DNA from: a virus
Taxonomy: Duplodnaviria > Caudoviricetes
Strand: one strand, 5' to 3'
IMG/VR virus record: IMGVR_UViG_3300020394_000115
Span: 1 to 52,758 of that record
DNA length: 52,758 bases
This document shows positions 1 through 52,758 of the stretch, one piece after another. Position 1 is the stretch's first letter. Every line of letters begins with the position of its first letter. The translations under genes were made by a program, and so were the position numbers. The notes beneath the pieces were generated by a model. That model was not told where the DNA came from. It saw only the letters and a list, made by a program, of their open reading frames with translations, and searched no databases.

Positions 1-279
1 CATGGTAATCAATTTCAAGCAGAGGAAGGTAGTAATGATGATTTGGTTATGTGTCTGGTGTTATTTTCATGGGCAACTGACCAAAGATATTTTAAAGAAT
101 TAACAGACCAAGATGTTAGAAAAAGAATGTATGCTGATAATCAAGATAGAATTGAGCAAGACATGACACCATTTGGATTTATAGTAGATGGTAATAATGA
201 TGAAATAGGAGAAACAGTAGATGAGTATGGAACAAGATGGTCACCCGTCACAATCAGAGACAAAGACACCGATTGGTAA
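1..279 (+). CDS. gp17: Terminase large subunit gp17, C-terminal part (5' truncated by window)
   Basis: Frame 1 is open from base 1: HGNQFQAEEGSNDDLVMCLVLFSWATDQRYFKEL, matching the gp17 nuclease-domain end (xDDLVM); upstream of gp18. Confidence 0.9.
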   Translation, partial: HGNQFQAEEGSNDDLVMCLVLFSWATDQRYFKELTDQDVRKRMYADNQDRIEQDMTPFGFIVDGNNDEIGETVDEYGTRWSPVTIRDKDTDW

Positions 280-775
280 TTATTTTAGATACAATTGGAA
301 ACCCGATTATAGTAAGTTTAAATATTCGGGTTGGCAACTACTAGATAAGATAGATAAAAACGCACACATACTAGATATAGGATGTGGCTATAATTTACTT
401 AAACCACACTTTCCAAATTTATATGGAATAGACCCATATAATAGCGATGCAGATCAAGAGATTGCATTTGAGGATTACAAACCACATAAAAATTTTGATG
501 TTTATTTAGCGTTAGGAAGTTTAAACTTTGGAGATGAAAAAACAGTTGACAAACAAATAGAACATCTGTATAATATCACTAAAAAAAATGATATAATTTA
601 TTGGAGGCAAAACCCTGGGTTAAGCGATCATCCTTGGCAAGGTGTAGAGGAGATTGTATTTTTTCCATGGTCAGAAATATATAATCAATATTTTTGTAAT
701 AAGTATGATTTTGAATTGAAAGACTTAAAACATGATAGTGGTAATAGATTATACGCAGAGTGGATACGTAAATAA
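221..775 (+). CDS. Class I SAM-dependent methyltransferase-like protein
   Basis: ILDIGCG motif I, GIDP, FDVYLALGSLNF; start uncertain (221 or 227), overlaps end of gp17. Confidence 0.7.
   Translation: MSMEQDGHPSQSETKTPIGNYFRYNWKPDYSKFKYSGWQLLDKIDKNAHILDIGCGYNLLKPHFPNLYGIDPYNSDADQEIAFEDYKPHKNFDVYLALGSLNFGDEKTVDKQIEHLYNITKKNDIIYWRQNPGLSDHPWQGVEEIVFFPWSEIYNQYFCNKYDFELKDLKHDSGNRLYAEWIRK
546..574 (+). promoter_or_regulatory. Sigma70-type early promoter inside the methyltransferase gene, upstream of tctA
   Basis: TTGACA(546-551)-17 nt-TATAAT(569-574), exact consensus. Confidence 0.65.
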
Positions 776-2215
776 GTGGAAATAATATTTTTGTTATTAG
801 GAATCCTTTACGGATTAATAGTTGGTTTAGTTCCAGCCGCAGGTGCAACGACTGGGTTAATAACTCTATTTGGATTTATGCCATATTTTGCATCTGACCC
901 ATATCTTGGTGTTATCTTTTGTGTTGCTGTTGTTGCATCCTCTACTACTGGTGACTCTTTTAGTGGAGTGTTGTTAGGAATACCAGGTGCAAACTCAGCT
1001 GCCGCAACAATGGTTGATGGATTTCCTATGGCACAAAACGGAGAAGCATCTAGAGCTTTATCTGCTGCAATAACATCATCAACTTTAAATGGATTATTCT
1101 TTGGTTCATTAACATTTTTATTTTTACCATACTATACAAACATTGTAATGTACATGGGTATACCAGAACTATGGGCGTTAGTTGTACTCGCATTTGTAAC
1201 CGTTGGATTTGTTTCTACAAAAAATTATGTTAGAAGTATTATAGCAATTGTACTTGGTGTTACATTAGGACTTGTAGGCGTGGATGCAAACAACGTACCT
1301 AGATTTACTTTAGGATGGCAATATCTAGAGGATGGTATTCAGATACTTCCTTTTGTTGCAGGTCTATTTGCTATACCAGAATTATATTCAAGTTGGAAAA
1401 AAGGTAGTGCAACCAACGAAGTAGAATATATGTATAGTGGAACGTGGAAACAAGTTAGACAAGGTATCGTAGATGTATTTAAATTTTGGAAAGATAGTTT
1501 ACGTGGAGGTGTTATAGGTTCTTTCATAGGATTACTACCAGGTCTTGGTGGGGCAATGGCAGATTGGATGGCATATGGTTCAACTGTTGCATCTAACCCA
1601 AACGAAAAATTTGGTATAGGAAATGTAAAAGGTGTTGTTGGTGCTGAAGGTGCAAACAATTCACAAAAAGCATCTTCATTTATACCAACAGTATTATTTG
1701 GAATACCTGGCGCTCCATTTGCAGCTATCTTAATGGGATTGTTTTTATACATTGGAATAGACTTAGGTTCACCAGAAACTTTTTATGACAATAAGTTATT
1801 TGATAGTATGGCGTTTGCGTTTCTATTAGGAACTTTAATTACAGCATTGATTTGTTATATACTAGCATATTACTCTTCATATCTTGCAAAATTACCATAC
1901 AAATATTATTTTCCATTTATACTAATAGTAATTGTATGGGCAACTTTACAATATACTGGTGGATGGGAAGACATAGCAGTTTTAACAATTTTTAGTATCG
2001 TAGGTATCATTGCAAAGAAATATAAATTTAGCAGACCTGCTTTACTAATTGGTTTTTTGTTAAGTGATAGAATTTATTCTTTAACTTATCAATTAACAAC
2101 ACTACATACAATACATGATTTGATAACCAGACCAATATTCATATTCATTGTATTGTCAATAATTGCAATCTTATATTGGTCACTCACAAAAAGGAGTAAA
2201 TTAGACTATGCTTAG
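776..2215 (+). CDS. tctA: Tripartite tricarboxylate transporter large permease (TctA family)
   Basis: Highly hydrophobic; TctA signatures LLGIPGANSAAATMVDGFPMAQNG, GLLPGLGG, GVVGAEGANN, GIPG; GTG start. Confidence 0.88.
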   Translation: MEIIFLLLGILYGLIVGLVPAAGATTGLITLFGFMPYFASDPYLGVIFCVAVVASSTTGDSFSGVLLGIPGANSAAATMVDGFPMAQNGEASRALSAAITSSTLNGLFFGSLTFLFLPYYTNIVMYMGIPELWALVVLAFVTVGFVSTKNYVRSIIAIVLGVTLGLVGVDANNVPRFTLGWQYLEDGIQILPFVAGLFAIPELYSSWKKGSATNEVEYMYSGTWKQVRQGIVDVFKFWKDSLRGGVIGSFIGLLPGLGGAMADWMAYGSTVASNPNEKFGIGNVKGVVGAEGANNSQKASSFIPTVLFGIPGAPFAAILMGLFLYIGIDLGSPETFYDNKLFDSMAFAFLLGTLITALICYILAYYSSYLAKLPYKYYFPFILIVIVWATLQYTGGWEDIAVLTIFSIVGIIAKKYKFSRPALLIGFLLSDRIYSLTYQLTTLHTIHDLITRPIFIFIVLSIIAILYWSLTKRSKLDYA

Positions 2216-3245
2216 AATATTGTTTGCATTGATTTTAATGACATCTGTTGCAAAAGCAGATTATACATTAGTTGTACCGCAAAAACCCTCAGGTGGTACA
2301 TCTGTTTGGTCACAAATTGTTGTGGCAGAGTGGGAAAAACATTTAGGTGAGAAGATTATTCTTAAATACTTACCTGGCGCCAGAGATCAAATGGGCCCAA
2401 ATCAATTTCAAAATGAATTTAGATTTGACGATAAAACAATTCTAGTATCACATGGTGGTAACGGAATATCTTATCTGATTGAACCAGTTGAATATAATTA
2501 TTTTGATTGGGATTCTATTGGACACATGAATCTTAATATTATTGTTGGGGCAGATGATACCATTGCAAATGGTCATGTTAAATTTTCTGCCGGTTCAGGT
2601 ATGATACCTGAAATTATGGCAATCACTATGTTAATGGGTGGACCAGATATGGACCCCTATGAAGCTTTTAACAAATACATAACTTTTGTAAAAGGAATGA
2701 GTGGGTCAGAGAGAAGACTTGCATTTAGGCGTGGAGACTTAAACGCAACTAGAGAAAACCCAGCTGCATATAAAAAACACGTAATGCCTTTAATAGAAAA
2801 AGGAGTTGCAGAGACATGGTTTCATCATGGAATATTAGATGTAGAATCTGGTAAACATATTGATGACCCTAATTTTACAGAACCAACATTCGAAAAATTA
2901 TACACATATACATATGGAGTTGAACCAAGTGGTGATTTCTATGATGCATATAAACTTGTTAAGTCATGGAGAGACTCTTTACAAAAAGCGTTTTGGGTTA
3001 ATAAAAACAATCCTAACAAACAAAAGTTAATTGATGCATTAAATAAAATGATTGCAGACCCAGAATCTGTGGCTGCGATTGAAAAGAAAGTTGGAAAGTA
3101 TGAGTGGCGAGTAGGAGAAGATGGTAATGATACTGTTAAAATACTAAAGTCATTTATCACACCAGAAGCACTAAAAACATTAGTTGACTTTACTAATATT
3201 GAACTTGGATATAACACGGTGTACAAAGAAGACCTTACCAAGTAA
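2208..3245 (+). CDS. TTT periplasmic substrate-binding protein (TctC/Bug-like)
   Basis: Signal peptide ending AKA, LVVPQKPSGGTS resembling the Bug/TctC VPxxxGGxxD motif, YLPGA; adjacent to tctA. Confidence 0.72.
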   Translation: MLRILFALILMTSVAKADYTLVVPQKPSGGTSVWSQIVVAEWEKHLGEKIILKYLPGARDQMGPNQFQNEFRFDDKTILVSHGGNGISYLIEPVEYNYFDWDSIGHMNLNIIVGADDTIANGHVKFSAGSGMIPEIMAITMLMGGPDMDPYEAFNKYITFVKGMSGSERRLAFRRGDLNATRENPAAYKKHVMPLIEKGVAETWFHHGILDVESGKHIDDPNFTEPTFEKLYTYTYGVEPSGDFYDAYKLVKSWRDSLQKAFWVNKNNPNKQKLIDALNKMIADPESVAAIEKKVGKYEWRVGEDGNDTVKILKSFITPEALKTLVDFTNIELGYNTVYKEDLTK

Positions 3246-3817
3246 TGTCATATATTCTGTTTACAGGGGCACCCGGTTCTAAGTGGTCTGGTGTGGCCAG
3301 AGATATCTATAAATCAAAAGATATAGATCAATCTGACTACAAAAGAAATCGGGTGTACAAAAATAAAAAAGTAAAACATGTTGGTTCTTACTTTGACCCT
3401 GGTATGGAATTTGGACCTCAAAGAGAGGAGTGGGATAAACCTTTTTCTGGCAAAGGAAAAAGAATAATAAAATCCCACACCTTTTCTTATGATCTTGATA
3501 ATTTAAAAGAACATGGATATCCCATAGTATTTGTTCATAGACCAGATTATGAGTGTTATAAATGGTGGCAACAGGCAGGTGGATTTGATATAAAATACCC
3601 AAGTTATCAATGGTATGAAGATTTAGAAGGTATGTGGTGGCACATACAAGAACAAAATAGAGAAATTATGGATTTTATTAAAAACAATGAAAGGAATATA
3701 ACAACACTAGAGGATAATTTCGATTTATTAGAAATACTTAAAATATCAGAACCTGAAGATTTTTCATATAGACTATACAGTAATGAAGATATTAAAGTTT
3801 ATGTGTGGTTAAAGTAA
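3245..3817 (+). CDS. P-loop / sulfotransferase-fold-like hypothetical protein
   Basis: N-terminal FTGAPGSKWS, IIKSH and IVFVHRP resemble sulfotransferase-family motifs; TAATG coupling to tctC. Confidence 0.5.
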   Translation: MSYILFTGAPGSKWSGVARDIYKSKDIDQSDYKRNRVYKNKKVKHVGSYFDPGMEFGPQREEWDKPFSGKGKRIIKSHTFSYDLDNLKEHGYPIVFVHRPDYECYKWWQQAGGFDIKYPSYQWYEDLEGMWWHIQEQNREIMDFIKNNERNITTLEDNFDLLEILKISEPEDFSYRLYSNEDIKVYVWLK

Positions 3818-4108
3818 CTCAATAAGATCATTATCAAGTTTAATCCAACAATTATGACATATAATTTTAGAACTATCAATTAAATTAAGTATCTCTTGTC
3901 TACCTGCACCATTAACCCCTTTTATTTTAGACAACTTACGTATATTGGAGTCATGAGGATGAAATTTTAGACATATTGTTTCACTCTCACCACAATTTTG
4001 ACAAGACTTATCAGATAAATGATTATTTAGCCAAGATACACGTTTGTTATAGTGTCTTCTTGCCACTTTCTTGATAGTCTCTTTGTATTTTTCATAATGA
4101 GATTGCAT
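3809..4108 (-). CDS. Small HNH-like zinc-binding endonuclease
   Basis: CQNC...LKFHPHD...CHNC pattern; only convincing minus-strand gene, with its own late promoter. Confidence 0.72.
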   Translation of the reverse strand: MQSHYEKYKETIKKVARRHYNKRVSWLNNHLSDKSCQNCGESETICLKFHPHDSNIRKLSKIKGVNGAGRQEILNLIDSSKIICHNCWIKLDNDLIELL

Positions 4109-4115
4109 AATGCAC

Positions 4116-4123
4116 TATTTATA
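4116..4123 (-). promoter_or_regulatory. T4-type late promoter for the HNH gene
   Basis: + strand TATTTATA = TATAAATA on minus strand, 7 nt before the ATG at 4108. Confidence 0.7.
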
Positions 4124-4166
4124 TCTGGTCGGTCTATAAAAAACAGGGTTTAGAAAATTAAATATC

Positions 4167-4174
4167 TATAAATA
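4167..4174 (+). promoter_or_regulatory. T4-type late promoter (gp18)
   Basis: TATAAATA, followed by AAGGAG RBS before 4223. Confidence 0.85.
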
Positions 4175-4222
4175 CAGATATAAAATAGAATGTAATAGCT
4201 ATACATCAAAAGGAGAACAACA

Positions 4223-6232
4223 ATGGCATTTTTAGTCTCACCTGGCGTTCAGGTAAAAGAAGTTGACTTAACAAATGTGGTACCAGCAGTAGCGACATCA
4301 ATCGGTGCAATCGCTGGAGCATTTGAAAAAGGCCCTGTTTCATCTGTAACAACTATAACGTCTGAAGAAGACTTAATTAAGAATTTTGGCAAACCAAACT
4401 CATCAAACTTCGAGAACTGGTATTGCGCTGCGAACTTCCTACAATACACTAACAACTTGCAAGTAGTAAGAGCAGAAAGTGGAATAGTAAACGCAGTTGC
4501 TTCAGGAACAGCAATACTAATTAGAGATACAGATCACTATCTAGGCTCATTCTCTGCTGGAGAAGCGAGTGTTGGTGAGTGGGCTGCAAGAACAGCTGGA
4601 ACACACGGTAACTCAATAGGAGTTTCTATTTGTGCAACAGCAACAGCATACGAACAAGTATTATCATCAGGTAACTTAACAGTTACGGAAGATGCAGTAG
4701 GTTCTACATCAATTGCAGTAGATGATATCGATTTATCAAACAATGTTATCAACGTAGGTGACATCGTATCTTTCTTTACAGACTCAGCAGGTACAACACC
4801 TGTAACTGGTGAAGACGGAAAACAATATGAAGTAACAGCAGTAAATACTTCAACTAACGTAATGACAATCAAAAGATTAGACGACCCTAACGGCGGTGGA
4901 GTTCATAACATTATACCTGATAACTCTTTTATCAAAAGACGTTGGAGATTTTATGACAGATTTGACGGAGCCCCTGGCACATCTGCATGGTCAACAGCAA
5001 ACGCAAGAGGAACAGGTGACGAAATCCACGTTGTAGTTTACGATAGAACTGGTGATATCACTGGTGCAGCTGTAGATGTAAATGGTGAAAGACAAAATGC
5101 AATTATCGAAACTTTTGCAAACATGTCTAAAAACCCTAACGCAAAAACAGCTCAAGGTTCTACAAACTACTATCCAAATGTAATTTACAATCAATCACAA
5201 TTCGTATATTGGATGGACCATAATTCATCTGGTTCGAATTGGGGAACTGACACAACATCAGCATATACAGCTGTCGATACACCAACTGCTACAAACTTAT
5301 CTGGTGGAACAGACGATTACTCACTAACAAATGGTGAGTTAAGACTTGCATATGATAAATTTGCTGATACAGAGTCATTAGACATTAACTTAGTAATTGG
5401 TGGTTCATCTTCAATAGCTGCAGATACAGCATCAAACATGGATACACACGTTACTATGATTACTGATCTGGTTGAAAAAAGACGAGACTGTGTAGCATTT
5501 GTATCACCATACAGAGCTGCAACAGTTAACATTGCGAACACTACTACACAAACTGAAAACGTAAAAACTGGCTTTGATGCATGTCCTAGTTCATCTTACG
5601 TAGTGTTTGATAGTGGATACAAATACATGTATGACAAATACAATGATGTTTACAGATTTGTACCATTAAATGGTGACATTGCTGGTCTTTGTGCATTTAC
5701 AGATAGAATAGCAGATAGTTTCTTTTCACCTGCTGGATTTAACAGAGGTAACATAAGAGGCGCAATCAAATTATCATACAACCCTAACAATGCTGAAAGA
5801 GATATACTTTACAGAGCAAGAGTTAACCCAGTTGTTAACTTCCCAGGTCAAGGTGTTGTATTGTTTGGTGACAAAACTGCATTAACTAAACCAAGTGCTT
5901 TTGATAGAATTAACGTAAGAAGATTATTCTTGTTAATGGAAAAAGCAATCGCAACAGCAGCTAAATTCCAACTCTTTGAATTCAACGATGAATTTACAAG
6001 AGCACAATTTAGAAACTTAGTTGAGCCATTCCTAAGAGACATACAAGGTCGAAGAGGAATATCTGACTTCTCAGTTGTTGCAGACGCTTCAAACAATACT
6101 GGCGAAGTAATTGACAGAAATGAGTTTGTCGCAGACATCTTTGTCAAACCTGCAAGAGCTATTAACTTTATTACATTATCGTTCATAGCAACTAGAACAG
6201 GTGTAGCGTTTACCGAAGTAGGAGGAGCGTAA
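4223..6232 (+). CDS. gp18: Tail sheath protein gp18
   Basis: MAFLVSPGVQVKEVDLT start, FSPAGFNRG, AFDRINVRRLF, FEFNDEFTR. Confidence 0.97.
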   Translation: MAFLVSPGVQVKEVDLTNVVPAVATSIGAIAGAFEKGPVSSVTTITSEEDLIKNFGKPNSSNFENWYCAANFLQYTNNLQVVRAESGIVNAVASGTAILIRDTDHYLGSFSAGEASVGEWAARTAGTHGNSIGVSICATATAYEQVLSSGNLTVTEDAVGSTSIAVDDIDLSNNVINVGDIVSFFTDSAGTTPVTGEDGKQYEVTAVNTSTNVMTIKRLDDPNGGGVHNIIPDNSFIKRRWRFYDRFDGAPGTSAWSTANARGTGDEIHVVVYDRTGDITGAAVDVNGERQNAIIETFANMSKNPNAKTAQGSTNYYPNVIYNQSQFVYWMDHNSSGSNWGTDTTSAYTAVDTPTATNLSGGTDDYSLTNGELRLAYDKFADTESLDINLVIGGSSSIAADTASNMDTHVTMITDLVEKRRDCVAFVSPYRAATVNIANTTTQTENVKTGFDACPSSSYVVFDSGYKYMYDKYNDVYRFVPLNGDIAGLCAFTDRIADSFFSPAGFNRGNIRGAIKLSYNPNNAERDILYRARVNPVVNFPGQGVVLFGDKTALTKPSAFDRINVRRLFLLMEKAIATAAKFQLFEFNDEFTRAQFRNLVEPFLRDIQGRRGISDFSVVADASNNTGEVIDRNEFVADIFVKPARAINFITLSFIATRTGVAFTEVGGA

Positions 6233-6233
6233 G

Positions 6234-6764
6234 ATGGCAAAAATAGACGATTTTAAAGCAAACCTAATTGGTGGAGGTGCAAGACCCAATCAGTTTAGAG
6301 TAACTATTACACCACCACCAGGTATCGCAATCGGATTAGATGTAAGAAGAAGTTCATTCTTAGCAAAGGCTTCAAACTTACCAGGTCAAACACTTGGTGA
6401 GATACCTATACCTTTCAGAGGTAGAAATATCTACATCGCTGGAGACAGAGAGTTTGATACTTGGTCAACAATCTTTATCAATGATACAGACTTCATGGTA
6501 AGAAATGCAATAGAGCGTTGGATGAATGGTATCAATGACATGGTTGAAAACACAGGTGTTTCATCACCAGCAGAATATCAAGCTGACTTGTTTGTTGAAC
6601 AACTAGATAGAGATGACACTATTCTTAAAACTTACATTATGAGAAATGCGTATCCGTTATCAACACCACAGATCGAAGTGGCTGCTGATTCAACGAATAC
6701 CATTGAAGAGTTTGAGGTGACATGGAGATATCAACACTTTGAATCAAGTGGCGTTAACTTCTAA
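6234..6764 (+). CDS. gp19: Tail tube protein gp19
   Basis: GGARPNQF, IPFRGR..IAGDREF, EEFEVTW; follows gp18. Confidence 0.95.
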   Translation: MAKIDDFKANLIGGGARPNQFRVTITPPPGIAIGLDVRRSSFLAKASNLPGQTLGEIPIPFRGRNIYIAGDREFDTWSTIFINDTDFMVRNAIERWMNGINDMVENTGVSSPAEYQADLFVEQLDRDDTILKTYIMRNAYPLSTPQIEVAADSTNTIEEFEVTWRYQHFESSGVNF

Positions 6765-6772
6765 TTTACCTA

Positions 6773-6780
6773 CATAAATA
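6773..6780 (+). promoter_or_regulatory. Late promoter variant (gp20)
   Basis: CATAAATA intergenic, AGGAG RBS downstream. Confidence 0.65.
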
Positions 6781-6802
6781 CATAAGAACGTAGGAGTACA
6801 TT

Positions 6803-8392
6803 ATGGCAGAGCTATTCGGATTTAAATTCGAAAGAATAAAAGATACAGAAAGTCAAGAAAAGTTTACCCAAAAATCGCCTGACGATGGTACGGTTGAAGT
6901 CGCAGGCGGTGGGCACTTTGCTCAAGTTCTAGATCAAGACGGAAGAGATAGAAACGAGAATGATCTCGTAAGAAGATATCGAGATATTGCACAACAACCA
7001 GAATGTGATAGTGCAATTGAAGATATCATGAATGAGGCAATCGTTGCTAACGAAAGAGATCAATCAGTATCAATCATAACTGATAACTTACCACACACAA
7101 AAAGAATTAAAGATAGAATTAGAGAAGAGTTTGATAGTGTTTTAAAACTATTAGACTTTGATACAAAAGGACCAGATATTTTTAGACGTTGGTATGTGGA
7201 TGGTAGAATATATTATCACAAAGTAATTGACACTAAAAATCCTAGAATGGGTATTCAAGAAGTTAGATACATTGACCCAAGACAAATCAAAAAAGTAAGA
7301 GAAATTAAAAAACAACCTAAAGCAGTAGGACCAGATGTAATTAAAAAACAAGAAGAGTATTACATTTACAACGCAAAAGGTAATTATACTGGTACTGGTT
7401 CTAGTAATATGATTGGTGTAAGACTATCACCAGACTCAGTAACTTACTGTCCATCTGGTTTAATTGATGCAAATAGAAATATGGTTTTATCATATTTGCA
7501 CAAAGCAATTAAACCTGTCAATCAATTAAGAATGATTGAAGATAGTCTTGTTATTTACAGAATATCAAGAGCACCAGAAAGAAGAATTTTTTATATCGAT
7601 GTAGGTAACTTACCAAAAGTAAAAGCAGAGCAATACTTAAAAGATGTAATGCAAAGATATCGAAACAAATTAGTTTACGATGCAAAGACAGGTGAAATAA
7701 GAGACGATAGAAATCACATGTCAATGTTAGAAGACTTTTGGTTACCAAGAAGAGAAGGTGGTAGAGGTACAGAGATTACAACTTTACCAGGTGGAAGTAA
7801 CTTAGGTGAGATAGAAGATATAACTTATTTCCAAAGAAAATTATATCGTTCTTTAAATGTTCCTATTTCTAGATTAGAAGCTGAACAAAACTTTTCTTTA
7901 GGTAGATCAACAGAAATTACAAGAGATGAATTAAAGTTTACTAAGTTTGTACAAAAAATTAGAAAAAAATTCACGCCACTATTTAATGACATGCTTAAAA
8001 CTCAGTTAGTTTTAAAAGGTGTTATTAATGTAGAAGAGTGGCCAGATATGAGAGAACATATTAGTTATGATTTCTTACAAGATAATAACTTTGCAGAATT
8101 AAAAAATGCAGAGTTACTAAGAGAGAAGATAGATCAACTTGGTGCAATCGAGGGATTTGTAGGAACATTCTTTAGTAAGAAATGGGTACAACAAAACGTT
8201 CTTAAATTTACAGAATTTGAAATAGAAGAAATGAAAAAACAAATTAATATTGAGGCAGGTATACCACCAGAAGAAGGTGGAGTTAATTTACCACCAAATG
8301 ATGGTGTAACAAATGAACCATTACAAGGTGTAGAACAACCACCTCAAGAACAACCACCAGAAGATGATATAGGAGATGAACAAGATGTCTAG
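6803..8392 (+). CDS. gp20: Portal protein gp20
   Basis: YRISRAPERRIFYIDVGNLPKVKAEQY, MLEDFWLPRREGGRGTEITTLPGG. Confidence 0.98.
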   Translation: MAELFGFKFERIKDTESQEKFTQKSPDDGTVEVAGGGHFAQVLDQDGRDRNENDLVRRYRDIAQQPECDSAIEDIMNEAIVANERDQSVSIITDNLPHTKRIKDRIREEFDSVLKLLDFDTKGPDIFRRWYVDGRIYYHKVIDTKNPRMGIQEVRYIDPRQIKKVREIKKQPKAVGPDVIKKQEEYYIYNAKGNYTGTGSSNMIGVRLSPDSVTYCPSGLIDANRNMVLSYLHKAIKPVNQLRMIEDSLVIYRISRAPERRIFYIDVGNLPKVKAEQYLKDVMQRYRNKLVYDAKTGEIRDDRNHMSMLEDFWLPRREGGRGTEITTLPGGSNLGEIEDITYFQRKLYRSLNVPISRLEAEQNFSLGRSTEITRDELKFTKFVQKIRKKFTPLFNDMLKTQLVLKGVINVEEWPDMREHISYDFLQDNNFAELKNAELLREKIDQLGAIEGFVGTFFSKKWVQQNVLKFTEFEIEEMKKQINIEAGIPPEEGGVNLPPNDGVTNEPLQGVEQPPQEQPPEDDIGDEQDV

Positions 8393-8579
8393 TGATAAAA
8401 TAGTTGACGCATTAGTTAATAATTCAAACTTAGATGCTGAAGATGCATTTAAAGAAACTATGAAAGATAAAGTAGCAATGGCGATTGATGATAAAAAACA
8501 AGAAATTGCTAAAGGATTTGTGAGAGATCACATACCTGAAACAGAACCAGAAGCGCCTGTTACCCAAGAAGAAGAATAA
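8385..8579 (+). CDS. Prohead core protein gp67-like
   Basis: Small acidic protein directly after the portal; AGGAG RBS at 8371-8375 favours ATG 8385. Confidence 0.6.
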   Translation: MSSDKIVDALVNNSNLDAEDAFKETMKDKVAMAIDDKKQEIAKGFVRDHIPETEPEAPVTQEEE

Positions 8580-8583
8580 AAAA

Positions 8584-8832
8584 ATGAAATTTGAAGAGTT
8601 ATATACGTCTACCTTTGAGGCTGACGAACACAAAAGAACTAAAGAATATCGTAAATTATCGCCAAAAATGAAGAAAGCGGTAGACGATATTTTTAAAAAA
8701 ATGGACGCAAAACCTTCAAATTTCCTAAATACTTTTGAAAAGACAATATCCGATGTCGCTAAGAAGTATAAAGTCAAAGAAAAAGACTTATTACAATATT
8801 TCGAAAAAGAGGCAATTGGATTATTAAAGTAA
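8584..8832 (+). CDS. Hypothetical head-associated protein (gp68 region)
   Basis: Between gp67-like and gp21; N-terminus MKFEELYTSTFEA resembles a capsid-targeting leader. Confidence 0.55.
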   Translation: MKFEELYTSTFEADEHKRTKEYRKLSPKMKKAVDDIFKKMDAKPSNFLNTFEKTISDVAKKYKVKEKDLLQYFEKEAIGLLK

Positions 8833-8841
8833 GGAACAAAA

Positions 8842-9222
8842 ATGGCAGTAGTACTACAAACATTGGTAGATTCGGATTTTGAACATGTTGTTAAAATAAC
8901 AACTACTGGTACAAACTCAGCCGCAACAGTTGTCGATGCATCAGGTTTAACTGGTCACGACTCTGGTCCAAAACTATCAATTGTTGCGTGTCAATGGTCA
9001 GTAGGTTCACAAACAGATATTTTATTTGATGCAACTTCAAATGTCGTTGCATTATCTTTAAATGGTAATGGAGCATTTAATACATCACAATCATTACCAA
9101 CAATCAAAAACAACGCTGGTTCAGGTGTAACTGGTGATATTTTATTAACAAACTCAAGCGCATCCGTTGGTTTTATTATTTTAAAACTAAAGAAAACAGA
9201 CGGATATGATAACTTAGATTAA
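8842..9222 (+). CDS. Hypothetical virion structural protein
   Basis: AAGGA RBS; beta-rich Ser/Thr/Gly composition; inside the head operon. Confidence 0.6.
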   Translation: MAVVLQTLVDSDFEHVVKITTTGTNSAATVVDASGLTGHDSGPKLSIVACQWSVGSQTDILFDATSNVVALSLNGNGAFNTSQSLPTIKNNAGSGVTGDILLTNSSASVGFIILKLKKTDGYDNLD

Positions 9223-9226
9223 AGAT

Positions 9227-9895
9227 ATGACAAACGCAGTTAAACTAATAACAGAAGCTACGGATTTTTCTCAAAACAATTACCTAATTGAAGAAAAGAA
9301 TGGTAAAAAAGAGTATAAAATCAAGGGTATCTTTATGCAATCTAACATCAAAAATAGAAACGGAAGAGTATATCCTAAAGAAGTTTTGATGAAAGAGGTT
9401 GCAAATTATAACAAAGAATACATCCAAAAGAACCGAGCATTCGGTGAACTTGGTCACCCAGAAGGCCCAACGGTTAATTTAGACAGAGTATCACACATGA
9501 TAACTGAACTAAAACCAGAGGGTGATAACTTCATAGGAGAAGCAAAGATTATGTCGACTCCAATGGGTGAAATCGTTAAAAACCTTATGGACGAGGGTGC
9601 AACTCTCGGTGTATCATCAAGGGGTATGGGAAGTTTAGACCAAAGAGGCGGTGCTAACTATGTGAGAAGCGACTTCAAACTGGCAACAGCCGGTGATATC
9701 GTGGCAGACCCGTCTGCTCCAAACGCTTTCGTAGAGGGAATTATGGAAGGTAAAGAGTGGGTATGGGACCATGGTAACTTAGTCGAGGCGGAAGTCTTTA
9801 ATATGAGACAAAGAATTGAGAAAAGAACTCGATTAAGAGAAGATAAATTGAAGGCACTTGAATTTGCAAGATTCATGAAATTAATGAGTAAATAG
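9227..9895 (+). CDS. gp21: Prohead protease gp21
   Basis: NRNGRVYP, GELGHP, GVSSRGMGSL, DIVADPSAPNAFV. Confidence 0.97.
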   Translation: MTNAVKLITEATDFSQNNYLIEEKNGKKEYKIKGIFMQSNIKNRNGRVYPKEVLMKEVANYNKEYIQKNRAFGELGHPEGPTVNLDRVSHMITELKPEGDNFIGEAKIMSTPMGEIVKNLMDEGATLGVSSRGMGSLDQRGGANYVRSDFKLATAGDIVADPSAPNAFVEGIMEGKEWVWDHGNLVEAEVFNMRQRIEKRTRLREDKLKALEFARFMKLMSK

Positions 9896-9915
9896 TAGTT
9901 AAAAGTGCCAAGTTT

Positions 9916-9923
9916 TATAAATA
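9916..9923 (+). promoter_or_regulatory. Late promoter (gp22)
   Basis: TATAAATA; second variant ACTAAATA at 9929-9936. Confidence 0.8.
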
Positions 9924-9959
9924 ATAGTACTAAATAAAAAATAAAAGGAGAACGTTCCA

Positions 9960-11339
9960 ATGGCTACAGAAATAGACAAAACCATAGAGGAATTAGAAGC
10001 GGAAGTTTTGGCTGAATTAGAAGAAGCCAATGGTGCTGATGCTCCTAAAAAATCTGCTGTAAAAGCAGAACCTATGGACAAAATCAAGCCAGCTCTCTCA
10101 GGTGAAGACAAACCAGAAGACCTAGGTAAAGCAGTAACAGACCCTAAAGATGCTACTGACCCAGGTAAAGAAGCTTCTAAAAAATCTAAAGAAGTTTCTG
10201 GTGATGCTCAACAAAAGGGAGAAGGCAAACCAGACGCAATGCAAAAAATCAAAGAAGAAGACGAAGAAGATAAAGAAGACGAAAAATCTGATAAAGAAGA
10301 CGACAAAGAAGATGAGAAGTCTGAAGAAAAAGACGAAGACGAAGAGCAAAAAGAAATGTCTCATGATGACATGAAAAAAGAAATGCTTAAAGCTATGAAG
10401 TCAATGAAAAAAGACGAAATGGCTAACATGTATGCTTCTTATCATTCAGCTGCAATGTCCAAAACTAAAGATGAAATGTATAAAGAAATGATGCATGGTA
10501 TGGACAAAATGAAAAAAGAAGGTATGAAAAAACTTCATGCAGAAATGATGCCTTCTAAAATGAAAAAAGAAGAAGCTACTGATGCAAAAACTGAAGAAAG
10601 ATTAAATTCAGTTGATGTAAAAGAGCACGTTGACGCTTTATTAAACGCTGACGATTCTTTATCAAAAGAGTTTAAAGAAAAAGCTGCTACAATTTTTGAA
10701 ACTGCTGTTAAGTCTAAAATCAGAGAAGAGATTAAAAGACTTGAAGAAGAGTATCAAGAAGATGTAAGAACTGAAATTGCTGAAACAAGAGAATCATTAA
10801 CTAACAAAGTTGACAGTTACTTAGATTACGTAACTGGCGAGTGGATGAAAGAAAATGAATTAGCAATTGAAAGAGGCTTAAAAGGCGAAATCGCTGAAGA
10901 CTTCATATCTGGTCTTAAGCAGTTATTCGAAGATCACTATATCGATGTACCTGCTGAGAAGTATGACGTACTAGAAGCGCAAGCTGATAAAATTTCTAAA
11001 TTAGAGAAAAAATTAGAGGAAACAATTCAACAAGTAGTTGAGGCGAAGAAATCTGAAGGCGCTCTAATGAAAGAATCTGTTAAGGCTGAGGTTTCTTCAG
11101 ACTTAACTGAAACAGAGATTGAAAAGTTTGACTCACTAGCTCAAGAAGTAGAATATACTGATAAAGAGTCTTATACTGAAAAGTTAAAGACTATTAAAGA
11201 AAACTACTTCCCTAAAAAAGCTTTGAGTGAAACTGCACATGATGAAGTAGAAACTGGCACCGCTGTACAGGCTGACATAGACGGACCGATGGACAGATAT
11301 ATATCCGCTATCGGAAAAGCTGTAAAGAGTGCAAACTAA
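9960..11339 (+). CDS. gp22: Prohead scaffolding protein gp22 with long low-complexity N-terminal half
   Basis: FKEKAATIFETAV, VDSYLDYV..EWMKENELAIERGLK; between gp21 and gp23. Confidence 0.93.
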   Translation: MATEIDKTIEELEAEVLAELEEANGADAPKKSAVKAEPMDKIKPALSGEDKPEDLGKAVTDPKDATDPGKEASKKSKEVSGDAQQKGEGKPDAMQKIKEEDEEDKEDEKSDKEDDKEDEKSEEKDEDEEQKEMSHDDMKKEMLKAMKSMKKDEMANMYASYHSAAMSKTKDEMYKEMMHGMDKMKKEGMKKLHAEMMPSKMKKEEATDAKTEERLNSVDVKEHVDALLNADDSLSKEFKEKAATIFETAVKSKIREEIKRLEEEYQEDVRTEIAETRESLTNKVDSYLDYVTGEWMKENELAIERGLKGEIAEDFISGLKQLFEDHYIDVPAEKYDVLEAQADKISKLEKKLEETIQQVVEAKKSEGALMKESVKAEVSSDLTETEIEKFDSLAQEVEYTDKESYTEKLKTIKENYFPKKALSETAHDEVETGTAVQADIDGPMDRYISAIGKAVKSAN

Positions 11340-11345
11340 TAAATA
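11338..11345 (+). promoter_or_regulatory. Late promoter variant (gp23)
   Basis: AATAAATA overlapping the gp22 stop, AAGGAG RBS downstream. Confidence 0.6.
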
Positions 11346-11370
11346 GTAGAAAATATAAAGGAGAAACACA

Positions 11371-12690
11371 ATGTTTCAAACACAACATCTACAAGAAAAG
11401 TGGCAGCCAGTCCTAGAACATCCCGAACTACCAAAAATCGGTGATGCGTACAGACGAGCTGTTACTACTTTAATCTTGGAAAACCAAGAAAAATCTATGA
11501 AAGAAGATAGAGCATTCTTGGGGGAAGCTGCACCTACTAACGCAACTGGTTCAGCTATCGACAATTGGGACCCAATTCTTATTTCTCTAGTTAGAAGAAG
11601 TATGCCTAATCTTATCGCATATGATATCTGTGGCGTTCAACCTATGAGTGGACCAACAGGCCTTATCTTTGCAATGAGAGCAAGAGCAACTAACCAAACT
11701 GGTAAAGAAGCTTTGGCTGATCCATTAATACCTGATCTATCTAACCAAGACGCTGCTGGTAATACTGGTGGTGGCGACCAATCAGGAACTAACCCAGCTG
11801 TACTTAACGATTCACCAAGTGCTGGTACATACTCGTTTGTAACTGGTATGACTACAACTCAAGGTGAGACTTTAGGTGATGGTACAGATGAATTCGCAGA
11901 AATGGCTTTCTCAATCGAGAAACATACTGTTACTGCGGTAACAAGAGCTCTTAAAGCAGAATACACTATGGAATTAGCTCAAGACCTTAAAGCTATCCAT
12001 GGTTTAGACGCTGAGACTGAACTTGCGAACATCTTATCAAGCGAAATCCTAATGGAAATCAACAGAGAAGTTGTAAGAACAATTTACAACACAGCTGTAA
12101 AAGGTGCTCAAGTTAACACAACAACTGCAGGTATCTTTGACTTAGACACAGACTCAAACGGAAGATGGTCTGTTGAGAAGTTTAAAGGTCTATTATTTGC
12201 AATCGAAAGAGATGCAAATGCTATCGGTCAAGAAACAAGAAGAGGAAAAGGTAACATCATCATAACTTCAGCTGATGTTGCATCTGCTCTTCAAATGGCT
12301 GGTGTTCTAGACTATACACCTGCGTTATCATCTAACTTAAACGTGGATGACACTACAACTACTTTTGCTGGTGTATTAAACGGAAGATACAGAGTTTACA
12401 TCGACCCATATGCTGCAAACGTAGCTGCAAAACAATACTACATTGTTGGATACAAAGGTACATCACCATACGATGCTGGTGTATTCTACTGTCCGTATGT
12501 GCCACTACAAATGGTTAGAGCGGTAGGTGAGAACTCATTCCAACCAAAAATTGGTTTCAAAACAAGATACGGTATGGCTGCTAACCCATTCCATACTGGT
12601 ACTGTTGCTGCTTCTGCTGAAGGTGCAATTACACTTTCTGCGAACACTAACAAATATTACAGAAGAGTACAAGTAACAAACTTAATGTAA
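11371..12690 (+). CDS. gp23: Major capsid protein gp23
   Basis: DICGVQPMSGPTGLIFAMR, RALKAEYTMELAQDLKAIHGLDAE, FQPKIGFKTRYG. Confidence 0.99.
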   Translation: MFQTQHLQEKWQPVLEHPELPKIGDAYRRAVTTLILENQEKSMKEDRAFLGEAAPTNATGSAIDNWDPILISLVRRSMPNLIAYDICGVQPMSGPTGLIFAMRARATNQTGKEALADPLIPDLSNQDAAGNTGGGDQSGTNPAVLNDSPSAGTYSFVTGMTTTQGETLGDGTDEFAEMAFSIEKHTVTAVTRALKAEYTMELAQDLKAIHGLDAETELANILSSEILMEINREVVRTIYNTAVKGAQVNTTTAGIFDLDTDSNGRWSVEKFKGLLFAIERDANAIGQETRRGKGNIIITSADVASALQMAGVLDYTPALSSNLNVDDTTTTFAGVLNGRYRVYIDPYAANVAAKQYYIVGYKGTSPYDAGVFYCPYVPLQMVRAVGENSFQPKIGFKTRYGMAANPFHTGTVAASAEGAITLSANTNKYYRRVQVTNLM

Positions 12691-12714
12691 TAACTTGTTT
12701 GAGAATAACAATTC

Positions 12715-12745
12715 AAAGAGGGGGCTTCGGCCCCCTTTTTATTTT
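12715..12745 (+). terminator. Rho-independent terminator after gp23
   Basis: AAAGAGGGGGC-TTCG-GCCCCCTTTTT stem with C(UUCG)G tetraloop and U tract. Confidence 0.92.
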
Positions 12746-12750
12746 GAGCG

Positions 12751-12758
12751 TATAAATA
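12751..12758 (+). promoter_or_regulatory. Late promoter
   Basis: TATAAATA immediately after the terminator. Confidence 0.85.
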
Positions 12759-12773
12759 CTATGTGGAGTAATT

Positions 12774-13220
12774 ATGAGTAAAAGATTAGATATATCAGAC
12801 AATACTGCTATCAGTATGCCAGTTCGAAACATGCTCGCCATAATTGGAGCTGTGGCAGTAGGAGTATGGGCTTACTTTGGGGTATTAGAGCGTATCACAA
12901 TGTTAGAAACTAAAGCTCAATTAGCAGAAAAAGACTTAAACGCACACGTTGAAAGATTAGAAGCTGACTTAACAAAAAACACAGAGTTTAGAATTAAGTG
13001 GCCAAGAGGTGAAATGGGTGCATTGCCAGCTGATGGAGAGCAATTCATGTTGATCGAGGACCTTTATAAGGCCACCGAAAAAATGCAAAAACATATTGAT
13101 GATATGGCAAACAATAAAATTAACATAGAGTTTTTAAGAAAACAAGTTGATAAGATGATGGAAGATATTGAAAAACTAAAAGATGCTGACAGAGAAATAA
13201 CTTACAAGAACGGAAATTAA
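12774..13220 (+). CDS. Hypothetical membrane-anchored coiled-coil protein
   Basis: GGAG RBS; single hydrophobic helix MLAIIGAVAVGVWAYFGVL followed by heptad-like segments. Confidence 0.7.
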   Translation: MSKRLDISDNTAISMPVRNMLAIIGAVAVGVWAYFGVLERITMLETKAQLAEKDLNAHVERLEADLTKNTEFRIKWPRGEMGALPADGEQFMLIEDLYKATEKMQKHIDDMANNKINIEFLRKQVDKMMEDIEKLKDADREITYKNGN

Positions 13221-13221
13221 A

Positions 13222-13434
13222 ATGATAGAGGTAGTAGTAGCTTTATTAATGATCGTCAACTCAGAAATCAAGGAGCATAGGATACAGCCTTCGCTTTCTG
13301 AATGCTTAAAAGGCAAACGCCATGCAGAGAGACAATATAGTGAGGGTGTTAGATACCAATGTATAAAATCTAAAGCAGAGCTTGAAAAAAATATAGATGG
13401 TTCAATAGCAATTAAATCTCTTATTTTGGAGTAA
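13222..13434 (+). CDS. Small hypothetical protein with hydrophobic N-terminus and a Cys pair
   Basis: MIEVVVALLMIV...SECLK...YQCIK; tightly packed in the operon. Confidence 0.65.
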   Translation: MIEVVVALLMIVNSEIKEHRIQPSLSECLKGKRHAERQYSEGVRYQCIKSKAELEKNIDGSIAIKSLILE

Positions 13435-13437
13435 GAA

Positions 13438-14016
13438 ATGCCAATAGGAAGACAACCAGAAGTTTTAGATTATGCGTCACCTACTCAGTTTAGGATGGCA
13501 ATTAATCAGTTACCAAAAGTCGAATTTTTTATTACTGCGTGTAATTTACCAGGTATAAATCTTGGTGAAGCTGTGTTCCCTACACCATTGAAACAAATAC
13601 CAATACAAGGTGATGAATTAACTTTTGAAAACTTATCAGTATCTTTTTTAGTAGATGAAAATTTACAAAACTATAAAGAATTACATGATTGGTTAATCGG
13701 TATTGGATTTCCACAATCAAGACAACAGTTTAAAAACTTTAGATCACAAACAGCAAACCGACCTGGTGCGACTAGAGGTAATTCGCAAGACATTGGTGAT
13801 GTACAACCAGCGACACCAATTAGTCCAATGTTTTCGGATGGAACTTTAACTATATTATCAAACAAGAATAACCCAGTTGTAGAGGTAAGATTTGAAGAAC
13901 TATCACCTGTTGCGTTAGGAGCTTTAGCTTTTGACCAAGAGGCGACAGATGTACAATATCTTAAAGCTACAGCAGACTTTAACTACAAGTACTACGAAAT
14001 AGTACCACTAACTTAG
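13438..14016 (+). CDS. gp3: Tail tube terminator / tail completion protein gp3
   Basis: SPTQFR, PKVEFF...CNLPGI, FLVDENLQNYKELHDW; position before uvsY. Confidence 0.88.
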   Translation: MPIGRQPEVLDYASPTQFRMAINQLPKVEFFITACNLPGINLGEAVFPTPLKQIPIQGDELTFENLSVSFLVDENLQNYKELHDWLIGIGFPQSRQQFKNFRSQTANRPGATRGNSQDIGDVQPATPISPMFSDGTLTILSNKNNPVVEVRFEELSPVALGALAFDQEATDVQYLKATADFNYKYYEIVPLT

Positions 14017-14019
14017 GAG

Positions 14020-14049
14020 TTGACAAATGGACTGGTTAAAGAGTATAAT
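14020..14049 (+). promoter_or_regulatory. Sigma70-type early promoter
   Basis: TTGACA(14020-14025)-18 nt-TATAAT(14044-14049). Confidence 0.6.
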
Positions 14050-14119
14050 AATCAAATTATTAAAAATTAAAGTATGCGAGTGTAAAAGTTGTGAATGTGA
14101 AATGGGAAAAAGTAACTAA
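14027..14119 (+). CDS. Unlisted 30-aa Cys-rich micro-ORF
   Basis: AGGAG at 14015-14019, ATG 14027; MDWLKSIIIKLLKIKVCECKSCECEMGKSN*. Confidence 0.55.
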   Translation: MDWLKSIIIKLLKIKVCECKSCECEMGKSN

Positions 14120-14744
14120 ACTATATCAAGATAATAAAAATCATCTTTGGGATTACGACATAGAACAATACGAAATACTTAACAATCTTTTTAAAGATGT
14201 TAAAACGGTTAAGTGTATTGGTGGTGGTCCCACTTTAGATTTCTTTATAGCACAAACTGGCAATAACGTAAAACAATGCGTTAATATAGATAATAAGTTA
14301 CAAATAGATTATAGAGGTAATAATTATAATTTAATTAGTTTACACGATCAATATAAAGATTATTTTAATTACAATGGAGAGTATGAATTTGTATTATCAG
14401 AAGCAAACAAAATACCTGTATTTGATAAACCATATGATGTGGTAATTGATAATGTTGGGCCTGATGGTGAGCTAGATTATACCTTGACAAATCCCCCAAA
14501 AATCTATATAATCAATCACAATAAACACATTGAAAATTTTCAATGGTGTGTTGATTTTAATAATATAATACCTATGCAGTTTGCAACAAGAGAAAGTTGT
14601 TTTTATAGTTTCGATTATATAGAACCAGTTAATGAATACTATGATGTTGTACATAAAAAATTTAAGATTAAAAATAAATGGATACCATTAATAGTAAGAG
14701 ATAAACGTAATGACGCTAGACGATTTAAAAAAAGAGACGTATAA
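14091..14744 (+). CDS. Hypothetical protein, possibly a divergent Rossmann/methyltransferase fold
   Basis: 217-aa ORF; VKCIGGG, VNID and YDVVID loosely resemble MTase motifs. Confidence 0.5.
   Translation: MNVKWEKVTKLYQDNKNHLWDYDIEQYEILNNLFKDVKTVKCIGGGPTLDFFIAQTGNNVKQCVNIDNKLQIDYRGNNYNLISLHDQYKDYFNYNGEYEFVLSEANKIPVFDKPYDVVIDNVGPDGELDYTLTNPPKIYIINHNKHIENFQWCVDFNNIIPMQFATRESCFYSFDYIEPVNEYYDVVHKKFKIKNKWIPLIVRDKRNDARRFKKRDV
14484..14512 (+). promoter_or_regulatory. Intragenic sigma70-type promoter upstream of uvsY
   Basis: TTGACA(14484-14489)-17 nt-TATAAT(14507-14512), exact consensus. Confidence 0.6.
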
Positions 14745-15138
14745 AGATTTACCTGTTGATAAAGAACATTTAGATACAGAAAGTTTACGTAATCAAGACT
14801 TATATGCAAAGTATCTAGATTACAAAACTAACTTTGAATTTTTACTAGCAAAGGCAAAGGGCGAATATACAAAGTTATATCGAGACAAGTGGGAATACTA
14901 TGGTGGCAAGTCAGATGCTAAAATTTATGCTTCCAAACCATTTGACTTAAAAGTTTTAAAGAGTGATTTAAACATTTATATTGAATCAGACCAAGAGATT
15001 ATAGACGCAAAGAATAAAATAGTATATCTAGAAACAACAGTAAAATTTTTAGAGGGCGTTCAAAAGTCGATTCAATCTAGAGGGTGGGATATTAAAAATG
15101 CGATTGAATGGCGAAAATTCGAAGCTGGAATGGTTTAA
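14710..15138 (+). CDS. uvsY: Recombination mediator UvsY
   Basis: KWEYYGGK, YIESD, RGWDIKNAIEWRKFEAG. Confidence 0.93.
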   Translation: MTLDDLKKETYKDLPVDKEHLDTESLRNQDLYAKYLDYKTNFEFLLAKAKGEYTKLYRDKWEYYGGKSDAKIYASKPFDLKVLKSDLNIYIESDQEIIDAKNKIVYLETTVKFLEGVQKSIQSRGWDIKNAIEWRKFEAGMV

Positions 15139-15622
15139 ACCAATTCAACAAATGCGAGACGAGGAATATTCATTCCTTGATAATTTCATAAGAACAAGAA
15201 CCTATGGCAATATCTTAGAGATAGGTCAAGGTGGTTCTACTGTTATATTATTAGACGCTACAAAAGATACTGACAGAATGGTATACTCTATTGATATGAA
15301 ATTTAAATTAAAAGATGTCATGAAATATCTACCTAATGATTATATTGAAAGATTAAAATTTATTCAAGATAACTCGCAAAAAATTCATCTGAAAGAAAAA
15401 TTTGGTACTTTACTCATTGATGCAGACCATACCTTTACTGGTGTTAGAAAAGACACTATGAATTTTTGGGATAATTTAGATGATAATGGTTATGCAATTT
15501 TTCATGATTATGGAAATATGCCAGGGGTAACAGAATTTGTTGATGATTGGATTATGCTTTGGGAAAATGCTAAAACAACAATGGTATATGATAATCTTAT
15601 CGTAGTACAAAAACAATGTTGA
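15098..15622 (+). CDS. Class I SAM-dependent methyltransferase (Methyltransf_24-like)
   Basis: ILEIGQGGST, YSID, LLIDADHT, GYAIFHDY. Confidence 0.8.
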   Translation: MRLNGENSKLEWFKPIQQMRDEEYSFLDNFIRTRTYGNILEIGQGGSTVILLDATKDTDRMVYSIDMKFKLKDVMKYLPNDYIERLKFIQDNSQKIHLKEKFGTLLIDADHTFTGVRKDTMNFWDNLDDNGYAIFHDYGNMPGVTEFVDDWIMLWENAKTTMVYDNLIVVQKQC

Positions 15623-17049
15623 TTAAAAAAATAAATGATGTCTATTTAAAGATAGACACCGATCCAGCAATAGCTCAAGAATTATCTGACTATTTTACTT
15701 TTGAGGTACCAGGTGCGAAGTTTATGCCAACTGTACGTAACAGAATGTGGGATGGTAAGATAAGATTATTTTCAAAACAAACTGGTCAAATATATGTTGG
15801 ATTGTTACCATATATTAAACAGTTTTGTCAAAGAAATGATATAGAACCTAAGGGATATGTAGAGGAGTTTCCTTGGCCTCATGAGTATGACCATGCAAAA
15901 GGTTTTGTGGAATCTTTAAATATGCCTTTTGAATTATACGACTATCAATTCGATGCATTTCATAAAGCGTTACAATGGAGAAGAAAATTATTTGTATCAC
16001 CTACCGCATCTGGTAAGTCAGCAATCATTTATGCAATTGTTAGATACTTACAACTATCTAGCATTAATGTTTTAATATTAGTACCAACAACTTCTTTAGT
16101 AGAACAAATGGCAAGTGATTTTATATCTTATGGTTGGGATGATTCGCATATTCATAAAATTTACTCTGGCCACGACAAAGTTAGCAACAAACCAATAACT
16201 ATATCAACTTGGCAATCAATATACAAAGAAAACAAAAAGTATTTTAAAAGATATCAATGTGTAATAGGTGATGAGGCACATCTATTTAAAGCAAAATCAT
16301 TAACAGGTATTATGACTAAACTAGAGGATTGTCCTTATCGTTTTGGGTTTACTGGTACGTTAGACGGAACACAAACACATAGACTAGTGTTAGAGGGTTT
16401 GTTTGGTGAAGTAGAACAAGTTACAACTACTAAAGCATTAATGGATGATGACACAATTGCCAAGTTGGCGATTGATTGTATTGTGTTAAAACATGGTAAC
16501 GATATAAGTAAGCAATGTAAGGATTTTAATTATATCGATGAAATTAATTTCCTTGTACAAAACAAAAAACGAAATCAATTTATTTACAATCTTTGTAAAA
16601 CTTTAAAAGGTAACACACTTGTTCTCTATCAACTTGTAGAAAAACATGGTGAGGTTTTAAATGAAATGATGCAAGACCTTGACAAAGAAGTTCACTTTGT
16701 ACATGGTGGAATAGGAACAGATGAACGAGAACAGATTAGAGCGTTGGCTGAGGAAAAAGATAAAATTCTTATACTCGCTAGTTACGGAGTATTTTCCACA
16801 GGCATTAATATTCGTAATCTACACAATGTTGTATTTGCAAGCCCATATAAATCTAGGATAAAAGTTTTACAGTCTATTGGTCGTGGTTTAAGAAAGTCTG
16901 AACAAAAAGACGCAGTAAAGCTATATGATATAGCAGATGATCTCACATACAAGAATCGCAAAAACTTCACACTATTACATTTTCAAGAACGAATAAATAT
17001 ATACAATGAGGAAGAGTTTAACTATAAGGTTAACACACTAAACGTATGA
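15616..17049 (+). CDS. uvsW: RNA-DNA helicase UvsW
   Basis: SPTASGKS, GDEAH, GFTGTL, QSIGRGLR. Confidence 0.96.
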   Translation: MLIKKINDVYLKIDTDPAIAQELSDYFTFEVPGAKFMPTVRNRMWDGKIRLFSKQTGQIYVGLLPYIKQFCQRNDIEPKGYVEEFPWPHEYDHAKGFVESLNMPFELYDYQFDAFHKALQWRRKLFVSPTASGKSAIIYAIVRYLQLSSINVLILVPTTSLVEQMASDFISYGWDDSHIHKIYSGHDKVSNKPITISTWQSIYKENKKYFKRYQCVIGDEAHLFKAKSLTGIMTKLEDCPYRFGFTGTLDGTQTHRLVLEGLFGEVEQVTTTKALMDDDTIAKLAIDCIVLKHGNDISKQCKDFNYIDEINFLVQNKKRNQFIYNLCKTLKGNTLVLYQLVEKHGEVLNEMMQDLDKEVHFVHGGIGTDEREQIRALAEEKDKILILASYGVFSTGINIRNLHNVVFASPYKSRIKVLQSIGRGLRKSEQKDAVKLYDIADDLTYKNRKNFTLLHFQERINIYNEEEFNYKVNTLNV

Positions 17050-17468
17050 GATATAATATAATCAAATTAACAACTGGCGAGGAAATCGTTTGTCAAATAA
17101 CAAACGAAACGGATACGCACACCTCAATTAAAAATCCTTTAAAAATTCACACTATACCAAGATTTGTAAGTCAAGGAGTGGTGGAGTCATTAGCATTAAT
17201 TCGTTGGGTTAAACCATATACTGATAATGATTGTGTTGATGTAAAAAATAATCAAATAGTTTACTCTGCTGAAACCTCACAAGGTTTAAGTACGTTTTAT
17301 GAAAAACAGTTATTAATGGCAGAAAGTCATGGTGGATTTATGACAAAAGAAAAACACCAGAGTTTAATTGATAATTACCACAGAGAACAAGTTCAACAGT
17401 TACAAGAACAAGTGGATGAAGAATATGGTTTAGATCATGATTTTGATGAAGATAAAACAATACACTAA
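17046..17468 (+). CDS. Hypothetical protein downstream of uvsW
   Basis: IIKLTTGEEIVC N-terminus typical of the small gene between uvsW and 55 in marine T4-like phages; ATGA overlap. Confidence 0.7.
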   Translation: MRYNIIKLTTGEEIVCQITNETDTHTSIKNPLKIHTIPRFVSQGVVESLALIRWVKPYTDNDCVDVKNNQIVYSAETSQGLSTFYEKQLLMAESHGGFMTKEKHQSLIDNYHREQVQQLQEQVDEEYGLDHDFDEDKTIH

Positions 17469-17481
17469 GCTAAAATTTTTA

Positions 17482-17510
17482 TTGACAACTCAACCATTTT
17501 TTATTAGAAT
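17482..17510 (+). promoter_or_regulatory. Sigma70-type promoter (gp55)
   Basis: TTGACA-17 nt-TAGAAT, intergenic. Confidence 0.8.
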
Positions 17511-17534
17511 GGTTAGTTAAAAAGGATGTAAAAA

Positions 17535-18068
17535 GTGTCTAAGAAAAAATCAGCTGCACATTACGTATCAAACAAAGAACTCTTTGAGGCAATGAAGAAA
17601 TTTAAAGTTGCTTGTGAAGAAGCAGACAATATTGGTGAAAGACCAAAGGTACCAGAATACATTGGTGAATGTATTTTAAAAATTGCAAATGGTTTGTCTA
17701 ATAGACCAAACTTTATTAACTATACTTACAAAGATGAAATGATATCAGATGGTATTGAAAACTGTTTACAATATATCTATAACTTTGACCCGTCAAAATC
17801 TAAAAATCCTTTTGCATATTTCACACAAATAATATACTATGCGTTTATACGAAGAATACAAAAAGAGAAAAAACAACAACATATTAAACACAAAATGATT
17901 GATGGTGGCGAATATAAAACACATGAACAAATGCCAGGTGACCCAAACGTTTATACATTTAATGGTCAGTTTAATCCTTTGGTAATGGTACCAGATGAAC
18001 CTGTATATAAAACAAAAGAAAAAAAGAAAAATCCAAAAGGATTAGAGGAGTTTATGGATGACGAATAA
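17535..18068 (+). CDS. gp55: Late-transcription sigma factor gp55
   Basis: HYVSNKEL, RPNFINYTYKDEMISDGIENC, NPFAYFTQIIYYAFIRRIQKEKKQ. Confidence 0.96.
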   Translation: MSKKKSAAHYVSNKELFEAMKKFKVACEEADNIGERPKVPEYIGECILKIANGLSNRPNFINYTYKDEMISDGIENCLQYIYNFDPSKSKNPFAYFTQIIYYAFIRRIQKEKKQQHIKHKMIDGGEYKTHEQMPGDPNVYTFNGQFNPLVMVPDEPVYKTKEKKKNPKGLEEFMDDE

Positions 18069-18696
18069 TATGAAAGCAGAATTTAAATTAATATCACCAG
18101 AAGCAGATATACTAAACAAACCTTTACCTGAGTTTAAAGATGAAATACTACCAGAGGGATTTACAAGAACTAAAATAGCTGAAGATTTATTCGTTGCAAT
18201 GAAACAGTTTGGTGGTATTGGATTATCAGCAAATCAAGTAGGATTACCATATAGAATGTTTGTTATGGGTGGTCATCAAGATATGGAAGAAGGTAAAGCA
18301 AGAGCATGTTGGAACCCAGAGATAATAGAATTTTCTGAAGAAACAATACAACTAAGTGAGGGTTGTTTAACATATCCATTATTATTTTTACAAGTAACAA
18401 GACCTAAAAAAATTAAAGTAAAATATACAGACAATGATGGTAAAGAGTGGACGGAAGATTTAGACCATATGCCATCAAGAGTTTTTCAGCATGAGTTTGA
18501 CCACATGAATGGCACAGACTTTACTAAACTTGTATCTAAATTTAAATTAGATAGAGCAAAAGAAAAACTAAGAAAGTTATATGAACAAGAAAAGAAACTT
18601 GCACCAAAAACTGTACAACTCGCTAAAAAAATTAAAAGAGAAATAGAAGAGAAGAAAACTGGTGTAATAAAACCAAATACAGATATCATAGTATAA
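18058..18696 (+). CDS. def: Peptide deformylase
   Basis: All three PDF motifs: GGIGLSANQVG, EGCLT, QHEFDH. Confidence 0.95.
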   Translation: MTNNMKAEFKLISPEADILNKPLPEFKDEILPEGFTRTKIAEDLFVAMKQFGGIGLSANQVGLPYRMFVMGGHQDMEEGKARACWNPEIIEFSEETIQLSEGCLTYPLLFLQVTRPKKIKVKYTDNDGKEWTEDLDHMPSRVFQHEFDHMNGTDFTKLVSKFKLDRAKEKLRKLYEQEKKLAPKTVQLAKKIKREIEEKKTGVIKPNTDIIV

Positions 18697-19757
18697 TGAA
18701 AGTAGCAATCATAACAGATACGCACTTTGGTGCTAGAAACGATAGTGACTTTTTTAATAATTACTTTTATGAATTTTATGAAGGCATATTTTTTCCATAT
18801 CTAGAACAGCATAATATAAAAACAGTTTTTCATCTAGGTGATATGATGGATAGACGTAAGTATGTCTCATATAAAACAGCAAAAGAATTTAGAGAAAGAT
18901 TTGTATTTCCTTTAAAACATTTAAAAGTTGACTTTCATTGTTTAGTAGGTAATCATGATATCTATTATAAAAATACAAATGATATAAACTCACTAAAAGA
19001 ATTAATTGGAAATAAAAGCGATAAGTTTCATTTATATGAGGATGCAACAGAGGTTAATGTTGGTGGATTAGATATACTGTTTATGCCATGGATTAATCCA
19101 CAAAATTATATTTACTCTATGGGTATGATTGATGAAACAAAAGCAGGTATATGTATGGGGCATTTAGAGATTAAAGGATTTCAAATGCACAAAGGACAAT
19201 TTAGTGAAACTGGTTATGACAAAGATACATTTAAAAAATTTCATACAGTATTCTCTGGCCACTTTCATCATAAATCAGATGATGGTCAAATATATTATCT
19301 AGGAACACCATACGAGATATATTGGAACGATCACAATGACCCAAAAGGTTTTCATATCTTTGACACAGAAACTTTAGAGTTAGAAAGAATTGTAAATCCT
19401 ATAAGGATGTTTGAAAAAATTTATTATGATGATACAGATAAAGATTATGCAAATGAGGATGTATCAAAGTATGAAAAGAAGTTTGTTAAATTAATTGTAG
19501 TTAATAAAAAAGATTTATATCAATATGATAGATTTGTTGATAGGTTAATGAAAGCAAACGCATACGAAGTTAAGATAGTAGAAGATTTTTCTGATATGCA
19601 AGCAGATAGTGTATCAGATGATATAGTGAAATATGCTGAAGATACCAATACTTTACTAAACAAATACATAGATGAATTAGAAATTGATTTAGATAAGGAT
19701 AGATTAAAAGGTATGATGCGAGGATTATATAATGAAGCTCAAGACTTGGAACTCTAA
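18696..19757 (+). CDS. gp47: Recombination endonuclease subunit gp47 (SbcD/Mre11-like)
   Basis: DTHFG, LGD, GNHD, GHFH metallophosphoesterase motifs. Confidence 0.95.
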   Translation: MKVAIITDTHFGARNDSDFFNNYFYEFYEGIFFPYLEQHNIKTVFHLGDMMDRRKYVSYKTAKEFRERFVFPLKHLKVDFHCLVGNHDIYYKNTNDINSLKELIGNKSDKFHLYEDATEVNVGGLDILFMPWINPQNYIYSMGMIDETKAGICMGHLEIKGFQMHKGQFSETGYDKDTFKKFHTVFSGHFHHKSDDGQIYYLGTPYEIYWNDHNDPKGFHIFDTETLELERIVNPIRMFEKIYYDDTDKDYANEDVSKYEKKFVKLIVVNKKDLYQYDRFVDRLMKANAYEVKIVEDFSDMQADSVSDDIVKYAEDTNTLLNKYIDELEIDLDKDRLKGMMRGLYNEAQDLEL

Positions 19758-20271
19758 ATACAAGGTAATTTATGCAGACCCACCTTGGCACTTTAAATCA
19801 TACAGTTCAAAAGGTGATGGACGTAACGCTACACAGCATTATGATTGCATGTCTATTTCTGATATTTCTAATTTACGTGTTTCTGATTTGGCTTCAGATG
19901 ATTGTGTATTGCTCATGTGGGTGGTTGACCCAATGTTACCAGAAGCTTTGGAAGTTATTAAAGCGTGGGGTTTCAAATATAAAACAGTAGGTTTCACTTG
20001 GGCGAAACAAAATAAAAATGATTTAGGTATGTTTACAGGTTTAGGTTATTGGACTAGAGCAAACCCAGAGATGTGTTTACTTGCAACAAAAGGTAAACCA
20101 AAAAGAATATCAAAGTCAGTAAGACAACTAATCATAAGTCAACGACAAGAACATAGTAGAAAACCAGATGAGATATATGAAAGAATTGAACAATTATTAG
20201 ATGGTCCTTATGTAGAACTTTTTGCTCGTAGAGAAAGAAAAGGTTGGGATAGTTGGGGTAATGAATTGTGA
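19732..20271 (+). CDS. MT-A70-family amino (N6-adenine) methyltransferase
   Basis: IYADPPW, GYWTRANPE, HSRKPDE, ELFAR, WGNE. Confidence 0.9.
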   Translation: MKLKTWNSKYKVIYADPPWHFKSYSSKGDGRNATQHYDCMSISDISNLRVSDLASDDCVLLMWVVDPMLPEALEVIKAWGFKYKTVGFTWAKQNKNDLGMFTGLGYWTRANPEMCLLATKGKPKRISKSVRQLIISQRQEHSRKPDEIYERIEQLLDGPYVELFARRERKGWDSWGNEL

Positions 20272-20975
20272 GAAAAAAAATGATTATAGTAGCAGGTGAT
20301 AGCAATCATGATTTAAAATTTCAAAAAAGAGCTGGGTTAGATTATAAATTAACTCTTTGGTTTGAACAACTAAACCTAGATGTAAAAAACTTATCTAAAT
20401 GTGCTGCTGGAAATGATATTATATGTAATTCTGTTCTTAAAGCAGTAAATGAAAATAGTAACGTAGATCATGTATATGTATTTTGGTCAGAGTGGTATAG
20501 AGTTTTAAAAAAACCTGTATTATCATATAATCAATTTGTTACAAAAAAATATTTTGATGACGGATTTCCAACTGAAAAAGGTAGTCAATATCAAAACTGG
20601 TTATATTCTATATCTTCTGGTGATCTTAAACAAGAGTTTATAGAAACAGTAAATGAAAATATGAATAGATTTTACTTACTACAATCAGCACTAAAAAAAA
20701 TGAATATTGATTACACTTTCTATCAAGACTTATGGCCATGGCCAAATATGAAATATGACAAAATGTTTACAGCTGCAAAATTAATAATAGAACACCCTTT
20801 ACATGATCTTATAGACGAAGACAGATTTTGGGGTTGGCCTATACACCCACACCTTGGTGGAAAATGTATTAGTAGTTTACAGATAGATCAAGTGTCAGAT
20901 ACAGATAATCACTATGGACAAAAAACACATGATTACCTTGCAAAAAATATTATTGAAAAAGGTATAAATTTATGA
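20268..20975 (+). CDS. SGNH/GDSL-like hydrolase-fold protein
   Basis: AGDS, AAGND, VFWSEWYR, DNHYG; same architecture as 24408 and 25168. Confidence 0.55.
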   Translation: MRKKMIIVAGDSNHDLKFQKRAGLDYKLTLWFEQLNLDVKNLSKCAAGNDIICNSVLKAVNENSNVDHVYVFWSEWYRVLKKPVLSYNQFVTKKYFDDGFPTEKGSQYQNWLYSISSGDLKQEFIETVNENMNRFYLLQSALKKMNIDYTFYQDLWPWPNMKYDKMFTAAKLIIEHPLHDLIDEDRFWGWPIHPHLGGKCISSLQIDQVSDTDNHYGQKTHDYLAKNIIEKGINL

Positions 20976-21217
20976 AAATTAGATACTATAATAAATTAGA
21001 TGCTGGACGTTGGTTAGGATTTATTATTGCAATGATAGGATGTTTTATTTTATCAAATGCAGATGTTGATACACAATGGTTAGGATGGGCAATAGCATGT
21101 ATATCTTGTAGTATGTGGATAAGATTTGCTATTAAGGATAAAGATATTCCTAGAGCTTTAATGGAAGGTATGTATTTACTATTATCTATCAGAGCAGTTT
21201 GGAATTGGTTAGTATGA
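20972..21217 (+). CDS. Small 3-TM membrane protein
   Basis: Three hydrophobic segments; ATGA overlaps on both sides. Confidence 0.6.
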   Translation: MKIRYYNKLDAGRWLGFIIAMIGCFILSNADVDTQWLGWAIACISCSMWIRFAIKDKDIPRALMEGMYLLLSIRAVWNWLV

Positions 21218-22923
21218 TACACTTTGAAAAGATACGTTGGAAAAACTTTTTATCTACTGGTAATAATTTTACAGAGATACATTTAGATAGGCAAAACACA
21301 ACACTAATAGTTGGTGAGAACGGTGCAGGTAAATCAACAATACTTGACGCATTGTGTTTTAGTTTATTTGGTAAACCTTTTAGAATAATTAGTAAATCTC
21401 AATTAGTTAATACTGTCAACGATAGAGAAGCAGTTGTTGAAGTAGAATTTAGAATTGGTACTAATCAATGGAAAGTTGTTAGAGGTATTAAACCTAGTAA
21501 GTTTGAAATATACCAAAATGGCGAAATGATTAATCAAGAAGCAAACTCTAGAGACTATCAAAAGTATTTAGAACAAAATGTATTAAGATTAAATTATAGA
21601 TCATTTACTCAGGTTGTAATATTAGGGTCATCAACTTTTGTACCTTTCATGCAATTAAAAGCAGTACATAGAAGAGAGGTAGTTGAAGAGATACTTGACA
21701 TTAAAATATTCTCTCTAATGAACATGATACTTAAAAATCAACTAAAAGATTTACAAGACGATATCAAAGATATGGATTATCAGTTTGAATTGGCAGTTGA
21801 AAAGATAGCCATGCAAACAAACTATATCGATGATATGAAAAAAAATAAGGATAAAATCATCAAAGAGAAACAAGATTTATTTGATTCTAATAAAACAATA
21901 CTAACAGACAGAGAGAAAGAAAAAGCCCTGCTAGAGACTGCTAGCGAGGATTTAGCGGGTGAAATCAATGATAAGACAGTAATAGAGGACAAATTAAGTA
22001 AACTTAATAATATACGTGCTACTTTGACTGAAAAACATAAACAATTAACAAAAGATATGGAGTTCTTTAAGAATAATGATTCGTGTCCAACCTGTGAACA
22101 AGATATACAACAATCTCATAAAGAAAAAATGGTTAACAAAAAAGAAATCAAAGTCAAAGAAATCGTTGAAGGTGCAACAAAACTTAAAGAAGAATTATTA
22201 GTTGTTAATAAACGTTTAGAAGAAATAACAGGTGTAACACAAAAGATAAGAGATAATGAAGTTAGACAGGCAGAGATACTTAGTTCTATATCAGAATTAA
22301 AAAAATATAATACAAAGTTAGAAGAAGATATATCAAACTTTGAAACTGGTAGTGTATCACAAAAAGATATAGACAAACTAGATCAGATGAAAAGTGATTG
22401 TAAAAAAATTGAACATCAAAGAAGTAAGTTAAAAGATGATAAAACTTACATCATGGCAGCTAGAGACATGTTAAACGATACAGGTATTAAAACTAAAATT
22501 ATTAAACAGTATCTACCTATTATGAATCAGTTAATTAACAAGTATCTCATGTCAATGGACTTTTACGTAAACTTTAATCTAGATGAAAACTTTAATGAAA
22601 CTATCAAGTCTAGATTTAGAGATACATTTAATTATGCTTCTTTTAGTGAAGGTGAAAAAATGCGAATTGATTTAGCATTGCTATTCACTTGGAGAGCAGT
22701 AGCAAAAATGAAAAACAGCACTAATACAAACTTACTAATACTAGATGAAATATTTGACAGTAGTTTAGATGGTCAAGGCACAGATGAGTTTTTAAGAATT
22801 TTAAATACTTTATCTGAGGAAAATACTTTTGTTATATCCCACAAAGGTGACCAACTAGCTGATAAATTTAGACATAGTATTAGATTTGAAAAAGTACAAA
22901 ACTTTTCTAGGATAGCAAAATGA
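21214..22923 (+). CDS. gp46: Recombination ATPase subunit gp46 (SbcC/Rad50-like)
   Basis: GENGAGKST, CPTC zinc hook, FSEGEKMRIDLA, ILDEIFD; ATG at 21214. Confidence 0.96.
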   Translation: MIHFEKIRWKNFLSTGNNFTEIHLDRQNTTLIVGENGAGKSTILDALCFSLFGKPFRIISKSQLVNTVNDREAVVEVEFRIGTNQWKVVRGIKPSKFEIYQNGEMINQEANSRDYQKYLEQNVLRLNYRSFTQVVILGSSTFVPFMQLKAVHRREVVEEILDIKIFSLMNMILKNQLKDLQDDIKDMDYQFELAVEKIAMQTNYIDDMKKNKDKIIKEKQDLFDSNKTILTDREKEKALLETASEDLAGEINDKTVIEDKLSKLNNIRATLTEKHKQLTKDMEFFKNNDSCPTCEQDIQQSHKEKMVNKKEIKVKEIVEGATKLKEELLVVNKRLEEITGVTQKIRDNEVRQAEILSSISELKKYNTKLEEDISNFETGSVSQKDIDKLDQMKSDCKKIEHQRSKLKDDKTYIMAARDMLNDTGIKTKIIKQYLPIMNQLINKYLMSMDFYVNFNLDENFNETIKSRFRDTFNYASFSEGEKMRIDLALLFTWRAVAKMKNSTNTNLLILDEIFDSSLDGQGTDEFLRILNTLSEENTFVISHKGDQLADKFRHSIRFEKVQNFSRIAK

Positions 22924-23093
22924 CACTATACAAATTAAAACTTTATATAAAATTATACTGGTCAACATTTTTATCTTACTTTAAAAAGAAACCAAAAGAT
23001 AATGATGTTTACATTTACGAAAATGATATTGAAGAAGATGAATATCATCGTAAGTTAAGAGAAAACAAAATAGACATAAGTAAAGATGAATAA
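22920..23093 (+). CDS. Unlisted 57-aa hypothetical protein
   Basis: ATGA overlap with the gp46 stop and TAATG overlap with the next gene; MTLYKLKLYIKLYWSTFLSYFKKKPKDNDVYIYENDIEEDEY... Confidence 0.65.
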   Translation: MTLYKLKLYIKLYWSTFLSYFKKKPKDNDVYIYENDIEEDEYHRKLRENKIDISKDE

Positions 23094-24424
23094 TGATACA
23101 CGTAGGAATATCTGAAGGTTTTCATGATGCAGCTATAACTGTACTACATGGACAAGAAATAATATCAGCTAGACATAGTGAGAGATATACTAAAATTAAG
23201 AATGACCCAATTCTTGATTTAAATTTAATACCTGTTAAATATGACACATTAAATTTTTATGAAAAACCTTTCTTAAAAAATACTAGAAGATTATTTGCTG
23301 GTCAAAAATGGCAAAACCCTAGAAGAAAATATGACAATTATTTTGGTCATCATGAAACACATGCAGCTGCAGGTTATTACACTTCACCATTTAATGAATG
23401 TAACGTATTGGTTATAGATGCTATTGGTGAATGGAATACTGTATCCATATGGGAATGTAAAGATAATGAAATGAAAAAAATTAAGTCATGGAATTATCCT
23501 TATTCACTTGGTCTATTATATTCAGCAATCACTAAAAGATTAGGACTAAAACCAAATGAAGATGAATATATTACAATGGGTATGGCTGCGTTTGGAGAAC
23601 CTAGATATGATTTAGAATATTTACTAGAGGAAAACAATCACAAAGGTGTTGGTAGGATATTTCCACATGCACACCCACATGACTTAGCAGCTAGTGTACA
23701 AAATTTATATGAGACTAAGTTTTTGCAATTACTAAAATATTGTGAATATAGTAATCTAGTATTAGCTGGTGGTTGTGCTTTAAATTGTGTTGCTAACAGT
23801 AAGATACCAGACAGATTTAATGTTTGGATTTTACCAGCGCCAGGAGATGCAGGTTCATCTTTGGGTGCAGCTGCATTAGTTGAAAAGAAAAAATTAAAAT
23901 GGAAACATCCTTATCTTGGCTTAGCTGCAGGGCATGGTCAAAGTCATGTAAAGGAGATTGTAGATCATTTACTTAAACATGGAGTATGTGGAATAGTAAA
24001 TGGTAAAGAAGAGTTTGGGCCAAGAGCATTAGGAAATAGAAGTTTACTTGCAGACCCTAGATTAAATATTAAAGATACAGTAAATGAAATAAAACAAAGA
24101 CAAAAATTTAGACCGTTTGCACCAGCAATACTAGAAGAATATTTTGATAAGTATTTTGATGGTCGTAAAAATAGATATATGCAATTTGTATCTAAAGCAA
24201 AACATGATTTAAAATCAGTTACACATGTTGATGGTACTGCTAGAGTTCAATGTGTAGAGGAAGATAATATCAGTATATTAAGACCAATACTAGAAGAGTT
24301 TTATGATAGAACAGGTTGTCCTATGTTACTAAATACAAGTTTGAATATAAAAGGAAGACCTATGTGTAGCACTTGGGCAGATGCCCAAAGATTTGAGAAA
24401 AAATATAATGTCAAAGTATTCTAA
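23093..24424 (+). CDS. O-carbamoyltransferase (NodU/CmcH/TobZ family)
   Basis: GFHDAA, HHETHAA, LAGGCALNC, GDAG, EFGPRALGNRSLLADPR, FRPFAP, HVDGTAR, LLNTSLN. Confidence 0.93.
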   Translation: MIHVGISEGFHDAAITVLHGQEIISARHSERYTKIKNDPILDLNLIPVKYDTLNFYEKPFLKNTRRLFAGQKWQNPRRKYDNYFGHHETHAAAGYYTSPFNECNVLVIDAIGEWNTVSIWECKDNEMKKIKSWNYPYSLGLLYSAITKRLGLKPNEDEYITMGMAAFGEPRYDLEYLLEENNHKGVGRIFPHAHPHDLAASVQNLYETKFLQLLKYCEYSNLVLAGGCALNCVANSKIPDRFNVWILPAPGDAGSSLGAAALVEKKKLKWKHPYLGLAAGHGQSHVKEIVDHLLKHGVCGIVNGKEEFGPRALGNRSLLADPRLNIKDTVNEIKQRQKFRPFAPAILEEYFDKYFDGRKNRYMQFVSKAKHDLKSVTHVDGTARVQCVEEDNISILRPILEEFYDRTGCPMLLNTSLNIKGRPMCSTWADAQRFEKKYNVKVF

Positions 24425-25175
24425 AATAATTGCTGGTGGATGTTCTTTTACAGATAAGGATTTTCCTAAATTTGCCTCACCCAATCCATTAGATTATAAG
24501 ATGTGGCCAGAAGTCATAGGTGAAAAACTTGATTGTGAAGTTATTAATACTGGTAGATGTGGATTTGGTAATTATGCGATATATCACACTACTCTAAATG
24601 CAATAATGAAACATAAAGTAGACCATGTATTTGTTATGTGGTCAGATTGGACAAGGCAAGATTTTTTAATTGATAGTTTTGCAAGTTCAACAAGAATGGG
24701 TGGTAAAGCTGGTGGAGATTATGTATCACTACACCCATTTTATTGGGGAATAAAAGAAAGTGATGTCATAAAATGGTATAATGAATCTTTTACTAAAAAC
24801 TTCCCTCATAAACATATACATGGTAAAGAATTTACAGCATCGATGCCTAATATACAACAACTCATAGATACAAATATAAATTATATATTTTCAATGCAAG
24901 CAATATGTGAAAAATTAAATATTAAATATACTGCTTGTCAAGCAATGGAGAATGATAGATTTTTACCAAGTATTTTAATAAAACATCCATACTTAGAACA
25001 TATAAAAAATTTTTATGGATGGCCAATGGATAAAAAGCTAGGTGGATTTACCATGGTAGATTTACTTAAAAAAGAATACAAAAATGCTTATAAAGTTAGT
25101 GAAGAGGATGCTCATCCAAATGAAATAGGTCACAAATTTATAGGAAATAAAATAATGGAGTACATAAATGTCTAA
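24408..25175 (+). CDS. SGNH-like hydrolase/acyltransferase-fold protein
   Basis: GGCSFT, GFGN, WSDWTR, DAHPNEIGH. Confidence 0.65.
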   Translation: MSKYSKIIAGGCSFTDKDFPKFASPNPLDYKMWPEVIGEKLDCEVINTGRCGFGNYAIYHTTLNAIMKHKVDHVFVMWSDWTRQDFLIDSFASSTRMGGKAGGDYVSLHPFYWGIKESDVIKWYNESFTKNFPHKHIHGKEFTASMPNIQQLIDTNINYIFSMQAICEKLNIKYTACQAMENDRFLPSILIKHPYLEHIKNFYGWPMDKKLGGFTMVDLLKKEYKNAYKVSEEDAHPNEIGHKFIGNKIMEYINV

Positions 25176-25887
25176 AATTATTATTACAGGTGGATGTTCT
25201 TTTGCAGATAAATTTATGCCCAAGAACGCAAAACCTAAACCACTTGATTATAAGATGTGGCCAGAAATCATTGGCGAGTTAAGTAAATGTGAAGTGATTA
25301 ACACAGGACACTCAGGTTTTGGTAATCATGCGATATATCACTCAGTACTCAACGAAATATGGAATAATATTGATGATGTACAACATGTTTATGTTATGTG
25401 GTCAGAATGGGCAAGACAAGACTTTTTAACAAAAAGTGGTTATAAATCAGTTGTTCCTAGATTAGAATTTGATGAATATAATAAAACACAAGCATTTTAT
25501 CAAAGAACATGGAGTCGTCCATTTCCTAGTATGCAACAACTTATAGACACAAATATGAATTACGTATATTCAATGCAAAGTATTTGTAAAAATTTAGGGA
25601 TTAAATATACTGCCGTTCAAGCAATGAAACCAATCCCTCAGCTTGTTGAGGGTGAAACCTTAGATACACCTTTTGCATACAATATAATAAAACATCCTCT
25701 AGTAGAAAGTATTGAAAATTTTATGGGGTGGCCAATGTTAGATCATCTGGGTGGATATAATATTGTAGATTTATTAAATTTATCTATGGGTTCTAGTTGG
25801 CGAATCAGTATAGAAGATGCACATCCAAATGAGAAAGCACAAAAGTTCATAGCATCCAAAATATACGAATATTCAGACAAATCCTAG
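25168..25887 (+). CDS. SGNH-like protein, tandem paralogue of 24408
   Basis: GGCSFA, PLDYKMWPE shared, GFGN, WSEWARQDFL, DAHPN. Confidence 0.65.
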   Translation: MSKIIITGGCSFADKFMPKNAKPKPLDYKMWPEIIGELSKCEVINTGHSGFGNHAIYHSVLNEIWNNIDDVQHVYVMWSEWARQDFLTKSGYKSVVPRLEFDEYNKTQAFYQRTWSRPFPSMQQLIDTNMNYVYSMQSICKNLGIKYTAVQAMKPIPQLVEGETLDTPFAYNIIKHPLVESIENFMGWPMLDHLGGYNIVDLLNLSMGSSWRISIEDAHPNEKAQKFIASKIYEYSDKS

Positions 25888-25980
25888 AATCGACTACGAA
25901 TCGTCAAAAAACGACACGCTAGCATCGCCGCTCAGCCGGTGTAAAGGGGTGTCCGTAGGGGTTAGTATCCCCTAAAACCC
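25888..25980. other. GC-rich structured intergenic element (candidate ncRNA, terminator or origin-related)
   Basis: Nested stems GACAC(25913-17)/GTGTC(25949-53) and GCATCG(25922-27)/CGGTGT(25937-42), then hairpin TAGGGG-7 nt-CCCCTA (25956-25974). Confidence 0.4.
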
Positions 25981-26005
25981 TTGATTTTACTTGCTTTTTT
26001 AGGCC

Positions 26006-26034
26006 TTGACAATTACACCCTCACCTGATACTTT
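26006..26034 (+). promoter_or_regulatory. Sigma70-type early promoter
   Basis: TTGACA-17 nt-TACTTT with an extended -10 TG. Confidence 0.7.
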
Positions 26035-26061
26035 ATATGTATGAGAGAGGTTATATCACAG

Positions 26062-28302
26062 ATGAAAAAGTCAACTATTGCAAAATTACTTGCTGAAGAA
26101 GATATTTCAGTAGTTCACAAAAAAACTAGAACCGCTTCTTTTGATGTTAAGAAAAGAGAGTTAGTTCTACCAATATTCAAAACAGAAATATCTAATGACG
26201 TTTATGACATGTTCGTGTGTCATGAAGTTGGCCATTCATTATGGACTCCTTTAGATATGTTAGAAAAAGTTCACAAAGAAGGTATTGATAAATCTGTTGT
26301 TAACGTTATCGAAGATGCTAGAATTGAAGCAATGATACAAAACAGATATCCTGGTTCTAGAAAAAACTTTACTCAAGGTTACAAAGAATTATTACAAAGA
26401 GATTTCTTTGGTATTAAAAACAAAGATTTATCTAAACTTAATATTATTGATAAAATTAATATCTATTTCAAAACTGGTCTTGATGTAGGATTTACAGTAG
26501 AAGAAAAATTACTTGCTGACAAAGTTGCAAAATGTAAAACTGCTGACGATGTTATTAAACTTGCAATTGAGATTTCTGGTTATCACAAAAAGAAAACTGA
26601 GGAAGAGAAGAAAAAAGAATTAAAAGTTAATGTTCCTAATAATGCTCCTAAACAAGAAGAGTCAGAGTCGAGTGAAAGCGACTCTGGTTCTTCAAATGAT
26701 GCAGAGGACGATGTTCAAGATTCTAGTGGTGATGATATGCAAGATGGTCAAGACGATCAAGCTGATACTGGTGGTCATCCAAAACAAGAAGATAAAAAAG
26801 AAGATGGACAAGTAGGTAGAGAAGGTGCAGGTCTTGGTGCCAAAGGTGATTTAGTTTCTCATACAGATGCTGCGTATCAATCGGCGATGGATGGTCATAA
26901 CGATTACAAAGCAAAAGATAGAACGTATGTTAATATTCCTAAGAAAACTGATTTATCAAAGTTGATGGTTCCATATAAAACTATGTTATCAGATTTAAAA
27001 GAGCATTACAAAAAAGACCCAGATGCTGTTAATGATTATTTTAATACAGAATATATTAAACTTGTTAACGATAACAAAAAAGTAGTTCAATATATGGTTA
27101 AAGAATTTGAAATGAAAAAACAAGCAGATTTATATAAGAGAGCAACAGTTTCTAAAACTGGTGTACTTAATATGAGTAAGTTACATACTTACAAATACAA
27201 TGATGACTTGTTTGCAAAAATGACTACTATACCTGGTGCAACTAATCATGGAATGGTTATGTATGTTGACTGGTCTGGTTCAATGGCTGACAATATGGAA
27301 TTTACAATGAAACAATTATTTAACTTGATTTGGTTTTGTAATAGAACAAAGATACCTTTTCAAGTAATTGCTTTTTCAGATAGAGAACATAGAATCAGTA
27401 ATAGATATGGCGAAAGCAATCATAACAAATATCAACAAGATATTGTACTTGGTGATATGTGTATTGAAGAATTAAAACTAATTGAGTTGTTTAGTTCTAA
27501 TATGAATAAACAAGAGCAAGAAGAACAAATGAAAAACTGTATGAAGATGTATCATCAATGGACAAGTTATCATCAAAGCAGATTCAATGATAATTATGCT
27601 ACGTTATATGATTTGTCTTATGTAAAAGAAGAATACAATCTAGGTGGTACACCACTTAATCATGCTTTAATTTGTGCAGCTGATGTTGTAGAAAATTTTC
27701 AAAAACAAACTAAAGTTCAAAAAACAAATGTCATATTCTTAACTGACGGTGATAGTCATAGTTGTGAACATGTTTATGATTATCCTAGAGAAGAATACAA
27801 AGATCAAACAGTTCAACCAATATCTATACCATACGATCACGATATTGTTTATGCAGATAAAAAGAGAATGGTAAAAGCAATGAGTGTTGATGGTATGTAC
27901 AGTTACAGAGGCGGTCAAACTAAAGTATTATTAGACATGTTAAAAAAACAATTACCTACTGTTAATATTGTAGGATTCTTTGTTGAGGGTAGAGGTAGAC
28001 ATGGTAGAGTTGATGTAAATACTATTTGCAGAAAAATGGGTTGGTCTAGAGGTAGAGATGAGCAAAAGATATTAGATGCTCAGAAAAAACTTAAAAAAGA
28101 TAAAGTATTAGTTTGTACAACTCAAGGTTATGATGAGTTCTATATCTTACCAAGAGGCCCACTTGGAGCAACTGAGGATGAAGTATTGACAATCAAAGAA
28201 GGTGCAAAATCGAATCAGATTGCAAAAGCTTTCATGAAATCTAGTGGTGCTAAGACAGTAAATAGACAATTACTTAACAAATTCATAGGGATGGTCGCTT
28301 AA
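26062..28302 (+). CDS. Metallopeptidase-like + VWA domain protein (partner of MoxR/CobS ATPase)
   Basis: HEVGH and EDARIE, acidic linker, MIDAS DWSGS, GGTPL, FLTDG; ATG 26062 follows GAGAGG RBS (26041 alternative). Confidence 0.8.
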   Translation: MKKSTIAKLLAEEDISVVHKKTRTASFDVKKRELVLPIFKTEISNDVYDMFVCHEVGHSLWTPLDMLEKVHKEGIDKSVVNVIEDARIEAMIQNRYPGSRKNFTQGYKELLQRDFFGIKNKDLSKLNIIDKINIYFKTGLDVGFTVEEKLLADKVAKCKTADDVIKLAIEISGYHKKKTEEEKKKELKVNVPNNAPKQEESESSESDSGSSNDAEDDVQDSSGDDMQDGQDDQADTGGHPKQEDKKEDGQVGREGAGLGAKGDLVSHTDAAYQSAMDGHNDYKAKDRTYVNIPKKTDLSKLMVPYKTMLSDLKEHYKKDPDAVNDYFNTEYIKLVNDNKKVVQYMVKEFEMKKQADLYKRATVSKTGVLNMSKLHTYKYNDDLFAKMTTIPGATNHGMVMYVDWSGSMADNMEFTMKQLFNLIWFCNRTKIPFQVIAFSDREHRISNRYGESNHNKYQQDIVLGDMCIEELKLIELFSSNMNKQEQEEQMKNCMKMYHQWTSYHQSRFNDNYATLYDLSYVKEEYNLGGTPLNHALICAADVVENFQKQTKVQKTNVIFLTDGDSHSCEHVYDYPREEYKDQTVQPISIPYDHDIVYADKKRMVKAMSVDGMYSYRGGQTKVLLDMLKKQLPTVNIVGFFVEGRGRHGRVDVNTICRKMGWSRGRDEQKILDAQKKLKKDKVLVCTTQGYDEFYILPRGPLGATEDEVLTIKEGAKSNQIAKAFMKSSGAKTVNRQLLNKFIGMVA

Positions 28303-28341
28303 ATGATTGATATTACTAGCTTATTTGACCACATTATATGG

Positions 28342-28371
28342 TTGACAATCAACACTATACTATGTTATTAT
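28342..28371 (+). promoter_or_regulatory. Sigma70-type early promoter
   Basis: TTGACA-18 nt-TATTAT with TG extension. Confidence 0.7.
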
Positions 28372-28392
28372 TAATAATGAAAGAGAGGTTAT

Positions 28393-29574
28393 ATGTTAAC
28401 ACCAAATAAACAAAAGTTCATTGATGCTGCTTCAAAACATTTTGGAGTCGGTGCAATCGTTGGAAGAAACGAGATCAATGAGTTTGCAACTAACAATGGA
28501 TTTTCAAATCCTAGTTGGTTCAAGAAACCTGCTTACAAAGTAGGTCACGGTAAATATCAATTACCATCAGACAATGCTGAAGTTGAGACTAAAGAAGTTT
28601 CAAAATCAACTGTCTCAAATAATACTGAGGATGCGATGAAAGTTAATTTGATCGCAAGTAACTCAGGTATGGACTCTTTAGTTCCTAGTAAGTTTCAAGG
28701 TTTTGTACCTTGGGGTCATTACTCTACAATCAATCAGGTTGTTAAGTCTGGTATGTTTTACCCAATCTTTATTACTGGTCTATCTGGTAACGGTAAAACT
28801 CTTATGGTAGAGCAAGTTCACGCAGCTGCCAAAAAAGACTTAATCAGAGTTAACATTACAATCGAAACTGACGAAGATGATTTACTTGGTGGTTTCAGAC
28901 TTGTAAATGGTGAGACTAAATTTGTTCCTGGTCCAATTGTTGAAGCAATGGAAAAGGGTTGTACCTTATTGCTTGACGAATGTGATTTAGGTTCTAACAA
29001 ACTTATGTGTTTGCAACCAGTATTAGAAGGTAAAGGTGTTTATCTTAAAAAAGTAAATAAATGGATTACACCAAAAGCTGGATTTAATATTATTGCGACA
29101 GCGAATACTAAAGGTAAAGGTTCTGAGGATGGTAGATTTATCGGAACGAATGTTTTGAACGAAGCATTTCTAGAAAGATTTGCTATCACAATCGAACAAC
29201 CTTATGCCAACAAAAAAGTAGAAGAGAAGATTATTCTTGGTTCTATGGATAAGTATGGTAAAACTGACAAGAAGTTTGCAGCTAACTTATGTACTTGGGC
29301 TGAAGTAATCAGAAAAACTTTTTACGATGGTGGTGTTGATGAGATTATATCAACTAGAAGACTTGACCATATCGTAAAAGCATTTTCTATCTTTGGCGAT
29401 AAAATGAAAGCGATTGAGTTATGTGTTGCTAGATTTGATGATGATACTAAAGAGTCATTCTTAAATCTTTACACTAAGATTGATGCTGGAGTTACAGTTG
29501 ACACTCTAAACAATGACGACCAAACTAAGGTCGAGGAAGACGAAAAAGAAGAAGAGGTCGACACAGCAATATAA
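28393..29574 (+). CDS. MoxR/CobS-like AAA+ ATPase
   Basis: GLSGNGKT, LLLDE, ATANTKGKG, NEAFLERF, ISTRRL. Confidence 0.9.
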   Translation: MLTPNKQKFIDAASKHFGVGAIVGRNEINEFATNNGFSNPSWFKKPAYKVGHGKYQLPSDNAEVETKEVSKSTVSNNTEDAMKVNLIASNSGMDSLVPSKFQGFVPWGHYSTINQVVKSGMFYPIFITGLSGNGKTLMVEQVHAAAKKDLIRVNITIETDEDDLLGGFRLVNGETKFVPGPIVEAMEKGCTLLLDECDLGSNKLMCLQPVLEGKGVYLKKVNKWITPKAGFNIIATANTKGKGSEDGRFIGTNVLNEAFLERFAITIEQPYANKKVEEKIILGSMDKYGKTDKKFAANLCTWAEVIRKTFYDGGVDEIISTRRLDHIVKAFSIFGDKMKAIELCVARFDDDTKESFLNLYTKIDAGVTVDTLNNDDQTKVEEDEKEEEVDTAI

Positions 29575-29584
29575 AATTTATTTT

Positions 29585-29622
29585 GGGGGTTGACTTTTTA
29601 GAGGTCAATCCCCATATAAATA
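29585..29622 (+). promoter_or_regulatory. Hairpin with embedded TTGACT followed by late promoter TATAAATA (hsp20)
   Basis: GGGGGTTGAC...GTCAATCCCC inverted repeat 29585-29613; TATAAATA 29615-29622. Confidence 0.65.
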
Positions 29623-29626
29623 ATAA

Positions 29627-29677
29627 TGACACGCTCATAAGAGGTGTCAAACTTAACTTTGCTTAATATAAGGAGGT
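29627..29677 (+). promoter_or_regulatory. ROSE-like RNA thermometer in the hsp20 5' UTR
   Basis: Upstream hairpin TGACAC-G-CTC-ATAA-GAG-GTGTCA, then ACUUU-G-CUUA/UAAG-GAGGU hairpin sequestering the SD with UUGCU and a bulged G. Confidence 0.65.
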
Positions 29678-29684
29678 ACTAATC

Positions 29685-30113
29685 ATGACCAATCTAAGCA
29701 TATTCAATCAATTAAGACCATTTTCAGTAGGATTTGACGACATGTTCGATCATTTCGATTCAATGGTAAGTATGGGTTCAAGTAATTACCCACCATATAA
29801 CATTGTAAAAACTGATAAGAATAATTATAATGTAGAAATCGCACTAGCAGGTTTCAACAAAAAAGACATATCAGTTGAAGTAGAAAATGGTATATTAACT
29901 ATCGAGTCTATCAAAGATAAAGACACAAAAGAAGTTGAGGACAACGATGGTATCTTGCATAAAGGTATTTCTAAAAGATACTTTAAAAAACAATTTACAA
30001 TTGCAGATGATGTAAAAGTAAATGGGGCTGAACTAAAAGACGGTCTATTAAAAGTGTCTATGGAAAAAATCATACCAGAGGCAAGAAAATTAAGACAAAT
30101 TACTGTAAAGTAA
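29685..30113 (+). CDS. hsp20: Small heat-shock protein Hsp20 (IbpA-like)
   Basis: NYPPYNI, EIALAGF, LHKGISKR, AELKDGLL. Confidence 0.95.
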   Translation: MTNLSIFNQLRPFSVGFDDMFDHFDSMVSMGSSNYPPYNIVKTDKNNYNVEIALAGFNKKDISVEVENGILTIESIKDKDTKEVEDNDGILHKGISKRYFKKQFTIADDVKVNGAELKDGLLKVSMEKIIPEARKLRQITVK

Positions 30114-30130
30114 TATAACCTCTAAAACAT

Positions 30131-30160
30131 AAAAGAGGCCTTGACAAAGAGGCCTCTTTT
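30131..30160 (+). terminator. Terminator hairpin after hsp20 overlapping a sigma70 -35 box
   Basis: AAAAGAGGCCT-TGACAAAG-AGGCCTCTTTT; TTGACA at 30141 with TATCTT at 30165 (18-nt spacer). Confidence 0.8.
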
Positions 30161-30182
30161 GTTGTATCTTGGGCTTAATATA

Positions 30183-30323
30183 ATGAATGAACAGTTGGAT
30201 AGAATAGAAAAGAAATTAGATAAACTTGAAAAGAAACTTGATAGACATATAAAAGAGATATGGCAAGTTTATGAACCTATCAAAAAAATATTAGAGAAGT
30301 TAGAGAGATTTAAATTATGGTAA
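30183..30323 (+). CDS. Small coiled-coil hypothetical protein
   Basis: MNEQLDRIEKKLDKLEKKLDRHI...; ATG 30183 preferred over TTG 30141. Confidence 0.55.
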   Translation: MNEQLDRIEKKLDKLEKKLDRHIKEIWQVYEPIKKILEKLERFKLW

Positions 30324-30922
30324 AAGTATTTGATCTAGAACCAGGCGGTTTAAAAGATGGTGGACAAGCAAAATTAAATAAAGAAGAAACCGATAAACTT
30401 AACAAAGAAAACGAATTAAAACAAAAACAACAAGAGACTAACAAGGGTCTAGCAATTGAATTAAGAAATAAAATTGCTTGTCCTATGATGCGTGTTGAGT
30501 TTCCAAAAGAAATAATAGAAGAAATAGAAGAAGGTATACAAAATCCTAATCAAGAATTTAGAGATAATCTAGAAAACATATTTAAACAAATAGGTAAAAC
30601 ATTTTTAAAAAAATCTTATGGAATAGAAAAAAAATTAAAGATAGATTTTAGATTATTTCAACCAGGTATTGAGGCAACTAAAGAATACGATCATAAATTA
30701 AAAGCATTACTATTTACAGATGGTGGTAATAAATTTGATTTTCAATGGAATAGTGTTGAGTTAAACGATCATCCATTAAGACCAGAGGGATTTGAAACTG
30801 TAACAACAGAACCAGGTGTATTAATAATATATCCTAGTTACAACATAATTACATCATCCCCACCACAAAATTATTTGGATGAGTCGCCTGTAATTGAGAT
30901 AGGTATTGATTATGAAATATAA
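30317..30922 (+). CDS. Hypothetical protein, possibly a degenerate 2OG-Fe(II) oxygenase fold
   Basis: EPGVLIIYPSY resembles the oxygenase C-terminal strand but the following His is absent. Confidence 0.5.
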   Translation: MVKVFDLEPGGLKDGGQAKLNKEETDKLNKENELKQKQQETNKGLAIELRNKIACPMMRVEFPKEIIEEIEEGIQNPNQEFRDNLENIFKQIGKTFLKKSYGIEKKLKIDFRLFQPGIEATKEYDHKLKALLFTDGGNKFDFQWNSVELNDHPLRPEGFETVTTEPGVLIIYPSYNIITSSPPQNYLDESPVIEIGIDYEI

Positions 30923-31193
30923 CGAAGATAAAATTTTATCTGAAGTTAAAGAATATATTGAAAGCACATATAACCAACATTATAGCGTTGGTAAAGATGG
31001 TAAGATTCAAGTTCAAGATTTGCTAAGGCAACTTGGAATAGATAAAGATTTTTGTCAAGCCAATGCAATAAAATATCTTGCAAGGTATGGTAAGAAGAAT
31101 GGTAGAAACAGAAAAGACTTGCTAAAAGCAATTCATTATGTTATACTGTTAATGTCGAATGAAGAAAATGATAATGGAGAAAGTGAAATATGA
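30912..31193 (+). CDS. DUF3310-like protein (putative nucleotide kinase family)
   Basis: QHY, FCQANAIKYLARYGKK, DLLKAIHY. Confidence 0.7.
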   Translation: MKYNEDKILSEVKEYIESTYNQHYSVGKDGKIQVQDLLRQLGIDKDFCQANAIKYLARYGKKNGRNRKDLLKAIHYVILLMSNEENDNGESEI

Positions 31194-31864
31194 AACTAAG
31201 CAATGAAACTATTGGTGTGCTTAAAAACTTTAGTAGCATAAACATGAATTTAGTTATTAAAGAAGGTAACACCATGACTACAATGTCAGCAATGAAAAAC
31301 ATTGTAGCGAAGGCAGACGTTACTGAAACGTTTCCTAAAGAAGTAGCGATTTATGACTTGAATGAGTTTTTACAATCGTTATCTTTATTTGCTGAACCAG
31401 TTCTTGATTTTCAAGATCAATTTATGACAATGAAAGATGAGGGTTCTAAAGCAACTCTTAAATATTGGTACTCTGACCCTAGTGTTGTTACAAGTCCTAG
31501 TAAGATGATAACAATGCCAAGTGAAGATGTTAAATTGACTTTGACAAGTGAAGACATAGAAAAACTAAAACGTGCAGCTAGTGTCGTTCAAGCACCAGAT
31601 ATGGTTCTCGAAAAAACAGATGCTGGTGTATCGTTAATGGTATGCGATAAAAAGAATACTACTGCCAATAATTATGCTATCGATGTAGATTGTAATTCTA
31701 ATGCTAAGTCGTTTAAATTCTATTTTAAAGTTGAAAATATGAAACTGTTACCAGGTACATATGATATAACAATATCACAAAAAAATATCAGTAACTTTAA
31801 AAACTCAAACAAGAATGTAGAATATTGGATTGCGTTAGAACCTGAATCAACATATGAGGCTTAA
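31190..31864 (+). CDS. gp45: Sliding clamp gp45
   Basis: MKLSNETIGVLKNFSSIN, IYDLNEFL, YWIALE. Confidence 0.95.
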   Translation: MKLSNETIGVLKNFSSINMNLVIKEGNTMTTMSAMKNIVAKADVTETFPKEVAIYDLNEFLQSLSLFAEPVLDFQDQFMTMKDEGSKATLKYWYSDPSVVTSPSKMITMPSEDVKLTLTSEDIEKLKRAASVVQAPDMVLEKTDAGVSLMVCDKKNTTANNYAIDVDCNSNAKSFKFYFKVENMKLLPGTYDITISQKNISNFKNSNKNVEYWIALEPESTYEA

Positions 31865-31866
31865 TT

Positions 31867-32802
31867 ATGGAAACATTTTTGTGGGTCGAAAAGTATCGAC
31901 CAAAGACAGTAGCAGATTGTATTCTACCTACTGAGTTAAAGAAAACATTTTCAGAGTTTGTAAAAGACAAACATATTCCCAATTTAATTTTATCTGGTTC
32001 TGCTGGAACTGGTAAGACTACTATTGCAAAAGCAATGGTGGAAGAGATTGGTAGTACATGGATGTTAATAAATGGTTCAGAGGAATCTGGTATTGACGTT
32101 CTACGTACTAAGATTAAAAACTTTGCATCAACTGTATCGTTAGAAGGTGGTAGGAAGTATATCATACTAGACGAGGCAGATTATCTTAATCCTCAATCAA
32201 CTCAGCCGGCCTTACGTGGATTTATGGAAGAGTTTCATAAGAACTGTGGTTTTATTCTTACTTGCAATTATAAAAATAGATTAATACCACCAATTCATTC
32301 TAGGTGTTCTAACATTGATTTTACTATTCGCAATGGTGAAAGAGTTAAACTTGCAGAGTCTTTTTTTAAAAGAGTACAAGATATTCTTGGTCAAGAAAAA
32401 ATTAAATCTGAACCTAAAGCAGTTGCAGAATTAATTAATAAATTTTTTCCCGATTGGCGAAGATGTTTAAATGAATTACAAAGGTATTCATCATCTGGTC
32501 AAATAGATGCAGGTATACTTGTTAATCTTTCAAGCGAAAATATAAAAGAACTTGTTGGTTTTATGAAGGCAAAAGAATTTACAAATGTTCGTAAATGGAT
32601 TGTTAACAATTTAGATAATGACCCATCAAGAATTTTTAGAACAATTTATAATTCTTTATATGACAATTTAGATCATAGCACAATACCACATGCTGTTGTA
32701 ATTATCGCAGATTATCAATATAAGTCAGCTTTTGTCGCAGATCAAGAGATTAATATGCTTGCTTGTATGACTGAATTAATGTCTCAGATAAAGTTTAAAT
32801 AG
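31867..32802 (+). CDS. gp44: Clamp loader large subunit gp44
   Basis: LWVEKYRP, GTGKTT, ILDEAD, HSRC, FPDWRR. Confidence 0.96.
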   Translation: METFLWVEKYRPKTVADCILPTELKKTFSEFVKDKHIPNLILSGSAGTGKTTIAKAMVEEIGSTWMLINGSEESGIDVLRTKIKNFASTVSLEGGRKYIILDEADYLNPQSTQPALRGFMEEFHKNCGFILTCNYKNRLIPPIHSRCSNIDFTIRNGERVKLAESFFKRVQDILGQEKIKSEPKAVAELINKFFPDWRRCLNELQRYSSSGQIDAGILVNLSSENIKELVGFMKAKEFTNVRKWIVNNLDNDPSRIFRTIYNSLYDNLDHSTIPHAVVIIADYQYKSAFVADQEINMLACMTELMSQIKFK

Positions 32803-32810
32803 GATAAATA
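32803..32810 (+). promoter_or_regulatory. Possible late promoter for the sugar cassette
   Basis: GATAAATA directly after the gp44 stop; same variant at 52209. Confidence 0.4.
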
Positions 32811-32819
32811 CATGTTACG

Positions 32820-33527
32820 ATGTATGAGAATAAAGTCGACTCCGACACAAGCGAATTCTTACAGACAGGTCTAGGAATGAAAAACGAATGGCATGTTGTA
32901 ACAGAATTTGAAAACAAGATAGCAGAATTCTTTGGTGCTCCATATGCGGTCGCCACAGATTGTTGTACAAATGCCCTTGAACTTAGCATAAGATTAGAAA
33001 AAATGAAAAAAGGTAGAGAGGTTAGACCAATAACTGTACCTTTCCACACTTATGTTTCAGTACCAAACATGTTAATTAAAAATAATTGGACATTCAATTG
33101 GGGTGATGTTCGTTGGCATGGATATCATTATTTAACAAAAGAAACAATTGATGCAGCTGTATATTGGAAAAGAAATGGTTATGAACCAGGTACAAAAATG
33201 TGTTTAAGTTTTTTTTATAGAAAACATTTAAGTACAGATAGAGGTGGAATGATACTTCTAGATAATAAAGAAGATGCTGATTTATTAAGGATAATGTGTT
33301 ATGATGGTAGGCAAAGATCAAACGTGCCATGGAATAAACAATACATAGATTTATTTGGTTATCATTATTATATGACACCACATAAAGCAAAAATAGGATT
33401 AAAAAATTTTGAAAAGGTGAAAGACAAAAAGCCAATAAGAAAAGATTGGGATTGGTACCCAGACATTCATAATTGGCCTGTCTATAAAAAATTTGGTGAT
33501 GAAACATTTAGTATTAGTACAAAGTAA
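32820..33527 (+). CDS. Short DegT/DnrJ/EryC1/StrS-family PLP enzyme (DesI-like)
   Basis: EFE...AVATDCCTNALEL, IDAA, CLSFFYRKHL..RGGMIL (PLP Lys), GYHYYMTP; shorter than typical family members. Confidence 0.8.
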   Translation: MYENKVDSDTSEFLQTGLGMKNEWHVVTEFENKIAEFFGAPYAVATDCCTNALELSIRLEKMKKGREVRPITVPFHTYVSVPNMLIKNNWTFNWGDVRWHGYHYLTKETIDAAVYWKRNGYEPGTKMCLSFFYRKHLSTDRGGMILLDNKEDADLLRIMCYDGRQRSNVPWNKQYIDLFGYHYYMTPHKAKIGLKNFEKVKDKKPIRKDWDWYPDIHNWPVYKKFGDETFSISTK

Positions 33528-34593
33528 TCAAGGCGTAGGTCACGCAAATAGAGCAAAGGCTTTAGGTGAGTATCTAACAACCAGACTTATTATAACTAGA
33601 CCTTTTACAGGTAAATCAACCGATACTGAATTTTTTGGACACGATAAAGTCTATAACGATTTATATCAAGATTATAGAGAGTATGACCCAGATGTAATTA
33701 TTACAGAGGGATATCCTTTTGGTCGATATGGTTGGGACCCATTTTGGGCTGAACAATGGGGTCATAAATGGGAACATGGTGGCGTTTTAGATATATTAGA
33801 ACATGCAAAAGAAAATAAGAAAAAAATTTATTCATTAGATAGAGATATACCTTGGATTCAACCAAAGGAAATGTATTTCTATATTGATAGATTAAATGAA
33901 TATTATGATGGTGTGTTTTTTGCTGGCGACTATAATTTTTTAGACGCAACTGAGCAACTATATGAAACCCCCATGATAGATTGTGAAGTTTATAATACTG
34001 GTTATATTACATATCCTTATACCAAACCAAGTGTTGATAAAAGAGATGGTATATTAGTATCTGGTGGTGATTGGTATAAACTAACTCATAAGTATCAAAG
34101 ATTATTTCTTGAAGTAAAAGAAGCAATTCCTAGTTTAAAAATATCTTTTATTATTGGTGATAAAACACCAAAAGATATTTTAAAAATGGCAGAGAATAGA
34201 GATATTAATTTAATTAAAAGACCAAGTGTAAATGAATTTAGAGATTATTTGTCTGTACATAAAATGGCATTTACATCTTTAGGTTATATGACTTTTACTG
34301 ATTTAAATATTACAAAAACACCAGCGTTAGTTGTTCCAAATGAATATTCATCATCTGAATTATATGATGTAAATAATAATGTTATAGGAAACGAAGAAAC
34401 TTATAGAACATCTAGATATTCAGACGAAGGTGGTTGCCATTGGATACCACAAAAAGATTTAGATATAGATTTAATATTAGGAGGTATTGAAGAGACAATG
34501 AAAATTAAACAAGAGGATATACCAGATATCGATTTAGATGGTGGAGAATATATTAAACAATGTTTGATAGAGAAGAAAATAAAATATATTTAA
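33499..34593 (+). CDS. GT-B glycosyltransferase (GT28/COG4671-like)
   Basis: QGVGHANR, PDVIITEGYPFGR, ILVSGG, GYMT...PALVVP. Confidence 0.72.
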   Translation: MKHLVLVQSNQGVGHANRAKALGEYLTTRLIITRPFTGKSTDTEFFGHDKVYNDLYQDYREYDPDVIITEGYPFGRYGWDPFWAEQWGHKWEHGGVLDILEHAKENKKKIYSLDRDIPWIQPKEMYFYIDRLNEYYDGVFFAGDYNFLDATEQLYETPMIDCEVYNTGYITYPYTKPSVDKRDGILVSGGDWYKLTHKYQRLFLEVKEAIPSLKISFIIGDKTPKDILKMAENRDINLIKRPSVNEFRDYLSVHKMAFTSLGYMTFTDLNITKTPALVVPNEYSSSELYDVNNNVIGNEETYRTSRYSDEGGCHWIPQKDLDIDLILGGIEETMKIKQEDIPDIDLDGGEYIKQCLIEKKIKYI

Positions 34594-35627
34594 AAAGTAT
34601 TCAAGGTGCGATAGATGGTGGACATATGCAAGCCTCGATAGATAACAAGTACATGTACCCTTGGCGTATAAACATATTTCCTGGTACGAGTTGTATGTTT
34701 TTTTGTTCTTTCTGTGGTAGAAATCATGGTTCTGTTGTTGATGATGCATATGAATCATATCTTTACTTTAAACAAGTAATAGAACAAGATAGTGGTAAAG
34801 ACCCTAAAGTTTTTGGTATAGGTGGTGGACTAGAACCACTGACAACACCTTACATAGGTGAAATATTTAAAAACTTACATGATGGTGGGTATAAATGTAG
34901 AATGTTAACAAATGCTTTTTTACTTAATAACAAGTATATTAAAAAACATGAATATATTAATTCGTTAGATCATATTAGAGTATCTTTGTATGGTATAGAT
35001 GAAGAAGAATATAAAAGTACAACAAAACATAATAAGGGTTGGCATGTTGTAAAAGAAAATTTAAAAAATTATAACAAGATTGAAAATAGAACTAAGTTAT
35101 ATTTAAATTATATACTATTACCAAGTAACTATAAAAACATATTAAAAGTAATTGATTATATTGATTACATAGGTGGATGTGATAATTTATCTTTACGTGA
35201 AGACTTTGCTTTTCATTATGAGATTGAAGAGAGAAAAACTTTGGCAGAGTATCTTTTAAAATTTGATACTGAAATAAAAAAGAGAGGTATAAGAGTTGAC
35301 TATGGTTATTCTTTATCTCAATTACTAAAAGGTTTGGAAACAAAACTATTAAGAGTAACTTCGGTAGATCAATTAACCAGAAGACAATCGCCACAAGTAA
35401 AGATTGCCCTTGACCCGAGAGGCGATATATATTATTATCAAGAAGCAGGTTTCATAGATAGACCTGGTTCAGATAGACATATTTTGGGTAATATAAAAAA
35501 TTCTTCTATTGAAGAAGAGCTAAAAAAAGAAGTTGAAATAGAACCTGATATAAATGATGTAAAATATATGGACGCATTTAATCAGACTGTTGAATTATAT
35601 AAATGGAGTAAGCGATGTATGAATTAA
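34560..35627 (+). CDS. Radical SAM enzyme, DesII-like
   Basis: FPGTSCMFFCSFCGR (CxxxCxxC, recalls DesII YPGPTCMFRCHFC), GGGLEPLT, IRVSLYG, LREDF, DYGY. Confidence 0.8.
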   Translation: MFDREENKIYLKSIQGAIDGGHMQASIDNKYMYPWRINIFPGTSCMFFCSFCGRNHGSVVDDAYESYLYFKQVIEQDSGKDPKVFGIGGGLEPLTTPYIGEIFKNLHDGGYKCRMLTNAFLLNNKYIKKHEYINSLDHIRVSLYGIDEEEYKSTTKHNKGWHVVKENLKNYNKIENRTKLYLNYILLPSNYKNILKVIDYIDYIGGCDNLSLREDFAFHYEIEERKTLAEYLLKFDTEIKKRGIRVDYGYSLSQLLKGLETKLLRVTSVDQLTRRQSPQVKIALDPRGDIYYYQEAGFIDRPGSDRHILGNIKNSSIEEELKKEVEIEPDINDVKYMDAFNQTVELYKWSKRCMN

Positions 35628-36010
35628 AAGATTATTTGAATTCTATTAATTATGGTAAAAATAATTTAATGGATAGTGGTGACCCAATGTGGGAAAAGAA
35701 ATACCCAGCATTTGTAGTAAACAAATGTCTCGCCCCTTTTGGTGATACGATACAGTTAGTTAATGAAATGAATCGTAATCATCATCTAGACAAAAAGTTA
35801 CAATATGACTTTTTACTAAATAGTTTAAGGACACGTAAAAGATTTGCACCTTGGATGAGGTCAAGTAAGTCCAAAAATTTAGAGTATGTAAAAGAGTATT
35901 ATGGTTATAATAATGAAAAAGGACAATCTGCTCTTAGCATATTAAACAATGAACAAATTAAAACAATAAAAGATAAATTGAATAAGGGTGGTAAACATGG
36001 AAAACGTTAA
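35615..36010 (+). CDS. gp62: Clamp loader small subunit gp62
   Basis: LKDYLNSIN, NEMN, QYDFLLNSLR.RKRFAPW, KEYYGY. Confidence 0.93.
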   Translation: MYELKDYLNSINYGKNNLMDSGDPMWEKKYPAFVVNKCLAPFGDTIQLVNEMNRNHHLDKKLQYDFLLNSLRTRKRFAPWMRSSKSKNLEYVKEYYGYNNEKGQSALSILNNEQIKTIKDKLNKGGKHGKR

Positions 36011-36431
36011 GTGGTCGAGAGAAAACATGCTCGAAATTACACTAAAGCAACCTGATGATTTCCTTAAAGTGAGAGAAACACTTTCACGTATCGGAGTTGC
36101 TTCTAGAAAAGAAAAAAAATTATATCAATCTTGCCATATACTTCATAAACAAGGCAAGTATTACATAGTACATTTCAAAGAGTTATTTGCATTAGACGGC
36201 AAGGAAACAAACTTGTCTGAGAATGATATAGGTCGTAGAAATCGTATTGCATCATTACTTTCAGATTGGGGTTTGGTATCAGTAGTTGGTAATACTGAAC
36301 CAATTGCACCACTAAGCCAAATTAAGATTATAGCATTTAAAGAAAAAAACGATTGGATTTTAGAAACAAAATATAATATTGGAAAGTCTAAGGACTCTAG
36401 TGATGGCAATACAAAATCTACCACAACTTAA
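35997..36431 (+). CDS. regA: Translational repressor RegA
   Basis: PDDFLKVRETLSRIGVAS, LYQSCHILHKQGKYYIVHFKELF. Confidence 0.97.
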   Translation: MENVKWSRENMLEITLKQPDDFLKVRETLSRIGVASRKEKKLYQSCHILHKQGKYYIVHFKELFALDGKETNLSENDIGRRNRIASLLSDWGLVSVVGNTEPIAPLSQIKIIAFKEKNDWILETKYNIGKSKDSSDGNTKSTTT

Positions 36432-37155
36432 AAAACAATTACGACTGATAGAGGAAAGTCATTTAATCTACAAACCTTTTGGTGAGTACGGTAGATATCG
36501 TTTTCCAAAAGAAGTTGTTAAAAGTTCATCTTTAGTTTATAGCATTGGGGTATCAAAAGATTGTGATATGGAAATCGCCATGGCAACTGACAACCCCGAT
36601 TTAAAATTTCATTGTTTTGATGGTTCACCACAATCAAAAAAATGGTGGGATACTGATAGTTGGCCATTTAAACCATCGATGACTTTTCATAATGTTTGTT
36701 ATGCACCTGATAATAATATCAATGTTCCATTTTATTACAATCCATTAAAAGAAATAGAAACTAGAATAGGATATGGTGATAGACCATATGGTAGAGAATA
36801 CAATTTAAAACCACACTTTATTAATGCTGTTGAAAATGTATATGAGGATAGTAAACAAAAACATGTTTTAGTTGAGACACAAAATTTTAGAACCATGATT
36901 AGTAAACATGGATTACCTGACATAATTAAAGCAGACACTTGGGGAATATGGTATGAGACTTGTAAAGAAATATTAGATTACAACATACCAATAAAATGTT
37001 TTCATATTAGAGCACATTTATTTTGTCCAACACCAGAAGAAAAACTATTTGATTTAATAGAAATAATAAGCGATTTTAAAGAAAAAGGATATGAAGCATA
37101 TCTAACACGACCAAGAGAAAACTTTGGATGTGACATGTTTTTTTTAAAAAAGTAA
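36403..37155 (+). CDS. FkbM/Methyltransf_21-like methyltransferase
   Basis: LVYSIGVSKD, FHCFDGSP, DIIKAD. Confidence 0.6.
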   Translation: MAIQNLPQLKKQLRLIEESHLIYKPFGEYGRYRFPKEVVKSSSLVYSIGVSKDCDMEIAMATDNPDLKFHCFDGSPQSKKWWDTDSWPFKPSMTFHNVCYAPDNNINVPFYYNPLKEIETRIGYGDRPYGREYNLKPHFINAVENVYEDSKQKHVLVETQNFRTMISKHGLPDIIKADTWGIWYETCKEILDYNIPIKCFHIRAHLFCPTPEEKLFDLIEIISDFKEKGYEAYLTRPRENFGCDMFFLKK

Positions 37156-37184
37156 TTGACAATAAGATACTAATAATATATTAT
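37156..37184 (+). promoter_or_regulatory. Sigma70-type promoter (gp43)
   Basis: TTGACA-17 nt-TATTAT, 8 nt before the ATG. Confidence 0.75.
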
Positions 37185-37192
37185 GGTAAACG

Positions 37193-39670
37193 ATGAGTAA
37201 GTTTTACACAAATGTTATACAATGGGGAAACAATCTTTTACTAAGAGAGATTGTCAATGGTGAACGTATTAATCGTAGGATTAAATATTCGCCTACTATG
37301 TTTTGCCCTGTCATGAGAGAAACAAAATACAAAACTCTTCAAGGCAAATATGTGATGCCTGTTAAACATGAGACTATCAAAGAAGCCAAGAATTGGATTC
37401 AACAATACGAAGATCAGCCTCACTTGGTATATGGTAATACCAACTTTCAATTTAATTATCTGTATGAACAATATCCTAACCTTGAGTGGAATATGGATGA
37501 AGTATTAATTATTACAATTGATATTGAGGTTGCTTGTGAGAATGGTTTTCCAAATGTAAAAGATGCAGCTGAGGAAATGTTATCTATCACAATTAAGAAC
37601 CAGCAGAATAAACAAATATTTGTTTGGGGTGTAGGTAAGTATCAAACAAGTAGAAAAGATGTTGTGTATATTGAATGTGATAATGAATATGAATTACTTA
37701 CAGAGTTTCTAAAGTTTTGGAAAGTAAATCAACCAGATGTTATTACTGGTTGGAATACAGAATTTTTTGATATACCTTATTTGTGTAATCGTATTAAAAG
37801 AATAATGGGTGAGGATACTTTAAAAGATTTATCACCATGGAGATCAGTATTATCTAAAACAATATATCAAATGGGAAGACAACATCAAATATACGAAATA
37901 CAAGGTGTTGCAGCTCTTGACTACTATGATCTATATAGAAAATTTACATACACCAATCAAGAGAGTTACAAACTAGATCATATTGCTAGTGTAGAACTTG
38001 GTATTAAGAAAGATGAAAATCCACATGATACGTTTAGAGATTGGTATACAAATGACTTTCAATCTTTTATAGATTACAATATCAAAGACGTTGAGATAGT
38101 TGACCAACTAGAAGACAAGATGAAACTAATTGAACTATGTTTAACAATGGCATATGAGGCAAAAGTAAATTATGTTGATGTTCTCGGTACAGTTCGTTAT
38201 TGGGATATGTTAATACACAACTACTTAATGGATAAAAAAATTGTTATACCACAAAAAACTGATAAAGAAAAATCTGACAAGTATGAAGGTGCATATGTTA
38301 AAGACCCACAGGTTGGCGAACACAAATGGGTTGTGTCTTTTGACTTGAATAGTTTGTATCCACATCTAATTATGCAATATAATATTTCACCAGAAACATT
38401 GAAGAGTGAAAGAACTGTACCTAATATGAATGTGGATAAGATGTTAAGTAAATCAGTTGATACATCTATATTAGAAAATACTACCATGACACCAAATGGT
38501 GCTTTGTTTAGAACTGATAAAAAAGGTTTTTTACCTGAGATGATGCAAACAATGTATGATGATAGAGTTAAGTATAAACGAGCAATGTTAGATGCTAAAC
38601 AAGAATATGAAAAAACTAAAAATGCAAAATTATTAAAAATGATATCTAAGTTCGATAATATTCAAATGGCAAGAAAGATTTCACTTAACTCAGCTTATGG
38701 TGCGATTGGTAACAAATGGTTTAGATATTACAATTTACCTATGGCAGAAGCAATAACCACTTCTGGTCAACTATCTATTCGTTGGATTGAACATAAGATA
38801 AATGAATACATGAATAATATAAATCAAACAAAAGATGTTGATTATGTTATTGCGTCTGATACAGACTCAGTTTATATTCGATTTGATGAACTAATAGAAA
38901 AATTTAATCCAAAAAACCCAGTTGACTTTCTTGATAAAATAGCTAAAGATAAAGTAGAACCATTTATTAATCAAGCGTATCAAGAACTTGCTGATTACAC
39001 ACACGCATACGATCAGAAAATGCAAATGAAACGTGAAGTGATTGCAGACAAAGGTATATGGACAGCAAAGAAAAGATATATTTTAAATGCACATGACGTT
39101 GAAGGTGTTCGTTATCAAGAACCTAAATTAAAAATTATGGGAATAGAAGCAGTTAAGTCTTCAACACCAGCACCTTGTCGTGAAAAAATTAAACAAGCAT
39201 TACGTATTATTATGGATGGTAACGAAAAAGAATTAAATATATTTATTCAAAATTTTAGAACTGAGTTTCTAACATTACCACCAGAGGATGTGGCATATCC
39301 TAGAAGTGTGAATGGTCTAGATAAGTGGACTGAATCACACAATCTATTTAAAAAGGGAGCACCAATACATGTCAAAGGTGCTATATTATATAATTATCTA
39401 GTTAAGAAAAATAAACTATCTCACAAATACCCATTTATACAAGAGGGTGATAAGATTAAATTTTTACATATGCAATTACCAAACATATATCAATCTTCTA
39501 GTATTTCATTTATTACTTCATTACCAAAAGAAATAAAGTTTGCTGTTGATTATGAAACACAATTTGAAAAGTCTTTTATTGAACCTCTACATTATATTAC
39601 TGAAAAAATTAAATGGAATGTAGATAGAACTTATGGTACTCAAGGTACTCTAGATGAATTTTTTGTATGA
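37193..39670 (+). CDS. gp43: Family B DNA polymerase gp43
   Basis: DIE exonuclease motif, SFDLNSLYPH, KISLNSAYG, SDTDS, KKRY. Confidence 0.98.
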   Translation: MSKFYTNVIQWGNNLLLREIVNGERINRRIKYSPTMFCPVMRETKYKTLQGKYVMPVKHETIKEAKNWIQQYEDQPHLVYGNTNFQFNYLYEQYPNLEWNMDEVLIITIDIEVACENGFPNVKDAAEEMLSITIKNQQNKQIFVWGVGKYQTSRKDVVYIECDNEYELLTEFLKFWKVNQPDVITGWNTEFFDIPYLCNRIKRIMGEDTLKDLSPWRSVLSKTIYQMGRQHQIYEIQGVAALDYYDLYRKFTYTNQESYKLDHIASVELGIKKDENPHDTFRDWYTNDFQSFIDYNIKDVEIVDQLEDKMKLIELCLTMAYEAKVNYVDVLGTVRYWDMLIHNYLMDKKIVIPQKTDKEKSDKYEGAYVKDPQVGEHKWVVSFDLNSLYPHLIMQYNISPETLKSERTVPNMNVDKMLSKSVDTSILENTTMTPNGALFRTDKKGFLPEMMQTMYDDRVKYKRAMLDAKQEYEKTKNAKLLKMISKFDNIQMARKISLNSAYGAIGNKWFRYYNLPMAEAITTSGQLSIRWIEHKINEYMNNINQTKDVDYVIASDTDSVYIRFDELIEKFNPKNPVDFLDKIAKDKVEPFINQAYQELADYTHAYDQKMQMKREVIADKGIWTAKKRYILNAHDVEGVRYQEPKLKIMGIEAVKSSTPAPCREKIKQALRIIMDGNEKELNIFIQNFRTEFLTLPPEDVAYPRSVNGLDKWTESHNLFKKGAPIHVKGAILYNYLVKKNKLSHKYPFIQEGDKIKFLHMQLPNIYQSSSISFITSLPKEIKFAVDYETQFEKSFIEPLHYITEKIKWNVDRTYGTQGTLDEFFV

Positions 39671-40473
39671 TAGATAAACTATTAGTTGAAAATATAGAAC
39701 AAACAACACCAGATCAAAACGTGGCAGTATTATTGTCTGGTGGGGTTGATAGTATATCAGTTGCATTGGCAGCTCATAGACTAGGAAAAACTATAACAGC
39801 ATATTCTTTTTGCCTTGACAACGAGCCCTCTTATGATTATAATAAGGCTAAAGAGATTGCAAAGAATCACAATTGGGCATTTGTAGGAACTGTAATAGAC
39901 ACTACAAAACTTGAACAAGACTTTTACAAGTTGGTAAGTTTAGGATGCAAAAAGAAAACTCATTATGAATGTGTGTATCCTTTTTTACATGTGTACCCAA
40001 AGATTGCAGAGACTTATGTACTCTCTGGTTGGGCAGCAGATGGTTATTATGGAGTAAGTAAAAAAGCAAACATCCATTATAAACATACTAAAGAAAAGTT
40101 TGATGAGTTTAGAGATCAATACTTTTTACCAGAAAATGCAGCTGGATATAAAATGCATAAAAAAGTTTCGGATATGTATAATAAAAAATTTATTACACCA
40201 TATCTAAGAATGAATGTGAAAGATTATTTTTATAGTATGGATTGGTATCAATTAAATCAACCTTATCAAAAACATCACGTAAGAACTGCTTTTAATCTTG
40301 ACAAAGACGTTAAGAAACATTTAAACTTACAATTAGATTCAAAAATAAATGTATTGTTTGAAAGACTGCTAAATAATAAAAAGATAAACTATAAAGGAAG
40401 ATCAAGAGTGATGGACATGGTTAGAGATTGGCCTAAACCTGAAGGTGCAACACTAAATCAATTTATGATATGA
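39667..40473 (+). CDS. Asparagine-synthetase-like ATP-dependent amide ligase without a glutaminase domain
   Basis: PP-loop LLSGGVDS, VLSGWAADGYYG, ITPYL, KHHVRTAF; only 268 aa. Confidence 0.78.
   Translation: MIDKLLVENIEQTTPDQNVAVLLSGGVDSISVALAAHRLGKTITAYSFCLDNEPSYDYNKAKEIAKNHNWAFVGTVIDTTKLEQDFYKLVSLGCKKKTHYECVYPFLHVYPKIAETYVLSGWAADGYYGVSKKANIHYKHTKEKFDEFRDQYFLPENAAGYKMHKKVSDMYNKKFITPYLRMNVKDYFYSMDWYQLNQPYQKHHVRTAFNLDKDVKKHLNLQLDSKINVLFERLLNNKKINYKGRSRVMDMVRDWPKPEGATLNQFMI
39815..39843 (+). promoter_or_regulatory. Intragenic sigma70 promoter upstream of the C5-MTase and CmoA genes
   Basis: TTGACA(39815-20)-17 nt-TATAAT(39838-43), exact consensus. Confidence 0.6.
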
Positions 40474-41609
40474 AATACAAACCTTATTTAATGAAAGATG
40501 TACATGCTGGAGAAGCTCTGAATAAGTTTAGAGTTATATCTACTTTCGCTGGTGGTGGAGGTTCATCTACAGGTTACAGACTTGCTGGTGGTAAGATACT
40601 TGCAATTAATGAGTTTGTTGAAGAGGCAAGAAATACTTACAGAGACAATTATCCTAACACACCAATTCTTGATGGTGATATAAAAGAACTTACAGGTAAA
40701 GAATTTTTAGAAGTAACAAAATTAAAAGAAGGTGAACTAGAATTATTAGATGGCAGTCCACCTTGTTCAGCATTTAGTATGTGTGGTACTCTTGCAAGAG
40801 AGGGAACTGTACATAGTGATGGGTTTGGTAAAACTAAATCTTATTCAGATGGTAAGATAGTTACAAACATCGAAGACTTATTTTTTGAGTTTCTAAGAGT
40901 TGCTGAAGTTATTAGACCAAAAACTATTATTGCAGAAAATGTTGAGGGTCTAACAGTTGGAGAAGCAAAACAATATTTTAATAAAATTCAAAATACATTT
41001 GAAGACATTGGATATCAAGTAGTTGCAAAAGTACACGATTGTTCTCAGTTTGGTGTTCCACAAAGAAGACGAAGAGTTTTCTTCATGGCAGTACGTGATG
41101 ATATCATGGATGAAGTTGGTTTAAACTTTATGACATTATCATCTTTATTTCCTGAGCCAAATAAAACAATTACTACTTTACAAGGTGCCTTTGATGGTTT
41201 AGAGTATGATAAAGATGAAGTTGATATGTTAACTACAAAATGGAAAGAGACAGCATACTATAAACAAACATGTGTTTTGATGCCAAGAAACCCAGATAAA
41301 GTTATTACTGGTACAGACTATCATCCTAAAGGATGGCACTTTAATTTAAAGATTGCTTCAGAGTTTCACCCTAGTCCTACTATTACAGCGATGGGTGCAA
41401 CAGAAAAAACTGCTGGAGTTTGTCATTGGAATGATGATAGAAAATTTACACTTGGCGAATTAAAAAGAGTTACTTCATTACCAGATGATTTTGTACTTAC
41501 AGGTAAGTGGGCACAAAAAAGTGAAAGATGTGGTCGTATGGTACCTAGTCTTATGATGAAAGCTCTTGCTGAATCAATGTATAACAAGGTGATAAAAAAT
41601 GCCAGATAA
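40470..41609 (+). CDS. C5-cytosine DNA methyltransferase homologue, probable carboxymethyltransferase
   Basis: FAGGGG (I), GSPPC (IV), ENV (VI), QRRRRVF (VIII); motif X reads GRMVP instead of GNAV/GNSV. Confidence 0.85.
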   Translation: MKYKPYLMKDVHAGEALNKFRVISTFAGGGGSSTGYRLAGGKILAINEFVEEARNTYRDNYPNTPILDGDIKELTGKEFLEVTKLKEGELELLDGSPPCSAFSMCGTLAREGTVHSDGFGKTKSYSDGKIVTNIEDLFFEFLRVAEVIRPKTIIAENVEGLTVGEAKQYFNKIQNTFEDIGYQVVAKVHDCSQFGVPQRRRRVFFMAVRDDIMDEVGLNFMTLSSLFPEPNKTITTLQGAFDGLEYDKDEVDMLTTKWKETAYYKQTCVLMPRNPDKVITGTDYHPKGWHFNLKIASEFHPSPTITAMGATEKTAGVCHWNDDRKFTLGELKRVTSLPDDFVLTGKWAQKSERCGRMVPSLMMKALAESMYNKVIKNAR

Positions 41610-42306
41610 TGATTTTACTTTCGCACATAGAGACGAAGGTTTTGATAATCATATAGATAAATCTATTCGTGGTTATCAAGATATGTTAAAAGATGTAGTA
41701 TCTTTTTCTAGATACTTTATAGAAGACGGAACATATGTATTAGATATAGGATGTTCTACAGGTAAACTTACTGAAAGAATAATAAAAGCAAATAAAGATA
41801 TAGCACCATCTGCTCATTATGTTGGTGTTGAATATGCAAAAGGTTTTCAGAAAGACTTAAAAGAAAGAACTAAAACAATTAAAAATAATCATGATATTGA
41901 ACCAAAGTTTTTACATGCAGATATTAGATATCATGATTTTGATTATAGACATAAATTATCATTAGCAACTTCTATCTTTACTTTACAGTTTATGCCAAAG
42001 AGAGATAGAGAGGATGTAATTAAAAAAGTGTACAATCAACTACAACCTGGTGGAGCTTTAGTGTTTGCAGAAAAAGTTTATTGTGAAAATCCACAAATAC
42101 AAGACATGATGACTTTTATGTATTACGACCATAAGAAAGAAAGCTTTAGTTGTGATGATATAATGACAAAAGAAAAAACATTAAGACATATGTTAAAACC
42201 TAATACTTACGATGAATTAAAACAGTTTATGTACAATGCTGGATTTAAAGATGTGCAAGTGTTCTGGCGAAACTTTATGTTCATAGGAGCGATAGCAATA
42301 AAATGA
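41599..42306 (+). CDS. cmoA: CmoA-like carboxy-SAM synthase
   Basis: FTF...FDNHIDKSIRGY, DIGCSTG, FTLQF, GGALVFAEK, AGF...FWRNFMF match the CmoA layout. Confidence 0.8.
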   Translation: MPDNDFTFAHRDEGFDNHIDKSIRGYQDMLKDVVSFSRYFIEDGTYVLDIGCSTGKLTERIIKANKDIAPSAHYVGVEYAKGFQKDLKERTKTIKNNHDIEPKFLHADIRYHDFDYRHKLSLATSIFTLQFMPKRDREDVIKKVYNQLQPGGALVFAEKVYCENPQIQDMMTFMYYDHKKESFSCDDIMTKEKTLRHMLKPNTYDELKQFMYNAGFKDVQVFWRNFMFIGAIAIK

Positions 42307-42530
42307 GTAAGGCAAGTGAAGAGAAAAGAATGTATGAAAGTCTAAAGGCTCATGCTGAAGACATGTCATACGAAAATGAAGGTAGTACTGTTACTATCCC
42401 ATTAAAAGAATATGATAAATTAAAACAACAACAATCTTATATTACAGATAAAAGTTTAATTGCTGTGATAGATAAGATAGAAGAATTGGTTAGAGCATTA
42501 AGAAAACATATTGTTCGAACTGATATATAA
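42303..42530 (+). CDS. Hypothetical protein
   Basis: AGGAG RBS, ATGA overlap, 75 aa. Confidence 0.6.
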   Translation: MSKASEEKRMYESLKAHAEDMSYENEGSTVTIPLKEYDKLKQQQSYITDKSLIAVIDKIEELVRALRKHIVRTDI

Positions 42531-42542
42531 TAGGAGTAAATT

Positions 42543-43589
42543 ATGGCTGGAACTGATTTTCTAAAAGAAATAATTAAAACAACTGGTAATGAATATGCAT
42601 CATTGGCTAACGATGGTATCGAAAGTGGTGATGTATCAGACTTCATTGATACAGGTTCATATATTTTTAATGCTCTTCTATCTGGTTCACTATATGGTGG
42701 ACTTCCACAAAATAAAATTACAGCACTAGCAGGTGAGTCTGCAACTGGTAAGACTTTCTTTCTTATGGGGATGGTTAAACATTTCTTAGATGCAAACCCA
42801 GATGGTGGTGTTGTTTACTTTGAGTCAGAATCAGCAATTACTAAAAAGATGGTTGTTGATAGAGGTATCGATGCAGAAAGAATGGTTATTGTACCTGTAA
42901 CAACTGTACAAGAATTTAGAACACAAGCAATATCAGTATTAGATAGATACATGCAACAAGATGTAGATATAAGAAGACCATTGTTTATATGTTTAGACTC
43001 TTTAGGAATGTTATCAACTACAAAAGAAGTAGAGGATACTAAAGAAGGTAAAGAGACTAGAGACATGACAAGAGCTCAAGTATTAAAAGCTGCATTTAGA
43101 GTATTAACATTGAAACTTGGTAAAGCAAAAGTACCAATGGTTGTAACTAATCATACTTATGATGTTGTTGGTTCATATGTACCTATGAAAGAAATGGGTG
43201 GTGGAAGTGGATTAAAATATGCAGCTTCTTCTATCATATATCTTTCAAAGAAGAAAGATAAAGTAGGCACAGAGGTCGTTGGTAATATTATTCATTGTAA
43301 AAACCAAAAGTCAAGATTAACAAAAGAAAATTCTATTGTGGATGTTAAACTTACATATACTAAAGGACTTGATAAGTATTATGGTTTACTACCACTTGCT
43401 GAAAAGTATGACATATTTAAAAAAGTATCTACTAAGTACGAACTACCAGATGGTAAAAAAGTATTTGGTAAATCAATAAATGATGACCCTCAAACTTATT
43501 TTACTGAGGAAGTAATGAGTAAGTTAGAGGATGCAGCTAAAAAGGAATTTTCTTATGGTGGAAACGAAGAAACCAAAGAAGAGATATAG
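42543..43589 (+). CDS. uvsX: RecA-like recombinase UvsX
   Basis: [32 protein letters not shown]. Confidence 0.96.
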
Positions 43590-43875
43590 TTATATCGAAT
43601 CACCTAATCATCCTAAACAAACTTGTATAGGTATAAACGAAGGTAAGTGGCAAGGTGTTATATACAAATATGGTAAAGTTACACCAATTGAAAAAGATGG
43701 TACGGCAACTTTACAGTTTGAGTTTGATATACTAGAAAACAACGGACTACCAAGAGATGTATTTGACAAAGAGTTTTTTACATACATTGGTGATATATTA
43801 GTGGAAATAATTGATGAACAAAACAATCGAGAAGACAACTCTATCGCATCTAATTTGGAACGAGGATTACTCTAG
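43555..43875 (+). CDS. Hypothetical protein at the gp40 position
   Basis: Between uvsX and gp41 as in T4 uvsX-40-41; AAGGA RBS before ATG 43555. Confidence 0.55.
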
Positions 43876-45205
43876 AAAAGTAATTCCGTTTATCAAAGAA
43901 GATTATTTTACAGATAAGAATGATAAAGTAATCTTTCAAGAGATAGTAAAGTTTATAGAGAAATATAATAAGACACCTACGATAACATCTATACAAATTG
44001 AAATAGATAATCGTAAAGACTTATCTGAGTCTCAGTTCAAAGAAATTAAAGAGACAATATCTACATTTGAAAAAGAAGATGTTGATATCGATTGGTTATG
44101 TGATACAACTGAAAACTGGTGTAAAGAAAAAGCAATATACAATGCAATCGTTGACGGAATATCTATCATCGAAGGCAGAGATAAGAATCGTAAACCAGAT
44201 GCTTTACCTACTTTACTTACAGATGCACTAGCAGTTTCATTTGATAATAGAGTTGGTCATGATTACTTACAAGATTCTACTGAGAGATTTGACTACTACC
44301 ATAAAGTAGAAGAAAGAATACCTTTTGATTTAGATTTCTTTAATAAGATTACAAAAGGTGGATTACCTCAAAAGACATTGAACGTTGCACTTGCTGGCAC
44401 AGGTGTAGGTAAATCTTTGTTCATGTGTCATATGGCTTCTAACTGTCTATCTCAAGGTAAAAATGTTTTATACATTACCTTAGAGATGGCAGAGGAGCGT
44501 ATTGCTGAAAGAATAGATGCAAACTTAATGAATCTTAGCATTGATGATTTACATGACTTACCTAAAACAATGTATCAAGATAAGATTGAAAAAGTTAAAA
44601 AGAAAGCATCAGGTAATCTTATTATTAAAGAATATCCTACAGCATCAGCACATACTAATCACTTTAGACAGTTAATACAAGAACTAGCAATTAAGAAATC
44701 ATTTAAACCAGATATTATATTTGTGGATTATTTAAATATATGTGCTTCATCTAGATTTAGAGGTGGAAGTAATATTAATTCATATACAATAATAAAAGCA
44801 ATAGCAGAGGAACTAAGAGGACTAGCAGTAGAGAATAATCTACCAATAGTCACAGCAACACAGACAACAAGAAGTGGATTTGTTTCAACTGATATCGGAC
44901 TTGAAGATACATCCGAATCATTTGGACTACCAGCAACAGCAGACTTTATGTTTGCGCTTATCTCAACAGATGAGTTAGAGGAATTAAATCAGATGGCTGT
45001 CAAACAGCTTAAAAATAGATACAATGACCCTACGGTTAATAAAAGATTTGTGCTTGGAGTAGATCGAGCAAAAATGAAACTATACGATGTAGAAGTAAAA
45101 GCTCAAGATGATATCGTTGACAAGAATCAAGAAGACGATACACCATTATTTGATAAATCAACAATAGGGTCTAGATATGAAAAGTTCCAAAAACTCAAGG
45201 TTTAA
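43814..45205 (+). CDS. gp41: Replicative helicase gp41
   Basis: AGTGVGKS, LEMAE, FVDYL, TATQT, SESFGLPATAD, QLKNRY. Confidence 0.96.
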   Translation: MNKTIEKTTLSHLIWNEDYSRKVIPFIKEDYFTDKNDKVIFQEIVKFIEKYNKTPTITSIQIEIDNRKDLSESQFKEIKETISTFEKEDVDIDWLCDTTENWCKEKAIYNAIVDGISIIEGRDKNRKPDALPTLLTDALAVSFDNRVGHDYLQDSTERFDYYHKVEERIPFDLDFFNKITKGGLPQKTLNVALAGTGVGKSLFMCHMASNCLSQGKNVLYITLEMAEERIAERIDANLMNLSIDDLHDLPKTMYQDKIEKVKKKASGNLIIKEYPTASAHTNHFRQLIQELAIKKSFKPDIIFVDYLNICASSRFRGGSNINSYTIIKAIAEELRGLAVENNLPIVTATQTTRSGFVSTDIGLEDTSESFGLPATADFMFALISTDELEELNQMAVKQLKNRYNDPTVNKRFVLGVDRAKMKLYDVEVKAQDDIVDKNQEDDTPLFDKSTIGSRYEKFQKLKV

Positions 45206-45383
45206 GATTGAAATAGCACCAGGTCAGAGACAATCTTATAAAGTAAGGGATACTAAGTTTAACCATATCGTGCATAAATGTGAATTTAAAGAGGATGCAG
45301 AGGAATTTTGCAAGTTTCAGAATAAACATTGCACATGGGGTAACTTTGAATTCCCAAAGTTTATGCGACCAACAGACGAATAA
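45177..45383 (+). CDS. Hypothetical protein
   Basis: 68-aa ORF filling the gap after gp41. Confidence 0.55.
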   Translation: MKSSKNSRFKIEIAPGQRQSYKVRDTKFNHIVHKCEFKEDAEEFCKFQNKHCTWGNFEFPKFMRPTDE

Positions 45384-45406
45384 ATACTTGTTAATTTGTA
45401 TAAATG
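45379..45406 (+). promoter_or_regulatory. Late promoter(s) for the downstream cluster
   Basis: AATAAATA 45379-45386 and TATAAATG 45399-45406. Confidence 0.55.
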
Positions 45407-45415
45407 GAGGGCTTG

Positions 45416-46756
45416 ATGGCTATCAACAAATACGTACAACAGGTTAGACGCAGACAAACACAACTAGTAAATCACGTTGAAAAGATTTCAAATCTTATTC
45501 AAGAAGATGCTATGAATCTTCCTATTGATATTTTTAGAGGATTAGACTATTCAAAATCTAGTAAACTTTCTTCATCTAAAAGAGATGTTATAATTGTACG
45601 TTCACCAGACAGAGAGACAGATAGAGACGAGATATTAAGAAATTTAAGACAAGCTGGGGTAGATGCAAAACTAGGAGACTCACAATCTAGTGTAGACCCT
45701 ATTGATGGTACGTTTGAGGATAGAGCATTTAGAATATTTGTTAAACCACAATCGGGTGGAATGGGTGAAACAACTTTAAATGCTTCAATTACTGAACTGT
45801 TTCCATGCATTGCATTTGAAAAAAAATATAAACCAAAAGATGCTAAATCTTTTCATGAGTACTTGTTAGATGTTAATCTTAAACAACTTAAATGTGTCAT
45901 ACCAGCTGATGTAGAAAAAGCTCAAGAGATAATTAATAGAGCAGATACTTCATCAAAGTTTGAAGATAAGATGAACAATGCTATTGCAATTCATCAATAC
46001 ATTCTAGATCAAAACAAAGATAAAAAAATAGTTGAGACTAGATGGGGCCCAACAAACAAATCTAAACCTGCAGGTGTACCAGGTGGACACCCAGGTGATA
46101 TATTTTTAATTTATTTTGATAAATCAATATTAGGTGTTAGTTTAAAAGCAGGTGGAAAGAAAACTACTGAACCTAAACTAAACACTTATGTTAATACTAT
46201 ATTCAACTCATTCAGACAAGGTAATAAGTTAAGAGGGATTTATGCTAAGGTACATAAAGAAGCACATGGTAAAGTTCCAGGTATGCCACCAGCAAATAGA
46301 TTTCAAAAAGATAGAAAAACATCGCAAGTTCTAAGAGACTTTGACAAAAAGAATAATAAAAAGTATGAAGAACTTTATAATACATATCTTGAAATAATGA
46401 GACAAGAAGTTATTAAACTATTTAATGCAAATAGAAAAAATACTTTAGAGTATATTAAAAGAGAAGTTTTAAGAGACGCACCAGACACACCTACAATGGT
46501 AATTAAAGCAGCTGGTAAAACTTATTCAGAGATAACTGAAAAAGATGCTTTAGGAGTATTCATACCACAAGTAGATTTTGTAAAAGCATATCCTAGTAGA
46601 ACTTCTAAGCAAAATTGGGAAATAGAATTAAAGTCTGGTTCAGATAGTTTAATTATGAAGATGTCTATTAGAACTAACAAATCAGGTCATGCAGGTGTAA
46701 AAAAATTAGGACAACATTCTCTTGCAGTAAAATATAACTCATTGGCAACAAAGTAA
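45416..46756 (+). CDS. Hypothetical protein with a PD-(D/E)xK-like nuclease motif
   Basis: GGAGG RBS before ATG 45416; TELFP...PGDIFL...GVSLK. Confidence 0.55.
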   Translation: MAINKYVQQVRRRQTQLVNHVEKISNLIQEDAMNLPIDIFRGLDYSKSSKLSSSKRDVIIVRSPDRETDRDEILRNLRQAGVDAKLGDSQSSVDPIDGTFEDRAFRIFVKPQSGGMGETTLNASITELFPCIAFEKKYKPKDAKSFHEYLLDVNLKQLKCVIPADVEKAQEIINRADTSSKFEDKMNNAIAIHQYILDQNKDKKIVETRWGPTNKSKPAGVPGGHPGDIFLIYFDKSILGVSLKAGGKKTTEPKLNTYVNTIFNSFRQGNKLRGIYAKVHKEAHGKVPGMPPANRFQKDRKTSQVLRDFDKKNNKKYEELYNTYLEIMRQEVIKLFNANRKNTLEYIKREVLRDAPDTPTMVIKAAGKTYSEITEKDALGVFIPQVDFVKAYPSRTSKQNWEIELKSGSDSLIMKMSIRTNKSGHAGVKKLGQHSLAVKYNSLATK

Positions 46757-47016
46757 TGAAAACATATAAAGATTTAATGAACGATAACAGATGCCCACCA
46801 GGTATGAAGTACGATAAAAAATTAAAACAATGCGTACCAAAAAAAATAAGATATAAGGGAAGATATATTCTTGGCGTTCCAAAAAATACAAGTGGGGGTG
46901 ATGAGACACCTGCAAATGGAAATGGCAACGGCAATGGTAATGGAAACGGAAACGGAAACGGAAATGGTGGAAACGGAAACGGAGGTGGCAATGGTGGAAA
47001 TGGAGGTGGTGAATAA
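46756..47016 (+). CDS. Small protein with capsid-targeting-like leader and Gly-Asn tail
   Basis: MKTYKDLM, CPPG...CVP, (NG)n; TAATG coupling on both sides. Confidence 0.7.
   Translation: MKTYKDLMNDNRCPPGMKYDKKLKQCVPKKIRYKGRYILGVPKNTSGGDETPANGNGNGNGNGNGNGNGNGGNGNGGGNGGNGGGE
46915..47010 (+). repeat. Coding low-complexity Asn-Gly repeat
   Basis: AAYGGN codon repeats including tandem GGAAAC. Confidence 0.9.
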
Positions 47017-48248
47017 TGCTTAGTTTTATACAAGAACAAGCTGGTAAAAATCTTCACATGGAACATATTGAAGATGAGATTATTAATCATGGCGTACCAG
47101 GTGGAAGAGCAGCTATAAATTTTTTAAGAAGTTTAAGAGATATGTTAGCAGGTGCAAGTAGATCATCTGTTAATATGACTGTTAAGTGGGATGGAGCTCC
47201 AGCTATCTTTGCAGGTACTGACCCTAGTGATGGTAAGTTCTTTGTTGCGAAGAAGTCTGTATTTAACGTAAATCCAAAATTATATAAAACTGATAAGGAG
47301 ATTGACGATGATTTATCTGGTCAACTTAATTCAAAGTTTAAGATCGCTCTCAAAGAGTTTTCAAAACTTAATATTAAAGGTGTACTTCAAGGTGACCTCA
47401 TGTTCACAAATGATCTTGGAAAAACTAAGATCGATGGTGTTTCATATATTACATTTCAACCCAACACTATTGTTTATGCTGTTCCTAGTGATTCTGACTT
47501 TGCAAAGACAATAAACAAAGCAAAGATTGGAGTAGTTTGGCATACAACATATTCTGGTAAAGACTTACCGAGTATGAAAGCATCCTTTGGTGCAGATATA
47601 AACAAACTTACAAAAACATCATCTGTTTGGATGGATGATGCGTCATACAAAGATGTGTCTGGTAAAGCAACATTTAATAAATCAGAAACAGACGCAGTTA
47701 CAAAAATACTATCTGAAACAGGTAAAACATTTCAAAGAATTAACGCACCTATGTTAAAAAAGTTTTTGAATTTACAAGCATCAATGACAGGTCAGTTATC
47801 TGGTGCATCATATAAAACATATTATAATAGTAAAGTAAGAGCAGGCGAAACTATTAAAAATCCTAGTAAATACGCAAGAGAATATGAGAAATTTGTATCT
47901 GATAAACTACAATTGCAAGTGGATAAATTAAAGACTCCTAAAGGAAAAGCGAAGTATCAGAATATACAAAAGGAATACACTAGAGAAATTAAGAAACATG
48001 TACGTAATTTAGAACAAGTTGTCAGGTTTCAAAACTTATTGATTGACGCAAAAATGCAGATCGTCAAAAAACTAAATAGTGTAAGGCAGTTGACTAATAC
48101 GTTTATTCGTACTAATAATGGATATAAAGTGGTTAACCCAGAGGGGTATGTAGCGATAGACAGAGTATCAGGCAATGCTGTTAAATTAGTCGACCGAATG
48201 GAGTTCTCATTTAATAACTTCACGGCGATTAAAACATGGGATAAATGA
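47016..48248 (+). CDS. Conserved phage protein (DUF6267-like) with ATP-dependent ligase-type motifs
   Basis: TVKWDG (KxDG), LQGDLMF, EGYV, VKLVDR. Confidence 0.65.
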   Translation: MLSFIQEQAGKNLHMEHIEDEIINHGVPGGRAAINFLRSLRDMLAGASRSSVNMTVKWDGAPAIFAGTDPSDGKFFVAKKSVFNVNPKLYKTDKEIDDDLSGQLNSKFKIALKEFSKLNIKGVLQGDLMFTNDLGKTKIDGVSYITFQPNTIVYAVPSDSDFAKTINKAKIGVVWHTTYSGKDLPSMKASFGADINKLTKTSSVWMDDASYKDVSGKATFNKSETDAVTKILSETGKTFQRINAPMLKKFLNLQASMTGQLSGASYKTYYNSKVRAGETIKNPSKYAREYEKFVSDKLQLQVDKLKTPKGKAKYQNIQKEYTREIKKHVRNLEQVVRFQNLLIDAKMQIVKKLNSVRQLTNTFIRTNNGYKVVNPEGYVAIDRVSGNAVKLVDRMEFSFNNFTAIKTWDK

Positions 48249-48252
48249 TAAG

Positions 48253-48663
48253 ATGTCAAAAACAATAGAACAATTTAATAAAGATATGGGTCTTGATGAG
48301 TTACGTGTTATTAACGTAGCACAAAGACGTAAGATCGCTAGACGTATGGCACGTTTGGCAAAGTCTTCAGCATTCAAAAAGAAAAAAGAAAGATCACTAC
48401 TTAAAATTGCTTCGCCAGAAAAACAAGCAGTCAAAGCAAGAAAGGCTGCTAAAAAACTTATAGTTAAGAAGTTTTACAAAAACTACGATCAATTATCCCC
48501 ACAAATGAAAGTTAGAATAGACCAACAAATACAAGCAAAGTATGGTGCGGCTATCAATAAAATTGCGGGTCGTATGAAAATCAAAGTTAAAAAAGCAGAG
48601 ATGGATAAAGTTAAGAAAGCCAGAGCTGCAAGACAGGCGAAACAAAGTGAAGAAAGAAATTAA
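48253..48663 (+). CDS. Highly basic hypothetical protein
   Basis: Lys/Arg-rich after the leader ending GLDE; QRRKIARRMARLAK. Confidence 0.7.
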   Translation: MSKTIEQFNKDMGLDELRVINVAQRRKIARRMARLAKSSAFKKKKERSLLKIASPEKQAVKARKAAKKLIVKKFYKNYDQLSPQMKVRIDQQIQAKYGAAINKIAGRMKIKVKKAEMDKVKKARAARQAKQSEERN

Positions 48664-50701
48664 AAAATTTAGTTTATTTGAAGTACCTCTTGTAGAGAAG
48701 AAAGTTGTCTTTACGTTTGGTCGTTTCAATCCACCAACAACTGGTCACGAAAAACTAATTGACAAAGTTAAATCAGTTGCTGGTAGCGATGACTATCGTA
48801 TATATCCATCACAATCACAAAATCAAAACAAAGACCCTCTTCCATATGCTAAAAAAATAGCATATATGAGAAAGATGTTTCCTAAACATAAGAGAAGCAT
48901 TGCCGTAGATAAAAATCCTAAAACTGCTATTGATGTTGCAACGTCTTTACATAACGCTGGTTACAAAGATGTAACTATGGTTGTAGGTTCTGACAGAGTA
49001 AAAGAATTTGAAACACTATTAAAAAAATATAATGGTGTAAAAGCAAGACATGGTATGTACAAGTTTGACAATATCAAAGTTGTATCTGCTGGAGATAGAG
49101 ACCCAGATGCTGAAGGTGTATCAGGTATGTCAGCAAGTAAGATGAGAAAAGCTGCATCTGATGGTAACATGGATGAATTTATGAAAGGTTTGCCAAGAGG
49201 ATTTAAAGATGGTAAGTCTTTATATAGAGATGTTAGAAAGAACATGGGTATTAGAGAAGAAAAAGATATGGGTGTCATGAATGATTATGAATCAAAAAGA
49301 GATGCATATCTAATAGGTAAAATTTGGAAAATAGGTGATATCATAGAAGCAAAAGATATGAGAGGTCCTATTGTTCAAAGAGGTACAAACTATGTATCAA
49401 TGGAAGTAAATAATAAAATTCATAGAGTATGGTTACATGATATAAAAGAATATGCACATGGTGGAAGAGCTCAAGGATATGGTTTATATAGACCAACAGC
49501 CGATTTAAATTTAAGAGCTTCTAAATTAGATAGAGTGAAACAAGATAAAGATGTGAAAGACGAACCAGGTACACAACCTGCAAAATATTATTCTGGCGTG
49601 AAAAAGAAAACAAAAGATGACAGAGCTGCACACTTTAGAAAAGGTGCAAAAATGGATGACGATAATCCAGCTGCATACAAACCAGCACCAGGCGATAAGG
49701 GTGCAAAAACTAAACCGAGTAAACATACTCAAAAATACAAAAAAATGTTTGGAGAAGATATGCCTAAGACATTAAATCAAGTCCTAGATGAAAAGATTGC
49801 AGGTCTTGTAAAAAAGGCAGATAAGTCAGGTATCGCCTATTCAATCTTAAAACAAGTTTATAACAGAGGAATGGCTGCCTGGCGAACAGGCCATAGACCA
49901 GGTACTACACCACAACAATGGGCAATGGCTAGAGTTAATTCTTTTGTTACAAAATCAAAAGGAACATGGGGTGGCGCAGATAAAGACTTAGCTGCAAAAG
50001 CAAGAGGTTCTAAAAAAGAAGCTATGGAATATCCTAGTGATGAACTGACTAAGAAATATAAAAAAGACACACCAGGTCAAGATGAAAGTTTATGGGCAAA
50101 CATCCATAAGAAAAGACAAAGAATCAAACAAGGTTCTGGTGAGAAGATGAGAAAGAAAGGTGACAAAGGCGCACCTACACCAGCACAAATGCAAAGAGCA
50201 AAAAACGCTAGTGAGGAAACAGTACAACAATGGTTTGAGTCAACAGAAACAAGAGGTTCATATCAATACAAGTATGGCGAAGATTGGTGGTGGAAACTTA
50301 ATGAAACACATGATCTTATGTTAGAAAAGATTGGTGTATGTTGTGAAGACTGTAAAGAAGATAAAAAACCTATGACATCTTGGAAAGTATTTAAAGAACA
50401 AAACTTTTGGGGTGAGATAGAAGAAGCTGCTGAGTATCAAGGTAGAAAAGTTACACTTAATAAACCTATGAAAGGTGATGTTAAGAAATCTAAAGTATAT
50501 GTTAAAAATGATAAAGGTAATGTTGTCAAAGTAGAGTTTGGTGACCCTAACATGGAGATCAAGCGAGATGACCCTGCTAGAAGAAAAAGCTTTAGAGCAA
50601 GACATAACTGTGATAACCCAGGTCCTAAATTTAAAGCAAGATATTGGTCTTGTAAGTTTTGGGAAAAAGGAAAAACTGTTACATCGTTAAAGAAAGGTTA
50701 A
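48647..50701 (+). CDS. Cytidylyltransferase-like (HxGH) nucleotidyltransferase fused to several small basic modules
   Basis: TFGRFNPPTTGH, VVGSDR, MSASKMR in the N-terminal ~200 aa; GTG start. Confidence 0.8.
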   Translation: MKKEIKKFSLFEVPLVEKKVVFTFGRFNPPTTGHEKLIDKVKSVAGSDDYRIYPSQSQNQNKDPLPYAKKIAYMRKMFPKHKRSIAVDKNPKTAIDVATSLHNAGYKDVTMVVGSDRVKEFETLLKKYNGVKARHGMYKFDNIKVVSAGDRDPDAEGVSGMSASKMRKAASDGNMDEFMKGLPRGFKDGKSLYRDVRKNMGIREEKDMGVMNDYESKRDAYLIGKIWKIGDIIEAKDMRGPIVQRGTNYVSMEVNNKIHRVWLHDIKEYAHGGRAQGYGLYRPTADLNLRASKLDRVKQDKDVKDEPGTQPAKYYSGVKKKTKDDRAAHFRKGAKMDDDNPAAYKPAPGDKGAKTKPSKHTQKYKKMFGEDMPKTLNQVLDEKIAGLVKKADKSGIAYSILKQVYNRGMAAWRTGHRPGTTPQQWAMARVNSFVTKSKGTWGGADKDLAAKARGSKKEAMEYPSDELTKKYKKDTPGQDESLWANIHKKRQRIKQGSGEKMRKKGDKGAPTPAQMQRAKNASEETVQQWFESTETRGSYQYKYGEDWWWKLNETHDLMLEKIGVCCEDCKEDKKPMTSWKVFKEQNFWGEIEEAAEYQGRKVTLNKPMKGDVKKSKVYVKNDKGNVVKVEFGDPNMEIKRDDPARRKSFRARHNCDNPGPKFKARYWSCKFWEKGKTVTSLKKG

Positions 50702-50702
50702 G

Positions 50703-51512
50703 ATGCAAGAACTAACAGATTTCATGAAGCTTGTATCTGCTGAGAAGATTAAGGTACAAGAGATAAAAGAAGAAAGACAGAAAAGGTTTGCACCCAGAAT
50801 TAATACAAGTGCATCTTTAGCTGACTTCTTTACCATGATTTCTGAAGCACCTAGAATACCTAGAAAAAAAGGACAACCTGCAGGTTCTGATAAACATTCT
50901 GATTTATATACAGATGAAAATCCTAAAGGAACAATACACGGTCTAGGATTTAAAGATGTAGAAACAGCAAGAGCAAGTGTTAAAAAAATTATCAACTCTG
51001 GTAAAACACATGCACATAAAATACAAGCTGCTATTGCAATGGAACAAAGAGCAAGAGTAATGGGTAAAACAGCTGAGGCTGCTGTCTTTAGAAAATATAT
51101 CGAAAAGATGAAAAAGAAAACTAAAGAAATGCAGAAAGAGGAAGTTGTGGAAGTTGTTCAACCACAGATAATAACTGAACAAGATAATGCACAAAGAATT
51201 GATGTGTTAAAAACTTTCTTTGGTAGATTAGATAAATTTGAAGAAACTTTAAATCAAAGACAACTAGCTCAGAAAATGAACAAGTATATGCCTGAGCAAA
51301 AAGATATAAACGAATTAACACAATTAAAAGAAGAGTTTAATCGTTTCAGACAATTGGTACAACAACAAATGTCAACGATTGGAGGCGGTGGAGCAGTAAG
51401 ACTGCAAGACTTGGACGATGTTGATACATCATCACTTGGTAATGGAAAATTTTTAGTATTTAATTCCTCTTCAGGTAAACTAGAATTTACAGATCAAGTG
51501 GATGGTAATTAA
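50703..51512 (+). CDS. Hypothetical modular protein
   Basis: HSDLYTDENPKGTIHGLGFKD module; C-terminal GGGGAVRLQDLDDV as seen in phage structural proteins. Confidence 0.65.
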   Translation: MQELTDFMKLVSAEKIKVQEIKEERQKRFAPRINTSASLADFFTMISEAPRIPRKKGQPAGSDKHSDLYTDENPKGTIHGLGFKDVETARASVKKIINSGKTHAHKIQAAIAMEQRARVMGKTAEAAVFRKYIEKMKKKTKEMQKEEVVEVVQPQIITEQDNAQRIDVLKTFFGRLDKFEETLNQRQLAQKMNKYMPEQKDINELTQLKEEFNRFRQLVQQQMSTIGGGGAVRLQDLDDVDTSSLGNGKFLVFNSSSGKLEFTDQVDGN

Positions 51513-52207
51513 TGGCATTAAAGATTAAATTAAAACAAGTCGCTGGAACACCAACAACCTCAGATTTAGAGAACGGTGAAATTGCACATAACACTAGCGC
51601 CAATACACTACATATACGTATAGGTGACACTATACACTCTGTATCTAGTTCTGGTGGTGGTGGAGGTAGTACTTTAACAGTACAAGATGAGGGTTCATCA
51701 TTATCAACAGCTGCAACTACACTAAACTTTGTTGGCTCTGGTGTTACTGCCAGTGGTACAGGTGCAACTAAAACAATTACTATTAGTGGTGGTGGTTCTG
51801 TTGATTTATCAGCAGTAGATCAAGATATTATACCAGATGCAAATAACACTAGAAGTTTAGGTAGTGCAAGTAAAAGATTTTCAGATTTATTTCTTTCTGG
51901 TCAAACAATTAACCTAGGTGGGGCAACTCTTAGTTCAGATGGAACTGGTTCAATCTCTATTTCTGCTGCAGGCGTTACTTTACCAGAAAATTCTAAAGCA
52001 GGTACATCAAAAATAGCAGTTGCAAATGATGAGGGTGTGGTAGTTAGAAAAGTAGATTTATTTACAGCCGCAGGTGGATTATCAACCGCAGCCACAACTT
52101 TTTTATTTAAGGCATCAGGTTCTAGAAACATTGCTTTTACAGATTTAACTTTTGCAAATGGGAGTAGTTTATCATCAACACAATCAACTCAATTGTTTGA
52201 GTTCTAA
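51512..52207 (+). CDS. Tail-fibre-like structural protein
   Basis: Ser/Gly/Thr-rich; LENGEIA, TVQDEG..LNFVG, IIPDANNTRSLGSASKRF fibre motifs. Confidence 0.65.
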   Translation: MALKIKLKQVAGTPTTSDLENGEIAHNTSANTLHIRIGDTIHSVSSSGGGGGSTLTVQDEGSSLSTAATTLNFVGSGVTASGTGATKTITISGGGSVDLSAVDQDIIPDANNTRSLGSASKRFSDLFLSGQTINLGGATLSSDGTGSISISAAGVTLPENSKAGTSKIAVANDEGVVVRKVDLFTAAGGLSTAATTFLFKASGSRNIAFTDLTFANGSSLSSTQSTQLFEF

Positions 52208-52208
52208 G

Positions 52209-52216
52209 GATAAATA
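52209..52216 (+). promoter_or_regulatory. Late promoter variant
   Basis: GATAAATA just before ATG 52222. Confidence 0.55.
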
Positions 52217-52221
52217 AAGAT

Positions 52222-52758
52222 ATGAGCGCAAAAACACCTTTAAGAGTAGTATTCGATGGCAGTAATAATGCAACAGGTCTTGCTGAATTTCAGTCTGGCG
52301 AGTTTGTAGCATTAACGCATGGAGGTCTTGGTGCTTCTTTATCTATTGGTTCAGCAGGTCAGGTATTAAAAGTAAACTCTAGTGCTAGTGCGTTAGAGTT
52401 TGGAAATGTAGAAGCAGTCTTCAATATTGATGGAATGACTGATGGTACAAGTATCACTCTTGCAGATGGTGATGTATTTGCAATTTCAGATGGTGGTACA
52501 GAGAAAAGAATTACAGCATCACAAATAAAAACATACGTAAGTGGCACAGGTGGAACAGCGATTACGGCATTAGACCTTGATGGTGCAACAGATATTGGTG
52601 CTGCTCTTGCAGATGCAGATTTATTTATTGTAGATGATGGTGCAGGTGGAACAAACAGAAAGATGGCTGCATCTAGAATTAAAACATATGTTGCAGACAT
52701 AACTTTAACAACAGCTGCACAAACAAATATCACTTCATTAGGAACATTAACATCTTTA
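52222..52758 (+). CDS. Tail fibre / structural protein, N-terminal part (runs off the window)
   Basis: Open frame not in the ORF track: MSAKTPLRVVFDG...GSAGQVLKVN; two LADxDxFxxxDG..G repeats; TAAQTNITSLGTL. Confidence 0.75.
   Translation, partial: MSAKTPLRVVFDGSNNATGLAEFQSGEFVALTHGGLGASLSIGSAGQVLKVNSSASALEFGNVEAVFNIDGMTDGTSITLADGDVFAISDGGTEKRITASQIKTYVSGTGGTAITALDLDGATDIGAALADADLFIVDDGAGGTNRKMAASRIKTYVADITLTTAAQTNITSLGTLTSL

Follow-up and report, generated by a model that had tools for sequence, protein, structure and literature searches.

A probable CmoY-CmoX-CmoA cassette for DNA cytosine hypermodification in the gp43-uvsX slot of a marine T4-like phage

Hypermodification of DNA by way of a carboxymethylated cytosine has been proven for Synechococcus phage S-B43 (Yang et al., Nat Commun 2025, PMC12783734), where three proteins, CmoA, CmoX and CmoY, give rise to 5-glycylcarboxymethylcytosine (5gcxmC) at GpC. 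As that paper describes the pathway, S-B43 CmoA (SpCmoA) makes carboxy-SAM (Cx-SAM); SpCmoX, a homologue of the DNA cytosine C5-methyltransferases (C5-MTases), produces 5-carboxymethylcytosine at GpC; and SpCmoY, a homologue of asparagine synthetases, carries out an ATP-dependent ligation of glycine, which adds 57 Da and gives a nucleoside of m/z 343.1. Wild-type SpCmoX uses Cx-SAM as its sole cofactor, and not SAM. In structure 8YF3, the Cx-SAM carboxyl is contacted by Arg350, which occupies the position of Asn304 in M.HhaI, and the adenine and ribose are contacted by F25, E47, F48 and D69; the authors recognise CmoX proteins by the motif-X Arg together with SPPC (PMC12783734). Their survey, published in December 2025, took in 5,615 candidate CmoX sequences, IMG/VR included. 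In addition, a ligase network drawn at a threshold of 1e-56 places SpCmoY in a cluster that retains the glycine-carboxylate-binding residues, and several ligase clusters possess distinct active-site residues, with amines left unidentified in that paper.

Here, we describe three genes of an uncultured marine T4-like phage (IMG/VR record IMGVR_UViG_3300020394_000115; Duplodnaviria; Caudoviricetes) that very probably constitute a CmoY-CmoX-CmoA cassette for DNA hypermodification (Table 1). The cassette is a further example of an already published system, and involves no new principle. The stretch analysed, hereafter the window, is 52,758 nt long and was detected in 17 marine metagenome runs from 6 studies, 13 of the 17 not being flagged as a possible source. 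A preliminary description of this DNA had placed three overlapping plus-strand genes directly 3' of the DNA polymerase gene, and the ORFs and coordinates are exactly as claimed there. The ligase without glutaminase, the Arg-variant C5-MTase and the gene of CmoA layout that it listed are all matched by Pfam or NCBIfam families, and the report of such a system in a Synechococcus phage to which it referred is the S-B43 paper. Junctions overlap by the 4-nt sequence ATGA at gp43/cmoY, cmoY/cmoX and cmoA/orf75, and by 11 nt at cmoX/cmoA. Overlap of the coding regions from gp43 onward makes it probable that cmoY, cmoX and cmoA are expressed together with the replication genes.

Table 1. Features of the polymerase-uvsX region, with positions in the window
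Feature	Position	Strand	Basis or remark
Promoter-like site TTGACA-17-TATTAT	37156-37184		ahead of gp43
gp43 family-B DNA polymerase, 825 aa	37193..39670	+	61.8% identity with the polymerase of Methylophilales phage Melnitz
cmoY, predicted ATP-dependent PP-loop amide ligase, 268 aa	39667..40473	+	PF00733; homology to SpCmoY
cmoX, predicted DNA cytosine C5-carboxymethyltransferase (C5-MTase fold, Cx-SAM-using), 379 aa	40470..41609	+	PF00145; homology to SpCmoX
cmoX Cys99 codon, predicted catalytic residue, SPPC motif	40764..40766	+	equivalent to Sp Cys98; coordinate computed from ORF start
cmoX Arg356 codon, in ERCGRMVP	41535..41537	+	equivalent to Sp Arg350
cmoA, predicted carboxy-SAM synthase (SAM + prephenate -> Cx-SAM), 235 aa	41599..42306	+	TIGR00740; homology to SpCmoA
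orf75, 75-aa ORF between cmoA and uvsX	42303..42530	+	without Pfam or PHROG match
uvsX recombinase	42543..43589	+	phrog_97, E 4.9e-90; downstream border of variable slot

The window proteins are orthologues of the three S-B43 enzymes, with identities over the full length of 54% for CmoA (E 3e-90), 59% for CmoX (E 5e-163) and 46% for CmoY (E 8e-88), and this orthology supports the carboxymethylcytosine hypermodification proposed in the preliminary description. Both phages are marine and T4-like, and both encode a short ligase that lacks a glutaminase domain. The arrangement differs, however, in that the gene order is Y-X-A in the window and A-Y-X in S-B43, and the window cassette lies between gp43 and uvsX whereas that of S-B43 follows a primase-helicase/pyrophosphatase block. 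A third position is found in phage S-CRM01, whose cassette lies between gp62 and regA and is without cmoY. The backbone lineage also differs, the nearest cultured polymerase to the window gp43 being that of Melnitz, as opposed to identities of ~53-55% with cyanophages.

By homology with the S-B43 enzymes, window CmoA would carboxylate SAM with prephenate as donor, yielding Cx-SAM. CmoX would then flip out the target cytosine, with Cys99 attacking C6 and the carboxymethyl group passing from Cx-SAM to C5 while Arg356 holds the Cx-SAM carboxylate, leaving 5-carboxymethylcytosine in the phage DNA. Lastly, CmoY would adenylate the carboxyl of this base with ATP and couple it to an amine, forming an amide. 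Phage DNA modified in this way would resist host restriction.

For CmoX, the match to the DNA_methylase family (PF00145) extends over the full length (E 1.3e-49), and the CmoX structure 8YF3 is matched with an E-value of 1.2e-141. The C5-MTase motifs described earlier as intact, and the Arg at motif X, were found as stated: FAGGGG at residue 26, SPPC at 96 (Cys99), ENV at 156, QRRRR at 198 and GRMVP at 355, in which Arg356 aligns with Sp Arg350. All nine of the SpCmoX residues F25, E47, F48, D69, S95, P96, P97, C98 and R350 are identical in the window protein, F26, E48, F49 and D70 being the equivalents of the adenine and ribose contacts. The same nine residues, motif-X Arg included, are identical in 72 of 72 aligned sequences (69 related loci, the window, S-B43 and S-CRM01). 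A likeness also exists to M.MpeI N374K, a C5-MTase with a basic residue in place of the motif-X Asn that accepts Cx-SAM and makes 5-carboxymethylcytosine, a parallel drawn both in the preliminary description and in the Discussion of the S-B43 paper (PMC12783734). M.MpeI N374K, however, was engineered from a bacterial CpG methyltransferase and has Lys, whereas window CmoX is a natural enzyme with Arg, from a phage family in which the characterised member targets GpC; the match of M.MpeI (PDB 4DKJ) to window CmoX is weak (E 7e-7).

The target motif of window CmoX is less readily transferred from S-B43. Its target-recognition domain (TRD; residues 210-322) is 45% identical to that of SpCmoX and contains an insert of 6 residues immediately following SPTITAMG, and for this reason GpC specificity is not assured. 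The observed/expected ratio of GpC in the window is 1.01, a value that is uninformative either way on the target.

Window CmoA is matched by the NCBIfam model TIGR00740 over positions 14-239 of 239 (E 4.2e-33), and the E. coli CmoA structures 4IWN and 4GEK match it over the full length (E ~1e-20). The scores fall below the equivalog cut-offs, with 115 bits against 193.3 for TIGR00740 and 76.9 against 285 for NF011995; phage CmoA proteins, the active SpCmoA among them, form a clade that has diverged from the bacterial equivalog. One local divergence had been raised as a caveat to the CmoA assignment. The Arg of the E. coli CmoA QKRSML segment, designated Arg199 in the preliminary description and with a putative role in carboxylate binding, aligns with Glu192 of window CmoA, within a KEKTLRHML segment that begins at residue 191. 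The experimentally active SpCmoA reads KEKELRDML there and has the same K-E-K-x-L-R pattern, which weakens the caveat. Throughout 69 phage CmoA sequences (41 distinct), K191, E192, L195 and R196 do not vary, with Arg196 lying four residues past Glu192.

The CmoA step, from SAM and prephenate to Cx-SAM, is homologous to that of the E. coli CmoA/CmoB pathway for tRNA cmo5U34. In E. coli the acceptor enzyme is CmoB and the substrate is ho5U in tRNA, whereas in the window the acceptor is a homologue of the DNA C5-MTases and the predicted substrate is the C5 of cytosine in DNA. It could be argued that the three genes are adjacent by coincidence, and represent an ordinary 5mC methyltransferase, a CmoA that serves the cmo5U pathway of host tRNA, and an unrelated metabolic ligase resembling asparagine synthetase. 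Phages often encode C5-MTases and class-I methyltransferases, and the PHROG family matched by window CmoA (phrog_4752, E 1.5e-62) is labelled 'tRNA methyltransferase'. This explanation is nevertheless highly improbable. Arg356 replaces the canonical Asn, and an enzyme with Arg at this position, wild-type SpCmoX, uses Cx-SAM rather than SAM (PMC12783734); the CmoB family (PF08003) has no match in the window, although the window is ~29% of the genome; and the ligase is without a glutaminase domain. The genes moreover overlap, and their linkage is recurrent: among the 63 related loci in which 1 kb or more of sequence follows cmoX, cmoA lies downstream of cmoX in 62, and a short cmoY is linked to it in 46. 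A lack of association between the Arg variant and cmoA, which the preliminary description had named as grounds for rejecting its proposal, is therefore not what these loci show.

The association extends to distant homologues in the five cultured phages that were checked. Four of them, PaBG, TurkishDelight, Erwinia Y3 and Mcat8, have Arg at the motif-X position, and each of these genomes also encodes CmoA or a CmoA-like protein. The fifth, Melnitz, has Leu at this position, and does not figure among the 68 phage records for which a CmoA match was found. Its cassette occupies the same slot as that of the window, immediately 3' of gp43 and ahead of the recA/uvsX gene, and is led by a methyltransferase of the same subfamily, 37.7% identical to window CmoX and with the same GSPPC motif. 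Here, the partners are a Tet/JBP oxygenase, whose gene adjoins that of the methyltransferase, a P-loop kinase-like protein and MazG. The combination of Leu, Tet/JBP partners and lack of CmoA points to a route from 5mC to 5hmC in Melnitz, and not to carboxymethylation.

In the case of CmoY, residues 3-162 match the Asn_synthase family (PF00733, E 1.8e-12), no match to a GATase (glutaminase) domain was found in the protein with Pfam, and a PP-loop, SGGVDS, is present at residues 24-29. The AF2 model has a pLDDT of 88.8, and its top Foldseek matches are the synthetase domains of beta-lactam, carbapenam and asparagine synthetases (TMq 0.65-0.74). CmoY has in common with these AMP-forming PP-loop enzymes, AsnB included, the fold and the SGGxDS PP-loop, and its acyl-adenylate chemistry is presumed to be the same. 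In contrast to its asparagine-synthetase-type relatives, however, it consists of the synthetase domain only, without an N-terminal glutaminase, and its carboxyl substrate would be a modified base within duplex DNA. In E. coli AsnB, Glu348 has a catalytic role; the corresponding position is hydrophobic in CmoY, being Trp122 in the window clade, Ile in SpCmoY, and Ile, Val or Leu elsewhere. Every basic residue conserved without exception in SpCmoY and the CmoY clades is present in window CmoY, as K97, R149 and K202. The amine coupled by CmoY is most likely an alpha-amino acid, with glycine the best single guess at roughly even chances, in which case the product would be 5-glycylcarboxymethylcytosine.

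The ligase is also the part of the cassette that is exchanged. Across 76 related loci from IMG/VR, the gp43-uvsX slot that the cassette occupies is variable, and within it cmoX forms an island of high identity, conserved more strongly than any other gene of the region. Phages that are otherwise near-identical have exchanged deep-clade cmoY alleles (~45% identical) at the gene boundaries, and cmoX is unchanged where such exchanges occur. Orf75 was found by tblastn in five of the 76 loci (L005, L006, L007, L009 and L047), and shows no similarity to the small ORFs flanking the S-B43 and S-CRM01 cassettes; it is probably outside the modification system.

Such a pattern raises the possibility that cmoY is an exchangeable 'adduct module' beside a nearly invariant cmoX, and that the window clade, with Trp122, attaches an amine other than glycine, a suggestion that we regard as tentative. 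The route to 5-carboxymethylcytosine would be the same, but the amine might be another amino acid, a polyamine or some other small amine, so that the final base would differ from 5gcxmC, and the motif of CmoX, with its divergent TRD and insert, may differ from plain GpC. Window CmoY falls in a well-supported clade separate from SpCmoY, to which all marine CmoY clades are 42-52% identical. At 42 positions, among them Trp122, the window clade has a fixed residue not seen in SpCmoY or in the consensus of the other five clades. The swapping of cmoY beside a constant cmoX is what would be expected if a varying adduct is advantageous, and ligase clusters with distinct active sites and unassigned amines are described in the S-B43 paper (PMC12783734). 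Several points speak against this. At 1e-56 window CmoY would join the SpCmoY cluster, to the extent that E-values are roughly comparable across database sizes, and all CmoY clades have the invariant Lys and Arg in common. Replacement of Ile by Trp would, if anything, make the pocket smaller, which would favour the smallest amino acid, and allele swapping can be neutral. A non-glycine adduct in the window clade is possible but doubtful.

The conservation of cmoX also bears on what the cassette is for. The S-B43 authors raise as an open question whether CmoA acts by depleting SAM, and report SpCmoA to be ten-fold faster than the E. coli enzyme (PMC12783734). Accordingly, the main benefit of the cassette could lie in depletion of host SAM by CmoA, disabling SAM-dependent defences, with DNA carboxymethylation secondary. 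This is very unlikely, as cmoA is nearly always linked to cmoX, and cmoX, conserved beyond every other gene of the region, points to the DNA step as the one most strongly constrained. SAM depletion and hypermodification are compatible with each other, and do not represent exclusive readings.

The preferred reading, a CmoY-CmoX-CmoA cassette that hypermodifies phage DNA, places the system in a marine T4 lineage that is not cyanophage-like, and identifies the ligase as the part that is exchanged among near-identical phages while the carboxymethyltransferase is kept. The S-B43 authors name new adducts and new target motifs as open goals (PMC12783734). The CmoY alleles represent a ready panel, acting on one CmoX product, with which new amide adducts could be screened, and the CmoX TRD variants a corresponding panel for new target motifs. 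If the adduct module does exist, close phage relatives would carry chemically different cytosine adducts, including a new DNA base in the phage described here, and such differing adducts would present a moving target to host restriction.

Directly downstream of gp43, three ORFs encode a putative amide ligase (cmoY), a C5-cytosine methylase homologue (cmoX) and a putative carboxy-SAM (Cx-SAM) synthase (cmoA), in a minimal Y-X-A arrangement with nothing else added before uvsX apart from a 75-aa ORF. The coding regions overlap throughout, with the arrangement ATGA at the gp43/cmoY, cmoY/cmoX and cmoA/orf75 junctions, and an 11-nt overlap between cmoX and cmoA. No glutaminase domain was found in CmoY by domain search. 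CmoX possesses the motifs FAGGGG, SPPC, ENV and QRRRR, and a motif X that reads ERCGRMVP, in which Arg356 is specified by the codon at 41535-41537. The cmoA product scores 115 bits against its family model, which is under the 193-bit equivalog cut-off. Every element observed in the preliminary description, namely the three ORFs, their positions and domains, and the motif-X arginine, was confirmed.

Genes of the cassette and its surroundings in the window
Feature	Product	Position	Strand	Remarks
gp43	family-B DNA polymerase, 825 aa	37193-39670		directly before the cassette
cmoY (ORF1)	268 aa	39667-40473	+	Asn_synthase domain, E 1.8e-12
cmoX (ORF2)	379 aa	40470-41609	+	C5-cytosine methylase, full length, E 1.3e-49
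cmoA (ORF3)	235 aa	41599-42306	+	TIGR00740, full length, E 4.2e-33
orf75	75 aa			between cmoA and uvsX
uvsX		42543-43589		downstream of the 75-aa ORF
gp41-type helicase		43811-45205		after uvsX

The 75-aa ORF was considered as a fourth component and rejected, as it follows cmoA in just five of 76 related IMG/VR loci, the comparison set in which genes were located by local tblastn. It is also unlike the small ORFs beside the cassettes of phages S-B43 and S-CRM01, and has no Pfam or PHROG match. A perfect sigma-70 consensus (TTGACA-17-TATAAT, 12/12) lies inside cmoY on the + strand at 39815-39843, and may be a chance occurrence, since the promoter-like sites of the region are no more numerous than in shuffled sequence (56 versus 59.2 +/- 7.6). 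Terminator-like sites also show no excess over chance (2 versus 2.5 in shuffles), and because both counts match chance no operon boundaries are drawn. Contigs from an RNA library (run X18) match cmoX (40789-40954 and 41096-41371) and cmoA (41635-41792 and 41893-42044) with 0-1 differences, and others fall on uvsX and gp43; contigs of run X20 lie on cmoY, cmoX and cmoA at about 93-98% identity. As assembled contigs, in which carry-over of DNA is possible, they are at most a weak hint of expression.

The report of a phage CmoX/CmoA/CmoY system mentioned in the preliminary description is that of Yang et al. on Synechococcus phage S-B43, published in December 2025 (Nat Commun 2025; PMC12783734). 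In S-B43, CmoA converts SAM and prephenate to carboxy-SAM with a kcat of 2.33 per s, CmoX, a C5-methyltransferase homologue, accepts only Cx-SAM as cofactor and generates 5-carboxymethylcytosine (5cxmC) at GpC, and CmoY, a homologue of asparagine synthetase, attaches glycine at the expense of ATP; the phage DNA contained the glycine amide (5gcxmC) and no free 5cxmC (PMC12783734). The CmoX structure (PDB 8YF3, 1.9 A) has Arg350 in place of Asn304 of M.HhaI, touching the carboxymethyl group, and the likeness to the engineered M.MpeI N374K is drawn by the authors themselves (PMC12783734). Their survey of IMG/VR v4, UniProtKB and MGnify recovered 5,615 candidate CmoX proteins, whose contigs also encode 4,257 CmoA proteins and 2,251 ligases (PMC12783734); the system has been surveyed already in the source database of the window record. 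A search of the literature from 2025 onward on CmoX, CmoY, 5cxmC and 5gcxmC found no further paper on the natural system among those covered.

All three window proteins align over their full lengths with those of S-B43, at 59% identity for CmoX (E 5e-163), 54% for CmoA (E 3e-90) and 46% for CmoY (E 8e-88), and no other solved structure comes near 8YF3 as a match for the window methyltransferase (E 1.2e-141; the next, M.HaeIII, 1.8e-16). The nine SpCmoX residues singled out in PMC12783734 (F25, E47, F48, D69, S95, P96, P97, C98 and R350) are all identical in the window, and in each of 72 aligned family members (69 complete ORFs of related loci, the window, S-B43 and S-CRM01).

In the case of CmoA, a caveat had been raised over the region of E. 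coli Arg199, a residue for which we assume a functional role. The Arg of the E. coli QKRSML segment aligns with Glu192 of the window protein (HMMER). The caveat is probably answered by comparison with the active SpCmoA, which reads KEKELRDML at the segment where window CmoA reads KEKTLRHML; among 69 phage CmoA sequences (41 distinct) no variation is seen at K191, E192, L195, R196 or K200-P-N-T. A literature search for Arg199 or R199 together with CmoA found no paper, and in passages of the review PMC10491745 E. coli Arg199 goes unmentioned. Orthology to the S-B43 enzymes thus supports the interpretation first proposed, that of a Cx-SAM cytosine hypermodification cassette, and the window cassette would represent a new, uncharacterised member of the published system.

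The predicted association of the Arg variant with cmoA was also followed in five more distant methyltransferase homologues from cultured phages. PaBG, TurkishDelight and Mcat8 possess the motif-X Arg, with a CmoA or CmoA-like gene next to the methyltransferase, the one of Mcat8 being distant (22% identity, pairwise E 4e-11), and in Erwinia phage Y3, which also has the Arg, the CmoA gene lies about 17 kb off. Melnitz, with Leu in motif X, is absent from the 68 phage records with a CmoA match at E <= 1e-10. Beyond the window group the association goes as the paper predicts, in a small sample of five phages that agrees with the hypothesis of the preliminary description, and among related loci with at least 1 kb of sequence after cmoX, 62 of 63 carry cmoA downstream. 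The sole exception, the cmoX of locus L066 (2867-3994), has no cmoY or gp43 match within 2.9 kb upstream; here cmoA may be located elsewhere, or Cx-SAM may be supplied by the host. A separate peculiarity concerns the Arg-type, CmoX-like DNA-cytosine methyltransferase of Erwinia phage vB_EamM_Y3 (709 aa, L082:1001-3130), where roughly 330-360 residues separate SPP from the catalytic Cys. Given its sub-threshold Pfam matches to Intein_splicing (E 2.8e-7) and Hint_2 (E 3.2e-4), this insert looks like an intein inside motif IV.

The gp43-uvsX interval is a variable slot, as evidenced by ligase content that differs across related loci. Of 63 loci with 1 kb or more of sequence ahead of cmoX, 46 have a short cmoY directly upstream. 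Five of the remaining 17 (L052, L058, L059, L069 and L076) encode instead a full-length, glutamine-type AsnB-like ligase, and one (L062) a very divergent CmoY-like protein of 293 aa (25% identical); also among the 17, cmoX directly follows gp43 in loci L051, L057, L061, L070-L073, L075 and L077. For instance, the glutamine-type ligase of L069 (4590-5996), encoded immediately ahead of cmoX, is a 468-aa protein that combines GATase and Asn_synthase domains; such ligases are preceded by a conserved protein of 370-381 aa for which Pfam gave no significant match. The glutamine-type ligase class was not obtained in soluble form in the published work, where a ParB-domain partner is described as frequent (PMC12783734). 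No such partner was found in the window, nor any relative of the unannotated 330-485-aa proteins that occupy the slot between gp43 and cmoY elsewhere; these have no significant Pfam match, one reaching ParB_N at E 0.0026, under the cut-off. Other loci have a radical-SAM/SPASM protein as extra content, an example being L020:3010-3813 (Pfam). Judged by eye, L021:3968-5190 is a DPPW-motif adenine-methyltransferase-like ORF, and at L057:2793-4263, L062:6146-7622 and L077:8122-9593 cmoA is followed by an ORF resembling IMPDH/GMP reductase and then by a MazG-like one.

In contrast to the window, S-B43 has the order A-Y-X at another genome location, and S-CRM01 has A-X only. Melnitz (L004:4010-8850, MZ577097.1) carries a different cytosine-modification cassette in the same slot, between DNA polymerase and recA/uvsX. 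Its C5-methyltransferase is 37.7% identical to window CmoX, with Leu in motif X (ARIGLMVA) rather than Arg, and is followed by a Tet/JBP oxygenase (PF12851, E 3.6e-11) and a 427-aa protein with no Pfam match; further along are a P-loop kinase-like protein, MazG and, between them, a 99-aa ORF.

The linear virus record, present whole in the window, is about 29% complete by CheckV and includes T4-like structural and replication genes. Its polymerase is nearest that of Methylophilales phage Melnitz (61.8%), with cyanomyovirus polymerases 53-55% identical. Seventeen marine metagenome runs contain half or more of the words sampled from an 8-kb stretch, and 13 of these runs, from six studies, are without a possible-source flag; no DNA near-identical to the 2.6-kb region was found by megablast in 50,697 phage records, a set from which records of the window's genome itself may be missing. 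The phage may also carry adenine methylation, as suggested by two further methyltransferase genes: an MT-A70 family gene at 19732-20271 (PF05063, E 1.1e-30; phrog_359 'DNA methyltransferase', E 4.6e-87), flanked by SbcD-like and SbcC-like genes, and a Methyltransf_24 gene at 15098-15622 (E 3.5e-14) that adjoins uvsY. Elsewhere, the gp44 clamp loader and a gp62-like gene are separated by three inserted ORFs (32820-35627). One encodes a fragment-like protein of 235 aa that matches DegT/DnrJ aminotransferases (PF01041, E 1.2e-21, partial profile coverage), another a 366-aa protein without any match, and the third a radical-SAM protein of 355 aa (PF04055, E 6.2e-11). A NodU/CmcH-type carbamoyltransferase is encoded at 23093-24424 (PF16861, E 3.4e-47; PF02543, E 7e-38), and the next two ORFs have no family match.

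With respect to the amine, SpCmoY belongs to a network cluster, defined at a threshold of 1e-56, in which the residues that bind the glycine carboxylate are kept (PMC12783734), and window CmoY, at E 8e-88 to SpCmoY, would join it. The window protein has the PP-loop, and it lacks none of the Lys and Arg residues that the marine clades and SpCmoY share without exception. The AF2 model of CmoY is confident (pLDDT 88.8), with a fold like that of beta-lactam synthetase, carbapenam synthetase and asparagine synthetases in their synthetase domains. In a HMMER profile alignment, Trp122 lies opposite E. coli AsnB Glu348, which we take to be at the acyl-adenylate/ammonia site; the residue here is Ile in SpCmoY, Trp in the clade of the window and in a second clade, and Val, Leu or Ile in the rest. 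The marine clades are all 42-52% identical to SpCmoY, with S-B43 attached to them at a basal node that the tree does not resolve. The coupled amine is quite probably an alpha-amino acid of some kind; the chances that it is glycine itself are about even, and a different amine is rather unlikely. As for the target, GpC would be the default expectation, though not assured given that the target-recognition domain shares 45% identity with its SpCmoX counterpart, with six residues inserted immediately downstream of the SPTITAMG segment. Were GpC recognised, 1,360 sites in the window, with 15.9% of its cytosines, would qualify. Over the whole window CpG is depleted (observed/expected 0.54), with GpC, GG and CC near expectation (1.01, 1.01 and 0.96); the GpC and CpG ratios carry no information on the CmoX target.

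The genes of the cassette differ in their divergence from those of eight loci with gp43 proteins 74-78% identical to that of the window (L014, L018, L020, L023, L026, L031, L036 and L044).

Divergence between the window and the eight loci; dS above about 1 is near saturation, so that the contrast in dS is suggestive rather than exact
Gene	Loci	Protein identity	dN	dS
cmoX	eight	91-93%	0.045-0.080	0.50-0.90
gp43	eight	74-78%	0.156-0.188	1.06-1.45
cmoA	eight	58-64%	0.265-0.327	1.10-1.47
cmoY	seven of eight	45-48%	0.46-0.53	1.16-2.09
cmoY	L036, the eighth	79%	0.135	0.80

In sliding windows, nucleotide identity shifts sharply at gene borders. For L014, identity to the window is about 75-80% in gp43, about 60% in cmoY, 87-92% in cmoX and about 64% in cmoA. 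In the case of L009, which shares the backbone of the window, identity is 88-94% over most of gp43, falling to about 77-84% near the 3' end, drops to about 60% across cmoY, and then is 91-95% through cmoX and cmoA. A cmoY tree (quick IQ-TREE) was built from 51 rows, 31 of them different, comprising 48 complete locus ORFs, the window, S-B43 and PaBG, with ORFs truncated at locus ends excluded. Its clades are well supported and in conflict with the gp43 groups: the L009 cmoY groups with alleles of another backbone (SH-aLRT 98), and those of L036-L039, which have that other type of backbone, group with the allele of the window (SH-aLRT 100). For the two backbone groups, the supported branches require at least three and at least two label changes.

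The border-sharp shifts and the conflict between the cmoY tree and gp43 indicate that cmoY alleles are probably exchanged as modules, and that cmoX looks like an island that was either recently shared or strongly constrained. The loci were chosen by similarity to window CmoX, a selection biased toward high CmoX identity, but this bias explains neither the sharp borders nor the cmoY swaps. The added interest of this analysis is that ligase alleles are exchanged in modular fashion next to a carboxymethyltransferase that stays conserved, in the slot that a TET-based cassette occupies in a cultured relative. This suggests that cytosine adducts are diversifying among marine phages that are close relatives.
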